A model generated the notes under the pieces. It did not search any database, was not told the DNA's origin, and saw only the letters and a program-made list of their open reading frames with translations. Position numbers and translations under genes: made by a program. A stretch of 64,000 nt of DNA from a virus (taxonomy: Duplodnaviria > Caudoviricetes): positions 32,001 through 96,000 of the IMG/VR virus record IMGVR_UViG_3300021399_000111; one strand, given 5' to 3'. Positions within the stretch are counted from its first letter, which is position 1; each line of letters starts with the position of its first letter. Positions 1-64,000 of the stretch are shown piece after piece.

Positions 1-3000
1 TTCTTTTGTTATGGATTCCCATTAGATAACAGTCATCTTCCTAGTAAAGACATTTACATTAAAAATATTTCTTTAAAATCTGTTGCGGCAATCGCTCAAG
101 ATGAAAATGGTTACATCTTAACCTTAAATGCAACTGAAGGCTTATTTTTTAATGAAGGGTATAATCCAGTTAAAAAGATAACTCCTACTTTAAAAATCAA
201 TGGAAAAACTGTTGATTTTATGCATGGAAAAGATACAAAAGTATTCTGGTTTAAACAGAATAGTATGATTAACGCACAGAATGAAAGATATTTAAGTTAT
301 GCGGGGCCGGGTTGGGAGTGTTTAAATGAGTCTACGGGAGTAACAAACAACCCTGATGGTAGCGTTACATTAGATTGGGTTACAAATAATAGTACATTAA
401 TTGTTAATAAACAAGATATTTATGATACAATGATATATAAATGTATTATTATTTATGATGGAAAACAGGTTTCCGCAAATATAGAATTAACTAATACAAT
501 TAGTAATGCTTTTCTCGTATTAAATACAACTACTGGTTCTAAAAAATATGTACGAAATGCTGGTAAAGTAGAATTCGTTACAGATGTCTATTTTACTAAT
601 GACAGTTATACAAAAACTAGTGCTTATAAAAATAGATTTATTTATTATTGGGGAAGAAGAGATAAGAAAGGTAAATATATTGATGATAATAGTATTGTCA
701 ATGTTGATGATTATAATATAACTTCAAATGGCATTACAGCAGAATCATTAAATGAATGCGTATCTAAAAATGTTAGAGGTATCGTTCAGCCTTTATATGA
801 AAGTATTTTTTCAATTCCAGTTTCTTTAATAGATGAATCTAATACTTTCTATTGTACTGCACTTTATGTTGATGACAATAATAATCTTATTACTATTGGT
901 ACAAAAGAAATTATAATTACAACAACTGATTATGAAGGTTATCAATTAATTGTTGATAATGAAAATACTTTATATAAATATGATGTTGATGGTGATAGTC
1001 CTATGGGTGAAGCTTATGATGGCCCATCTACATCTAAGATCACTGCAACAAAACCATTAACATTTAGAGTTAATAAACCAGATGGAACTGAATTAACTGA
1101 TAGTGAATATTTGGCTTTACATTATGTTTGGAAAATTCCTAAAAATTCTTTATTTGTAGTTAGAGAGTATACAGATGAAGATGATGATTATAAATATGTA
1201 AGAGGAACTGATGGGCATGATGTAGGATTAAGTTATGGGATAGCTAGCCGCTTTTCACCGGCTGCCGCAGATAAAAAATTAACTTTGACTATTGATTTTA
1301 ATGGAACAACAATAGAAAAGCAAGTTAATATTATTTTTATGAAAGAAGGTGAAGGTGGAACTAATGGGACTGCGTATGCGGCGGTCCTTGTTTCGGGAGC
1401 TTCTATCGAGAGCGAGTGTAGTCCTTATTCTGATGATAAAAAATTAATTTATAAAATGTCAGAGGAAAAGGGAGGATATTTAATATATTTTTTTAATTAT
1501 TCTACAAACAGTTGGGATTTTGATAGTAGTAGCTATTATCCTATTTATCCTAGAGTATATCGAGATAGTGAATTATTAGATCCTAGTGCTTATAATATTG
1601 AGTATTCTATGTTTGATAGTTCAGAGAAATCTGGCACAGCAAATCCTTATTTTGAGATTCCTGAAGGGGAAAAAGGTGGAAATACTTCAGGTAAAGGAAT
1701 TGTAATACATAGTGAAAACCCTAATTATAATCCAGAAGAAGTTCCTTGTACTGTTTTACAGGCTAAAATAACGGTATATCCTGGTAATGCGGGTACACCG
1801 CGTGGCAATGATAGGCCTTTAGGATCTCCATTTATTATATACGCATATTATCCTATTGATATATTTTTTGTTTATGATTATATGAATAGGGATTTATTAC
1901 CAAAAATTAATAATGGGTTTAATCAAGTAATGTATGAATCAGATGGTACAAATCCTTCTTATTCTAGTTCTCAATTTACTTTTGATTTATGTTCGTTGAC
2001 CTCTTCAGAAGATGCTGGGACTATCGACTCTATATTGGACAATGAGAATACTTACTATACATTAACTGCAAATGGAGATACTATTGGAGGACATTTAAAA
2101 TTAAATGGTACTCCTACTGTTTTAGAGTCCGGTTCGACTATTGCTATGCAAGTTAAGCCAGATATGAAATATGATGATGGTAATGCTCATACTTATGTAA
2201 GTGCAGTAATTACTCAAAATAATACTAATTGGAATTCTAAAAAATTACAACAAAAACAAAATGAATTAGAAGATAAGCTTGATAAAATAGGTAATCAACT
2301 TAGCCAATTAGAAAATAGTAAAGAGGCATTACAAAGTTTTGCTAATGAATTTAATTTTAATAATTATATTAATGCATTAAAAGAATTACAAACATTTTTA
2401 AATGAAAAAGAAACAGGTATTATTAAATTAAAAAATATTCTTCAATATTGTGATGAAATTTTATCTTATATAAATATTCAAAAAGCTTTTAATAATCCTA
2501 ATATTGAATATGTATGTTATAGCACTATTGATGTTATAAATACATTAATGATTGATGTATATCAAGCGCAAAAACAGATTAATCATTTAGATAATAGTCC
2601 AGGATATACTCCTAGTGATTTAATTTCATTAAGTTCAGATGAAATACCTTGGGATTCTACTATTGAGGAAAATTATAAAAATAGCTTAGGCTTAAATTGT
2701 ATGATTACAATAAGGTCTGCAAAAGATGATATTAATAATAATATTTCCGCATATCAAAATATTTATGATTTATTATTAAATACTTCTAGTGAAACTATTG
2801 ATAGTTTTAATGGAATTATAAATGATATTACTTCTGCTTGCAGTTATATTACTGATGATAAATTACCTGAATATGTTGATTTAAAAAATAAAATTCTTAA
2901 ATATTTAGATGAATTTAAAAAGCATTCTTCTATTACAGAATTAATTAATATTTTAAATCAAATGTATTTTAATGTTTTAAGAGGTACTTTTGATTTAAGC

Positions 3001-5511
3001 GGGAGCTCTTTAAAATTATCTGCTGCAACGGAAAATTATTTTGAAAAAACAGAAAATAATTTGAAGATTCAAGGAAATTCGATTTCTGCTTTATATAATT
3101 ATGTTTATAATTGTAGACGTCGTTGGCAAAACGGACTTCCTATAGAATTGGCTAGATATGTTCGTTCAATTCCTATTTATTATAGTAGAATAGGCCTTGC
3201 TGAATTAGATGCATGGGATGGAAATAAAGTTGATATTGGTGATGACTATATATTAACGCCATGGATGGGTGCTGGTAAAACTGATACTGAAAATAAATTT
3301 ACTGGTATACTCATGGGAGCCGTTATGAAGAGGAGCGGCCGCCACATAGGTTTATTTGGTTATAGTAAAGAAATTCAAACTTTATTTTTAGATGCGGAAA
3401 AAGGTTCTGCAATCTTTGGAAAAGCGGGTAATGGACAACTTTATTTAGATCCAGATAAAGATCAATTAATGATATATAGTTCTAACTTTTGGAAAAATTA
3501 TACAACAGATGGCTATCCAAATGGCTATGATCCAACGAATGAAAATGGAGAAGGATTATGTATTAATTTTTCAGAACCTTATATTAGATATGGTAATGGG
3601 AAGTTTACTGTCGATAAAAATGGTAATGCACATATTGGCGGAAATGGTGATAGTGATGTAGGTGGATGGGATATCCATGATACATATTTAGCTTCCGCAA
3701 ATTATGAATCAAGTGGGCATACTGTTGGTATTAAATTAGATGCTTTAAATAATGCTATTATTTTTGGAGCTTCTGATGGTGTAATTTATTCTGGACAACA
3801 TGATTCTCTTGATAAAACGGAGCCTGGTTTTTATTTAAGTAATCAAGGAATTTCTATTGGGAAAGGCTTTCAAGTTGATGAAGGTGGAATTCTTCGTTTA
3901 GGAAATCCTACACAAGGAGGCTATTTTGAAGTTAATTCAAGAGAAAATGAACTTAGTTCTTTTGATCCATGGCAAAGTGATTTTATACATGTTGGATTTT
4001 TAGCTTATAATTCAAGTTCAGATCCTAGTTATACAAATTATCAAAAATTTGGTGCATATCTTCCTTCTGTTAGAAGATATTTAACACCCCAAATTGAAGA
4101 AGAAAGTTCTGGTACTTATGTTGATCCGGGAGGTCATACTCAATTACTCAAATGGAACTATTTAAGATGTATGCGAGATATTGTTGATACATGGCAAATT
4201 GGAACAGATACTTTGTTAGGAAGAATTTCTAAATTCTTATATAATAAAACATTAGGGGAATATACTATTTTTAGAGATTACCCAAAACCGCCTGTTCAAT
4301 TTGTACCAGGAGGATTTAATGACCATGAAGTATATGTTGGTATAGATGGAATTCGACTTGGTAAATATTTTGCAGTAAATAATGAAGGTAGTTTACAAGC
4401 AGTTGGTTCTTCTTTTAGTCATTGTGTAATAGATAATACTTATATTAAATATGCTTATATTGAAAATGCTTGTTTAAGCGGGACCGAAAATCCTATTGAA
4501 ATACATGATACTAAAATAAAAAATGCTGTTATAGAACAGGGTGATTTATATGGAACTCCTGAAGAGCCTATTGAAATCGCTTATGCTCATTTATATGGAG
4601 ATAATACTCCAGATGTAAGGAATCCTGAAGGACATCCTATTACGATTGACTATGTGCAACTTACAGACGCTAAGGTTGTCAATGATATGGATGTTGAGGG
4701 AGATTTAATTGTAGCTGAAGAAAAAGGTATTAGATATAAATATTCATTAGGAGGACACCCAGAACAATTTAAAACTCAAAGATTATTACTCCCACCAGAA
4801 ATGGGGCACGGAGTAATTGATTATAAAAGAAGGTATATTGATATAGGATTTTTCCCTGAGATTGGGGATACTTATTATGCTGATGTAAGAGGTAACCCAA
4901 GTGTTTGGGCAAGCCATGCTTTTTATTCAGGTATTAAAGAATATGATTATCCACAGGATTATGAAGGTGAAAAATTAGGAGAATGTCGTTATGCTACTTG
5001 GGGACTTTCTTTAACAGAAAATCATGTTTTTGAATATGCTGTTAATGGATATGATGAGGTGTGGACTGCAGGAGGTTCTGTTGATAGAGTTTTTGGGTAT
5101 CCTCATGTATATTTTAAAACAAATAATAAAGATGGTATTAATGCAGAAGTTTATGGTAATTTCCATGGAACTTTTACTCCAGATACAGATGTATCAGATA
5201 TAAGATATAAACAATTACATTCTGAGTGGATTAATCCTGAATTATCTAAAAAATTAATTTGCAGTATAAATCCAATAGCATTTATTTATACAAATGGAAC
5301 AAAAGGAAATCATAGAGGATTTTCAGCTCAACAAGTTAAAGCAGTATTAGATGAATTAGGTTTACCTGAACAGATTTATTATTATGATGAAAAAGAAGAT
5401 AAATATTATTTATCAAAAGATGAATTGATACCAGATCTTGTAAATTGTATACAAGATCTGTATAAACAAATAGAAGAGTTAAAGGAGAAAATTAATGAAC
5501 ACACAAATTGA
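1..5511 (+). CDS. Large tail/tail-fibre protein with C-terminal intramolecular chaperone (peptidase S74-like); 5'-truncated by window edge
   Basis: Frame is open from base 1 into the 220..5511 ORF. C-terminus has SDIRYK...GFSAQQV...LIPDLVNCIQDLYKQIEELK, the typical S74 chaperone pattern. Beta-rich G/D repeats; tail-module context. Confidence 0.8.
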   Translation, partial: FFCYGFPLDNSHLPSKDIYIKNISLKSVAAIAQDENGYILTLNATEGLFFNEGYNPVKKITPTLKINGKTVDFMHGKDTKVFWFKQNSMINAQNERYLSYAGPGWECLNESTGVTNNPDGSVTLDWVTNNSTLIVNKQDIYDTMIYKCIIIYDGKQVSANIELTNTISNAFLVLNTTTGSKKYVRNAGKVEFVTDVYFTNDSYTKTSAYKNRFIYYWGRRDKKGKYIDDNSIVNVDDYNITSNGITAESLNECVSKNVRGIVQPLYESIFSIPVSLIDESNTFYCTALYVDDNNNLITIGTKEIIITTTDYEGYQLIVDNENTLYKYDVDGDSPMGEAYDGPSTSKITATKPLTFRVNKPDGTELTDSEYLALHYVWKIPKNSLFVVREYTDEDDDYKYVRGTDGHDVGLSYGIASRFSPAAADKKLTLTIDFNGTTIEKQVNIIFMKEGEGGTNGTAYAAVLVSGASIESECSPYSDDKKLIYKMSEEKGGYLIYFFNYSTNSWDFDSSSYYPIYPRVYRDSELLDPSAYNIEYSMFDSSEKSGTANPYFEIPEGEKGGNTSGKGIVIHSENPNYNPEEVPCTVLQAKITVYPGNAGTPRGNDRPLGSPFIIYAYYPIDIFFVYDYMNRDLLPKINNGFNQVMYESDGTNPSYSSSQFTFDLCSLTSSEDAGTIDSILDNENTYYTLTANGDTIGGHLKLNGTPTVLESGSTIAMQVKPDMKYDDGNAHTYVSAVITQNNTNWNSKKLQQKQNELEDKLDKIGNQLSQLENSKEALQSFANEFNFNNYINALKELQTFLNEKETGIIKLKNILQYCDEILSYINIQKAFNNPNIEYVCYSTIDVINTLMIDVYQAQKQINHLDNSPGYTPSDLISLSSDEIPWDSTIEENYKNSLGLNCMITIRSAKDDINNNISAYQNIYDLLLNTSSETIDSFNGIINDITSACSYITDDKLPEYVDLKNKILKYLDEFKKHSSITELINILNQMYFNVLRGTFDLSGSSLKLSAATENYFEKTENNLKIQGNSISALYNYVYNCRRRWQNGLPIELARYVRSIPIYYSRIGLAELDAWDGNKVDIGDDYILTPWMGAGKTDTENKFTGILMGAVMKRSGRHIGLFGYSKEIQTLFLDAEKGSAIFGKAGNGQLYLDPDKDQLMIYSSNFWKNYTTDGYPNGYDPTNENGEGLCINFSEPYIRYGNGKFTVDKNGNAHIGGNGDSDVGGWDIHDTYLASANYESSGHTVGIKLDALNNAIIFGASDGVIYSGQHDSLDKTEPGFYLSNQGISIGKGFQVDEGGILRLGNPTQGGYFEVNSRENELSSFDPWQSDFIHVGFLAYNSSSDPSYTNYQKFGAYLPSVRRYLTPQIEEESSGTYVDPGGHTQLLKWNYLRCMRDIVDTWQIGTDTLLGRISKFLYNKTLGEYTIFRDYPKPPVQFVPGGFNDHEVYVGIDGIRLGKYFAVNNEGSLQAVGSSFSHCVIDNTYIKYAYIENACLSGTENPIEIHDTKIKNAVIEQGDLYGTPEEPIEIAYAHLYGDNTPDVRNPEGHPITIDYVQLTDAKVVNDMDVEGDLIVAEEKGIRYKYSLGGHPEQFKTQRLLLPPEMGHGVIDYKRRYIDIGFFPEIGDTYYADVRGNPSVWASHAFYSGIKEYDYPQDYEGEKLGECRYATWGLSLTENHVFEYAVNGYDEVWTAGGSVDRVFGYPHVYFKTNNKDGINAEVYGNFHGTFTPDTDVSDIRYKQLHSEWINPELSKKLICSINPIAFIYTNGTKGNHRGFSAQQVKAVLDELGLPEQIYYYDEKEDKYYLSKDELIPDLVNCIQDLYKQIEELKEKINEHTN

Positions 5512-5683
5512 ACAATTTAGAAAAAAGTTATTAAATTGTATTGCACAAGAGAAACTTCCTGTTGGAGTAACATTTTTAATTTTAAAAGATATTTTAAATG
5601 ATGTTGCTCTTGCTTATGACCAGGTTCTTGCTCAAGAGCAACAAAAAGCTAAAGAAACTGAGGTAAAGGAGGAAGAAGAATAA
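5495..5683 (+). CDS. Small hypothetical protein downstream of tail fibre
   Basis: 62-aa ORF overlapping the upstream stop, with an AAGGAG SD. Confidence 0.6.
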   Translation: MNTQIEQFRKKLLNCIAQEKLPVGVTFLILKDILNDVALAYDQVLAQEQQKAKETEVKEEEE

Positions 5684-5684
5684 T

Positions 5685-6026
5685 ATGGATATTCAAACAA
5701 TTGTTGCTATTATTACAGTAATTATTGTTCTTGCGGCAGCCACTATTTCAGGATTTTTATTTTTTGTTAAGTTACCTAAAGAACAGAAAATTAAAAATCT
5801 TAAAGAATGGCTCAAGTGGGCAGTTGTTGAGGCTGAAAAAGCATTAGGCTCAGGTACTGGTCAGCTTAAGCTTAGAATGGTGTATGACATGGCCGCCGCC
5901 AAGTTTCCTTGGGTAGTCAAACTTGTTTCTTTTGATTTATTTAGTGCATGGGTTGATGAAGCATTAGAATGGATGCGGAAACAATTAAGTGAAAATAAAG
6001 CATTAAAATGTTATGTAAATGAATAA
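5685..6026 (+). CDS. Putative holin (LL-H-like)
   Basis: One N-terminal TM helix followed by WLKWAVVEAEKALGSGTGQLKL, as in LL-H-type holins; GGAGG SD. Confidence 0.65.
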   Translation: MDIQTIVAIITVIIVLAAATISGFLFFVKLPKEQKIKNLKEWLKWAVVEAEKALGSGTGQLKLRMVYDMAAAKFPWVVKLVSFDLFSAWVDEALEWMRKQLSENKALKCYVNE

Positions 6027-6034
6027 TTATTATG

Positions 6035-6067
6035 TAGGGGATGTAGAAATACATCCCCTATTTTTTT
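6035..6067 (+). terminator. Rho-independent terminator
   Basis: TAGGGGATGTA-GAAA-TACATCCCCTA followed by T7. Confidence 0.9.
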
Positions 6068-6149
6068 GGTTATAAGTCATTAATTCATTTATGCAAAAAT
6101 CTAATTATTTAGAAGGGAATCTTTAAATTGGAAGAAAGAGGTGACTCTA

Positions 6150-6656
6150 ATGATAGAATTAATTAATACATATGGAGTAGATCAAATTATTGTTATAATT
6201 GTGATGCTCTCTTTAGCAACTAAAGGTACACTTGATTTTATTGAGTGGGTGTTAAATAAATGCCGAAATAAATTTAATATTGAGTACAATAAGAAAAAAA
6301 GAGAAGAGAAAATAGATAATCAATATGAAATTTATGAAAAACAATATCAAGCATTAATTGATAGATATGAATCTCTTGATAAAAAGTTAGATTCTGCTTA
6401 TGATGTTTTCAAAGATAGATTAGATGGCATTGAAGGGAAAGTTAATCAGCTTACTCGATCTGATATGCATGACATAAAGGGATGGATTGTAGAGAAACAT
6501 CATAAACTTATTACCCAAGGATGGGTTGATGATTTTACAATGGATACTCTTGAAAAAAGATATTCAGATTATATTGCGGAAAAAGGTAATTCTTATGTAG
6601 AAGGATTAATGAATGAAATTCGCGCACTCCAGCATGTTTCACATAAAAATAATTGA
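6150..6656 (+). CDS. Membrane-anchored coiled-coil protein (possibly lysis-associated)
   Basis: N-terminal hydrophobic stretch then coiled coil; ATG at 6150 follows a GAGGTG SD. Confidence 0.55.
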   Translation: MIELINTYGVDQIIVIIVMLSLATKGTLDFIEWVLNKCRNKFNIEYNKKKREEKIDNQYEIYEKQYQALIDRYESLDKKLDSAYDVFKDRLDGIEGKVNQLTRSDMHDIKGWIVEKHHKLITQGWVDDFTMDTLEKRYSDYIAEKGNSYVEGLMNEIRALQHVSHKNN

Positions 6657-6688
6657 TAAATTTTGGAGATAAAAGGAGGGATAATAAA

Positions 6689-8542
6689 ATGGCTTCTACA
6701 ACTTTATATCCACCTAATGTACCTAGTTATATACCTGCTTTTTCTATAAGACCAGATCCATTTATGGATAGGTGTAATTTAATTTTTACTTTGTCAGATA
6801 TTAATATGGATACAAATCAAGTTCAAGGTATCCATGTTTCTATTATTAAACAGTCAACTGGCAAAAGTGTTATAAATAAAAATTATAATAGGAATGGTTA
6901 TTATGGAGGATCTGGTATTCTTATTATAAATACAACATTAGATAATCTTTCTCACTACGAAAAAAATAATGAAACATTTTATAGATTAACGCTTACAGGA
7001 GATTATGTTACAATAGGAGATACTATAGGGTGGGGAATTGGATGGATTTATAAAATACAAATAAGATTTTCATCTGTTGCATATGATGAATCTATAGGAC
7101 AAACTGCTTGGTTAAATCTTAATGCCAATAACTTTTCAGAGTGGTCTACTTTTTGTGTCACGAAGGGTATTGGAAGACCAGTATGGACTTGTCCTTTAGC
7201 AGATAAAGATCTTATTACTATTAATAGCTCTACTTTAAATTTTATTGCAGATTATCAAAATCAAGATACTAGTGAAATTTTATATAGTTATAATTTAACA
7301 TTAATGAAGTATATATCTTCTCATAAATATAATGAAAGTACTGAAGAAGAATATGATTATGATAGTACAGAAGAAGTTCTTGAAGAGACAAATGAAATTT
7401 ATACTAATCAATATTATAATCCCAATCAAGTTCAATATAATTTTAAAAGTAAATTACAACCAACAGAAGAAACAGATGAAATTATAGAACCTGGTATACA
7501 TTTAATTACAGAAATTGAATATGAATTGCATATGGATTATACTACTTTAAATAAATATAATAATTCTTTTTATTATTATATTGATGTAGAATATTCAGAA
7601 GATGCACAAACTCCTGTTCAAGTGATTACCGCAGATAATATTGATGCGGTAAGTGACCAATCTTTTAAAGATGATTTTAATTCTCATACTTTTATAGCTC
7701 AAGAAGAAGAAGAAGGTAGAATTGGATTAAAATTGTATCTTAATGATGATACTCCTCGTGATGATACTTTTATTATTACAAGAGCAGATAGTAAAGATAA
7801 TTTTCAAACTTGGACAGATATTAAATGGGTATTTTGTTATGAAACTGTAATTAATGAATTACCTATGATTTATGACTACACAATAGAAAGTGGTATTTGG
7901 TATAAATATAGTATTCAAACTTATAGATATGATGATGAACATGGTGTTTATGTACGAGGTATGATGAATACTATGACTATCCCAATAATTCGTGAATTTG
8001 AATTTGCTTATTTAATAGGGGAAGGCGGGCGCCAGCTTAAATTAAAATTTAATAATACTATGAATAATTATACATATAATCTTTCAGATGGAAAACAAGA
8101 TCCAATTGGTGGCCAATATCCTTTTATTTCTAGAAATGGCAATTTAAAATATAGAACAATACCTATTAATGGATTAATTTCATTTAATATGGATGAACAA
8201 GAATTGTTTACAACAGATCTTGAATTATATAAATATCCAGAAATTGTTGAATTATATCAAAATAGACATAAAAAATATTATGATTATGATTATATTAAAG
8301 AGAGAGATTTTAGAGAAGCAGTTTTAGCATTTTTACAAGATGGTAAACCAAAACTTTTTAAATCTACAACTGAAGGCAATATAATTATAAGATTAATAGG
8401 GGTTTCCGCACAGCCTAATCAAACTTTAAATAGAATGATATATAGCTTTACCGCCACTGGACATGAAATTGCGGATGCCACTATGGAAAATTATCTAAAA
8501 TATAAGTTCTACTCTACTGGTGAAGAGGAGGACGAAATATGA
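6689..8542 (+). CDS. Virion structural (tail/baseplate) protein
   Basis: Start MASTT at 6689 follows AGGAGG; large beta-rich protein in the tail module. Confidence 0.55.
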   Translation: MASTTLYPPNVPSYIPAFSIRPDPFMDRCNLIFTLSDINMDTNQVQGIHVSIIKQSTGKSVINKNYNRNGYYGGSGILIINTTLDNLSHYEKNNETFYRLTLTGDYVTIGDTIGWGIGWIYKIQIRFSSVAYDESIGQTAWLNLNANNFSEWSTFCVTKGIGRPVWTCPLADKDLITINSSTLNFIADYQNQDTSEILYSYNLTLMKYISSHKYNESTEEEYDYDSTEEVLEETNEIYTNQYYNPNQVQYNFKSKLQPTEETDEIIEPGIHLITEIEYELHMDYTTLNKYNNSFYYYIDVEYSEDAQTPVQVITADNIDAVSDQSFKDDFNSHTFIAQEEEEGRIGLKLYLNDDTPRDDTFIITRADSKDNFQTWTDIKWVFCYETVINELPMIYDYTIESGIWYKYSIQTYRYDDEHGVYVRGMMNTMTIPIIREFEFAYLIGEGGRQLKLKFNNTMNNYTYNLSDGKQDPIGGQYPFISRNGNLKYRTIPINGLISFNMDEQELFTTDLELYKYPEIVELYQNRHKKYYDYDYIKERDFREAVLAFLQDGKPKLFKSTTEGNIIIRLIGVSAQPNQTLNRMIYSFTATGHEIADATMENYLKYKFYSTGEEEDEI

Positions 8543-10764
8543 GAGATATAGATAAAGTTCTCGACGCTGAATTTTTAAAAGCACTAGATAAAGAAAATAT
8601 TAAAGTTTATTATGCTAAATTAATAATTTTAGATAAAGATGATGTGCCGATCCGCCCCATTGAGGGGCGGGTCTCCGCAGGCTCATTATCAATTAATGGT
8701 AATTCTTCTGTTAGAAGAGCTGGTAATATCTCTTTTTTGGCGGAAGAGGGGAATAATGATTTAACAGATATAGATAATTTATTATCTATTAATAAAAAAG
8801 TTAAAATTTTAATTGGTTTTGAGAACCATATTAATGATGACTATCCTCCTATTATTTGGTTTAATCAAGGAATTTTTGTTATTTCAAAACCTAGTTTACA
8901 GCATACTGTTAGCGGCGTTGTTATATCTTTACAACTTAAAGATAAAATGGCATTATTGAATGGAGATGCGGGAGGCAAATTACCTACTTCTATTATTTTC
9001 CATGAATATGACCAAGTTATAGGTTTTGATGATAATGAAGGACACAATGCAGAATATTATTTTTCTGATGATTATTCTAAAGGTTATCCGCCTTATGATA
9101 CTTTAAATATGCCAGGCACTAATGAAGAAATTAATGGAAATGATTTGTATGTAAACAATTCAAATATTTTTACTGTAGATGAAAAAGAAACGCTTACAAT
9201 TTTGCCTAGCGGGTTGTATGGATATCCAGACTTTCCAGAGAATCCTAACACTTATACTGTCTATTTAGTTTTAGGAAAAATGTATATGTGGAATCAAGCT
9301 AATGGATGGTTTGAAGTTGATCAATCTAAAATTGGTGAAATAATGACAGTTAAGCAAAGAATTTTTGATATTATACAAACATTAGTTTGTAATTATGGTG
9401 GAGAAAGTATTTCTAAAATTATTATTAATGATATTCCTCTTGAATTAAAAGCTTCTGTAAGGAACACTGGAGCTAATACAATTTGGTATAATGCTAGTTC
9501 TGGTGTATATACATTAAATACTGAAGAAACATATGCAGATCCTGATGAATGGCGTCCTTTTAATTACAATGAAGATTGTGGATATATTTATACTGATTTT
9601 ATATATCCAGGAGATTTAGTTTCTTCTATTGGAGATAGTGTATGTAGTATTCTTGATAAAATCATAGGAGTTTTAGGTAATTATGAATACTTTTATGATG
9701 TCGAAGGTAATTTTGTATTTCAAGAAAAAAAGAATTATTTAAATACAAGCTATGAACCTACTGTCTTAGAGATGGATTCAAGTATTTTAAATAGTAATAA
9801 TTATTTAGTTGATTTTAGTCATTATCAAAAATCTATTTATACTTTTGAAGAGGGCAGCTCTTTAATAACCTCTTATTCAAATAGCCCTAATTATGAAAAT
9901 ATTAAAAATGATTATCATATTTGGGGAAAAAATCAAGATGGTTTAGTTATTCATTATCATTTAGTTATTAAAGAAAAACCACCCTATTATAATACAACTA
10001 ATTCATATAGTGAAGAACCTTATATGATAGTTCCTATTGAAGACGAGGATGGAGATCTTACAGGCCGAATTAGACTCGCAGTTGGAGATGAAAAAGGTAT
10101 TCCTTATTATGCAAAAGATTGGCGGGCAGAATTATATCTTCAAGGTTTAACTAAGCAAGCTGATCAAATTAGACCTGATATATATGAGCAAGAAATTCTT
10201 GATTTATTTGATGGTATCTATAGTATGCTTGGTCAAGAATTTAAATATGATATAATTAATAGGCCTAATGATTTATTATACTGGATAGATTATATAGATC
10301 CAGATAGGCTTCATGATTTATCTGTTGAAAGTATAGGTACTAAAATATATAGTTATCAGAAAGAAAAAATTAATAGATTATATAATAGTGATATCCCTGA
10401 TTTAGTATTAATAGATAAAACATTTGCGGATGTTTCACAAGCATATTTAATTGCTAAATGCGAAGAAATTGGACAACCTTATTCAAGAGTTTCACATAAT
10501 GTTTATTCAAATCTCTCTGTTGGAACTGTAGGATATACAGCACAAGAAACAGCGAGAGATTTTTTATATCAATATACAGATTACATGTCATCAATCTCTT
10601 TAACGAGTATTCCAATTTATTATTTAGATGTAAATACAAGAATTACTGTAAATGATAAATCTTCTGGAATATATGGTGATTATATAATTAATTCAATTAA
10701 TTTGCCTTTAGATGCAAAGAATACAATGACCATTTCCGCATCTAGGGCATTAGAAAGAGTTTAA
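8539..10764 (+). CDS. Tail/baseplate hub-like protein (DUF5048-like)
   Basis: IEGRVSAGSLSINGNSSVRR, YEYFYDVEGNFVFQ and C-terminal IPIYYLDVNTRI...GDYIINSINLPL are typical of Firmicutes phage tail proteins. Confidence 0.6.
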   Translation: MRDIDKVLDAEFLKALDKENIKVYYAKLIILDKDDVPIRPIEGRVSAGSLSINGNSSVRRAGNISFLAEEGNNDLTDIDNLLSINKKVKILIGFENHINDDYPPIIWFNQGIFVISKPSLQHTVSGVVISLQLKDKMALLNGDAGGKLPTSIIFHEYDQVIGFDDNEGHNAEYYFSDDYSKGYPPYDTLNMPGTNEEINGNDLYVNNSNIFTVDEKETLTILPSGLYGYPDFPENPNTYTVYLVLGKMYMWNQANGWFEVDQSKIGEIMTVKQRIFDIIQTLVCNYGGESISKIIINDIPLELKASVRNTGANTIWYNASSGVYTLNTEETYADPDEWRPFNYNEDCGYIYTDFIYPGDLVSSIGDSVCSILDKIIGVLGNYEYFYDVEGNFVFQEKKNYLNTSYEPTVLEMDSSILNSNNYLVDFSHYQKSIYTFEEGSSLITSYSNSPNYENIKNDYHIWGKNQDGLVIHYHLVIKEKPPYYNTTNSYSEEPYMIVPIEDEDGDLTGRIRLAVGDEKGIPYYAKDWRAELYLQGLTKQADQIRPDIYEQEILDLFDGIYSMLGQEFKYDIINRPNDLLYWIDYIDPDRLHDLSVESIGTKIYSYQKEKINRLYNSDIPDLVLIDKTFADVSQAYLIAKCEEIGQPYSRVSHNVYSNLSVGTVGYTAQETARDFLYQYTDYMSSISLTSIPIYYLDVNTRITVNDKSSGIYGDYIINSINLPLDAKNTMTISASRALERV

Positions 10765-10778
10765 AGGAGGTAAAAGAT

Positions 10779-11504
10779 ATGGGAGATCCTGTACAAAAAG
10801 ATCCAACACCAGCAACACCAATTTCCGCAGATCCAGAACCTTCTCTTCAAGACTCTCTGAATTTTATTAAACGAATTCGGATACAAAATAATACTCTTAA
10901 AGAGTATGATACTAGATCTCTTGGCGGAAGCGCTCAAAATGTTTATGTTTTATATGATAAAGATGGTGGAATTATTACAGACAATGAGACTGAACCAGAT
11001 GATTATAAAACATTAGCTGAATTTTTAAAAGAAACTAATCTTACTGTTAATAATTTAGCTCCTAAAGACCATTCTTCAATAGAAGGAATTTATGGTTTAG
11101 CAACTGATCAAAAATATGGTCATGTAAAATTAGGGTATGGATTAAAAATTGCGGAAGACGGATCTACAACCTTAGATCGTGAAGCTATTGTATCACCTAA
11201 TGATCCTAGATTATCAGATGCTCGTGAACCAATTAGTCATGCGGCAAGTGATGATTCTTATGGATTAGGCACTTCTACATATTTTGGTCATATAATGATT
11301 TCTGATGATTATGATGTAGAGAATCCTGATGTAGAAGAAAGTGGCGCAGATGCTAGTGTCGCCGCATCCGCATTTGCTCTTCAACAAGCATATCAAACAA
11401 CTCAAGAAGAACTTTCTCATTATTCAACTGCGGAAGAATTATTAGGTATTATGACACAAGAAATAGATTTAGCAGTACAAAATATATTAGGAACGGCATA
11501 CTAA
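10779..11504 (+). CDS. Tail-fibre-type protein with two H-x(6)-YG-x(6)-GH repeats
   Basis: Repeats HSSIEGIYGLATDQKYGHVKL and HAASDDSYGLGTSTYFGHIMI. Confidence 0.6.
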   Translation: MGDPVQKDPTPATPISADPEPSLQDSLNFIKRIRIQNNTLKEYDTRSLGGSAQNVYVLYDKDGGIITDNETEPDDYKTLAEFLKETNLTVNNLAPKDHSSIEGIYGLATDQKYGHVKLGYGLKIAEDGSTTLDREAIVSPNDPRLSDAREPISHAASDDSYGLGTSTYFGHIMISDDYDVENPDVEESGADASVAASAFALQQAYQTTQEELSHYSTAEELLGIMTQEIDLAVQNILGTAY

Positions 11505-11519
11505 GAAAGGGGGATTTAT

Positions 11520-14045
11520 ATGGGAACATTAAATAGAGTATATATAAATTCCCCTGAGAACAATGGTGAATTTGAATTTCAAGCACAAAATATTGATTAT
11601 ACAATACCAGGTTCTACTATTAAAACATCTGTTGCTTCTGTTTTAAAAAATTTAACTGAGCAAACTGGTGATGAAGGACTTGCGCCTACAGACCATTCAT
11701 CTAAAACCTCAGAATATGGTATGGCTTCTACTACTAAATATGGACATATTAAGATAGGTGAAGGATTAATAGGTCCGCAAGGCGGCGGTGGGTTTGATAC
11801 ATTGCCTTTTAATTTAAAAAGTGGTAGAAATCAATGTGCCACTGATGGTAAAGATACTTATATTTTTATTGCAGATAATGATTCTACTATTGAATTTTGG
11901 ATACTTGATCAAAATGGATTCTCTAAAATACGTGTTGTGCCTCAAATTTTAGATAATTTTGATGGATATGTAATATATATTAGTAATACTTTTACATTTG
12001 TATACGGCAATTTTAGTATAAGTTATGATCTTTCTACAAGAAATTGGAGAAGCAGTGTTACACTTCCTTTTAATATTAATCAAAATAATAGTTTTATAAC
12101 ATCTGTTTCACAAAATAGCGGTATTATTACATTTTATTCAAATGATAATAATGGATATATTTTCTTAGATCCTTTAAGTGGATCTGTATTACCATTTTCA
12201 ACCTTAGAAATATCAACACCAGCTTTTCAGCTAACTGGAAATTTTGATAATAAGTCTACAGTATTTATTTTTGATTCTTATACTACAACAATGTGGCTTT
12301 TAAATATAAATACTGGAGTTTGGGATAGTGCTCCGCTTACGACTTTAGGTGGAATGGTATCTACTACTTCATATTATTATGATCATTTTTTTTATATTAT
12401 TGGACGGACAACGAGTAAGCCCTCATCTTTAGCTTTTATAAAACAATATGGGTCACGACAATTAGATAGCTCTATTAGATCATTAGGCTCAGTACTATTT
12501 ATTAATGATAAATTTTACATTTTCCAGGGAGAAAAAGTTGTTGGCGGAGCTGCAACATCTATTTATTCGCATTCTAATGAATATTCATCATCATGGGAAA
12601 GGGATAGTTTGTCTATTGAATCAAATAGTTCTGGAATCACTCCTACTGGACCTGATCCTCGCCCAGCCCCTGACCCAGATCCAAATGCATTAACAATAGA
12701 TCCAGAGTATGCATTGGATTCTGATGATGAGAGATTGGAAGATGAAAGAACTCCATTCCCGCATGCATCTCTTGATACTCGATATGGAGCTAGTACTATT
12801 GAATTATATGGTCATAGTAAATTAGTTGATGATTACGCTAATGTAGGTCTTGATATAAATGGTGAAAGTAGTGTTACAATTTCAGAATTATCCACGACTA
12901 TATGGCAAAGACATAATGTCGCAGTAAATAAGAATGGCGAAATTTTAGCAATAAGTTCATTAGATTTTAATGATGATCAATGGACTCCCGCATATTCTTT
13001 TTATTCATCTACAAAGCCAATTGTAGAAAATCAAAGACACCCAGTAATTTATGATTTTGATAGTTGTCAAGTAGAATGTTTAAATGATGATACTTTTATT
13101 ATTGTAGGTTCTTGTGAACCTTCTTATGCAGGACTTTATATGTATAAAATAACAAATGATCAATGGACTCGTTTATCAGATTTACCTTTTGATTTTTGCA
13201 ATGATCTTTATTCTGGACAAATTGCAAAAGATACTTTTAAATCATCTTCTAGAGATTATGAAGATTCTGTTTTAATTATGTTATATAATAGCAATTTACC
13301 TGGATATGTATTTTATTGGTATAATGAAGAAGATGGATTAGTGTCAGCTTTTGAAGAAGGAGATTATCTACCTAGTTCATATGTAGATGATTCTTCTGGC
13401 AATACTGCATATTTATATAGTAATAATTTAACACTAGTAATAACACCTGGTTATTATGTTGTTTTAGATATATATAATAGACGCATGTGGAAACATACAA
13501 TGGATTATTCCGGAGAATGGCATTATTCAGGTCATCTTTTACCAATACCTGATTCTTATTCAAATACTTATCCAAGTGCTCTTGTTTATGGCGGGGATGA
13601 TATAAATATGGCTTATTTGCATATAATTGGCAGAAATAATGATAATGGTGGAATTTTTCATGGTACATTTGATTTATTTAATATGAATTGGGATGAAGCA
13701 AACACTGAAAATATTTCTTTAAGAGGATATGATTCTTATAATGGTGAATATTCTTTTATTTTAAAAGATAATAAATTATATTTATTTACAGACACAGATC
13801 AAAATACTACTAAGATTTATTCATGCAGAGCAGACACAATGCAGCCTGTATGGGTGGAAGATAGTATTACTTTTGATATAAAACCTAGTTCGAAAACTTG
13901 TGGCGGAAATGGCATATCTGCATCTTCTTATTCTGTTAATATGTTTAAGAATGATACTTTAAAACAGATAGCTACTATTATGCCAGCAAGTAATTTTACA
14001 GATGAATTACATAGAAGAATGGAAAAGTATATAAAATCTTCTTGA
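11520..14045 (+). CDS. Tail fibre / receptor-binding protein with two inserted beta-rich (propeller-like) domains
   Basis: Same fibre repeats as the upstream gene (HSSKTSEYGMASTTKYGHIKI, HASLDTRYGASTIELYGHSKL) flanking aromatic, beta-rich domains; PDPRPAPDPDP linker. Confidence 0.6.
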   Translation: MGTLNRVYINSPENNGEFEFQAQNIDYTIPGSTIKTSVASVLKNLTEQTGDEGLAPTDHSSKTSEYGMASTTKYGHIKIGEGLIGPQGGGGFDTLPFNLKSGRNQCATDGKDTYIFIADNDSTIEFWILDQNGFSKIRVVPQILDNFDGYVIYISNTFTFVYGNFSISYDLSTRNWRSSVTLPFNINQNNSFITSVSQNSGIITFYSNDNNGYIFLDPLSGSVLPFSTLEISTPAFQLTGNFDNKSTVFIFDSYTTTMWLLNINTGVWDSAPLTTLGGMVSTTSYYYDHFFYIIGRTTSKPSSLAFIKQYGSRQLDSSIRSLGSVLFINDKFYIFQGEKVVGGAATSIYSHSNEYSSSWERDSLSIESNSSGITPTGPDPRPAPDPDPNALTIDPEYALDSDDERLEDERTPFPHASLDTRYGASTIELYGHSKLVDDYANVGLDINGESSVTISELSTTIWQRHNVAVNKNGEILAISSLDFNDDQWTPAYSFYSSTKPIVENQRHPVIYDFDSCQVECLNDDTFIIVGSCEPSYAGLYMYKITNDQWTRLSDLPFDFCNDLYSGQIAKDTFKSSSRDYEDSVLIMLYNSNLPGYVFYWYNEEDGLVSAFEEGDYLPSSYVDDSSGNTAYLYSNNLTLVITPGYYVVLDIYNRRMWKHTMDYSGEWHYSGHLLPIPDSYSNTYPSALVYGGDDINMAYLHIIGRNNDNGGIFHGTFDLFNMNWDEANTENISLRGYDSYNGEYSFILKDNKLYLFTDTDQNTTKIYSCRADTMQPVWVEDSITFDIKPSSKTCGGNGISASSYSVNMFKNDTLKQIATIMPASNFTDELHRRMEKYIKSS

Positions 14046-14070
14046 CTAGTTTGAAAATTTTTGGTATAAT
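14042..14070 (+). promoter_or_regulatory. Sigma-A type promoter for RuvC
   Basis: TTGACT-17 bp-TATAAT with TG extended -10. Confidence 0.75.
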
Positions 14071-14094
14071 TAAGACATAAGGAGAAATAAACTT

Positions 14095-14640
14095 ATGGAA
14101 AATATATTAGCTGTAGATGCTAGCACTAAAAGAACAGGTCTAGCTACAATTATTAATGGACAAATTAAATATAGTGTAATAGCTAGCTCATCAGCGAATG
14201 TAGAAAAACGAATTGGAATAATGCGGGATGGCATTATTCAATTTATTAAAGATAATAATATTGATAAAGTTATATTAGAAGAAGTGCATACAGAAGTAGC
14301 AAATAATCATATCCAAAAAATGCTTACTTGGTTACAAGGCTGCATTGTAGTAGCTATTTTTGAATATAATAAAAATATTAAAGTTGAATTTATTGGAGCA
14401 AGTTCTTGGAGAAGTGTTCTTGGATTGCAGGGATATAGAGTCAAAAGAGAACAGCAGAAACAAAAAGATATAGATTATGTAAATTCAACTTATGGATTAT
14501 CTTTAACTACTAGTCAAGATGATGAAGCAGATGCTATTTGTATTTTAACCGCCTATTTAAAAAACTCAGATAAGATGATTTTAAAAGAGGTTGTAAATAC
14601 AAAGCCTCAATCTATTTTAGAATATGAGAGCGCGTTTTGA
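14095..14640 (+). CDS. ruvC: RuvC-like Holliday junction resolvase
   Basis: ILAVDASTKRTG, VILEE and DDEADAICI acidic motifs. Confidence 0.8.
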   Translation: MENILAVDASTKRTGLATIINGQIKYSVIASSSANVEKRIGIMRDGIIQFIKDNNIDKVILEEVHTEVANNHIQKMLTWLQGCIVVAIFEYNKNIKVEFIGASSWRSVLGLQGYRVKREQQKQKDIDYVNSTYGLSLTTSQDDEADAICILTAYLKNSDKMILKEVVNTKPQSILEYESAF

Positions 14641-14691
14641 TGCGGCGGGGCAGTCTAGTTCTATACATGCCTAGGTGAGCCGGTCCCCGCA
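14641..14691. repeat. GC-rich REP-like hairpin, copy A
   Basis: TGCGGCGGGG...CCCCGCA immediately after the ruvC stop; related to copies at 18844, 25633 and 56166. Confidence 0.5.
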
Positions 14692-14700
14692 GATTAACAA

Positions 14701-14746
14701 AAAAAATGAGCCTTGTTGCAATAAAGCAGCAAGGCTCATTTTTATT
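14701..14746. terminator. Bidirectional terminator between convergent ruvC and dut
   Basis: AAAAAATGAGCCTTGTTGC...GCAGCAAGGCTCATTTTT. Confidence 0.85.
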
Positions 14747-15184
14747 TTATACACCTGTGGAACCAAAACCGCCAGCTCCACGTTCAGTTTCTTCTAATTC
14801 AGTTGTAAGTTCAAAATTTACATCAATATAAGGAAGAAATACTAATTGAGCAATTCTCATTCCATTTGAAACCCAGAGACAATCATCAGAATGGTTATGA
14901 AGTGCAACGATATATTCACCAGTATAATCTTCATCGCATACACCTACCTTATTAGCTGGAGCCAAACCATTTTTAATGGCTAACCCAGAGCGAGCAAAAA
15001 TAGCTCCAAAGTATCCTTCAGGTGGCGTTACCGCAATACCAGTTCCAATCTTTACAGTTTCGTGAGGCCCAATAAGTACATCATTATTAACGCAAGCATA
15101 AAGATCATATCCTGCAGCCTTTTCTGATCCTTTTGTAGGAATCTTTGCTTTAGAATTTAGCTTTTTAATTTTAGCAGTAAGCAT
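14747..15184 (-). CDS. dut: Trimeric dUTPase
   Basis: AAGYDL, ARSGLA, GVCDEDYTGE, RIAQL and RGAGGFGSTG motifs. Confidence 0.95.
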   Translation of the reverse strand: MLTAKIKKLNSKAKIPTKGSEKAAGYDLYACVNNDVLIGPHETVKIGTGIAVTPPEGYFGAIFARSGLAIKNGLAPANKVGVCDEDYTGEYIVALHNHSDDCLWVSNGMRIAQLVFLPYIDVNFELTTELEETERGAGGFGSTGV

Positions 15185-15471
15185 TATTCATCCTCCTCAA
15201 TTGCATCAACTGGCTCAGGAAATGCTCCAAGCTGCACATCATAAGAAACAGCAACTGTAACATCAGGTTCTTTCTCTGTTGTAAAATCTTTGATAAGAGT
15301 AACTCTATGCCACTCATCGACAATTTCACCTTTTGCTTTTGAGCATTTATATTCATTAGAATATTTACTAACTGTATAATTATGGTCTTTCTTTGCCTCT
15401 TCAATAAGAGCTTTTGCTTCAGATTCAGATTCAACTCTATAAACTTCTGTAGTTCTAATCAAATATTTCAT
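15184..15471 (-). CDS. Hypothetical protein
   Basis: 95-aa ORF translationally coupled to dut. Confidence 0.6.
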   Translation of the reverse strand: MKYLIRTTEVYRVESESEAKALIEEAKKDHNYTVSKYSNEYKCSKAKGEIVDEWHRVTLIKDFTTEKEPDVTVAVSYDVQLGAFPEPVDAIEEDE

Positions 15472-15476
15472 TATTT

Positions 15477-15758
15477 TTATCCTCTCGATTGAAATTCAAT
15501 AGCAATATTATTTTCTGCAAAATGAGTTTTTAATTTATCAGCAAAACCATAATTATATTTCTCATTCCCGCAAAAAATAATTTTATTAATTTGATAAATC
15601 TCACTTAACTCTTTAATTTTATCAACAACAGAATCTGTAGGTACTTGAATTACTGTTTGGCATGAATCATTTTCATCATATACATAAATTGACTGCTGTA
15701 AATCAAAGAGCTGTAAATTAACAACTAGTTTATTCATATTTTTACTCCGTACAATCAA
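15477..15758 (-). CDS. Hypothetical protein
   Basis: ORF in operon; true start may be MNKLV after GGAG. Confidence 0.55.
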   Translation of the reverse strand: MIVRSKNMNKLVVNLQLFDLQQSIYVYDENDSCQTVIQVPTDSVVDKIKELSEIYQINKIIFCGNEKYNYGFADKLKTHFAENNIAIEFQSRG

Positions 15759-16113
15759 TTATTCCCATTGTATAATCAAAAAGGAAATAAGCAAAATTTT
15801 CATTAGTTCCCGAGTCTCTAATCCAAATTTCCCAGCCGCCGCCTTCTGGAATTGCATCGATGAAAAGAACTGAGCCTCTATTTTTAAGAGTTGGCATTAA
15901 TTCTTTTGTAATTTTCTTCCTTGATTCTACATTTTCAGTACGAAATACAGTATAATCAAAGCGTTCTCTACACAAAAGCATCCAATATGGTTTCTTCATC
16001 ATCTCATCAGCAATTTCATTTACCTTTTTATTAAAAGTAATTCCATCCATTTGGTCAGCTGTAGTTGCATATTGCTTACTCATTTCATACAATGTAATAG
16101 TAGCTTCCGCCAT
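15742..16113 (-). CDS. Hypothetical phage protein
   Basis: AGGAG SD; own promoter at 16146-16174. Confidence 0.65.
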   Translation of the reverse strand: MAEATITLYEMSKQYATTADQMDGITFNKKVNEIADEMMKKPYWMLLCRERFDYTVFRTENVESRKKITKELMPTLKNRGSVLFIDAIPEGGGWEIWIRDSGTNENFAYFLFDYTMGIIDCTE

Positions 16114-16145
16114 TAGAACTTTCTCCTTTTTTATTTTCTAAATAT

Positions 16146-16174
16146 ATTATAACATTTTTTTTATAAAATGTCAA
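16146..16174 (-). promoter_or_regulatory. Sigma-A type phage promoter (representative of a family of about 20)
   Basis: TTGACA-17 bp-TATAAT with TG extension. Confidence 0.8.
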
Positions 16175-18492
16175 GAATATCCTCTTAATTTTTTACTATG
16201 TTGATATCGGTCTTCAACTTCTGCTTGTTTTCCTAAATTAAATGCAGTTTTATAATCACCAGTAAGATATCCTGTAACTCGTCTTAATCTTTGAATATCA
16301 GTGCCACCGCATTCGGGGCATGCATCATCTATTACACCAGAATATCCACAATGCATACATAAATCATTAGGAACATTTAAAGCAAAATAAGGAATATCTT
16401 TATCCATAGCGTAATTTACAATACTCTCTAATGCTTCGAGATTATGTGTTGCCGCAGCGTCTAATTCCACATATGTGATACATCCCGCAGAACTGTATCC
16501 AGTTAATTGGCTTTCAATATCAATTTTTTCAAAAGGAGATATTTCTTTCCAAACTGGCACATGCATACTATTGGTAAAATATTCTCTGTCACTTACATTG
16601 GGAATTTCTCCATACTTAGCTTTAAACTTCTGCATGCTGGTATAGCAGAGATTTTCAGCTGGTGTGTAGTAAACTCCAAAGTTAAGAGAATATTCTTGTT
16701 TAAATTCCGCACAACGGTCTTTAAATAACTGCTCTATTCTTTTTGCTAATTCCATACCGCGGGCTTCAGTATGATCGCAACTAATTAAGATCTGTAAGCA
16801 TTCAGCCAGACCTATTTGTCCAATAGCCAAAGTGCCATGTTTTAAAGCACTTCGTATACCTTCTTCAGGAATATATCCTGCCATTACATTATTTTCATAC
16901 ATAAACTTTGCGGAAGATGGATCTTGACTACATATATATTCAAAACGCTCAATAAGCATATCTTTAGCATCATTAATTGCTTCATCAAGGAAATGCATAA
17001 ATAAATCAATTAAATTAGGAACTAAAAAACCATCATCATTTGAAATGATTATATCTCCTTCATTAGTAGGAACTGTATATTCACAATGGAATTTTCCTTG
17101 TTTTGCTTCATCTATAACTTCTTTGGCCTCCATCGCTATTGTTGGAAGAATTATAGTCACAGGACAGATATTCCCACGCCCGTCTTTGAGCTGACCAAAG
17201 CCATTTATGTCCCATCCATTTGCAGTCCTGCAACCCATTGTGCTAAAGTATGTGCGTGGATCATTTGGATCATATCCTGCATTGCCGCTCCAATCGCAAT
17301 TCGCATAATTAGGATAAAGTCTCTTTGCAGTAGACTCAAGTGCTAATTGATAAAGGTCATAATTTGGATCTCCAGGCTTACGATTTACTCCTTTCATCAT
17401 TTGGAATATCCCGCAAGGGAATATAGGAGTTTTATGAAATTTACCTACTCCTTTAATACTGCCTTTAAGAAGCGCTTCTATAACCATGCGTCCTTCAGGA
17501 AGCGTACATGTTCCATAATTGATCGAGGTAAAAGGAAGTTGATTCCCGCTTCGGGATTGTAAGGTATTAAGATTATGATACATACCCTCAACCGCCTGCT
17601 GAGTTTCTTTAATCGTCATATCCATAGCATATTTATAAACAGAAGCACAATCGTCATAATCAGGATAGTCTTCAATAGATAAATCTTCAGTAACATTTAT
17701 CCAATTATGAGGAAAATGCTTTAAATAGCAGCCAATATATTCTGCCCCATTGTTCCAATGTTTTCTAAAAGATTTTCTTACATATGGAACCATTGTCCAA
17801 TCTAAGTGAGTTGCAGAAACACCACCAAACTGTTGTAGAGACTGGAGCTGAAAGATTACAGCTACTAACTGAAAAGCAGTATTAATACTATTTGCTGGGC
17901 GTACATCTGTTTGTCGTGTATTAAAACCTTTTGCAAGTAAATCATCAAAAGGAATAGATAAGCAATTATGATCTCCAAGAGCATAATCAGATAAATCATG
18001 AATATAGATTTCATTATTTAAATGACGCATCTTAGATTTTTTAAACATACAATTATCAAGAGCGAATTCTTTCATTAATACTGCATCCGCTTCACCTTTT
18101 CGACCACCAAAGCTGTGTTCATCAACATTCGCATTCTGATTTTGCACATTACTAGCTTGAAGTTTTTCTTTTATAACTGACATCATATGGCTATTCCATT
18201 TACGCTCTTTATCACGGTCATGCCTATATTCAATATAAGCAGTTGCAACATCTTTCCTTTTAGTTGCCATAAGACCATGCTCAACAAGAGATTGAATATC
18301 ATCAATAGTAAGTTCATTCGGAGCGCCTTCCATATATCCTTCAATATAGTCAGCAATATTTTGTGCTTTTTCTAATGCGTAGTCAGAGATATCGCCATCT
18401 ACTGCAGTAAATGCTTTAATTACCGCATTTTTAATTTTTTCTGGATTAAATGGTTGACGAACACCATCTCTTTTAATTACAAAATAAGACAT
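16171..18492 (-). CDS. nrdD: Anaerobic ribonucleoside-triphosphate reductase (class III) with N-terminal ATP cone
   Basis: VIKRDG ATP cone, IYIHDL, YTPAENL, CxxC...CPECG zinc site and RRVTGYL glycyl-radical motif. Confidence 0.95.
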   Translation of the reverse strand: MSYFVIKRDGVRQPFNPEKIKNAVIKAFTAVDGDISDYALEKAQNIADYIEGYMEGAPNELTIDDIQSLVEHGLMATKRKDVATAYIEYRHDRDKERKWNSHMMSVIKEKLQASNVQNQNANVDEHSFGGRKGEADAVLMKEFALDNCMFKKSKMRHLNNEIYIHDLSDYALGDHNCLSIPFDDLLAKGFNTRQTDVRPANSINTAFQLVAVIFQLQSLQQFGGVSATHLDWTMVPYVRKSFRKHWNNGAEYIGCYLKHFPHNWINVTEDLSIEDYPDYDDCASVYKYAMDMTIKETQQAVEGMYHNLNTLQSRSGNQLPFTSINYGTCTLPEGRMVIEALLKGSIKGVGKFHKTPIFPCGIFQMMKGVNRKPGDPNYDLYQLALESTAKRLYPNYANCDWSGNAGYDPNDPRTYFSTMGCRTANGWDINGFGQLKDGRGNICPVTIILPTIAMEAKEVIDEAKQGKFHCEYTVPTNEGDIIISNDDGFLVPNLIDLFMHFLDEAINDAKDMLIERFEYICSQDPSSAKFMYENNVMAGYIPEEGIRSALKHGTLAIGQIGLAECLQILISCDHTEARGMELAKRIEQLFKDRCAEFKQEYSLNFGVYYTPAENLCYTSMQKFKAKYGEIPNVSDREYFTNSMHVPVWKEISPFEKIDIESQLTGYSSAGCITYVELDAAATHNLEALESIVNYAMDKDIPYFALNVPNDLCMHCGYSGVIDDACPECGGTDIQRLRRVTGYLTGDYKTAFNLGKQAEVEDRYQHSKKLRGYS

Positions 18493-18576
18493 TTTTATTA
18501 TTTCCTCCTAGATATTGTTATTTTAAGGGGCTATAATATATTATATTTCTATATGTAGTAAATTAATCATTTTTGG

Positions 18577-18828
18577 TTAATCGCAGAGACCTTCTTCAAG
18601 TTCTTTAATACGACGGTTAATATACCAAATAGCTTTTCTTAAATCTTCAATTTCTTTTTCTATTTGATCTTGGCCTTCAAAATCTTGTTTACGCCCAGCC
18701 CTGGAAATGTATTTGATTGCATTCCCAAGACAAAAGCCGAGATTTTTATCTTCAATATAATCAATGACTTCAATTTTTGTTCCAGCATAATGCGAAGGTT
18801 TATTTACCGGATCATAATTATCTTTCAT
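18577..18828 (-). CDS. DUF3310 (SaV-like) protein
   Basis: DPVNKPSHY...GFCLGNAIKYISRAGRK...EDLRKAIWY; start MKDNY follows AAGGAG. Confidence 0.85.
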   Translation of the reverse strand: MKDNYDPVNKPSHYAGTKIEVIDYIEDKNLGFCLGNAIKYISRAGRKQDFEGQDQIEKEIEDLRKAIWYINRRIKELEEGLCD

Positions 18829-18843
18829 TTTTTCTCCTTCTGG

Positions 18844-18884
18844 GCGGCGACCCAGGTTAGGGATCTCAGAAGCTGGACCGCCGC
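18844..18884. repeat. GC-rich REP-like hairpin, copy B
   Basis: Minus strand GCGGCGGTCCAGCTTCTGAGATCCCTAACCTGGGTCGCCGC begins at the dnaE stop; closely similar to 56168-56209. Confidence 0.65.
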
Positions 18885-21800
18885 TATTCTTCATAATCTT
18901 CTTCAATTATATCTTGCCCAGTATAACGATCATGTCTTATTTTAATTTCATCACCAACAACCTCTTCTATAAGATATAATTGATGTCCTTCAGTATTCTT
19001 ATATGTTTTACCTACAAAAGTATCCTCTCTGCGGAAGCCTGTTACCATTAACATTTTGCCTCTTGTAAACCAACCTTTTTCAACAACTTTCTTGGTTCCA
19101 TCCGGCTGAATTTGACTAATTTGACGCTTAAACATTGCATAATAATCTCTAGTAAACTTTACATTTACGACACCTGTTGTTGTTAATAATGTAATTGAAC
19201 AACGAGTATCATCTTTCGCTAAAACAGTTCCCATTATTCTATGTAATTTATAAATGGGAATTTTATTGTTTCCTCTCTTATAGAAATAATCAATTTCAGG
19301 TTCAGAAGACAAATCATTAAAATTTACAACACCATACTTAAATTCATTAACTTCTGCAAGTTCATGTTTTCCATAATAAAAACATAAAGAATCCATTTCC
19401 CATTTTGAAGTATTACCACTTGCATATTTATCCCAAAGATCTTTAAATAATACAAAGTTATATTTTTGCAACATTTCTTCTTGGTTATTTTTTAACCAAT
19501 CTCTTGCCACATCCATATATTTTTGATAGATTTTATCCCATTTAGTTTGAAGAATACAAGTTTTTCCGTTTATCACTTCAAGATTTTCTATGTAATCGGA
19601 TAGAAATCTATTAAAAAACATATCACAAGATTCATCAAAAATAAAATAATTTTGCCATTTTTTATTTGCTTTTAAATATTTTGTAAAATTATATATTCTT
19701 ATTTGCATTTCTAATTCTTCTGGAATTAATCCATATTGAATTAAACCATTAAAATTTATTAAATTTAATTTTTTCTTTGGCTCACAAATTTTAAGAATAT
19801 AATAAACCATAATTTCTTGTCTGTTCTTGAATGAAGTTTCAATTTCATCAAAGGCGCCTGCTTTAATCAGATTTATCATAACTGTTTTTGTAAGCGGGCA
19901 ACGAGCAAGAAAATCTTTAATGCCATTATACGGTCTATTTTGAATGATTTTTTCAATTGAATCATTACTCATTCTATTAATTGCTTTAAGACCATATAGA
20001 ATACGATTATGTTCAACATCAGGTTTAAAACCATAATCTGATGTATTAATATTAACTAAAGATACTTTAATACCTTTAGATTTAATTGTAGAAATTGCTT
20101 TTGCAATTTTTGCATAATCAGTTGTTTTTTTCTTTTTCCCAAATCTATCTTTTAAATCCTCATATTCATAATCTGGATCTTCTTTATCATAGATATTAAC
20201 AATTTCTTCATTATCTTCTAGGCTACCGCTATTCACAACTAAGCAGGCAGTATCCCAATATATAGGATTCCATTTAGTTGCAATATATGCAGTTTGAAAT
20301 CCAATAAAAGAATATGCTAACGCATGAATTACACTAAAGGAATAACCCATCTGAGGTCCAATGCCGCATTCCCAAATGTATTTACCTAACTCTGGACGTT
20401 TTGCTTGAGATAATACCTGCTCATGAAGTGCAGGAATTTTATCCATTTGTTTTTTACCAACAATTTTTCTTGCAGCATTTGCATCTTTAAGACTAAAACC
20501 GCAAATTGCTGGATCCATTAACATTGTCATTAATTGCTCTTGGCTAGGCGGTACTCCATGAGATTTAAGAAAATGTGGTTTTAAAGACTTAATTTCTTCA
20601 TCAGTAAGTCCATACTTATACATTTCATCATACCAAAGATTAATATTATTCTTAAATCGAACATATTTATCCATTGGCTGTTCTCCGCCATCTTCACCTG
20701 TCATAAGTCTCATTAAACCATTTGCATCTGCCATTTCAAGCATACTACTAGGTTTAATTTTCTTTGCCGCCTGGCTACCAACAGCAGAATCAAACTGAAA
20801 TAAATCAAGAACTTTTACATCTTGAATATTTTTCCATACATCTTTATCTTCAATAGGAAGAACACTTGGATGAAAATATTTATTATAAATTTCTCTTAAA
20901 GTTAAATCTTTTTCAATTTCTCCATATTCTTGAAGAAATTTAATTGCTTGAACTAGTTTATCTTGTACTTCTGTTACGAGGAAATCATATTTTGTCATTC
21001 CTGCAGCTTCGCACATATGAAGGTCATATTGAGTTATTACATCTCCACTAGGCGTTCTCATAAAACATCCATGCTCATATGGATCTTCATCAAACATAAT
21101 AACACCAGATGCATGGCTACTACGCTTATTGATAATTCCCTCAATACCCATCATAATGTTTAAAAGCCCAGGATATTGATTTACTTCGCTAAGAAAACTA
21201 ATGACTGGTTTTCTACCTTTGGATTCATCACCATATACGACGGTATGCAAGTCCCATAAAAATCCTCTTTCTTGGGGAATAAGACTTGATAAATATTGGG
21301 CGGTATCAACGTCGATTCCATCGGGGTACTCGTCACTACGATAGCCTCTACAAGCTGTTTGTATAGCTGATTTACTAGTTTCTGTCCCGAAGGTTGCAAT
21401 GAGAGTACATCCACAATTTCGTCTAGTGACATTGTCGATGTCGGCATTAAAATTTCTTCCTCTTTCATCTTTTATCCTTTGTAAAATTAATGGTCTTTTA
21501 CTAGGGCATAAATCAAGGTCAATATCACCTAGTTCAAATCTTTCTTTATTTAAATATCTCCAGAATGGAAGATTCCATTCTATTGGATCAAGCTGTGTGA
21601 TACCTAAGAGATAATGATTAAGTCCTGAACAAGAAGAACCACGTCCCGCGCCTACCATACTTCCGCATTCCCAAAATAAATCTACATAATGTTGAAGTGT
21701 GATAGGATATGAAAACATATTTGTATTTAATGCTTTTCCTATCGTTCGTTTAATATCAGCTTCTTCTTCAAGTCTTTCATAGTAAGGATCTGATTTTTTA

Positions 21801-29713: not shown

Positions 29714-31528
29714 TCAAAACCCCCATTGACTTAATATATCATTTTCAGTAACTATTTCATAATCTACCATAATTAATTGTGGATCAATTTGGTAATTCCA
29801 TTCATTCTTAACACATTTACATACTGCATTAATTTTACAAGGTTTAGATTGGAACATTTCAATTTCTTCCTCTGTTCCACCAAACTGAATAATATCTGCC
29901 TTAGGCCCACAATATTTTAAAGTATTAGATTTCATAACTTTAAAAGTATTGCTATTTACAGGAATATTTTTTATATAAACATATGAACGACTTATGTTTT
30001 GTCCCCAATAATCATTCATATCCGCAATCTCAAGAATTTTTTCTCCGTCTATTGAATTATAATCCCAAACATAATCTACATAATAACTAGGTTCGGAAGA
30101 AAGGTCTTTAAGTATTTCATCGGTGTAGTCAATAAATTGATATATATAATCTCCTGCTACTTCTTCTTCTCCAGGATAATCATATCCTAAGCCAAGTCCG
30201 AATGCACCTTGATGTCCTTCTGCGAAGATACATCCTGGGGCTGCTGCACAGATATCTTTAAACATCATATCCGCGCCATAACCACGAGCAGAACCTTGAT
30301 AAGAAGTTTTTCCTTCATTGTTGACTACTTTTGTTAAAATAGCAACAGGACGCTGATATTTTGCCATAAATTTATTAGCAACTAATCCAGCAATATTACG
30401 ATCCACTTCTCCTGGTTCAAGCAAAAATAAAAGAACTTTATGTTCCATCATATGATTTTTTTCAATTAAGCCTTCAAGATGTTCAATACCAGCTTCTTCT
30501 GCTCTTGTTTGACGATTTTTTACATTAGTACAAGTTCGCATAGCTTGATCTACTAATCTTTCTTGCTCTCCTAATTTATGGCCTCTTTTGTTAGATAATA
30601 TCATTTTAAATGCTTTATTTTTTAACATTGATTGAAATATTAAATTCTTTTCATCAAATGTCCCACTTCTAACAATAGCATTAACGAATGGAGCAATAAA
30701 GAAAGCAGCCCCCATTGGTGTTAATTGTAAATCATTATAACTAGAAGGTTTATAATCTGGCTTACTAAGTGGAAAAGCATTTTTTTCTGCGATAGCAAAT
30801 ATAAATGGATTTTTAATATTCTTAGATTTAAAACCTTCAAATATTAAAGTTTTTGTTTCTATTGATTTAAGGCTCATCATATCTGCCATATTACCAAGAG
30901 CAACAAGATCTAAATAATTTTCAGCATAATTATTTCCACTAATTTTATCTAAATATCTACAAAATTGCCATACTACTCCGACTCCAGATAAATCTTTATT
31001 TGGATATGAGGATAACTGATTATTAATAATACAAGCATAGTCAGAATTAAGATATTCTGCTTCATGGTGGTCTAAAATTAATATATCTATACCAGCTTCT
31101 TTTAATTTAGCATGCTGTTCAAAATCATTGCTTCCTGCATCTGGAACTATAATAAATTTAAATTCTCCTTCATAAATAATATCCATTGCATCTGATAGAC
31201 CATGCTGTTTTCCTTCATGCAAATAATATTCAAGATGTTCTTCTACAAAAGTAGGAAAACAATCATATAAATAATTTATTAACAATGCGGAGGATGTAAA
31301 TCCATCACAGTCTGCATCAACTATAATTAATGTTTTATCATTTGCGGCAACGTGGCTTACTAGCATCCGAGAAGCTTGTGAAAGGAGTTCTTGACCAAAA
31401 GCCTCAGGAGGATTAACATCTTCCATTGTTGATTCAAGATACTTCTTTATATTTGGAATACCTCTATTATGAAGCACTTGTGTAAGTGCTGAATTATATG
31501 TTGGTTGTTCAATTAATTTTACTTTCAT
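29714..31528 (-). CDS. recJ: RecJ-like ssDNA exonuclease (DHH/DHHA1)
   Basis: DADCDG, ILDHH, LSGVGV, GSARG and EGHQGAFG motifs. Confidence 0.9.
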   Translation of the reverse strand: MKVKLIEQPTYNSALTQVLHNRGIPNIKKYLESTMEDVNPPEAFGQELLSQASRMLVSHVAANDKTLIIVDADCDGFTSSALLINYLYDCFPTFVEEHLEYYLHEGKQHGLSDAMDIIYEGEFKFIIVPDAGSNDFEQHAKLKEAGIDILILDHHEAEYLNSDYACIINNQLSSYPNKDLSGVGVVWQFCRYLDKISGNNYAENYLDLVALGNMADMMSLKSIETKTLIFEGFKSKNIKNPFIFAIAEKNAFPLSKPDYKPSSYNDLQLTPMGAAFFIAPFVNAIVRSGTFDEKNLIFQSMLKNKAFKMILSNKRGHKLGEQERLVDQAMRTCTNVKNRQTRAEEAGIEHLEGLIEKNHMMEHKVLLFLLEPGEVDRNIAGLVANKFMAKYQRPVAILTKVVNNEGKTSYQGSARGYGADMMFKDICAAAPGCIFAEGHQGAFGLGLGYDYPGEEEVAGDYIYQFIDYTDEILKDLSSEPSYYVDYVWDYNSIDGEKILEIADMNDYWGQNISRSYVYIKNIPVNSNTFKVMKSNTLKYCGPKADIIQFGGTEEEIEMFQSKPCKINAVCKCVKNEWNYQIDPQLIMVDYEIVTENDILSQWGF

Positions 31529-32628
31529 TAATAAATATTTATTCTATCCTTAAATAATTTAAGGAATATCTCCTTTCCGCAGTCTGTGGGACTACATTTC
31601 ATTCCTGTTAAATGTTTTTTATCCCAAATAAAAGAGATATTTACAAAACTTCCATATTTTTTATGTATATTTTTTAAATTTTTAATTTTTAATTTTGCTT
31701 TATCACTATTGACATCATAAAAATCATGGTCAAGCCCTATAATAATTTCTTTCACTCCAAGATTAATTAGCAACCATGCTTGATAATTAATAAAAGAGCT
31801 GCCGCACATAGCAACTGCAATATTATTTTCTTGACCAAACATTGTTGCATATTGAAGAACAGATTTTTCTGACTCTAATACAATAGCTTTTTTAATCTTC
31901 TTTATATTATTCTGATTTTGATATAATCCATAAAGATTAAATGAAAGTGGATGATTATACATTTTTCCACCTAATTTCATTGGTAAATATTTTCCATATC
32001 TATCTGCTTGTTCTTGTATTAAAGTTCTTTCTCTTATACCAATTAATCTTCCATGCATATCTCTATGAGGAATAACAATACCTTGATTTTTAGGATCAAA
32101 ACAAATTTCATAATACTCCATTACATCTGGAGTTATATTATCTTGAATCCATGGTAAAATTAATGGATGAGGTAAATTTTTTAAAATTGTATCATCATAT
32201 TCTTTTAATTCAACAATTTGTGTTTCTAGTTCTATATTTTTAATTCTATCATAATTCTCTATATATTCATTATCTTTACTAATACAATTTTCTTCTTCTT
32301 CTATTTGAATAGGATTGTATCCAAAAAATCTTGCTACATAATCTATTGCTTGCGGCAACTGATAATCTATATTTAATTCTCTACTTTTAACTTTCCTTAC
32401 TAATTCAAATATATCAAAAGATTCACCGCATTCAGTAAAACAATGAAATAAATGAGAATTATCATAATAATAAAGTTTTTTAGAATTTCCGCCATGACAA
32501 ATTGTTTTAGATATTAAAAGATTTTCTTGGAGTTGGGGTTCTCCGCCCAACTCCGCAACAATTTCTTTCACTTGAGTAATATCAAGATTATTTTTAATCG
32601 CGTCTTTGTCATACTCATAATTTATCAT
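31528..32628 (-). CDS. DNA primase
   Basis: CH...FHCFTEC zinc finger; TOPRIM ESEKS and GLDHD motifs. Confidence 0.85.
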   Translation of the reverse strand: MINYEYDKDAIKNNLDITQVKEIVAELGGEPQLQENLLISKTICHGGNSKKLYYYDNSHLFHCFTECGESFDIFELVRKVKSRELNIDYQLPQAIDYVARFFGYNPIQIEEEENCISKDNEYIENYDRIKNIELETQIVELKEYDDTILKNLPHPLILPWIQDNITPDVMEYYEICFDPKNQGIVIPHRDMHGRLIGIRERTLIQEQADRYGKYLPMKLGGKMYNHPLSFNLYGLYQNQNNIKKIKKAIVLESEKSVLQYATMFGQENNIAVAMCGSSFINYQAWLLINLGVKEIIIGLDHDFYDVNSDKAKLKIKNLKNIHKKYGSFVNISFIWDKKHLTGMKCSPTDCGKEIFLKLFKDRINIY

Positions 32629-32667
32629 ATCTGAACTAACTCCTAGTTAGCTGTAGTTTAATAAAAA

Positions 32668-34206
32668 CTAGAAAGCTGATTCTTCCTCTATTTTAATTTT
32701 CAAAAGCGGCAAATCAATTACATTATATGCCCAATCAGTTACAAAAATTCCTTCAAAAGAACAAGTACCTGTGTTGGCAACCATCCAGATATAAATTCCT
32801 TTTTGCTTATTTCCTCTGTTTTTATATACACTCATTTTAACATTAGGAATAGGCAAATTGTTTTTATTACAAAAAGGAGATATTTTTTCAATGTCTTCTT
32901 TTCTAACTTCAAGCATAATTGAACCAAAATCTATTCTATCAGCCATAGCTTTAGAACCTCTTAAAAGATTTTGATCTGGAGTCTCTGATACCTGATAATC
33001 AGAATTTAATTGTGTTGAACTTAATACAAAAACTCCATATTGAATAGCAATCTCTTTTAATTTTGAAGCCAAAAGAAAAAGAATATTATCTTCTCGAAGA
33101 TTCTTAACGCCACTCTTTCCGCCAATTTCAGTTAAAATTTTTGCAGAAGAATGAATATAATCAAAGAAAACATATTGAACTTGATTTTCTCTAATATGCT
33201 TTTTAATCATTGCTTCAATATCTTGCATTGAAAAATCTGGCATGCAAACAAATTGAATTTTACTTTGTTTTAATAAGAATTTTGCTTTTTCAATTCGTTC
33301 CCATTCTCCAGCATAATATTCATGCATTAAGATATGATCTTCTTCAACTCCCGCAAGAAATGCGATTGCAGAGGGTTGTATCTCTTGAAGATCTTGCTCT
33401 GTGGCTATGAATAAAGTAGATTGACGAGCACCTGTAGTTACCCATTTATTCTCTTTAGTATTAAATACTTGTGAACAACCAATATAACAAGCGTCACCTA
33501 TCATAGCACGGGTTTTACCAACATTAGTTGCGGCAGATCTTAAATAAAATTTACCTAATCTTGCTCCTCTTGATACTGTAGTTGTGTATATATCAAATAA
33601 AGGATAACCGACTGCGGGGACCTCGGCAAAAGAATCAATTAACTCATCAATGCCCTCCCCGACCTGGCAACCACATTCTTGCATATCCTCCACATACCGC
33701 ATTTTAATATCATCAATTTTATCATTGATTTTATTATAAATATCAGTAAGGGTTGCCGCATCTAACCAATCTTCTTGCTCTTGTTTTCTTTTAACATTAA
33801 GAATTTCATCTGGATCATAAATCCAAGATAAATCCATGCCCATACTTTCATAAGCCCGCAATAAAGACATTTTCTTCATACGATTATAATAGTAATCAAA
33901 AGTATTGGGATTTGCAATTTCTGCAGCTTTAAGTAAAACAGTCTGACCATTATTAGCTTTAAAATTTGCTAATGCTTTTGGTCTTTGAGTAAGATAATCT
34001 TCTATTGCGGGAAGTGTTATCTCTTTAGCCCCTAATTGCCAAAGATTATATATACAACCAAAAAGAAGTTTATGAAAATCATCATAAAAATCTTCTTCAT
34101 TAAATTTATATTTATCATCATTTTCAAATAATTTAGGATTTTTATATACGCATCCAATCACTTGAATTAAATTGGATATTTCACTATACTTACTACTCTT
34201 CATCAT
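32668..34206 (-). CDS. dnaB: Replicative DnaB-like helicase
   Basis: SAATNVGKT Walker A, FFDYIH, STQLN and KNR motifs. Confidence 0.85.
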   Translation of the reverse strand: MMKSSKYSEISNLIQVIGCVYKNPKLFENDDKYKFNEEDFYDDFHKLLFGCIYNLWQLGAKEITLPAIEDYLTQRPKALANFKANNGQTVLLKAAEIANPNTFDYYYNRMKKMSLLRAYESMGMDLSWIYDPDEILNVKRKQEQEDWLDAATLTDIYNKINDKIDDIKMRYVEDMQECGCQVGEGIDELIDSFAEVPAVGYPLFDIYTTTVSRGARLGKFYLRSAATNVGKTRAMIGDACYIGCSQVFNTKENKWVTTGARQSTLFIATEQDLQEIQPSAIAFLAGVEEDHILMHEYYAGEWERIEKAKFLLKQSKIQFVCMPDFSMQDIEAMIKKHIRENQVQYVFFDYIHSSAKILTEIGGKSGVKNLREDNILFLLASKLKEIAIQYGVFVLSSTQLNSDYQVSETPDQNLLRGSKAMADRIDFGSIMLEVRKEDIEKISPFCNKNNLPIPNVKMSVYKNRGNKQKGIYIWMVANTGTCSFEGIFVTDWAYNVIDLPLLKIKIEEESAF

Positions 34207-34717
34207 CAGAATCTCCTAAATTAAAGAATTGTTGTTTTGTACCTCTATATTGCGGAGGTTTAATTAAAATTTCTTTTATTTTTGACACAAGTGTTTTATT
34301 TTTATTCATTTCTTGTGCCATAAATAAATTATAATAATATTGGTAAGCATCATTATAACAAAATGGGACAATACCAATTCCGCCTTGTCCTTTAACAGGA
34401 TCTTTTGGATTGCCTTTTATATCATAAAAATATATTAATGATTTTAATATGCCTGATAAACTATAATTATTTTCATCTTGATATTTTTTTATTTGTTTAT
34501 TAACCAACGCCCAATTAGTTTTATCTCCAAATAATTCTTTAATATATTCTTTTAATTTTTGTAATTCTGGATCTGCTTCTGGCCCCAACGGGACTAACTC
34601 TCCTTCAGGGTAACATGAATAATGAGCATAGCGGCGAGCGCCATGCCTTACCCCTTGAATTAAATTAGTATCAAATTGTTCGCCACATATAGCACATTTA
34701 ACTAGATGTTTTGCCAT
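34193..34717 (-). CDS. Zn-binding protein upstream of helicase (possible loader)
   Basis: CAIC...HYSC motif; start MAKH at 34717; adjacent to dnaB. Confidence 0.55.
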   Translation of the reverse strand: MAKHLVKCAICGEQFDTNLIQGVRHGARRYAHYSCYPEGELVPLGPEADPELQKLKEYIKELFGDKTNWALVNKQIKKYQDENNYSLSGILKSLIYFYDIKGNPKDPVKGQGGIGIVPFCYNDAYQYYYNLFMAQEMNKNKTLVSKIKEILIKPPQYRGTKQQFFNLGDSDDEE

Positions 34718-34865
34718 CCTTGTCCAACTCCTTCCCGCACCAAGGACAATATTTAATACCATAAATTCTATAGTCTGGATCGTCGCATTCAGTTTCTTTT
34801 ATCTGAAAATACCATTCCTTAGTTAAAGGATACCACCAACATTTTGGATGCTGACATTTTTCCAT
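34698..34865 (-). CDS. Small Zn-ribbon protein (not in supplied ORF track)
   Basis: 55-aa ORF MEKCQHPKC...IKYCPWCGKEL downstream of promoter 34900-34928. Confidence 0.55.
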   Translation of the reverse strand: MEKCQHPKCWWYPLTKEWYFQIKETECDDPDYRIYGIKYCPWCGKELDKDGKTSS

Positions 34866-34958
34866 AATTATATTTACCTTTCTATATTATTATACATATA
34901 TTATATCATATTTTTATAAAAAAATCAAGGGGAAGACATTTTTATCTTCCCCTTAATA

Positions 34959-35987
34959 TTAACCTTTTACGAGATCTTTTAATTCTTCATTAATAAGACT
35001 AATTGCTTCAACCTGATCAATTGTAGCATCTTTAATCTTCTTCCCTTTGCCTAAAAACTTTTCAATAATGTGAGAAATTCTAGGCTGCCAATATTCTGCA
35101 AACTTAACTCCATCTTCTGTCTCTCCTGTCGTATCGGATGAGCCAGGAATATTTGCAACAATATTCATAAATTCTTTCATCAATTCATCAAAATCAAGAG
35201 TTGCAGTAGTATCAAGATGAACATTTTCTCTTTTATCAGTAAAAAGTTCTGCTCCATCTTCTTCCATTTGTTTATCAAGAGCATCTCCAATCGCTTTTAC
35301 AAGATTCTCATAACTAAGATCGATATAATCGGGTGTATATTTAAAGCGAGAACCTGCCTCATATCTTGATGTTCCACGCATAAACATTACAACTTTTTCA
35401 TTACCTTCCGCATCAGGTATTGAACGAGTATAACCTATAATATCACACATTCTAGCGAGAACATTATTAGCGCGCTTATCAAGTGTAGGAACGATTTTAT
35501 TGAATTCAGTTCCATTCTCATTCTTAAAAGTCTTATCTGTTTCATGTGAAATAACAACTAAACCATATCCCATCTGAACAATTTGACGAAGACATTCATC
35601 AAATTCTTTTTCAACAAGACCATATCCTTTACCATATCCAATATCACCGATAGCATCTACATTATTATTTGCACAAATATATTTTACACAATAATCATAT
35701 GCAATATCAGCGGTATCAATAATAATAGTCTCAAATTTTTCTTTCGCTTCATCAGTTTTTAACTGACGAAGAACTTGTCTGAACTCACTCCAAGAATTAA
35801 TAGGAAGCGCCATCGCTCCGGGAATTGCGGAATAACCTTTTTCAAATGCAAGAAGAAAATGCTTAGGGAATTTAACTGCTGTAGTAGTCTTACCAGTTTT
35901 CCATCCGCCATACATAAATACTGAATATCCTCTCATATCGCGGCTTACCTGGTGCGGAGCTACACTAAAAATATCAATACTTGCCAT
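34959..35987 (-). CDS. AAA_24 / Sak4-like ATPase (recombinase)
   Basis: YGGWKTGKTT, LAFEKG, IIIDT and VISHE motifs; next to SSB. Confidence 0.8.
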   Translation of the reverse strand: MASIDIFSVAPHQVSRDMRGYSVFMYGGWKTGKTTTAVKFPKHFLLAFEKGYSAIPGAMALPINSWSEFRQVLRQLKTDEAKEKFETIIIDTADIAYDYCVKYICANNNVDAIGDIGYGKGYGLVEKEFDECLRQIVQMGYGLVVISHETDKTFKNENGTEFNKIVPTLDKRANNVLARMCDIIGYTRSIPDAEGNEKVVMFMRGTSRYEAGSRFKYTPDYIDLSYENLVKAIGDALDKQMEEDGAELFTDKRENVHLDTTATLDFDELMKEFMNIVANIPGSSDTTGETEDGVKFAEYWQPRISHIIEKFLGKGKKIKDATIDQVEAISLINEELKDLVKG

Positions 35988-36097
35988 ATACTAAAATCTC
36001 CTTTAAAAAAATCTAAGAACATCTTTCATTTTTGAATCTCGACTGTCTGCGCTCCAGCAGACTATGCTTACTTTAATCTAAATAAAAAAGTTAAAAA

Positions 36098-36124
36098 AGT
36101 GGGGGAGTTTAAAAACTCCCCACT
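36098..36124 (-). terminator. Terminator after SSB
   Basis: AGTGGGGAGTTT/AAACTCCCCACT stem with U-run. Confidence 0.8.
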
Positions 36125-36135
36125 AGAAATTTTAT

Positions 36136-37098
36136 TTAAAAGTTAAATCCACCAAGTTTAGCAGAAGCACTTGCCGCAGCAGTGGGTGTTGCAGCGCCTC
36201 CCGCAGCCTTCTTTGCCTGATACTCATCCTGTCTCTTCTTGACATCTGCGAGATAAACTTCACGATCATTCATAGCCGTCTTAATCTCATCTTCAGTAAT
36301 TCCATTAGTAGCATCACCAATCTCATACATCTTATCTGGTGTAGAGGTTCCAGTGATAACCCACTCTCTTACAGTTCTGGTATATTCCTTAACTGCGGCC
36401 TCACCAAATGCAGACTCTTCTTCTCTCTTGTCAACAATAGTCTGGCTCTGAATATTACCCCAAACCTTAGTGAAAACAAGATTGGAAGGAGAAGCATCAA
36501 GACTAGTAAAATACTTAATTCCGCCTTCATTCTTTACAATAAGCTCAACCGGAAGAAAAGCACCATTAAACTTAAATACGACACCCTTTACAACAAGATA
36601 ATCGTTATTAATATGTCTTTCAGGATCTGCCTCAACGAGACGAGTTCCATTAATAAGCATATCAAATTCAAAAGTATTACGAGTTCCCTCTTCACCAAGC
36701 TTGTTAATAATCTTTACAAATCCGCCTTCATTTCTCTTGGCGGAAACAAGAGTTTCCTCTCCATTTCTATTGCTATAAAAATCATTAAGACCAAGAGCAG
36801 TATCAATATGAACACAAGTTGCATTCTCAAAGCCATCCTTGATAACAGTCTTGCCATTCTCAATGATATTCTTTAAAACATAATAAGTCTCATTTCTGGT
36901 TCCCTTAGAAGTTGTTCCCTTTACAAAAGTAAAATGAACAGTTACAACATTAAGACCCTCATCATCAGTTGCTACATCAATAGATCCAGCAATATAAGGT
37001 GTGCCAGGCATAGTTGACTCAGGTCCACATACCTTCTCTTCAAGGGCAAAATCATGAATTCTTCCTTCAATCTTCTCTTTATTAATTACCTTTCTCAT
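36136..37098 (-). CDS. Putative single-stranded DNA-binding protein
   Basis: OB-like beta-rich body, flexible tail ending GGFNF, high-expression codon bias, position next to Sak4-like gene. Confidence 0.6.
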   Translation of the reverse strand: MRKVINKEKIEGRIHDFALEEKVCGPESTMPGTPYIAGSIDVATDDEGLNVVTVHFTFVKGTTSKGTRNETYYVLKNIIENGKTVIKDGFENATCVHIDTALGLNDFYSNRNGEETLVSAKRNEGGFVKIINKLGEEGTRNTFEFDMLINGTRLVEADPERHINNDYLVVKGVVFKFNGAFLPVELIVKNEGGIKYFTSLDASPSNLVFTKVWGNIQSQTIVDKREEESAFGEAAVKEYTRTVREWVITGTSTPDKMYEIGDATNGITEDEIKTAMNDREVYLADVKKRQDEYQAKKAAGGAATPTAAASASAKLGGFNF

Positions 37099-37177
37099 TG
37101 TAAATTCCTTTCTTAATAAAATTCTTATTTTTACATCTTATAATTTATTATATCATAATTTTTTAAAGATGTCAATA

Positions 37178-37552
37178 TTATTCTACATCAAGGTTAATAT
37201 CAATACCTTTTTGCGTAAGTGTATATACAACAGGAGATTCTCCAATCTTTTCAACATACCCATCAGATACTAATTTTCTTAAGCCACCTGATGCAGTTCT
37301 TGAGCTGATAGTAAGACCTTCTCCAATATCTTTTGCTTTAAAAAGATTATTGTAATTATCTCTATTGTCCTGCATATACTTCAATACAAGTTTCCCATTC
37401 TCAGTAAATGCGGGCTTGTCCTTGTCTTCAGTCATCTGAAGTCCATTCCAAAAATCAAGTGCATCAGATGAAAGAATTTCTTCCATTTTCTGTCCTGTCT
37501 GATTCTGAATGATACTACTTACTTCATTAATAAACATTTCTTTCTTAGTCAT
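37178..37552 (-). CDS. Winged-helix DNA-binding protein
   Basis: FKAKDIGEGLTISSRTASGGLRKLVSDGYVEK...YTLT. Confidence 0.7.
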   Translation of the reverse strand: MTKKEMFINEVSSIIQNQTGQKMEEILSSDALDFWNGLQMTEDKDKPAFTENGKLVLKYMQDNRDNYNNLFKAKDIGEGLTISSRTASGGLRKLVSDGYVEKIGESPVVYTLTQKGIDINLDVE

Positions 37553-37613
37553 TTGTAACTCCTCTTTAAAAATATAATTTATCTTTTATAATTATATTAT
37601 ATAATAATTTTTA

Positions 37614-38399
37614 TTATTTTTCAAGTGATTGATTATAAAAGAGAAGTTCATCTGCGTATGGAAGTTCTTTACACCAATCCACAAATTGATGCCACTCAGT
37701 AAGTTTATGATTAGAACGCCAATGAATTATATTGCGAAGAACCGCATAATTCGCAGTCCATGTTCTCGTTTGAAGCCATGATTCTGGAAGCCAGCGGATA
37801 AGCTCTTTCCAATATCTTTTATCTTTTGTTTCAAGATATTTTTGACGAAGTGTCTCTAAGAAACTTATAATACCTTGAATTTGAATTAAATATGGATCAT
37901 TTAATTGTTCTATTATATTATTATCGTAATCATCAGTTTCAAAACAATCTAATGTAATAGGTGTGCTGGCTAATTTATGCATTGTGCTAGTTGAGTTAGC
38001 TGTAGTGCCTACCTTGTAAGTATCTAGCTCTTTCCAAAAATATAACGGGGCAGTAATGTCAACAGACACAAAAATTTGACGAAGAAACTTATCATTAGGG
38101 CTTCCCGCTTTTATCATTCTTTGAGCAAGATCCATATCATTTTTCCCAATAAAAGCATATTCAGCAATGTATTTACCCCATTGAAGAATTCCTTTACCAT
38201 ATAACTTATCTCTTTCTTCAAAGATATCTTCAGGATCTTCATTATAAGAATATATTACTTCATTAGCGACTTCCTTTAACCATTCATCGCTCTCTGCAAT
38301 ACCAAAAGCACTATCAGATTTTGCGTAACTTTCCATTGGATGTCTTAATCCACGAAAAGCATTTTCAAAATTATAAACTCCTGTATTTTTAAATTTCAT
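37614..38399 (-). CDS. ThyX-like (flavin-dependent thymidylate synthase fold) protein, divergent
   Basis: KFLRQIFVSVDITAPLYFWKELDTY...STSTMH, LPES and RSNHKLTEW resemble ThyX; the canonical RHR motif is absent. Confidence 0.55.
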   Translation of the reverse strand: MKFKNTGVYNFENAFRGLRHPMESYAKSDSAFGIAESDEWLKEVANEVIYSYNEDPEDIFEERDKLYGKGILQWGKYIAEYAFIGKNDMDLAQRMIKAGSPNDKFLRQIFVSVDITAPLYFWKELDTYKVGTTANSTSTMHKLASTPITLDCFETDDYDNNIIEQLNDPYLIQIQGIISFLETLRQKYLETKDKRYWKELIRWLPESWLQTRTWTANYAVLRNIIHWRSNHKLTEWHQFVDWCKELPYADELLFYNQSLEK

Positions 38400-39050
38400 T
38401 TATACAAATTCCTCAACTATTTCATCTATAAAACCTTTGTTTATACCATCTTGCGCATCATACCAAATATCCTCACGCTTAATTTCTGCATATTCTTCTG
38501 GAGTAATATTTGTATATTTTAATACAATATTTTTTACTTTTTCTAATAAACGCTTATAAAATTCAGTATAATTTTCAAATTGACCACTTGTTCCACCATT
38601 ACTGGTAGCACCTTCATGGAATAGAAAAGTACTGTTCGGATATGCAAATCTTTTATGACCAGCGATAAAAACAAAAAATCCCCCAGAATATGCACAACCT
38701 ATATTAATAGTATAAACAGGTGTTTTTGAAATTCTAATAGCATCTATAATTGTAAGGGCATCTCTCAAATACCCTCCATTAGAATCAATATAAATTTTAA
38801 TAGGCTTTCTGTCTTCTATAGGAATAGAATTTTTATTATCATAATTATTCCAAAAACGAATATATCCTTCAATAGAAGAACCAGTACCCGCATCAATATC
38901 TCCAAGATATAGTTCTCTATTTAAAGCACTTTGAAGAATAACTATATCTTCAAAACTTTTAGCGTCATCTTTTGTTTTTTTAGCAAGAGAAGATATTAAA
39001 TCATCTACATCATCAATCTCTATTTCATAGGTTTCATCATAATCTGACAT
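38400..39050 (-). CDS. clpP: ClpP-like serine protease
   Basis: IYIDSNGG, CAYSGG (Ser), FLFHE (His), REDIWY and GFIDEI motifs. Confidence 0.85.
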   Translation of the reverse strand: MSDYDETYEIEIDDVDDLISSLAKKTKDDAKSFEDIVILQSALNRELYLGDIDAGTGSSIEGYIRFWNNYDNKNSIPIEDRKPIKIYIDSNGGYLRDALTIIDAIRISKTPVYTINIGCAYSGGFFVFIAGHKRFAYPNSTFLFHEGATSNGGTSGQFENYTEFYKRLLEKVKNIVLKYTNITPEEYAEIKREDIWYDAQDGINKGFIDEIVEEFV

Positions 39051-39057
39051 TTAATTC

Positions 39058-39981
39058 CTACTTTCCAACTCCTCGATTACTATTATATCCATAATCATAA
39101 GAGTTATATAATTCTATATAATATCTTTCTTTTTCATTAAGTTGATCTCTTGGACATTCTTCTAGAACTTCAAAAGAAAAATTCCATAAGCCGAAATCTT
39201 GCATGGCTTTATATAATTTATTCCCCGCGGGAGTGTCTATCCCAAGTCCACATTTTACATGTTCAGTCCAACGATCTTTAATATTAACCGCCTGTCCAAT
39301 ATAACACTCTTTTGTTTTAATATTTGTAATTTTATAAATACCCATTTTATCAGTTGTGCCAATAATATTTGCAACAAGTCCTTTTAAAGGATCTCTAAAC
39401 CAAGTTTGCCAAATTAGCATGCTAAGTACACGAGGTTTATTAAGTGAAGGTTTAAGAGCTTCAAGTTTTGCTATATCTGATTTATCAGCATCTGAAATAT
39501 TAAAACAATAGAAAGAAAGATTATTTTCTATTTCCCTTTCTCTTCGCTGTGCTTCGATTGCGGCGGCCCTGGTAGCACGAAGCTTGTCAAGATCCTCTTG
39601 ATACTCTTGAGTTTCTTGTATTAATTTAAGTTGAAGATTAGAATATGCTGTTTGCATTGCATCTGTATACATATCATATTCTTCTTCTTTTTCTTTATAT
39701 GAATTCTCAAGTACAAGAACATAATGTTCAAATGCTTCTTGAGAAAGTTGTTTTTGATTTTTTAAGGAATCTTTTAATTCTTGCTGAATTGTAGATAAAT
39801 GTTGTTTATCTTTATCAATAGATTGTATTAAATTTTCTTCTTCTAATAATAATCTTTCATTTTCTTGTTTTAAATTATTATTTTCTTCTTTAATTTTATT
39901 ATCAACTTTAATTTTATTTAATAAACAATAAATAGATACAAATACAGCAATTATAGTTATAATAAATAAAAGTGTATTCAT
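39058..39981 (-). CDS. Membrane-anchored coiled-coil protein with C-terminal GIY-YIG nuclease domain
   Basis: N-terminal TM, long coiled coil, then GIYKITN...YIGQA...RW..H...E..YI...GYN. Confidence 0.75.
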   Translation of the reverse strand: MNTLLFIITIIAVFVSIYCLLNKIKVDNKIKEENNNLKQENERLLLEEENLIQSIDKDKQHLSTIQQELKDSLKNQKQLSQEAFEHYVLVLENSYKEKEEEYDMYTDAMQTAYSNLQLKLIQETQEYQEDLDKLRATRAAAIEAQRREREIENNLSFYCFNISDADKSDIAKLEALKPSLNKPRVLSMLIWQTWFRDPLKGLVANIIGTTDKMGIYKITNIKTKECYIGQAVNIKDRWTEHVKCGLGIDTPAGNKLYKAMQDFGLWNFSFEVLEECPRDQLNEKERYYIELYNSYDYGYNSNRGVGK

Positions 39982-40039
39982 AATAATTTAAAATAAAATA
40001 AAAGGGCTAAGTTATAAAACTTAGCCCTTAAAACATTAT

Positions 40040-40348
40040 TTACTCAGCATCGGGCTTAGCTGCAGCTGCGGCATCCTCTGCCTGAGCTGCTGCATGATCA
40101 TAAGCAAGACCCTCGGCGGTAGCCTGGATAAACTTTACGGGCTTATGAGTGCCATCCTCAAGCTCGATCTCTGCAGGAATTCTCTCTGCGTATCCCTTTC
40201 TCTGAAGACCAGAGGTAACGATACCATTAACGCTCTTTGCTTCCATTCCAAGCGCCTCAGCAATATCAGCTGCTGTCATCTGGACGCCCTGATTCTCCTT
40301 AAGGTAATTCAAAACTACTAAACTCTTCTCAGAAACTGCCTTTGCCAT
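40040..40348 (-). CDS. Small winged-helix DNA-binding protein, likely abundant
   Basis: MTAADIAEALGMEAKSVNGIV..LQRKGY; strong codon bias; terminator at 40002-40028. Confidence 0.7.
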   Translation of the reverse strand: MAKAVSEKSLVVLNYLKENQGVQMTAADIAEALGMEAKSVNGIVTSGLQRKGYAERIPAEIELEDGTHKPVKFIQATAEGLAYDHAAAQAEDAAAAAKPDAE

Positions 40349-40443
40349 AACTTTTGTTCTCCTTTTAATAATAAAATAATTTAAAATGTTACTATAAGTG
40401 ATAGATATTCACTTTTTATAATAATTATACTAGGAAGAAGAAT

Positions 40444-40620
40444 TTAATTTGTTAAGTATTTACTCATAATAATTTCATCTATTTCTAACAAATCATTAAT
40501 AGAACATTCAGATACTAAACGCTCAATTTTTTTCATACTTTCTAATATATTATTTTCATTTTGTTGAGATTCAAGTTCTGCTATCTGCTTAGCAATACTT
40601 TGTAATTTTTCTTTATTCAA
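40444..40620 (-). CDS. Small hypothetical protein (TTG start, not in ORF track)
   Basis: 58-aa ORF (M)NKEKLQSIAKQ... with AAGGAG SD, downstream of duplicated promoters. Confidence 0.5.
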   Translation of the reverse strand: MNKEKLQSIAKQIAELESQQNENNILESMKKIERLVSECSINDLLEIDEIIMSKYLTN

Positions 40621-40645
40621 TTTTATCTATCTCCTTACATTAATA

Positions 40646-40774
40646 ATTATACTAAAAATTTTTATAAAATTCAAGTTAATGCTTCTATATAATGTAAGGA
40701 AATTATAATAATAATGAATACTTATCTCTTATATGAATATATTATACTAAAAATTTTTATAAAATTCAAGTTAA
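40646..40774 (-). repeat. 34-bp direct repeat, each copy a sigma-A promoter
   Basis: ATTATACTAAAAATTTTTATAAAATTCAAGTTAA at 40646-40679 and 40741-40774 (TTGAAT-17-TATAAT on minus strand). Confidence 0.85.
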
Positions 40775-40844
40775 GGTTTCATATAAGTGCGGAAGAAAAA
40801 TGTGGGTATCTCAATATATATAATTTTTACGGGTAGTCAATTAT

Positions 40845-42836
40845 TTACTTTTGCCCAAACGCGGCAATGAATTCAGCCTCAGTAATAATAGGGATACCCG
40901 CGGATTGTGCTGCTTTATTTTTTGCAGAAGTTGAAGTAGAATCATTATTAATTAAATAATTAACTTTAGAACTCATACTACCTACAACCTTTCCGCCAAT
41001 AGATTCTATATAATTTTTTAATTCATCTCTATTCTTCCAATTTGTAATTTTACCAGTGATACAAAATGTTAAATCTGCGGCGGTCTGTGGAACTTTATCC
41101 TGAACCATTGGCAGCGAGAAGTCAAGCATTCCCGCAATTTCATCTGCTTCTGTATAATCAAATGAATTAATAGCTTTGCTTATTTCTGGTCCAAAACCAT
41201 CAAATTCAGTCCAATCACCGCCAACCGCATTTCTAAAATCTTCCCATGTAGAATAATATTTAATTATTTCTTTGGAAACAGTTCTTCCAACAAGAGGTAT
41301 ACCGATTGCTGATATAAACGATTCAAGCGACGTTGAAGTTCTAGCGGATGTAATTGCTGACAAGATTTTTCCGACTGAAGCTTCTCCAAAGCCTGTTTTT
41401 GAAATCCATTCAGTTTTATGTTCATCAAGTTTAAATATGTCTCCAAGTCCATCAATCCAACCCCAATCTATTAACTTCTCTATTGTTTTTCTTGAAAGTC
41501 CTTTTATATCAAGTCCCTTTTTCCCACAAAAATGGTCAATTCTTTGAGCGAGCTTGCCGGGGCATTCTTCATTTTCACAATATAAAACTTCTACACCAGA
41601 TTCTGAAGTTTTAATACTAGTAAGTCCGCCGCATATAGGACAGAGAACTCCATAATCTCCACCTAGTCCAGTGGTTACTCCACCTGCCGCAATAATATCT
41701 CCATAATCTTTTTTATCTGCTTTTGTTATTTGTGGTATTATTTGATTACTTTTAATTACCCAAACCTTTTCTCCAACATAAGGGGTTTCACCAAGAATTT
41801 CCTTCATAATACTTATATTATGAAGGCTTGCTCGTTCAACAATAGACCCTTCAATTTCAATAGGATCAAATACAGCAACAGGAGTAAGGACACCATTACG
41901 AGAAACATCATAATCAATATATTTTAACTTAGTTTCGTATTCTTCATCATAAAATTTGAATGCGATACCATTATTCCAATGATGATCTGTACGACCTAGA
42001 CTTTTACCATATTTAACTGATTCAAATTTAAATACATATCCATCAATAGGAAAGAGCTTATGCTCGTCCATTTTATCAAGAATATCTATTGCATCTTCTA
42101 TTGTTTCTGCATCACCTACTCGTGGTACTGTAATGAAGCCCCAATCATCAAGTTTTTCTAATCTCCAGAAAAAGAAATCTTCATCAATTCCTTCAATTAA
42201 ATCCCAAGCAACAAAAGTAAGATTGCGGGAAGCGCATTCCGCAGAATCTAATAATCTGATACTTCCAGATGCAAAATTTCTTGGATTTTTATATCTATCT
42301 TTAAAAGGTTCAAAATCAGAATAAGTACAAATGATTTCTCCATCTATTACAACTTTGTCTTTAATATCATATAAATGACATCCTATATCTTTAGTAGGAA
42401 TTGTTTTTGGAATACTATCAATTACAAAAGCATTATGAGTTACATCTTCGCCCTCAACGCCATCCCCGCGGGTTTCCGCACGAATTAATTTACCATTTTC
42501 ATAAGTTAAAGAAACAGTAAGTCCATCCATTTTAAACATTCCAAGCCAATCATGACCTTTAACAAAAGAAACAATATCATTTGGATTTTTTGTTTTATCA
42601 AGTGATAACATTAAATGATTATGCTTTACTTTATTTAATTTCGAGACCTTCTTGAAATGTACTTTCTGAGTAGGGGAGTCAGCAAAGATAGCTCCTGTTT
42701 CTTTTTCCATTTCAACTAATTGAAAATACAATTCATCCCATTCTTTATCAGATATTTGTGGATGTCCTGCATCATATGCTTCTGTGTATTTATTTAATTT
42801 ATTAATTAATGCAGCAATTTCCCATTTATCACTCAT
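40845..42836 (-). CDS. ligA: NAD+-dependent DNA ligase
   Basis: KMDG adenylation motif, TRGDG, NPRN, Zn finger, HhH and C-terminal BRCT. Confidence 0.95.
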   Translation of the reverse strand: MSDKWEIAALINKLNKYTEAYDAGHPQISDKEWDELYFQLVEMEKETGAIFADSPTQKVHFKKVSKLNKVKHNHLMLSLDKTKNPNDIVSFVKGHDWLGMFKMDGLTVSLTYENGKLIRAETRGDGVEGEDVTHNAFVIDSIPKTIPTKDIGCHLYDIKDKVVIDGEIICTYSDFEPFKDRYKNPRNFASGSIRLLDSAECASRNLTFVAWDLIEGIDEDFFFWRLEKLDDWGFITVPRVGDAETIEDAIDILDKMDEHKLFPIDGYVFKFESVKYGKSLGRTDHHWNNGIAFKFYDEEYETKLKYIDYDVSRNGVLTPVAVFDPIEIEGSIVERASLHNISIMKEILGETPYVGEKVWVIKSNQIIPQITKADKKDYGDIIAAGGVTTGLGGDYGVLCPICGGLTSIKTSESGVEVLYCENEECPGKLAQRIDHFCGKKGLDIKGLSRKTIEKLIDWGWIDGLGDIFKLDEHKTEWISKTGFGEASVGKILSAITSARTSTSLESFISAIGIPLVGRTVSKEIIKYYSTWEDFRNAVGGDWTEFDGFGPEISKAINSFDYTEADEIAGMLDFSLPMVQDKVPQTAADLTFCITGKITNWKNRDELKNYIESIGGKVVGSMSSKVNYLINNDSTSTSAKNKAAQSAGIPIITEAEFIAAFGQK

Positions 42837-42936
42837 TTTTAAGTTCCCCTTTATTTTTTCCTATAAATATTATATCAAAATTTTTATAAAAAATCAAAAA
42901 ATGGGGATTAAGCTAATACTTAATCCCCTTGTTAAT

Positions 42937-43524
42937 CTAATTTGTACTTGTACCAAACCAATGTCCTTGTATTTTAATATAATTAGTTGCATATGAATGT
43001 TGAACACCATCAAAATAGACATAATTTAAAGGATTTGTATCAAATCCTTTTTCTTCTAAATAAGGTATAAGAATTGATTCTTTTTCGTTTGCCACTAACT
43101 CTATTACTTCTAACATTTTTTCAATATTTTCTTGTGAAACCTTATTTCTTAAAGACCATGTTGAAAATTGTCCTTTTTGACTTAATACTTTATATACTGT
43201 ATCAGGCCATTTATCTGATAATACTCTATTTAAAATTACTTCAACTACTGCCATTTGACCATCGATATCTTGATTTCCAGCTTCTCTAAATGTAATTCTT
43301 GCAATTAATTCTTTTTCTTCATCTGTTAATGAATTAATTAAATCAGTATAATCATTTAAAGAATAATTATCAAATCCATTTTGAATAGCTTCTTCATTTA
43401 AAGTATTTAAAAGAATTGCTACTCCACCTTCAGTAATTTCTTCTTGAGCTGCTGCAGTATCAAAATTAAATAAAAATATAATAGTTGCTAAGCAAAGAAA
43501 AATAATGATTTTAATTTTATTCAT
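42937..43524 (-). CDS. SleB/CwlJ-like cell wall hydrolase (Hydrolase_2) with signal peptide
   Basis: LIARITFREAG...GQMAVVEVILNRV...PDTVYKVLSQKGQFS...IQGHWF. Confidence 0.85.
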   Translation of the reverse strand: MNKIKIIIFLCLATIIFLFNFDTAAAQEEITEGGVAILLNTLNEEAIQNGFDNYSLNDYTDLINSLTDEEKELIARITFREAGNQDIDGQMAVVEVILNRVLSDKWPDTVYKVLSQKGQFSTWSLRNKVSQENIEKMLEVIELVANEKESILIPYLEEKGFDTNPLNYVYFDGVQHSYATNYIKIQGHWFGTSTN

Positions 43525-43700
43525 TTTAACCTCCTATAAGAGCGGCAAACTCTATATATATTAGGTTTTATTCTAAAATATATTTTTAGATATTGACCTA
43601 ATTGTTACAAAATGTAATAATTTTTTAACAATTTTGCAACAATTAATATTATAACAAAAATTTTATAAAAAGTAAAGGAGAGGTATTACCTCTCCTTAAT

Positions 43701-46046
43701 TTAAAATTTTGTTATAGAAATTACTTTATTATCTTTTATCATTATATTTCCAATAGCAACTCTACCTAGCGATGGGATTTCTGATGCGGAAATGCATATA
43801 TTACTTTTATTCCCACAAATTAAGATATTATCTTCATTAGAAACCATTGCCGCACCTACTAATTCACCATTTTGTGGAGATATTTTATATACTGAAGTTC
43901 CTTTTCCACCTTTAGCTTGAGTAGGAAAATCTGCAAGAGGAATTTTCTTTCCCATACCTGTACTTGAAAATACTGCAACTTCATCAGTTTCTTTATGAAC
44001 TGATAATGCAGAAATTACTTCATCGTTTTCTGCAAGTTTAATTCCTTTAACACCAAGGGCAACTCTTCCAACAACACCAATATCTTTCGTAGGAAATTTG
44101 ATACTCATTCCATTTTTTGTTAAGATAATAATATCTTCTTTATCCTGGAAAAGAATACTTGCTACAGAATCTCCATCTTTAACTTTAAGAGCCGCAATTC
44201 CCGCATTGCGCTTAGCTCCTGTATACTCAGATAAGAAAGACTTTTTTAACATACCCTGCTTCGTAATAAAAATTACAAATTCTGGTGTTGTTTTTCTATG
44301 TAAAGAAGTTACTGCAATAATTTTTTCATCAGATTCTAATTGGATAAGACTATTAATAGGTACTCCTTTTGTTGTGTTAGTTCCATCTGGAATATTATCT
44401 ACTACAGTTCGATACATTTTTCCCTTGTTAGAGAAAAACATCATATAATCTACTGTATTTGTTTTAATAGTAGATAAAATTGTATCATCATTTGATTTAA
44501 TACCCTTGCCGCCACGCTTTTGTACTTTAAAATTTGCGACAGGTACTTTTTTAATCAAACCAGACTGTGTAGTTACTACAACAACATCAACAGGAATAAC
44601 TTCAGCGATCTCTTTTTCTTCTTTAGGAACTTCAATCTGTACTAATTGAGTGCGTCTTGCATCACCATATTTCTTTACAATATCTTCAAGGCGTTTTTGA
44701 ATTTCTGCCATTTGAAGTTTTTTATCCTGAAGAAGAGTCATATAGTATGCAATAGAAGTCATTAATTCTTTTTGCTCATTTTCTAATTCAATTTTTTCCA
44801 AATGAGCTAAACTTGATAATCTCATAGCTAAAATCGCTTTAGCCTGAGCTTCTGAAATACCATACTTCTCAATTAATGCAATTTTAGCTGTTGCACTACT
44901 TTCAGATTTTTTAATTAATGCAATAACATTATCAATATCTTCAAGAGCAATAAGAAGCCCTTCAACAATATGTAATCTTTCTTTTGCTTTAATTAAATCA
45001 AAATTGATTTCTTTAACTAAACAATCAATATTATGATTAATATAAACTTCAATTGCCTGCTTAAGATTTAACTCAGTAGGAGTTTTATCAATAAGTGCAA
45101 CTTGATTATATGAAATTGAAGTCTGAAGATTAGTTTTATTATATAATTTATTTGCGATAACATCGGGGTTAATACCCTTCCCGCATTCAATTACAATTCT
45201 TAAACCTTTCTTATTACTTTCGTCGCGGACTTCTGTGATACCTTCAATTTCTTTAGCATCACAGACCTCTCCAATTTGAGAGATAATTCCTTCTACTGTT
45301 TCTCCATAAGGAATTTCATAGAATACAATATTATTCTTTTCAACTTTATAACAACCTCTAACCTTTACAGAACCATGACCGGTTCTCATAATGGCGGGAA
45401 TGTCATTTTTATTAATGATAATTCCGCCAGTAGGGAAATCCGGACCAGGTAATGTAGGCTCATTTCCGCTCATAACTGCATAAATCGCTTCCGCAACTTC
45501 TTTGAGATTATGCGGCAGCCAATTACAAGCCATAGCTACACCGATACCAGTATTAGGGTTGCACAAGAGGTTAGGAAAAATTGCGGGTAAAGTAACTGGC
45601 TCTTCAAGTGTTTCATCATAATTAGGAATAAAATCAACATTCTTTTTCTTTAAGCCTTGAAGAAGCCCATCTTCCGCAAGTTTACTAAGTCTTGCTTCTG
45701 TATAACGAGCTGCGGCAGGCCCATCGCCAATCTGGTTTCCATTACTACCATGCCAGTCAATAAGCGGATACCGCATAACCCACCATTGAGAAAGTCGTAC
45801 CATAGCTCCGTAGATTGATGAGTCACCATGCGGGTGGTACGCAGACATAGTATCACCTACAATACGAGCTGATTTAACATGAGGTTTAGAAAAAGTATAT
45901 CCTTTTTCATAGGCTGCCCATAAAATTCTTTTAGCAACTGGTTTTAATCCAGACTTAGCATCAGGTATTGCTCTATCTGAATTTACTGCATAACTATATT
46001 CAATAAAATTTATACCTAATTCATTTTTAATATCATTAGTTATCAA
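43701..46046 (-). CDS. gyrA: DNA gyrase subunit A
   Basis: GLKPV, HPHGDS, AARYTE active-site Tyr, beta-pinwheel CTD with GyrA-box QKRGGKG. Confidence 0.9.
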   Translation of the reverse strand: MITNDIKNELGINFIEYSYAVNSDRAIPDAKSGLKPVAKRILWAAYEKGYTFSKPHVKSARIVGDTMSAYHPHGDSSIYGAMVRLSQWWVMRYPLIDWHGSNGNQIGDGPAAARYTEARLSKLAEDGLLQGLKKKNVDFIPNYDETLEEPVTLPAIFPNLLCNPNTGIGVAMACNWLPHNLKEVAEAIYAVMSGNEPTLPGPDFPTGGIIINKNDIPAIMRTGHGSVKVRGCYKVEKNNIVFYEIPYGETVEGIISQIGEVCDAKEIEGITEVRDESNKKGLRIVIECGKGINPDVIANKLYNKTNLQTSISYNQVALIDKTPTELNLKQAIEVYINHNIDCLVKEINFDLIKAKERLHIVEGLLIALEDIDNVIALIKKSESSATAKIALIEKYGISEAQAKAILAMRLSSLAHLEKIELENEQKELMTSIAYYMTLLQDKKLQMAEIQKRLEDIVKKYGDARRTQLVQIEVPKEEKEIAEVIPVDVVVVTTQSGLIKKVPVANFKVQKRGGKGIKSNDDTILSTIKTNTVDYMMFFSNKGKMYRTVVDNIPDGTNTTKGVPINSLIQLESDEKIIAVTSLHRKTTPEFVIFITKQGMLKKSFLSEYTGAKRNAGIAALKVKDGDSVASILFQDKEDIIILTKNGMSIKFPTKDIGVVGRVALGVKGIKLAENDEVISALSVHKETDEVAVFSSTGMGKKIPLADFPTQAKGGKGTSVYKISPQNGELVGAAMVSNEDNILICGNKSNICISASEIPSLGRVAIGNIMIKDNKVISITKF

Positions 46047-46768
46047 TTTAGTTCTCCTTCTCTACAATATTGAAAAGTATATCCTTCTTGAGTCTTTCTT
46101 TTATTTTCTAATACTTCACTAATATGATTTGATTTAAGATTTAAAATTCTTTTACATTCTAATTTATTTGTAAATGGTCCAAATACTTCTCCAGTTTTTA
46201 TATTTCTTGCTATAAAAGGAGTAACTTTCATCTTTGCTACTCTAATACACTCTTGTAATCTTTCTTCAGTAAAAGTAGCTTTATCAATACAAATTACTCC
46301 ATTACAATAATACATTTGATTATGAAGCATTCGATATATATCACCTTTGCTCATATTATGCTCTCTAGCAAATTCTCTTTGATTAAGAAATTCTCCTAAT
46401 TTATTACCTTTTAAATCAAATGCATAAAATGGATAACTACCACATTGTTTTAAAAATTTATCTGTAATTATAATAGTTTCTCCACCATCTTTTGTATTAT
46501 AGCCTTCTTCAATACTATTATAATAAATTATCCATTTTTTTTCTTTTTCATCTAACTCTTCTTGAGAATTTGCTGTATCAATAATCTCCCAGATAAAAGA
46601 TTCTTCAGGGTACTTTCTTAAAGCATTTATAAAATGAGTATTATAATTTTTTTCTTGTCTTGCTTTATAATAATGTTTATTTTTTCTTTCTTGTAAAGTT
46701 TGAATTGTTTGACCAATATAAATTTTATTATTTTCTTTATTTGTTACTTTATAAATTATCCCATACAT
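46043..46768 (-). CDS. Free-standing GIY-YIG homing endonuclease
   Basis: GIIYKVTN...IYIGQT, E..WI and GYN motifs; NUMOD-like C-terminus; inserted between gyrB and gyrA. Confidence 0.85.
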   Translation of the reverse strand: MYGIIYKVTNKENNKIYIGQTIQTLQERKNKHYYKARQEKNYNTHFINALRKYPEESFIWEIIDTANSQEELDEKEKKWIIYYNSIEEGYNTKDGGETIIITDKFLKQCGSYPFYAFDLKGNKLGEFLNQREFAREHNMSKGDIYRMLHNQMYYCNGVICIDKATFTEERLQECIRVAKMKVTPFIARNIKTGEVFGPFTNKLECKRILNLKSNHISEVLENKRKTQEGYTFQYCREGELN

Positions 46769-46891
46769 TTTTTTAAGAACCTCCTTTATTTGTTCTATTA
46801 TATATGAAAATAAAGGAAGATAATTTATCTACTTTTACCCAATTTGGGTAAAAAATTTTTAAAGATCATGGCAGTCTAGGTCAATGTTTTA

Positions 46892-47074
46892 TCAGCCTAA
46901 CTCCCGTGGCTTAAAATTAGGATCTATATTTTGTAATAGTTCTTCAAAATATTTTAATCTTTCCTTGTCATCTTCTTCATGATCTTCTGAAAATTCACTT
47001 TTAAGTATTAAAGAAAGCTCCTCAAGAACACTTTTAAATTCTTCATATATTTCACTTAATGTATTATTCTGCAT
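46892..47074 (-). CDS. Small acidic hypothetical protein
   Basis: 60-aa ORF overlapping the gyrB end, with GGAGG upstream. Confidence 0.45.
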   Translation of the reverse strand: MQNNTLSEIYEEFKSVLEELSLILKSEFSEDHEEDDKERLKYFEELLQNIDPNFKPRELG

Positions 47075-48974
47075 TATATTTTCCAGCCTCCTGTGAATGT
47101 TCTTTAATATATACCTTCCTTGCGGTTACCCCAGTTCCCATTAACTGTTCAAATAAAATATCAGTTTCTCTTACATCTTCAACTGTAATTTGCTTAATAA
47201 TCCTATTATTAGGATCGGTTAAAGTTTCTTCAGTTTCTTCAACAGACATTTCACCGAGGCCTTTAAGTCTATTTACAGTATATTTCTTACCTTGATTAGC
47301 TCTCTTAAATTCTTCAAGTGCTTCATCATTTTTAAGATACTTATACTCTTTACCTATTGTAATCTTATAAAGAGGAGGAACTCCTGCATAAATATAACCA
47401 TCTTGAATTAACTGCGGACAAAAATTCCAAATGAAAGTATAGAAAAGATTCTTAATATGTGCTCCATCAACATCAGCATCGCTCATAATAATAATTTTTC
47501 CATATCTCAAATCTTCTTTATCATAGGTAACTTTCATTGTTTTTGGATCAATTCTTAAACCAAACGCTTCAATCATTGTCATAATCTCTGCATTTTTCTG
47601 AATTTGCGCTAAAGTTGCCTTTTGTGTATTAAGAATTTTTCCTCTAACAGGTAAAACTGCTTGTGTTGCGTTATTTCTTGCAAGTTTGATATTACCAGAA
47701 GCACTATCACCCTCTGTAATATAAATTTCACATTCCATTCTATTTTTGGAATTGCAATCGGCAAGTTTACTATCAAATTTAATTACTTTTTCTTTTTTCT
47801 TCTTTTCAGTTTCACGAGCTGCATCTCTAGCTTTTTTAGCCGCCTCCCGCGCTTTACGAGCGGAAATTGCTTTATCAAAAATTACCTTTATATCTTTTTC
47901 ATTAAAAGATAACCAATTTTGGATATTTTCTGTCAATTCAGAAGTAAATGGACTCATATCCAATTTTACAATTCTGCTTTTAGTCTGAGCATCATAAGAC
48001 ACTCCAGATGTTGTGATATTAAATGCAATTAACATTCCCTCTTGAATATCAGATCCATCAAGAGTTTCTTCTTTTTCTTTTAACCAACCTTTTTCTTTAA
48101 AGAATTTGTTAAATTCTCTTGTAATGGTTGATTTAATTTGTGTAATATGAGGTCCACTATCTGTTTCACCTGTATTAACATATGAAATAAGATTAAGTGA
48201 ATAATTAGTTGTATAAGTTAATACAAAATCTAATCTATTTTTCCCATTAGAATAATTAATATTTAATCTATTTTTAAGAATTTCATTATCTTTAACGATG
48301 TCATTAACTAAATCATTTAATCCATTATTAGAATGATATGTAATTAAATCTTTCCCATTATGAGTTAAATTAATAGTTAATCCTTTGCATAGGCAAGTTA
48401 AAGTATGAAATAATTTTTTAATTCTCTCTACATCAATCTGAGTGTGTGTAAAAAACTTTGCGCTAGGCTTCCATTCAACAATAGTACCAGTATGAAAATC
48501 GCCTTGTTTTCCGACTTCTCTTTTATTAAAAACTCCTTCAACAAAATGAATATGCTCACTTCTACCATCTCTATAGGTGTAAACATCAAGCCAATTACTT
48601 AAAAAATTAGTAAGTTTTGAACCAATACCGTTAAGACCAAGAGCAGTCCCTTCATAAACTCCATCATCAGAAAATTTTCCAGATGTATTTAAAACATCAA
48701 AAGAAGCCTGAAGAACAGTTTCTCCATCTTCACGCTTAACATTAACAGGAAATCCCTGAGCAAAGTCTTCTACTCTACAACAACCATCATCTTGATAATC
48801 TACATTAATAATATTTCCATGCCCTACCGACCATTCATCTATTGCATTAGAAACAATTTCAATAAGTAATTGAGTTGAATATTCTGTTGAACCGCAATAA
48901 ACTCCAGGACGAAGCCGAGTAAATTCAAGAGGTGATAATGATTCAATTGATTTATCATTATATAAATTACTCAT
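47064..48974 (-). CDS. gyrB: DNA gyrase subunit B (type IIA topoisomerase B)
   Basis: RPGVY, EIVSNAIDE, GLNGIG, EGDSA, RGKILN, DADVDG and KGLGEM motifs. Confidence 0.9.
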   Translation of the reverse strand: MSNLYNDKSIESLSPLEFTRLRPGVYCGSTEYSTQLLIEIVSNAIDEWSVGHGNIINVDYQDDGCCRVEDFAQGFPVNVKREDGETVLQASFDVLNTSGKFSDDGVYEGTALGLNGIGSKLTNFLSNWLDVYTYRDGRSEHIHFVEGVFNKREVGKQGDFHTGTIVEWKPSAKFFTHTQIDVERIKKLFHTLTCLCKGLTINLTHNGKDLITYHSNNGLNDLVNDIVKDNEILKNRLNINYSNGKNRLDFVLTYTTNYSLNLISYVNTGETDSGPHITQIKSTITREFNKFFKEKGWLKEKEETLDGSDIQEGMLIAFNITTSGVSYDAQTKSRIVKLDMSPFTSELTENIQNWLSFNEKDIKVIFDKAISARKAREAAKKARDAARETEKKKKEKVIKFDSKLADCNSKNRMECEIYITEGDSASGNIKLARNNATQAVLPVRGKILNTQKATLAQIQKNAEIMTMIEAFGLRIDPKTMKVTYDKEDLRYGKIIIMSDADVDGAHIKNLFYTFIWNFCPQLIQDGYIYAGVPPLYKITIGKEYKYLKNDEALEEFKRANQGKKYTVNRLKGLGEMSVEETEETLTDPNNRIIKQITVEDVRETDILFEQLMGTGVTARKVYIKEHSQEAGKYNAE

Positions 48975-49030
48975 TTTTTATCCTTTCCTTATTATTATAA
49001 TATATATTATAACATATTTTTTATAAAAAA

Positions 49031-49549
49031 TCAAATTATTATATCATAATTCTTAACTAATTTATTAAATTTTCCTTGATTATTTGCGGCAACCGCATCT
49101 GCTAATTCATTTTCTAAAAATCCAACATGACCAACACATTTTTTTATTGAATAATTAGTAGAATTATTTAATAAATTATATAATTCTTTTATTAAATCTA
49201 AATTTTTAATTGGCTTTCCTTTTGCTCTTGTCCATCCATTTTTTGCCCATTCCCAAATCCATGTGGAACATAATTGTACTACATATGCAGAATCAGAATA
49301 AATAATATAGAAATAATTTTTATCTTCTTGAGCCTTTTTGAGAACATGTATTACCGCCATTAATTCCATTCTATTGTTTGTTGTATTTTCAAATCTTTCT
49401 GAATAACAATAGGCTAAATGAGTTTCTGGAAGCTTATTTTGTTTAAATACAGTTGATAATCTTATAACACCAAAACCGCCAGGTCCTGGATTCCCAGAAC
49501 AGGCTCCATCAGTATAATATTTTAATAAAGGTTTTTTTAACTTTTCCAT
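49031..49549 (-). CDS. rnhA: Ribonuclease HI
   Basis: YTDGACSGNPGPGG, TTNNRMEL, SDSAYV and GH...NELAD motifs. Confidence 0.93.
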   Translation of the reverse strand: MEKLKKPLLKYYTDGACSGNPGPGGFGVIRLSTVFKQNKLPETHLAYCYSERFENTTNNRMELMAVIHVLKKAQEDKNYFYIIYSDSAYVVQLCSTWIWEWAKNGWTRAKGKPIKNLDLIKELYNLLNNSTNYSIKKCVGHVGFLENELADAVAANNQGKFNKLVKNYDIII

Positions 49550-49687
49550 TTTTTCCGCCCTCTAAAAAATCATTTCTGTATTCATAACTCTTATTCATTC
49601 TATTATAATTATAACAAAATTTTCGATAAAAGTCAAGCCTTTTTTATTTTTATTTTACTAGAAAAGAACAAGAAGATTTTTACAATA

Positions 49688-49726
49688 AAAAAAATGGCTG
49701 CGGAGGACTTTCGCCTTCTGCAGCCA
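49688..49726 (-). terminator. Terminator after endolysin
   Basis: ATGGCTGCAGAAGG...CCTCCGCAGCCAT followed by a U-run on the minus strand. Confidence 0.75.
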
Positions 49727-49731
49727 TAGAA

Positions 49732-50721
49732 TTAAAGTTTTTTAGTATATTTTAAATTAATCCATCCACCAGCTTTTAACTCACCCCAATTATTTTGTTC
49801 ATTAATAATAGTATAAACACCTTTATCTTTAATAGAACCAATAATTGCATATGTTACACCTGGGCCTTTTCTAATATTTAAAGAAGATGCAGTAACTTGT
49901 ATTTTATATTCATTGCTTGTAATTGCTGGGGTAGATTGATTGATAATGGTAACATAATTAGGATTATTTATATAAATCCAGCCTGCACCGCTTTTTAATT
50001 TACCCCAACCATTTTGTTCTGCAACAATTGTATAAACACTATTTTTTGGAACAACAGTAGTAATGGCGTATGAGTTTCCAGGGCCAGAACGAACATTTAA
50101 TTCATTAACTTTAATTTTGACTTGATAATTTACTATAGATGCCTCAGAAGTAGGAGTATCTTGTGCAGCTACTTTATTTAAAAAACTTCTCCAATTAACT
50201 AATGCTGTTTCATTTTTACACCATGGTTGAGGACAAGGTTTTCCAGTTACCATATGATGCATAATAACATGATCAATATCAATATTATATTTTTTCATAA
50301 GATATTTAGTTAATTCAATAGCATTATTAATGGTAGCCTCAGTTAAATACCAATCATCATCATTAACACTTAATGAGGTTGTATTTTTTTTATTACTACA
50401 CATTTCAATACTAATGGAATTAGCATTTGTGCAGATTTTATAAAATTTAGCACCTAAGGAAGTTTTACTACTTAATTTGCTTCCACCTACTGCCCATGTA
50501 TAGCGATTTTCAATATTTCCATTATATTGAACAATTTCAAAATCATCTACAATAAAATCTGCTGATGCCTCTCTAGAACTAGTGGCAAACATATTTGCAG
50601 CTGCAATAGCTTTGCCTCTAGAAGAAGAGGTTCCCGCAGTATAATGTAACACTATAAACTCAATTTTTCTTTTACTTTTAGCTGAAGTATTATGAGTGCT
50701 ATTTCTTTGGATAATGTTCAT
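49732..50721 (-). CDS. Endolysin: N-acetylmuramoyl-L-alanine amidase (Amidase_2) with two SH3b domains
   Basis: IVLHYT, SISIEMC and HH...KPCP motifs; two LNVR.GPG...WG.LK.G.GWI repeats. Confidence 0.9.
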   Translation of the reverse strand: MNIIQRNSTHNTSAKSKRKIEFIVLHYTAGTSSSRGKAIAAANMFATSSREASADFIVDDFEIVQYNGNIENRYTWAVGGSKLSSKTSLGAKFYKICTNANSISIEMCSNKKNTTSLSVNDDDWYLTEATINNAIELTKYLMKKYNIDIDHVIMHHMVTGKPCPQPWCKNETALVNWRSFLNKVAAQDTPTSEASIVNYQVKIKVNELNVRSGPGNSYAITTVVPKNSVYTIVAEQNGWGKLKSGAGWIYINNPNYVTIINQSTPAITSNEYKIQVTASSLNIRKGPGVTYAIIGSIKDKGVYTIINEQNNWGELKAGGWINLKYTKKL

Positions 50722-51020
50722 CTTAAACTTTCCTCCTCATCATTTTCTAAATTTCTCATAGCAGTTTCATATACAATTCCATCTTTAGTATTTTCTGCTT
50801 TTGATTTAGAACAATAAATTCCATAAGATAATGTTTCTCCAATAACTGCGCCTAATAAGGTAATTAAAGGAGTGAAATCAGGCATTGTTTCAATTGCATA
50901 AGCAAGTGAAAATGATTTAATTGTAACCCAACCTGTAAAAATTTCTAATAAAAAGAAATTTATAAATAATAGAGTTAATAATAATTTACTATAAGATATT
51001 TTTTTCTCTTTCTTTTTCAT
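50718..51020 (-). CDS. Putative holin (two TM)
   Basis: Two hydrophobic helices and KSKAEN; directly upstream of the endolysin. Confidence 0.55.
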   Translation of the reverse strand: MKKKEKKISYSKLLLTLLFINFFLLEIFTGWVTIKSFSLAYAIETMPDFTPLITLLGAVIGETLSYGIYCSKSKAENTKDGIVYETAMRNLENDEEESLR

Positions 51021-51061
51021 TGGCTCTCCTTTATAAAAAAAGAGAAGCTAATGCTTCTCTT

Positions 51062-52297
51062 TTACATTTGTTCTGCAATTTGGGCTATTTGACTACGATA
51101 AATATTTTGTAATTCAATTTCTCCATAAAAAGGTTGTCCTTTAAATACTTCTGATACCCTTCTCATTCCATTACTTGAGCCAGCATAAGAACTCATATCT
51201 ACTTGATGAGCATAATCACCATCAATAATACAAATACTATCTTCTCCGATTCTTTGTAAAGCTAATCTCATTAATTCAATATCAAGATTTTGAGCTTCAG
51301 AAATATACACTGCGGCATTCATATTTGTAGTATCATATCCGCGGATATCAGACATAGGTAATAAAATTAATTGACCATCATCAATTAATCTTTCTACAGC
51401 AATTCTATCACCTAATTTACTTTCCAATAAATTACCAATTTGTGAATCTAAAAGTTTTTCTGTTCTAGATCCTGGATAAAATCCTAATCTTGCTGATCCT
51501 TTAGTTGCAACTGTGTTACAAAAAATAACTATCTTATCAATTTTGCCACGTTCGAGTAGAGAAAACATATATCCAAAAGCTAAATATGTTTTTCCAGTTC
51601 CCGCCCTTCCGCGCAGCATAGTAATTTGATTATTATTTAAACTATCTAAAGCGCATTGCTGGAATACATCACCATGTTTAGGAGCTATTTTTCCAAACAT
51701 TTTAGATTCTGCTTTTTGAAATTGAACTGCTTCATAATGTTCGTTTTTCCATTTATATTTATCAATTAATTCACCATTGCACTTAATAATAATATATTGA
51801 TTTTCTAATAAATTATAGCTATTTTTATTATCCACATAATGAGTATAAAAATCAGCTAATCCTGTTTCATCTAATTCTAGGATTTTAAATCCTGTATATT
51901 CATTTGTTTCTTGCTGTCCTAATAGAGTGGCATCTAATCCAACTATATCTTTTGCAATTTTATAACATAATAAATCTTGAGTAATAAATTCTACATCTTT
52001 ATTAAGTGCGGAAATAATTATTTTATTATCCGCATTTAAAGGTAAAGAATAAGAAGATAAAAGTGGATCTAAATCTGTTGTGTAAGGGATTACTTCATAT
52101 TTATTTTGGTTGTTGGCTAAGAGACGAATTATAGTACGAGCATTATACTTTATTTCTTCATCTCTTGTACTTGAAGTTTTAATATTTTCTAATTCATTTA
52201 TTGTAATTCCAGATATATAAAATTTTTCTTCTTCATTAAAAGCTTTTTCTTGTAAAGCAAGCAAACTACAAGTGTCATAAAATTTAATTTTACTCAC
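51062..52297 (-). CDS. phoH: PhoH-family ATPase with N-terminal PIN domain
   Basis: YDT...ELE...ADNKII...TQD PIN motif; GRAGTGKT, LGFYPG, IRG, EAQN and GDYAHQ motifs. Confidence 0.9.
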   Translation of the reverse strand: MSKIKFYDTCSLLALQEKAFNEEEKFYISGITINELENIKTSSTRDEEIKYNARTIIRLLANNQNKYEVIPYTTDLDPLLSSYSLPLNADNKIIISALNKDVEFITQDLLCYKIAKDIVGLDATLLGQQETNEYTGFKILELDETGLADFYTHYVDNKNSYNLLENQYIIIKCNGELIDKYKWKNEHYEAVQFQKAESKMFGKIAPKHGDVFQQCALDSLNNNQITMLRGRAGTGKTYLAFGYMFSLLERGKIDKIVIFCNTVATKGSARLGFYPGSRTEKLLDSQIGNLLESKLGDRIAVERLIDDGQLILLPMSDIRGYDTTNMNAAVYISEAQNLDIELMRLALQRIGEDSICIIDGDYAHQVDMSSYAGSSNGMRRVSEVFKGQPFYGEIELQNIYRSQIAQIAEQM

Positions 52298-52362
52298 ACT
52301 AAAGTCATCCTTTCTTTAAGTAATAATTTTTACAATATTACTTAATTTTTTAAATAAGATAA

Positions 52363-52776
52363 TTAACCTTTTTTGTCATTTAGTTTCTTGAGTATCTTAT
52401 CTTTTGCGGAAATGCTTGCTTTTAATTGAAGTTCTATCATAGTAATTTCAGCAGCTAATTTATTAACTTCTTTAATGCGTCTATTTAATTGTCTAAACAT
52501 TGCTTTAGCACTAGGATCTTCAGGATTAAAATTTTTATATTGCTGTACTGCAACAACAAATTTTCTACATTCTTCACATTTTTCCTTTTTTAATTTATGC
52601 TCATATTTTAATGCAGAAATTTGTGCTCTGGTTTCTGCGATGCGGCAACCAGTTAATTCAGACCATGCATCATCTGGATGGCACCAAGCTAATCCAACAA
52701 ATTTTTTTCCTTTATGGCTTACAGTAACCGCAGATTTTTTTAACCCAGGCTCTGTATGACTGTATACAAATTTCAT
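52363..52776 (-). CDS. Hypothetical phage protein
   Basis: GLAWCHPDD...G..IAE.RA motif; own promoter at 52807-52835. Confidence 0.6.
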   Translation of the reverse strand: MKFVYSHTEPGLKKSAVTVSHKGKKFVGLAWCHPDDAWSELTGCRIAETRAQISALKYEHKLKKEKCEECRKFVVAVQQYKNFNPEDPSAKAMFRQLNRRIKEVNKLAAEITMIELQLKASISAKDKILKKLNDKKG

Positions 52777-52926
52777 AAAATTACCTACCTTTACATTTTT
52801 TCTTTTATTATATCATAATTTTTTAAAAAAGACAATTTTATGCGGAAAATATCTAGCGTATGTGCGAAAATTCGTCCCCGTTATCCTAATTAAAAACCCT
52901 GGCATATGTAAGCCAGGGTTTTTTAA

Positions 52927-53172
52927 TTAATCATTATTTATTTTGAATTGATAAAAAAAGCTTCCAATCCAAGAAAGTGTTCCTGCAAGTAATGGAATCT
53001 GATTAAGGGCTATCGAGATATGAACTAAACTCAATCCTTCAATAAGCACTTTACCTATTGTAATTTTAGCAATCCAGCCTACAAAATAACCAAACCAGAA
53101 GAAAAGAAATGGCTCAATTAAAAAGAATATAATGAAAAATATTAATACTTTATATAAATTATCTCTTTTCAT
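52927..53172 (-). CDS. Small membrane protein
   Basis: Two to three hydrophobic segments. Confidence 0.6.
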   Translation of the reverse strand: MKRDNLYKVLIFFIIFFLIEPFLFFWFGYFVGWIAKITIGKVLIEGLSLVHISIALNQIPLLAGTLSWIGSFFYQFKINND

Positions 53173-53716
53173 TTATTTTATTTTTTATCCTTTCAATAAT
53201 ATCATCAAGAGACCATGGAGTACAATTATTAGTATCCATTTCACAATGAAAAATAAGTCCTTTATCCCAATCAGCAAATGGATCTTGTGTATGACTATGT
53301 CCACAAAGACTAATCATTTTTGCGGAAAGTGGTTTATCATCATCAAAATTGGAAGTAATACAAGGATAATGTGAAAGATAAAAATGATATTTACCATATT
53401 GAAGAAATTTACCTTCACAAATTTCAACAACATTCCAACAATGATTATAGAGTTTCATTCTATTATCACCATCATGGTTTCCGCGGATAATATGAATATT
53501 GCCTTTAAGCTGCTTAATACAATATAGTCCTTCTATATCATCATTAAGCATCATATCTCCAAGACAATAAATATCATCATCTGGATTTACAATATTATTC
53601 CAATTATGTATAATAGCATTATTCATTTCATATACAGAATCAAATCCGCGTGGGCGCCAAAGGAACTCGCGAGCATGACAAAAATGTGGATCACTAGACA
53701 TAAAAATTCTACCCAT
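53159..53716 (-). CDS. Calcineurin-like metallophosphoesterase
   Basis: SDPHF, LGD, GNHD, SHYP and GHSH motifs. Confidence 0.9.
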   Translation of the reverse strand: MGRIFMSSDPHFCHAREFLWRPRGFDSVYEMNNAIIHNWNNIVNPDDDIYCLGDMMLNDDIEGLYCIKQLKGNIHIIRGNHDGDNRMKLYNHCWNVVEICEGKFLQYGKYHFYLSHYPCITSNFDDDKPLSAKMISLCGHSHTQDPFADWDKGLIFHCEMDTNNCTPWSLDDIIERIKNKINEKR

Positions 53717-54245
53717 TTGAAGTCTCCTTATTATTTACTTTGAATAAATGCTTTCTTTCTTGATCTGTATCGTCTATAATGTGAATAATATCAAAACCCT
53801 CTTCGAAAGTTGGCATAGTGATTTGTGTTGCCATTCTTCGGATTACCTGCTCAGGAACATAAAATCGAGTGTTAATACGATTTTCATTTCTGTGAAGAGC
53901 CCTCCATACAGGAACTTTAAAAAATACAATTTCAACACAACAATCTTTTAAAGACATTCCTAATGCACGAAGAAGTTTTGTACGGGATGCTTCATTAATA
54001 TGAGTGGCATCCGCAATAACAGTTTGTCCATTATCAAGAGCTTTTTTAATTTCAGATACAAAAATATCATAAACTTGTTTTTCTTTATGAAAATAATCTT
54101 CTCCATCTTCGAGTAAAGAAAATCGAATTTGATCACGAGAAACTAACTTATCAATATTTGCTGTTGGATGCTCATAAAGCTCATTTGCATAAGTAGATTT
54201 GCCCGAGCCGGGGATTCCACTCATCATAATCAATCTTTTGCTCAT
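53709..54245 (-). CDS. AAA_33 / polynucleotide-kinase-like P-loop kinase
   Basis: GIPGSGKST, SRDQIR, ADATH and RN..R..VP motifs. Confidence 0.85.
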   Translation of the reverse strand: MSKRLIMMSGIPGSGKSTYANELYEHPTANIDKLVSRDQIRFSLLEDGEDYFHKEKQVYDIFVSEIKKALDNGQTVIADATHINEASRTKLLRALGMSLKDCCVEIVFFKVPVWRALHRNENRINTRFYVPEQVIRRMATQITMPTFEEGFDIIHIIDDTDQERKHLFKVNNKETSNG

Positions 54246-54533
54246 TTAAATAACACCTTCTTTCTTCATTTTGTCTTTAAAGATACCATAAGGAAGGATT
54301 CTGTTTTGTTGTTCATCAAAATTATGGTGTTCAAATTCAAATAGAAAATCATCATGGCTATATTTAGAACCAGGAATGCATTCGACATGATTAATTGTGT
54401 CATTGCAAGTTAAACACCAAAGTCGTTTAAGGTGCCCCGGTGCTCGTTCTTTTCCCTTAACTCTAACTATTGGCAAACCGCGGCTGCCGCATTTACAACA
54501 ATAAAATTCATGATCAAGTATTAATGTTCCCAT
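54246..54533 (-). CDS. Zn-ribbon protein, L33-like pattern
   Basis: CxxC-x21-CxxC-x4-HxE spacing. Confidence 0.55.
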   Translation of the reverse strand: MGTLILDHEFYCCKCGSRGLPIVRVKGKERAPGHLKRLWCLTCNDTINHVECIPGSKYSHDDFLFEFEHHNFDEQQNRILPYGIFKDKMKKEGVI

Positions 54534-54611
54534 AAAATATCACTCCTTTATTTGATTTTCTATATATATTATAATATATTTTTTATAGAAAATCAAATAA
54601 AGAAAATTTAA

Positions 54612-54836
54612 TTAAACAAATTGATTTAAAAAAGTATCAAATTCTATTGCATCACTAGGATATTCAACAGTAACACCTTGAGAAACATCAATGGACATAA
54701 TTCCCATTAAACTTTTTCCATCAATTACATATTTACCTCTTTTAAGAGTTACATCTCCTTCTACTCTTGTTGCTTCTTGGATAAAATTAGTTACATCAGC
54801 GAGTCCATAAATTTTAATATATTTAGTTGCTATCAT
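54612..54836 (-). CDS. HPr-family protein lacking His15
   Basis: IDGKSLMGIMSI (Ser46 motif); no histidine in the protein. Confidence 0.8.
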   Translation of the reverse strand: MIATKYIKIYGLADVTNFIQEATRVEGDVTLKRGKYVIDGKSLMGIMSIDVSQGVTVEYPSDAIEFDTFLNQFV

Positions 54837-54905
54837 AATATACCTCCTTTTTATACAACAACTAGAGCGAGTTTTTCTCGCTCTAGTTTATTAATTTTAT
54901 TTAAA

Positions 54906-56090
54906 TTACTGGTGGTAACGAACTAGAAACTCATTAGATACTGCCTTGAAACTTCTAGTCCCATCTGGAGATCTAAATACGAGCCCTTCTCTCATACCTT
55001 CATCAATAACAGAAGTGCCAGTTGCAATTTTGAGTAACTCGTCAACAGTATCGGGAAGAATAAAATGCTCATTGACGATAGGAACCCAATGGATGCCATA
55101 TCTTTCAAGGAACTCTTTTGCTTCAATAGAATTCCATCTTCCATCCTGTGAAGTAATGAAATTAAAAGCACGGAAATCATGGTCAGCCATTCCATAGTAT
55201 CTTCTCTGAATGCCCGCGCCGAAAGTTTCTCCCTGGATAGTTACCCATTTAAGAGATTTATTGTTTTTAAGAATATCCTTAAGTACATTCTCAATATTGT
55301 ACTTTTTAGCCATTTCAAGATAAACATTAGTATCATAGAAACAAGCTTTGTCAGGAGTATCAAAAACTACATTTCGAGAGCAAACATAGAAATCATACTT
55401 TCCAAACTTATCTCTTTTCATAGTGAAAGTAGTGCTTGTACCATCTATCTTCTCAGTTGCAATCCACTCAGACTTATCTTCAAGAATCCAAGTCATGTTC
55501 TGGACTCTCTCTTCGTCAGTCTTTACAACCCAAGCAGGCCAGTTTCGTACATCTCTCTTCTTACCAAAAAGAAGAATAAATACTCTCCGCAGAAACTTAT
55601 TTCTCTTAATTACTTTACCCCATTTTCTTGCAATCTTAGGATGACGAGCAAGAGCTGCATTAATTCTAGCATCAGGGTTAGATTTAGCCTTTCTCTTATT
55701 ATCCTCTGGCTCAGCATAGGTTACGCCAAGCTTTTCAGTAAGGAAGTCTCCTTCTACAAGAGAAGTAGCATCCCAACCAAAGTCCTTTGCGCTCATAAGA
55801 AGACCCTGAGAATAAAAACCAGGATTTTTTCCACCAAAAGTATACTTTTGAGTTTTTACATTACCATGTTTCTTTTCAAGAAATGCAAACTCAGGCTTAG
55901 TAGTGTCTACATGAGAGTCGATTTCAAAATAAATTGCAAGATCTCCAGCATTGAAAGTCCCTTTTCTAACCATGACCTTCCAACCGCCAACTACAGCAGC
56001 TTCGCAGTTGTCAGAACCAACAATAGGCTCAATAGCATCAATTTTTACTACATAAGCGAGTTCTCTTACATTAGTATTAGGATTAAGCAT
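54906..56090 (-). CDS. ATP-dependent RNA ligase (Rnl2/DRB0094 type with N-terminal OB fold)
   Basis: YFEIDS, SQGL, EKIDGTS (motif I), QGE, EGLV and FKAVS motifs. Confidence 0.9.
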   Translation of the reverse strand: MLNPNTNVRELAYVVKIDAIEPIVGSDNCEAAVVGGWKVMVRKGTFNAGDLAIYFEIDSHVDTTKPEFAFLEKKHGNVKTQKYTFGGKNPGFYSQGLLMSAKDFGWDATSLVEGDFLTEKLGVTYAEPEDNKRKAKSNPDARINAALARHPKIARKWGKVIKRNKFLRRVFILLFGKKRDVRNWPAWVVKTDEERVQNMTWILEDKSEWIATEKIDGTSTTFTMKRDKFGKYDFYVCSRNVVFDTPDKACFYDTNVYLEMAKKYNIENVLKDILKNNKSLKWVTIQGETFGAGIQRRYYGMADHDFRAFNFITSQDGRWNSIEAKEFLERYGIHWVPIVNEHFILPDTVDELLKIATGTSVIDEGMREGLVFRSPDGTRSFKAVSNEFLVRYHQ

Positions 56091-56165
56091 TTTTTACACC
56101 TCTTTTCTTTTCTCTTTCATTTTCTATAAATATTATAACAAATATTTTAATAAAAATCAAATAAA

Positions 56166-56211
56166 ATGCGGCGGTCCAGTCTTTGAGATCTCTTAAGCTA
56201 GCCCGCCGCAT
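56166..56211. repeat. GC-rich REP-like hairpin, copy D
   Basis: ATGCGGCGGTCCAGTCTTTGAGATCTCTTAAGCTAGCCCGCCGCAT; near-copy of 18844-18884. Confidence 0.65.
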
Positions 56212-56213
56212 AA

Positions 56214-56489
56214 TTATTTCACAGGAACAATATTATCTGAATCTGAAGGAATAATATCTTCACCAATTTGTCCATTGGGACCGAATTCCTTAATTCTTAC
56301 AATAGTGTTCTTTCGCAATCCGCCAAAGGTATTGATAAAAACTCCTAATGCAGCTTTAGCATCTACTGCAGTTACACCACGCGCTTTTGATAATCTAATT
56401 GTTGTTTTAGTATGAACAGGATCTCCATATTTTGCTTCTTTTGTTGGATACCATTCAAATTCATAACTTCTAAAAATTTGATTAGCCAT
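56214..56489 (-). CDS. Hypothetical protein
   Basis: Start MANQI follows GGAGG. Confidence 0.6.
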   Translation of the reverse strand: MANQIFRSYEFEWYPTKEAKYGDPVHTKTTIRLSKARGVTAVDAKAALGVFINTFGGLRKNTIVRIKEFGPNGQIGEDIIPSDSDNIVPVK

Positions 56490-56511
56490 TATTAATATCT
56501 TCCTCCATTGA

Positions 56512-57285
56512 TTAATCAAAATATATTTCTTCAAAAGTGTCTAAGTCAAGAAGAGCGATACGATTAGATACAGCGGTACACATGTCTATACAAAACTTAT
56601 GTCCATCACAGTAACGAATAATTGTAGGTTTAGGATATGATGTATCATCTCCATATAACCAATTATGCGCTTTTTTTATATCTTCTTTTGTTTTAGGCGG
56701 TTGACCTTTATATCCGAATTCATATTCCAGAAATTGAACTGGAGTATGCCCATGAACTAAATAAATAGTATTAGGGTCTTCTTTTGTGAAAAAATCATCC
56801 TCTACCCAATTATCATAGAAATGACTTCTATCCCAAAGGGGGTCATGGGGACGGTGTGAAGCTATTAAAGAATGCCCGGCGTGTTCCAAAATTACAGTAT
56901 GAGATCCTTTAACAGAATAATATACTAATTGTTTAGGTAATTTAGAAATAATATTAATATAATGATCTTGAATAAATCTAGGGAATTTAAGTAATTGATT
57001 TACTGTTAAATTCTCACTATCATCAAAAATTTCCCAGCGGTTAGGCTTGCGTCTATGGTTTATTTCTTCCACCATCATATCTTCGTGATTACCACAAAGA
57101 AAGTGTACTCTAGGATCATCTATTAATACATTAAATAATTCTAAGCCATGCGGGCCTCGATCAACTGCATCACCAATAAAATAAAGTGTATCATCAGGCT
57201 GCAACCAATTTAAAACTTTTTTGCCTAATTCAAGTTGAGCATGCCAATCTGAACTTGCAAAAACTCTTCCCATAAAAAACACCAC
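56512..57285 (-). CDS. Metallophosphoesterase (phage Ser/Thr phosphatase-like)
   Basis: SDWH, GDAVDRG, GNHE, HAG and VHGHTP motifs. Confidence 0.9.
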   Translation of the reverse strand: MVFFMGRVFASSDWHAQLELGKKVLNWLQPDDTLYFIGDAVDRGPHGLELFNVLIDDPRVHFLCGNHEDMMVEEINHRRKPNRWEIFDDSENLTVNQLLKFPRFIQDHYINIISKLPKQLVYYSVKGSHTVILEHAGHSLIASHRPHDPLWDRSHFYDNWVEDDFFTKEDPNTIYLVHGHTPVQFLEYEFGYKGQPPKTKEDIKKAHNWLYGDDTSYPKPTIIRYCDGHKFCIDMCTAVSNRIALLDLDTFEEIYFD

Positions 57286-57335
57286 TTCCTTTCTTTTATA
57301 ATTAATTATATCATAATTTTTTTAAGATTTCAAAT

Positions 57336-57364
57336 TTGCGTTTTTTAAAAAATTATGATATAAT
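57336..57364 (+). promoter_or_regulatory. Sigma-A type promoter for fliD, divergent from promoter 57305-57333
   Basis: TTGCGT-17 bp-TATAAT with TG extension. Confidence 0.65.
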
Positions 57365-57413
57365 AAAATTAGACAGAAATGTATAATTTTTTTAGAGAGA
57401 AAATTATATATTA

Positions 57414-57454
57414 TGAGAAGAAGGATTTTCTCAATATTTTACAAGGAGGTAAAA
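57414..57454 (+). promoter_or_regulatory. Tandem CsrA-type GGA hairpins in fliD leader
   Basis: TGAGAAGAAGGATTTTCTCA and TTTTACAAGGAGGTAAAA (overlapping the SD), both with AAGGA at the hairpin apex. Confidence 0.65.
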
Positions 57455-57458
57455 AAGT

Positions 57459-58832
57459 ATGGGTATGAAATTAACAGGACTTGTTTCTGGAATGGATACT
57501 GATGCAGTTATTAAACAAATGACATTAGCATACACAGCAAAAAAAGATAAAGTCTGGAAAGCTAAAGAAACTTTAACTTATAAACAAGATGCTTGGAAAA
57601 ATCTTAATAAAGAAGTTTATGATATGTTTACAAAACTTTCTAAACTAAGATTAACTTCTACTTATCAAAGAAGTGAAGCCTCTTCATCAAATGAAAATAT
57701 TGTAACGGTTGCGGGAGATAAAATTCAAGGGCAGCATGATGTAACAGTGAAACAAATTGCTACTCAAACTTATCTTACTGGAAATATTGTTAATCAAAGT
57801 CAACCTATTAATGTTTCTGGTAATTTGACTGTTACAATAGGCGGGAAAGAAAAAGAATTAAATATTACTCCAGATATGTCAATGGAACAAGTTGCTAGAA
57901 AATTAACCGAAGCGGGAATTATTGCTAATTTTGATGAAAATAATGCAAGATTATTTTTAGCGTCAAAAACAACAGGAGCAAGTAGTGATTTTAATATAAG
58001 CGGAGATGCAAGCTTACTAGATGCCATAGGGCTAGGGTCTTCCGCAATAAAACAAGTTGGTAAAGATTCTATTATTAATGTAAATGGAGTGGATTTTGTA
58101 TCTTCTTCAAATAAATTTAATATTAATAATATGACAATTACCGCAAAATCATTAGGTTCTGCTACTGTTGGAATGAAAACAGATGAACATATTTTTGATA
58201 CTGTTAAATCTTTTATTAAAGATTATAATGCTTTAATTAAAAAAATTGATAGTTCTTATAATAACACTGCCGCAAAGGGATTATCTCCATTAACCGATGA
58301 AGAAAAAGATGCTTTAACAGATAAACAAATTGAAGAATGGGAAAGTAAATTAAAAGAGAGTGCTTTAAGCAAAGATGAAACTTTATCCTCTTTAAGTTCT
58401 TTGTTAAAAACTACAATGAGTTCTATTTCTGTTGATGGAATTAATTTAACTTCTATGGGTATTACTCTTGGAGGATATTTCACAACAGAGAAAGATGAAA
58501 GAGGCGTTTATAATATTGATGAAGATAAACTCCAAAAAATAATTGCAGAGAACCCTGATAAAGTAATAAATTTTGTTACTAAACTTGCGGGAACCTTATA
58601 TGATAAATTAAATACAAAGATGAAATCATCTTCTTTAAATAGCATTTATAGTATCTATAATGATAAGCAAATTAAAAATAATCTTGCAAATTATGATAAG
58701 AAAATTGCTGAATGGGAAGATAAGATTGTAAAAATGGAAGATAAGTGGTATAAGCAATTTGCAAGAATGGAAAGCGTATTAAGTAAAACGCAGAGCCAAG
58801 CAAATTATTTATCAAATTTCTTTGGAATATAA
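57459..58832 (+). CDS. fliD: Flagellar filament cap protein
   Basis: N-terminal LTGLVSGMDTDAVIKQM, VKQIAT, SNKFNINNMTI, FIKDYNALI, LTDEEK; C-terminal WYKQFARMESVLSKTQSQANYL. Confidence 0.93.
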   Translation: MGMKLTGLVSGMDTDAVIKQMTLAYTAKKDKVWKAKETLTYKQDAWKNLNKEVYDMFTKLSKLRLTSTYQRSEASSSNENIVTVAGDKIQGQHDVTVKQIATQTYLTGNIVNQSQPINVSGNLTVTIGGKEKELNITPDMSMEQVARKLTEAGIIANFDENNARLFLASKTTGASSDFNISGDASLLDAIGLGSSAIKQVGKDSIINVNGVDFVSSSNKFNINNMTITAKSLGSATVGMKTDEHIFDTVKSFIKDYNALIKKIDSSYNNTAAKGLSPLTDEEKDALTDKQIEEWESKLKESALSKDETLSSLSSLLKTTMSSISVDGINLTSMGITLGGYFTTEKDERGVYNIDEDKLQKIIAENPDKVINFVTKLAGTLYDKLNTKMKSSSLNSIYSIYNDKQIKNNLANYDKKIAEWEDKIVKMEDKWYKQFARMESVLSKTQSQANYLSNFFGI

Positions 58833-58867
58833 AAAAGGAGAAGGTTTTAAACCTTCCCCAATTTTTT
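58833..58867. terminator. Bidirectional terminator between fliD and the DUF2828 gene
   Basis: GGAGAAGGTT/AACCTTCCCC stem flanked by A- and T-runs. Confidence 0.75.
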
Positions 58868-60318
58868 TAGTATACAGCTAAATATCTCTCAGAAAGAAGA
58901 ATATCAAGCATAAGTTCCATTCCATTCTTCCCTGTTGCCACCTGTTTAAAAATCAGCGGAGAAGATCCACTAACAAAAGAGACATTAGGGCCGAGATCAA
59001 GGAATGTATCATTACGAGCATCTACATTCCAATAAACCAACCGAGGCATTTTAAGCCCAACTGCTTCCCACTCTTTCCGCATGATTTCCATTTCTGTGGC
59101 AGTTCTTTCCTCGCTCCAGCTTCCCACAGTCATAGCATTAATTTCCATATCGGAAATAACTACAACAGTATCAAGGCGGTCTTCAGGCTTTGCCGCAAGA
59201 CTTGCTTGCTTAAGAAGTCTGAAGGTTTTTACAAGGTCTGTATCTTCACAGAGATTAGTGCGATAAATGCGGCGAACCTTATCTACAAAATCAACACCTT
59301 CAATTTTGATTAATTGAGGGCGAGAACTAAAACTAATGTAGTGGTTCTTAAAAGGACCTCCAATGCGTTCCGCACAATACATGCCAAGCCCAATAGCCAT
59401 ATCAATAGGAGTTCCATGCATTGAACCAGAAGTATCAACGACACAGATCATCTTACAAGGTTCGCCCTGTAAAACATCAATTTGATTCTCCCAATACTTT
59501 TCAAGCATTAATCTATCTGTATCACTGATATTGTAAGGGTAAGCCTTATGAACAATTTCATAAGGATAAAGCGCTCCAGCGTTCACCTTAGAATTCTTAT
59601 CCTGCGCGAATGCTTCATATTTCTTTGCAATAATATCTCTACGAGCAAAAGCATTGCGATAAATAAGACCCGCCTTAGAAGGGATTTTATCAAATTCAAT
59701 TTCATCCCAACGATTTTCACTCATAAGTTTTTCAATAATATTGATGCGAGAGCGCAGAGTAGAAAGTACTTTTCTATACTCTTTGTGAGTAAAACCAAGT
59801 GCTTCCCGCACGGCATTACCAGCCCTTTTAGTTTCTGCGGAAGATGCATTTTCAGAAGGAAGCCATTTTGCAAGTAAGCTAGGTGTCTTGCAATCTGCAT
59901 CAAGAGCAAGCTGATGAGTAATAATCAGCATAGCCTCATTCCATACGGGAGTATCAAGAGTAGTATAAATTAAGTCATCCCATCTACCATATTCAGACAC
60001 ATTTTCAAGATTGCGGCGGGCTGCCTCAGGGAAATTCTTGGCAAGCCAATTAAAGCACACACGAAAGAACCTACGCTCCCCCTGCCCGCCGCGAATATCA
60101 CGAAGATAAAATAAACACTTTAAAGCAATAGATTCATTCTCTTCAAAAGCATTTTTAAATGCAAGAATACAATCTTCATCAGAGCGTTTTCTATATGCTC
60201 CGCAAAGTGCAAACATATCCAAAATCGCACTTCTAGTTGTATTATGCTTCAATCCGCCATTCTCAGTATATCCAAAATTAGTAGTTTCAATTAAAGCATC
60301 AAGTAATGAATTCATCAT
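58867..60318 (-). CDS. DUF2828 family TROVE-like + vWA protein (Ro60-like architecture)
   Basis: TENG, LFYLRDIRGGQGER, YGRWDDL and AKWLP motifs; vWA MIDAS DTSGSM, ISDME and VYWNV. Confidence 0.85.
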   Translation of the reverse strand: MMNSLLDALIETTNFGYTENGGLKHNTTRSAILDMFALCGAYRKRSDEDCILAFKNAFEENESIALKCLFYLRDIRGGQGERRFFRVCFNWLAKNFPEAARRNLENVSEYGRWDDLIYTTLDTPVWNEAMLIITHQLALDADCKTPSLLAKWLPSENASSAETKRAGNAVREALGFTHKEYRKVLSTLRSRINIIEKLMSENRWDEIEFDKIPSKAGLIYRNAFARRDIIAKKYEAFAQDKNSKVNAGALYPYEIVHKAYPYNISDTDRLMLEKYWENQIDVLQGEPCKMICVVDTSGSMHGTPIDMAIGLGMYCAERIGGPFKNHYISFSSRPQLIKIEGVDFVDKVRRIYRTNLCEDTDLVKTFRLLKQASLAAKPEDRLDTVVVISDMEINAMTVGSWSEERTATEMEIMRKEWEAVGLKMPRLVYWNVDARNDTFLDLGPNVSFVSGSSPLIFKQVATGKNGMELMLDILLSERYLAVY

Positions 60319-60546
60319 TTTCCTTTTTCTCCTTTTTCCTATTGGAAGGCTATTTTCATAACCAAAAAAAATAAGGGATAAAATATTAAAACAATAGTAA
60401 TATTTTCTAGATTATTTCTAGGGGCAAATCTGTTTTGAAAATATTTTCTTGTTTTAATATTATCCCAAAATGGCGCCAAATACTGTTAATTTTCTTTATC
60501 CCAACAATAAGAATTGCAGTAAGCCCCTTTTAAAACAATATAAAAC

Positions 60547-60612
60547 AAGACACAAAAATAATAATATTATCAAAAAAATATTTGTTATTTATAATTTTGC
60601 TGTATGTGTCTT
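60547..60612 (-). ncRNA. Putative structured RNA: stem AAGACACA/TGTGTCTT with unpaired TACAGCAA
   Basis: 8-bp terminal stem plus inner A/U stem; begins 3 nt after tRNA-Thr; motif echoed at 60514-60528. Confidence 0.45.
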
Positions 60613-60615
60613 AAT

Positions 60616-60688
60616 AGCCGCCAGAGGGACTTGAACCCCCAACCCTTTCATTACAAGTGAAATGCTCTACCAATTGAGCCATGGCGGC
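60616..60688 (-). tRNA. tRNA-Thr(TGT)
   Basis: Cloverleaf GCCGCCA/TGGCGGC; anticodon arm TTTCA-CT TGT AA-TGAAA; no encoded CCA. Confidence 0.93.
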
Positions 60689-60701
60689 AAATGGATTAGA
60701 C

Positions 60702-61001
60702 TTATTCAGTCTTTTCCGTTTTAGCAGACTTTTCCTCTGCCTTAGCTCGCTCAGCCTTAATCTTTTCAGCCTTTGCGATGAGAGCTTTATTAGTGCATCT
60801 TTTGTTATCTACGGCGTCAATAAGATGATCTTCCGCCATAAGACGCTCCTGATAAAGCTGTTCACTATGCTTTGTCATTTCTGGCACGGAAAGAGATTTC
60901 ATACTCCGTACCATATTCTGAAATCTACGAAAAGTATCCGCAGAAGGCATTACATGCTTTACATCATTTACTGTTGAAATTTTAACTTCATTCTTTGCCA
61001 T
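60702..61001 (-). CDS. Hypothetical basic protein
   Basis: 99-aa ORF with AAGGA SD and promoter at 61041-61069. Confidence 0.6.
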   Translation of the reverse strand: MAKNEVKISTVNDVKHVMPSADTFRRFQNMVRSMKSLSVPEMTKHSEQLYQERLMAEDHLIDAVDNKRCTNKALIAKAEKIKAERAKAEEKSAKTEKTE

Positions 61002-61106
61002 TTTTCTTTTCCTTTTTCTTTTGTTTCATTTTCTATAAATATTATAACAAAAATTTTATTAAAAATCAACTTTATGTTACTACACTCCCCACAAGAGTAT
61101 AAAGAA

Positions 61107-61457
61107 TGGAGATGACGGGAGTCGAACCCGTGTCTTGAAACCTTACTAATTATCAACCTTTTACGCAATAGTGTTTTTAAAGTGTTCTCTCACTTTTCGA
61201 GCTTTTCCTACTTCCACCACTTTATTTTGAGAAAATAAAGAAAACAATGTGTTTTTTATTCATAAAATCAAGCATTGACCAAACACGAGGAATAACTTGA
61301 AGTTCCATTAAAGAACTCAAGCAGCTGCCTGAGCAAGTCTTCTAGGAAAGTTTACAATTTTCTTGTCGTTTAAATTTATAGGTTGGTTGCATAACGCGCA
61401 TACCATTTCGTGCGAGTTAATAATATTCAAGCCCCAATCGATAGCCATTTCATCCCC
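61107..61457 (-). ncRNA. ssrA: tmRNA; tag peptide (A)DKKIVNFPRRLAQAAA
   Basis: 5' GGGGATG pairs with 3' CATCTCCA including G3.U70; T-arm ACGGG-TTCGACT-CCCGT; tag ORF 61367-61317 ends in Ala-Ala-Ala then stop; 351 nt. Confidence 0.92.
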
Positions 61458-61609
61458 TTAACATCTCGGTTTGTCGATAACCGAAAACGCCAATGGTGTA
61501 GCTATATGCTCAAAGAACCTAGGCTCACTCTTTAAAAGTTAGATCTGCTCTACCCAAGCGACTTCCCATTGGATTAATCATTCTGCGGAAATTGCTAACT
61601 CCCGCATAG

Positions 61610-61680
61610 CAGCGGATACAGGAGTCGGACCTGTACGACATGAGTCAAAGTCATGTGTCCTACCATTAGACTAATCCGCC
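61610..61680 (-). tRNA. tRNA-Gln(TTG)
   Basis: Anticodon arm CATGA-CT TTG AC-TCATG; variant T-loop TCCGACT. Confidence 0.88.
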
Positions 61681-61775
61681 ATAAGGGCTTTAAAAAAATG
61701 TTCACGATTTCACGCGGATCTAGTTTACGCACCCCTGCCTTGTTCTAGAATTGACAGGTTTCTACTAGATCCGCA

Positions 61776-61850
61776 TCGGGGTAGCGGGATTCGAACCCAC
61801 GACCTCGTGTACCCAAAACACGCGCTCTAGCCAAACTGAGCCATACCCCG
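61776..61850 (-). tRNA. tRNA-Pro(TGG)
   Basis: CGGGGTA/TACCCCG acceptor stem; CGTGT-TT TGG GT-ACACG anticodon arm. Confidence 0.95.
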
Positions 61851-62093
61851 AGATACTCTAAGTAGATATAATGTATCGCGACCCATCATTTATTTTAAGA
61901 TTTGTAGCTCTCAAACCTCATTATATCTGAACTTAAAGTATAGAACAATTCATGCCGCATCTATCTGAAACTTGCCACGATATTTCCCTTTTGTAAGAGC
62001 TATAATATGCAAAAAGGAAAATAAAAAAGTTATTTATTCTATTGCTATGCTTTTGCATTTATAAAAACAAATAACTTTCTTTATCTATAAATA

Positions 62094-62122
62094 ATTATAA
62101 CAAAAATTTTGAAAAATGTCAA
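62094..62122 (-). promoter_or_regulatory. Sigma-A promoter for the Pro-Gln-tmRNA cluster
   Basis: TTGACA-17 bp-TATAAT. Confidence 0.8.
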
Positions 62123-62131
62123 AAATTTTAA

Positions 62132-62202
62132 CAGGCTCTGTAGGAATCGAACCCACATCTAAGGATTTGGAGTCTATTATGTTACCATTACACCAAGAGC
62201 CC
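62132..62202 (-). tRNA. tRNA-Trp(CCA) with mismatched anticodon stem
   Basis: GGGCTCT/AGAGCCT acceptor; loop CT CCA AA; intact T-arm; anticodon stem ATAGA/TCCTT has two mismatches. Confidence 0.8.
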
Positions 62203-62286
62203 ATAATTAACGCATATTTTATGCGTTAATTTATTTTTTATTGTATATATATTATAACAAATATTTTTTATAATGTCAAAAATTTT

Positions 62287-64000
62287 TTATGGACAATTAT
62301 TATATAATCTAATATGGTAACCAGTATTAGTATAACCATTTGTTATTGTTGTCCAAGTAATAGCGGTGCCTCTACCTACCATACGATTATCAGAATTTCT
62401 AAAAGGTGTTAAATCATTACAATAAATAGTAAACCAACCTAATCTTGAAGATTGTGTATTAAATATGTTTTCTAATGCAGATGGCCTGTTCAATCCATTT
62501 TTAAAGAAAAGATTACAGTTAAGATAAGAACTGCAGTTAGAAAACATATATTGTGTATTATATATATTATTTTGGATATACATATTTACTTGTCTTAAAT
62601 TACTGCAATTACGAAACATATAAGCGGTATTGTTAATAAAAGTGTCTTCTGGAATGTCGATTGGATAATTTAATTTTTTACATTGTGCAAATAATAATTG
62701 AGCATCTATTAATGTGACATTATTACCAAAAGTTATGCTTGTATTAAAATTGTTACAATTATTAAACATCATTGCCGCATTATTTATATAGACATTATCA
62801 AATATAATTGGTTGATTAAAGGAAAGGCAATTATTAAATGCAATATTTGCATAGTTAATTATACAATTTGAGAAATTAACTGGAGCATTATAAATGCTAC
62901 TTTGAAATAAAGCTGTTATACTACTTATTGTAGAATTATAAAAATTAAAATTAAAATTTTTATTCAAAGTAATTAAAGACCCTTGAAAATTTGTATTAAT
63001 TATATTTAAATTAGTAATGTATCCAGGGATTCTAAGATGTGTATATGTAAATAATGAATTACTAATATTAATCATTTTTAAATTATTACAATTATAAAAC
63101 ATATCAGTTACACCATCACTATGAGAATCAATATTAATATTTTCAATATTGATAGATATTAATTGATTGCAATTAGCAAACATATAATTAGGATACATTA
63201 TATTTATATTATTTAAATTTAATTGTTGAATGTTACTACAATTAGTAAACATACCTAGAGCATTTTGAATGTTTAAATTATTAATATCTATTTGAAATAA
63301 TGAAGTGCAATTATTAAACATCCGAGCTGCTGAAGTAAAAGTGGTTTGATCAGCAAAATTTATTTGTTCTAATTTTGTGCATTGATTAAACATGTTTTCA
63401 GCAATTATTCTGGCTTTATTATTTAAAGTAAAATGACTTAAGTTAGAACAACCACTAAACATTTCATGCATATCAATTAATTCATTTTCTTCTTCATTTA
63501 TAATAAAATTAATATTTGCATTTAAATTATTGCAATAGTCAAACATATAAGAGTAGTTAGTCCCTGTCATTTTAATATTTATATCGGTATTAAAATTAGA
63601 AAAACTAAACATACTACCCCCATCATTTATTGATAATATGTTTATTTCTTCTCCAAGATCAGTAAAGCAATGAATATTTCCATTAAAATTATAACAACCA
63701 TAAAACATACTATATGCAAAAATATTCGTTTCATTGGATATTCCATAAAAATTAATAGGACTGTTTAATGAATGACAACTAGCAAACATACCATTGCAAA
63801 ATAATGCATTTACTTTAGTCGTAGTACCCTCCATTTTAATTATATTAATTGGTGAATTTAAATTACTACAATCTACAAACATATTTTCACCATAAAAATG
63901 TAAATCTGTTGCTACAGATGGTAAAAATACGAAATTACTATTAACTGTTGTAAGTCGATTGCAATAACCAAACATGCCATTATACCATCCACCAGATGAT
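62287..64000 (-). CDS. BspA/DUF285-like leucine-rich repeat protein; 5'-truncated by window edge
   Basis: About 20 repeats of MFxxCxNL; frame remains open to the window end. Confidence 0.8.
   Translation of the reverse strand, partial: SSGGWYNGMFGYCNRLTTVNSNFVFLPSVATDLHFYGENMFVDCSNLNSPINIIKMEGTTTKVNALFCNGMFASCHSLNSPINFYGISNETNIFAYSMFYGCYNFNGNIHCFTDLGEEINILSINDGGSMFSFSNFNTDINIKMTGTNYSYMFDYCNNLNANINFIINEEENELIDMHEMFSGCSNLSHFTLNNKARIIAENMFNQCTKLEQINFADQTTFTSAARMFNNCTSLFQIDINNLNIQNALGMFTNCSNIQQLNLNNINIMYPNYMFANCNQLISINIENINIDSHSDGVTDMFYNCNNLKMINISNSLFTYTHLRIPGYITNLNIINTNFQGSLITLNKNFNFNFYNSTISSITALFQSSIYNAPVNFSNCIINYANIAFNNCLSFNQPIIFDNVYINNAAMMFNNCNNFNTSITFGNNVTLIDAQLLFAQCKKLNYPIDIPEDTFINNTAYMFRNCSNLRQVNMYIQNNIYNTQYMFSNCSSYLNCNLFFKNGLNRPSALENIFNTQSSRLGWFTIYCNDLTPFRNSDNRMVGRGTAITWTTITNGYTNTGYHIRLYNNCP

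Follow-up and report, generated by a model that had tools for sequence, protein, structure and literature searches.

This locus raises the question of how a flagellar filament cap gene carried by a phage is controlled, and in particular whether the two GGA hairpins that precede it form an operator for the host protein CsrA. The phage record is 141,935 bp long with direct terminal repeats and comes from a gut or rumen source; the window analyzed here is the 64,000-nt stretch covering bases 32001-96000 of this IMG/VR record, with a G+C content of ~30%. The cap gene, fliD, is full-length and is the sole plus-strand gene within a long minus-strand block, with a promoter and a terminator of its own. 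Its neighbors are of phage type: an RNA ligase gene, a divergent gene for a 257-aa protein (56512-57285), and a convergent DUF2828/DUF7788 gene. A flagellin gene, fliC, lies 34 kb away, and both flagellar genes are intact. Neither csrA nor fliW was found in the phage genome by Pfam search. The features of the two flagellar loci are as follows.

57336-57364, plus strand: fliD promoter, sigma-A-type with an extended -10 (TTGCGT, 17-nt spacer, TG-n-TATAAT), read from the sequence
57378-57412, plus strand: H0, a 16-bp A/U hairpin near the predicted mRNA 5' end, from the MFE fold
57414-57433, plus strand: H1, an 8-bp stem with an AGGA loop (GGA at 57423-57425), TGAGAAGA-AGGA-TTTTCTCA, from the sequence and the MFE fold
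57437-57454, plus strand: H2, a 6-bp stem whose loop holds the SD (GGA at 57445-57447), TTTTAC-AAGGAG-GTAAAA, from the sequence and the MFE fold
57459-58832, plus strand: fliD, flagellar filament cap protein, 457 aa (Pfam FliD_N 2.7e-17, FliD_C 8.7e-29)
58837-58859, bidirectional: terminator-like hairpin closing the fliD cassette, from the terminator/promoter scan
22999-23811, minus strand: fliC, flagellin, 270 aa (Flagellin_N 7.7e-48)
23818-23832, minus strand: fliC H2 over the SD, TTTTC-AAGGA-GGAAA, from the sequence
23838-23855, minus strand: fliC H1, TGCCACA-AGGA-TGTGGTA, from the sequence and the fold

The MFE fold of 57371-57470 consists exactly of H0, H1 and H2, and its energy is -19.9 kcal/mol compared with -9.7 +/- 2.2 in shuffles (z = -4.6), a difference mostly owed to H0. 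The 3' arm of H0 holds most of the AT-rich box ATATATTA, which occupies 57406-57413 and directly abuts H1. The H1 loop is a candidate upstream CsrA site (BS1), and H2, which presents the SD (AAGGAGG, 57443-57449), is a candidate BS2. Spacing between the two GGA motifs is 22 nt, and 14 nt separate the second from the ATG at 57459. H0 is not clearly conserved among relatives, and a shorter 5' hairpin occupies the same relative place in the fliC leader; both are possible 5' stabilizers. No complement to the H1 loop was seen by eye in the fliD leader, so a pseudoknot between the loop and downstream sequence is not supported, and an Rfam search over 57200-57600 gave no meaningful match. The reading we favor, with a probability of about 0.68, is that the fliD leader is a flagellin-type CsrA operator and that translation of the phage cap is under CsrA/FliW control.

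The sigma-A promoter noted upstream of fliD in the sequence-only reading was confirmed. Its -35 element matches at 3/6 positions, for which reason the promoter scan did not list it, and an equivalent promoter (TTGCAT or TTGACA, 17 nt, TG-n-TATAAT) precedes fliD in two related contigs, L006 and L007. The same reading had also reported a match to a second promoter class, and here the outcome was mixed. Elsewhere in the phage genome there are three good copies of TTGGRYAA-N29-(tttc)ATATATAW, which have no sigma-A -10 upstream and are candidates for a second promoter class with a non-sigma-70 geometry:

window 40858, minus strand: good second-class copy shortly before a gene
window 46842, minus strand: good second-class copy shortly before a gene
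genome 114933 (beyond the window end), minus strand: good second-class copy shortly before a gene

A match is present before fliD (TTAGACAG-N29-ATATATTA, 57369-57413), but it is weak, a looser copy of the motif than these three. The octamer TTAGACAG lies 4 nt after the fliD sigma-A -10, similar octamers are likewise placed in L006, L007 and L011, and it may simply be a conserved transcript start. If fliD transcripts started just after ATATATTA, they would lose the 5' arm of H1.

The fliC leader was compared with that of fliD, and the claim that the two share one two-hairpin architecture was upheld: H1, H2, the 22-nt spacing and the 14 nt from the second GGA to the ATG all recur. The fliC leader starts with TTGACA, a 17-nt spacer and TATAAT, followed by the 5' hairpin and then by ATATATTA, the same 8-mer as in fliD, which stands 2 nt before fliC H1; its position just before the first hairpin is thus common to both genes, as had been described. 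With fliD H1 sequences as its sole input, a covariance model was run over both strands of the window (128 kb) with filters off; fliD ranked first with 28 bits and fliC H1 third with 18.0 bits, and the second match, at 43033-43059 (minus strand), showed sequence likeness only, with its pairs broken.

The SELEX consensus for CsrA is reportedly RUACARGGAUGU (Dubey 2005, a study cited in PMC8523840). Matches to it, counted by hand and carrying no validated scoring threshold, were 10/12 for fliD BS2 (UUACAAGGAGGU), 9/12 for fliD H1 (GAAGAAGGAUUU) and 10/12 for fliC H1 (CCACAAGGAUGU). The GGAUGU half is imperfect in fliD H1 (AGAAGGAUUU), which may be a low-affinity CsrA site. Since fliD H1 matches the consensus less well than fliC H1, a graded response is conceivable in which the cap would be translated before the filament protein.

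The specificity of the leader was assessed over the 134 candidate genes called across the whole phage genome. In 7/134 genes, a hairpin (stem of at least 5 bp) with GGA in its loop lies 12-40 nt ahead of the SD, the SD lies in a hairpin loop (stem of at least 4 bp) in 25/134, and both features coincide in 4/134. When a stem of at least 6 bp and an AGGA tetraloop before the SD were required, fliC and fliD alone remained, and the ribosome-binding site CAAGGAGG is likewise found at only these two starts (2/134). Over both strands of the genome, GGA-loop hairpins (stem of at least 6 bp, loop of 4-6 nt) number 74 compared with 53 +/- 8 in Markov-random sequence, a mild enrichment; three of the 74 have AGGA tetraloops, two of them before fliC and fliD and the third antisense within a coding region. 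Shuffling of the fliD leader gave a hairpin of the H1 kind with at least 6 bp in 3.4% of trials and a 4-bp version in 14%. The sequence ATATATWA occurs within 90 nt upstream of 10/134 genes, which is only mildly unusual. H2 alone and ATATATTA alone are thus weak evidence; their combination with H1 is not, and argues against chance. An IMG/VR pattern scan for GAAAAGGATTTC...CAAGGAGG returned unrelated coding sequences only.

To place the gene, relatives of the phage FliD were collected. The family comprises 27 cluster representatives of 452-463 aa with 44-86% identity, the closest being P0002 (86%) and P0003 (84%); outside it, FliD proteins of Lachnospiraceae/Clostridiales reach at most 40% identity and are mostly longer. 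A FastTree phylogeny of 92 sequences (every phage-clade row, 55 bacterial rows drawn at random and four special cases; midpoint-rooted) put 33 phage-clade rows on one side of a branch with 100% support, indicating that the phage FliD proteins form a monophyletic, diversified clade. Among cultured phage genomes, megablast of the locus found no match, and tblastn with FliD found only distant ones, namely two faecal 'Bacteriophage sp.' contigs without annotation (35% identity) and Listeria 'phage' contigs (26%). A scan of IMG/VR with the single FliD sequence also gave no match; the relatives came from an alignment-based scan.

Eight distinct leaders of the phage clade were compared (the window, L006, L007, L011, L012, L013, L014 and L016), the FliD proteins of the seven relatives having 49-57% identity; the set excludes the contigs of P0002 and P0003 and most of the 27-member clade. 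L006 is a 146-kb viral record syntenic with the window (RNA ligase, metallophosphatase, fliD, DUF2828/DUF7788), and in L016 and L013 fliD lies among DnaE, RecJ, UvrD and RecX genes. All eight leaders have a GGA-loop hairpin with its GGA 19-27 nt before that of the SD, and the SD in a hairpin loop, the weak cases being an H1 of 4-5 bp in L013 and L012 and an H2 of 3 bp in L011 and L007. The unbiased MAFFT alignment of the leaders kept as conserved blocks only A-GGA-U of the H1 loop, CAAGGAGG and the ATG. The H1 stems themselves differ (UGAGAAGA/UUUUCUCA; UAAGAAAA/UUUUCUUA; UAAAGAA/UUCUUUA; AACUAA/UUAGUU; UAUAAAGAAA/UUUCUUUAUA) and include G-U pairs; the loop is conserved rather than the arms. 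ACAAGGAGGU is kept in 7/8 phage fliD leaders; an ACA before the SD is not required for ribosome binding.

Whole-leader MAFFT alignments gave no consensus fold, with indels in the loops and the spacer, and covariation was instead counted on ungapped GGA-anchored alignments. Across 11 fliD leaders, 85% of H1 cells were paired compared with 65% after shuffling (0/500 shuffles as high) and 42-61% in slid controls; the covariation score was 0.575 versus 0.19, and 7/8 pairs had changed on both sides. When fliC leaders were added, 85% of H1 cells were paired versus 56% shuffled. For H2 the values were 77% versus 53%, with 6/6 pairs changed on both sides. These pair counts lean towards structure, as the hairpins were located by script or by eye by seeking GGA loops, and part of the apparent H1 pairing is shared ancestry, because the inner GAAA/UUUC pairs are kept in most fliD leaders. 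The comparison of leaders in related phages, which the sequence-only reading had proposed, thus came out in favor of its hairpins, and the pairing patterns indicate that compensatory substitutions keep both hairpins across phage fliD leaders.

The leaders of bacterial fliD genes are of another kind. In ~100/123 distinct leaders from outside the phage clade, the stop codon of the upstream gene, named flaG by its conserved C-terminal peptide, lies 10-19 nt before the fliD ATG without a separate leader, and the fliD SD at these junctions is TAGGAGG or TAAGGAGG. A CTCG-TGGA-TGAG hairpin at the end of bacterial flaG was considered and rejected: it is coding sequence, its GGA is not conserved, and the third base of the Val codon varies freely. 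Four exceptions, L098, L105, L036 and L008, combine a long flaG-fliD spacer with a true GGA hairpin, which is GAGAAA-CGGA-UUUCUC 21 nt before AUGGAGG in L098 and L105 (Acetatifactor MAGs) and GUAUCA-AGGA-UGAUAC in L036. The enlarged spacer of L036, L098 and L105 (2900-3000 in each) places its GGA-tetraloop hairpin about 21-27 nt before the SD. In the tree, these three group together as a small clade within the bacteria, apart from L008, and neither lineage is sister to the phage clade. GGA leaders were therefore gained at least three times, and this recurrence suggests selection for CsrA control whenever the tight flaG-fliD junction is lost.

The closest counterparts of the phage leader were found before host flagellin genes. 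In five Lachnospiraceae genomes, most full-length flagellin genes have a sigma-D-like CGATAT -10 box (also CCGATAT); 4/7 full-length flagellin leaders have a clear GGA hairpin (e.g. GGUUGCA-AGGA-UGCAACC) and then an SD enclosed in a hairpin loop, and the ribosome-binding site CAAGGAGG is present in 7/7. The phage fliD and fliC genes carry TTGCGT/TTGACA, 17 nt and TATAAT in place of a sigma-D -10 of the CCGATAT type. By these comparisons, the phage fliD leader resembles host flagellin leaders, not host fliD junctions, and does not descend from the fliD context usual in bacteria. Because bacterial fliD is usually leaderless, the phage leader is best described as a flagellin-type putative CsrA operator attached to fliD. 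The five genomes hold the nearest bacterial fliD or fliC and are candidate hosts; csrA and fliW are present in 5/5, immediately upstream of flaG-fliD, in the order fliW-csrA-flaG-fliD, followed by the flagellins.

Protein-independent roles were weighed as the first alternative. H1 and H0 might protect the mRNA from 5' decay, or H1 might act as an upstream SD-like stabilizer or standby site, with H2 tuning ribosome access. An SD in a weak hairpin loop is indeed common in this phage (the 25 genes above), the leader folds well, mostly through H0, and AAGGA is partly SD-like. However, this explanation does not account for a conserved loop GGA and an ACA before the SD in combination with drifting stems, for the restriction of the design to two flagellar genes, or for the same design in host flagellin leaders, and we consider it improbable. 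Another RNA-binding protein, possibly phage-encoded, might read the GGA hairpins in place of host CsrA, and many phage ORFs without a Pfam match would be available for such a role, e.g. 56512-57285 and 56214-56534 beside fliD. This is less probable still, as the phage has no CsrA-like gene, the same design is seen in host flagellin leaders, for which CsrA is the known reader, and its restriction to flagellar genes is unlike a general phage regulator.

It is very unlikely that H1 is a DNA inverted repeat serving as a transcription-factor operator downstream of the promoter: the repeat GAAA-N4-TTTC does recur between promoter and gene in several relatives, but the arms are wholly changed in L016, L036, L008 and the fliC leaders while the GGA centre is invariant, which is the opposite of an operator, and the G-U pairs form only on the sense RNA strand. 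A functionless by-product of AT-rich sequence and strong ribosome-binding sites is just as hard to credit, for although short A/U stems and GGA-loop hairpins are frequent and shuffles yield the 4-bp version, 8/8 phage-clade leaders keep the design despite unalignable flanks, their changes are compensatory, the spacing is identical to that of fliC, and the design is confined to 2/134 genes.

The CsrA reading can also be compared with characterized systems. In the flaA leader of C. jejuni, stem-loops SL1 and SL2 carry ANGGA loops 21 nt apart that were footprinted with CsrA, and bridging by a CsrA dimer is optimal at ~18 nt between sites (PMC4894983). The phage spacing is within the bridgeable range (fliD and fliC, 22 nt each; related fliD leaders, 19-27 nt), and C. 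jejuni and the phage have in common a pair of neighboring stem-loops with ANGGA loops, of which the second covers the ribosome-binding site. C. jejuni is also the only system found in which a cap-gene transcript is a CsrA target: CsrA binds the flaG 5'UTR of flaG-fliD-fliS, with fliD mRNA enriched 5-7x (PMC4894983), and FliD belongs to the CsrA proteome regulon (PMC4892619). Compared with flaA, the flaG leader binds CsrA with lower affinity, as does fliD mRNA, itself a weak target (PMC4894983), and these graded affinities (flaA high, flaG low) parallel the better consensus match of phage fliC H1 over fliD H1. The differences are that C. jejuni is an epsilonproteobacterium, its CsrA site lies before flaG and not directly before fliD, and no phage is involved.

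Among Firmicutes, the B. subtilis hag leader has CsrA sites BS1 and BS2 and a Hag-FliW-CsrA partner switch (Yakhnin 2007 and Mukherjee 2011, cited in PMC8523840 and PMC6529632), and the C. difficile fliC leader has predicted sites BS1 TGACAAGGATGT and BS2 CTAAGGAGGG (PMC8523840). Like phage fliD, both have one GGA upstream and another overlapping the SD, at a distance of roughly 20-25 nt, in Firmicute hosts with fliW-csrA, and the predicted effect is a block of ribosome binding. In contrast, both are chromosomal flagellin leaders under sigma-D, whereas the phage leader precedes a phage-borne cap gene with a sigma-A-type promoter.

In Oscillibacter, a CsrA RIP-seq peak covers a CAAGGAUG stem-loop in a fliC 5'UTR (PMC13418256), an example from gut Clostridia of CsrA reading such an element in a flagellin leader. 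The phage FRphi encodes a flagellin, FliCP, together with TldR (PMC13418256, PMC10705468) and illustrates that a phage-encoded flagellin can remodel host flagella; there, however, host fliC is controlled by an RNA-guided transcription factor and no fliD is carried, the term fliD having 0 occurrences in PMC13418256. At the Lachnospiraceae flaG-fliD junction, the fliD gene is homologous (31-40% identity) and the host family is the same, but unlike the phage gene it is in most cases leaderless.

Through CsrA, flagellin translation is coupled to flagellar export at a conserved checkpoint, and in Firmicutes FliW neutralizes CsrA while flagellin is exported. We infer CsrA binding, repression and FliW relief at phage fliD from the anatomy, specificity, conservation and covariation of the leader and from the csrA and fliW genes of candidate hosts. 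A host CsrA dimer would contact two GGA motifs 22 nt apart, one in the H1 loop and the other, that of the SD, in the H2 loop, and bound CsrA would cover the ribosome-binding site and block FliD translation. FliW, freed upon flagellin export, would relieve this block. If relief is tied to export in this way, phage FliD, like FliC, would be made only with active host flagellar export. The phage would provide its own sigma-A-type promoter and leave translation to the host checkpoint, with a flagellin-like leader that is present in all sampled members of the phage fliD lineage. Synthesis of both phage filament proteins is thus probably coupled to the host flagellum-assembly checkpoint.

The view that fliC and fliD act together and are not relics is supported by their specific shared leader, the intactness of both genes, the diversified clade and their co-occurrence; these points argue for a joint function, and co-regulation of the two genes is plausible. 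Both genes are present in every related record or contig that could be checked for both (G006, G007 and L013). The description of the two genes as unlinked applies to this phage but not to its relatives: fliC and fliD are divergent and 3.3 and 6.1 kb apart in G006 (93% complete) and G007 (78% complete), respectively, and stand in tandem in L013 and apparently in L012, in the order fliC, terminator, GGA hairpin, SD, fliD. The 34-kb separation here is thus a derived state. The two-hairpin design is also found in the fliC leaders of G006, G007, L013 and L012. In L013 the tandem pair spans 2068-4356 with a flagellin of 272 aa, and DnaE and RecX genes flank the L013/L012 pair.

A flagellin of Lachnospiraceae bacterium NC2008 shares 75% identity with phage FliC, whereas phage FliD is ~35% identical to NC2008 FliD and reaches no more than 40% with any bacterial FliD found. 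Either the residence times of the two genes in phages are very different, or their evolutionary rates are.

What is new here is the placement of a known kind of CsrA-type flagellin leader on a phage-borne cap gene, as a candidate operator conserved over a diversified phage clade, absent from most bacterial fliD genes and separately gained in two bacterial lineages. This suggests that a phage can connect its auxiliary genes to a post-transcriptional checkpoint of the host as well as to host transcription, and supports the idea that phage flagellin and cap are a pair that rebuilds or regrows the host filament. Lachnospiraceae flagellins matter for motility and for host immune sensing, and a leader of 80-90 nt with a CsrA of roughly 75 aa would be a compact RNA-protein pair for the study of phage-driven flagellar remodeling in gut or rumen Lachnospiraceae. 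A wider scenario is tentative, and we hold it at less than even odds: one lineage of large Lachnospiraceae phages may have built a flagellin and cap module and given the cap gene a CsrA operator that bacterial fliD usually lacks. Both proteins might then be translated only at the FliW-CsrA export signal or, conversely, the two strongly transcribed leaders might titrate CsrA and de-repress host flagellin; either way, the assembly checkpoint would be hijacked.

Several minor observations concern the surroundings of these genes. No csrA was found in G006 or G007. In G010, a 66-kb IMG/VR record scored as complete, the locus L209 (G010:64565-64714) lies next to L177, and csrA stands ~240 nt upstream of a flagellin gene at the very end of the record; this stretch probably belongs to the host chromosome, included in a prophage call, and does not represent phage genes. 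Within fliD, a FliS Pfam match at 58521-58751 (plus strand, E 8.6e-5, below the cut-off) was rejected as a separate gene, as it lies inside the C-terminal helical part of FliD, and probably reflects coiled-coil similarity, not a fused chaperone. The divergent 257-aa gene has no Pfam match of its own, and its syntenic counterpart in L006 is the metallophosphatase. A near-consensus promoter for this gene (57305-57333, minus strand; TTGAAA-17-TG-n-TATAAT, 11/12 matches) stands back to back with the fliD promoter.
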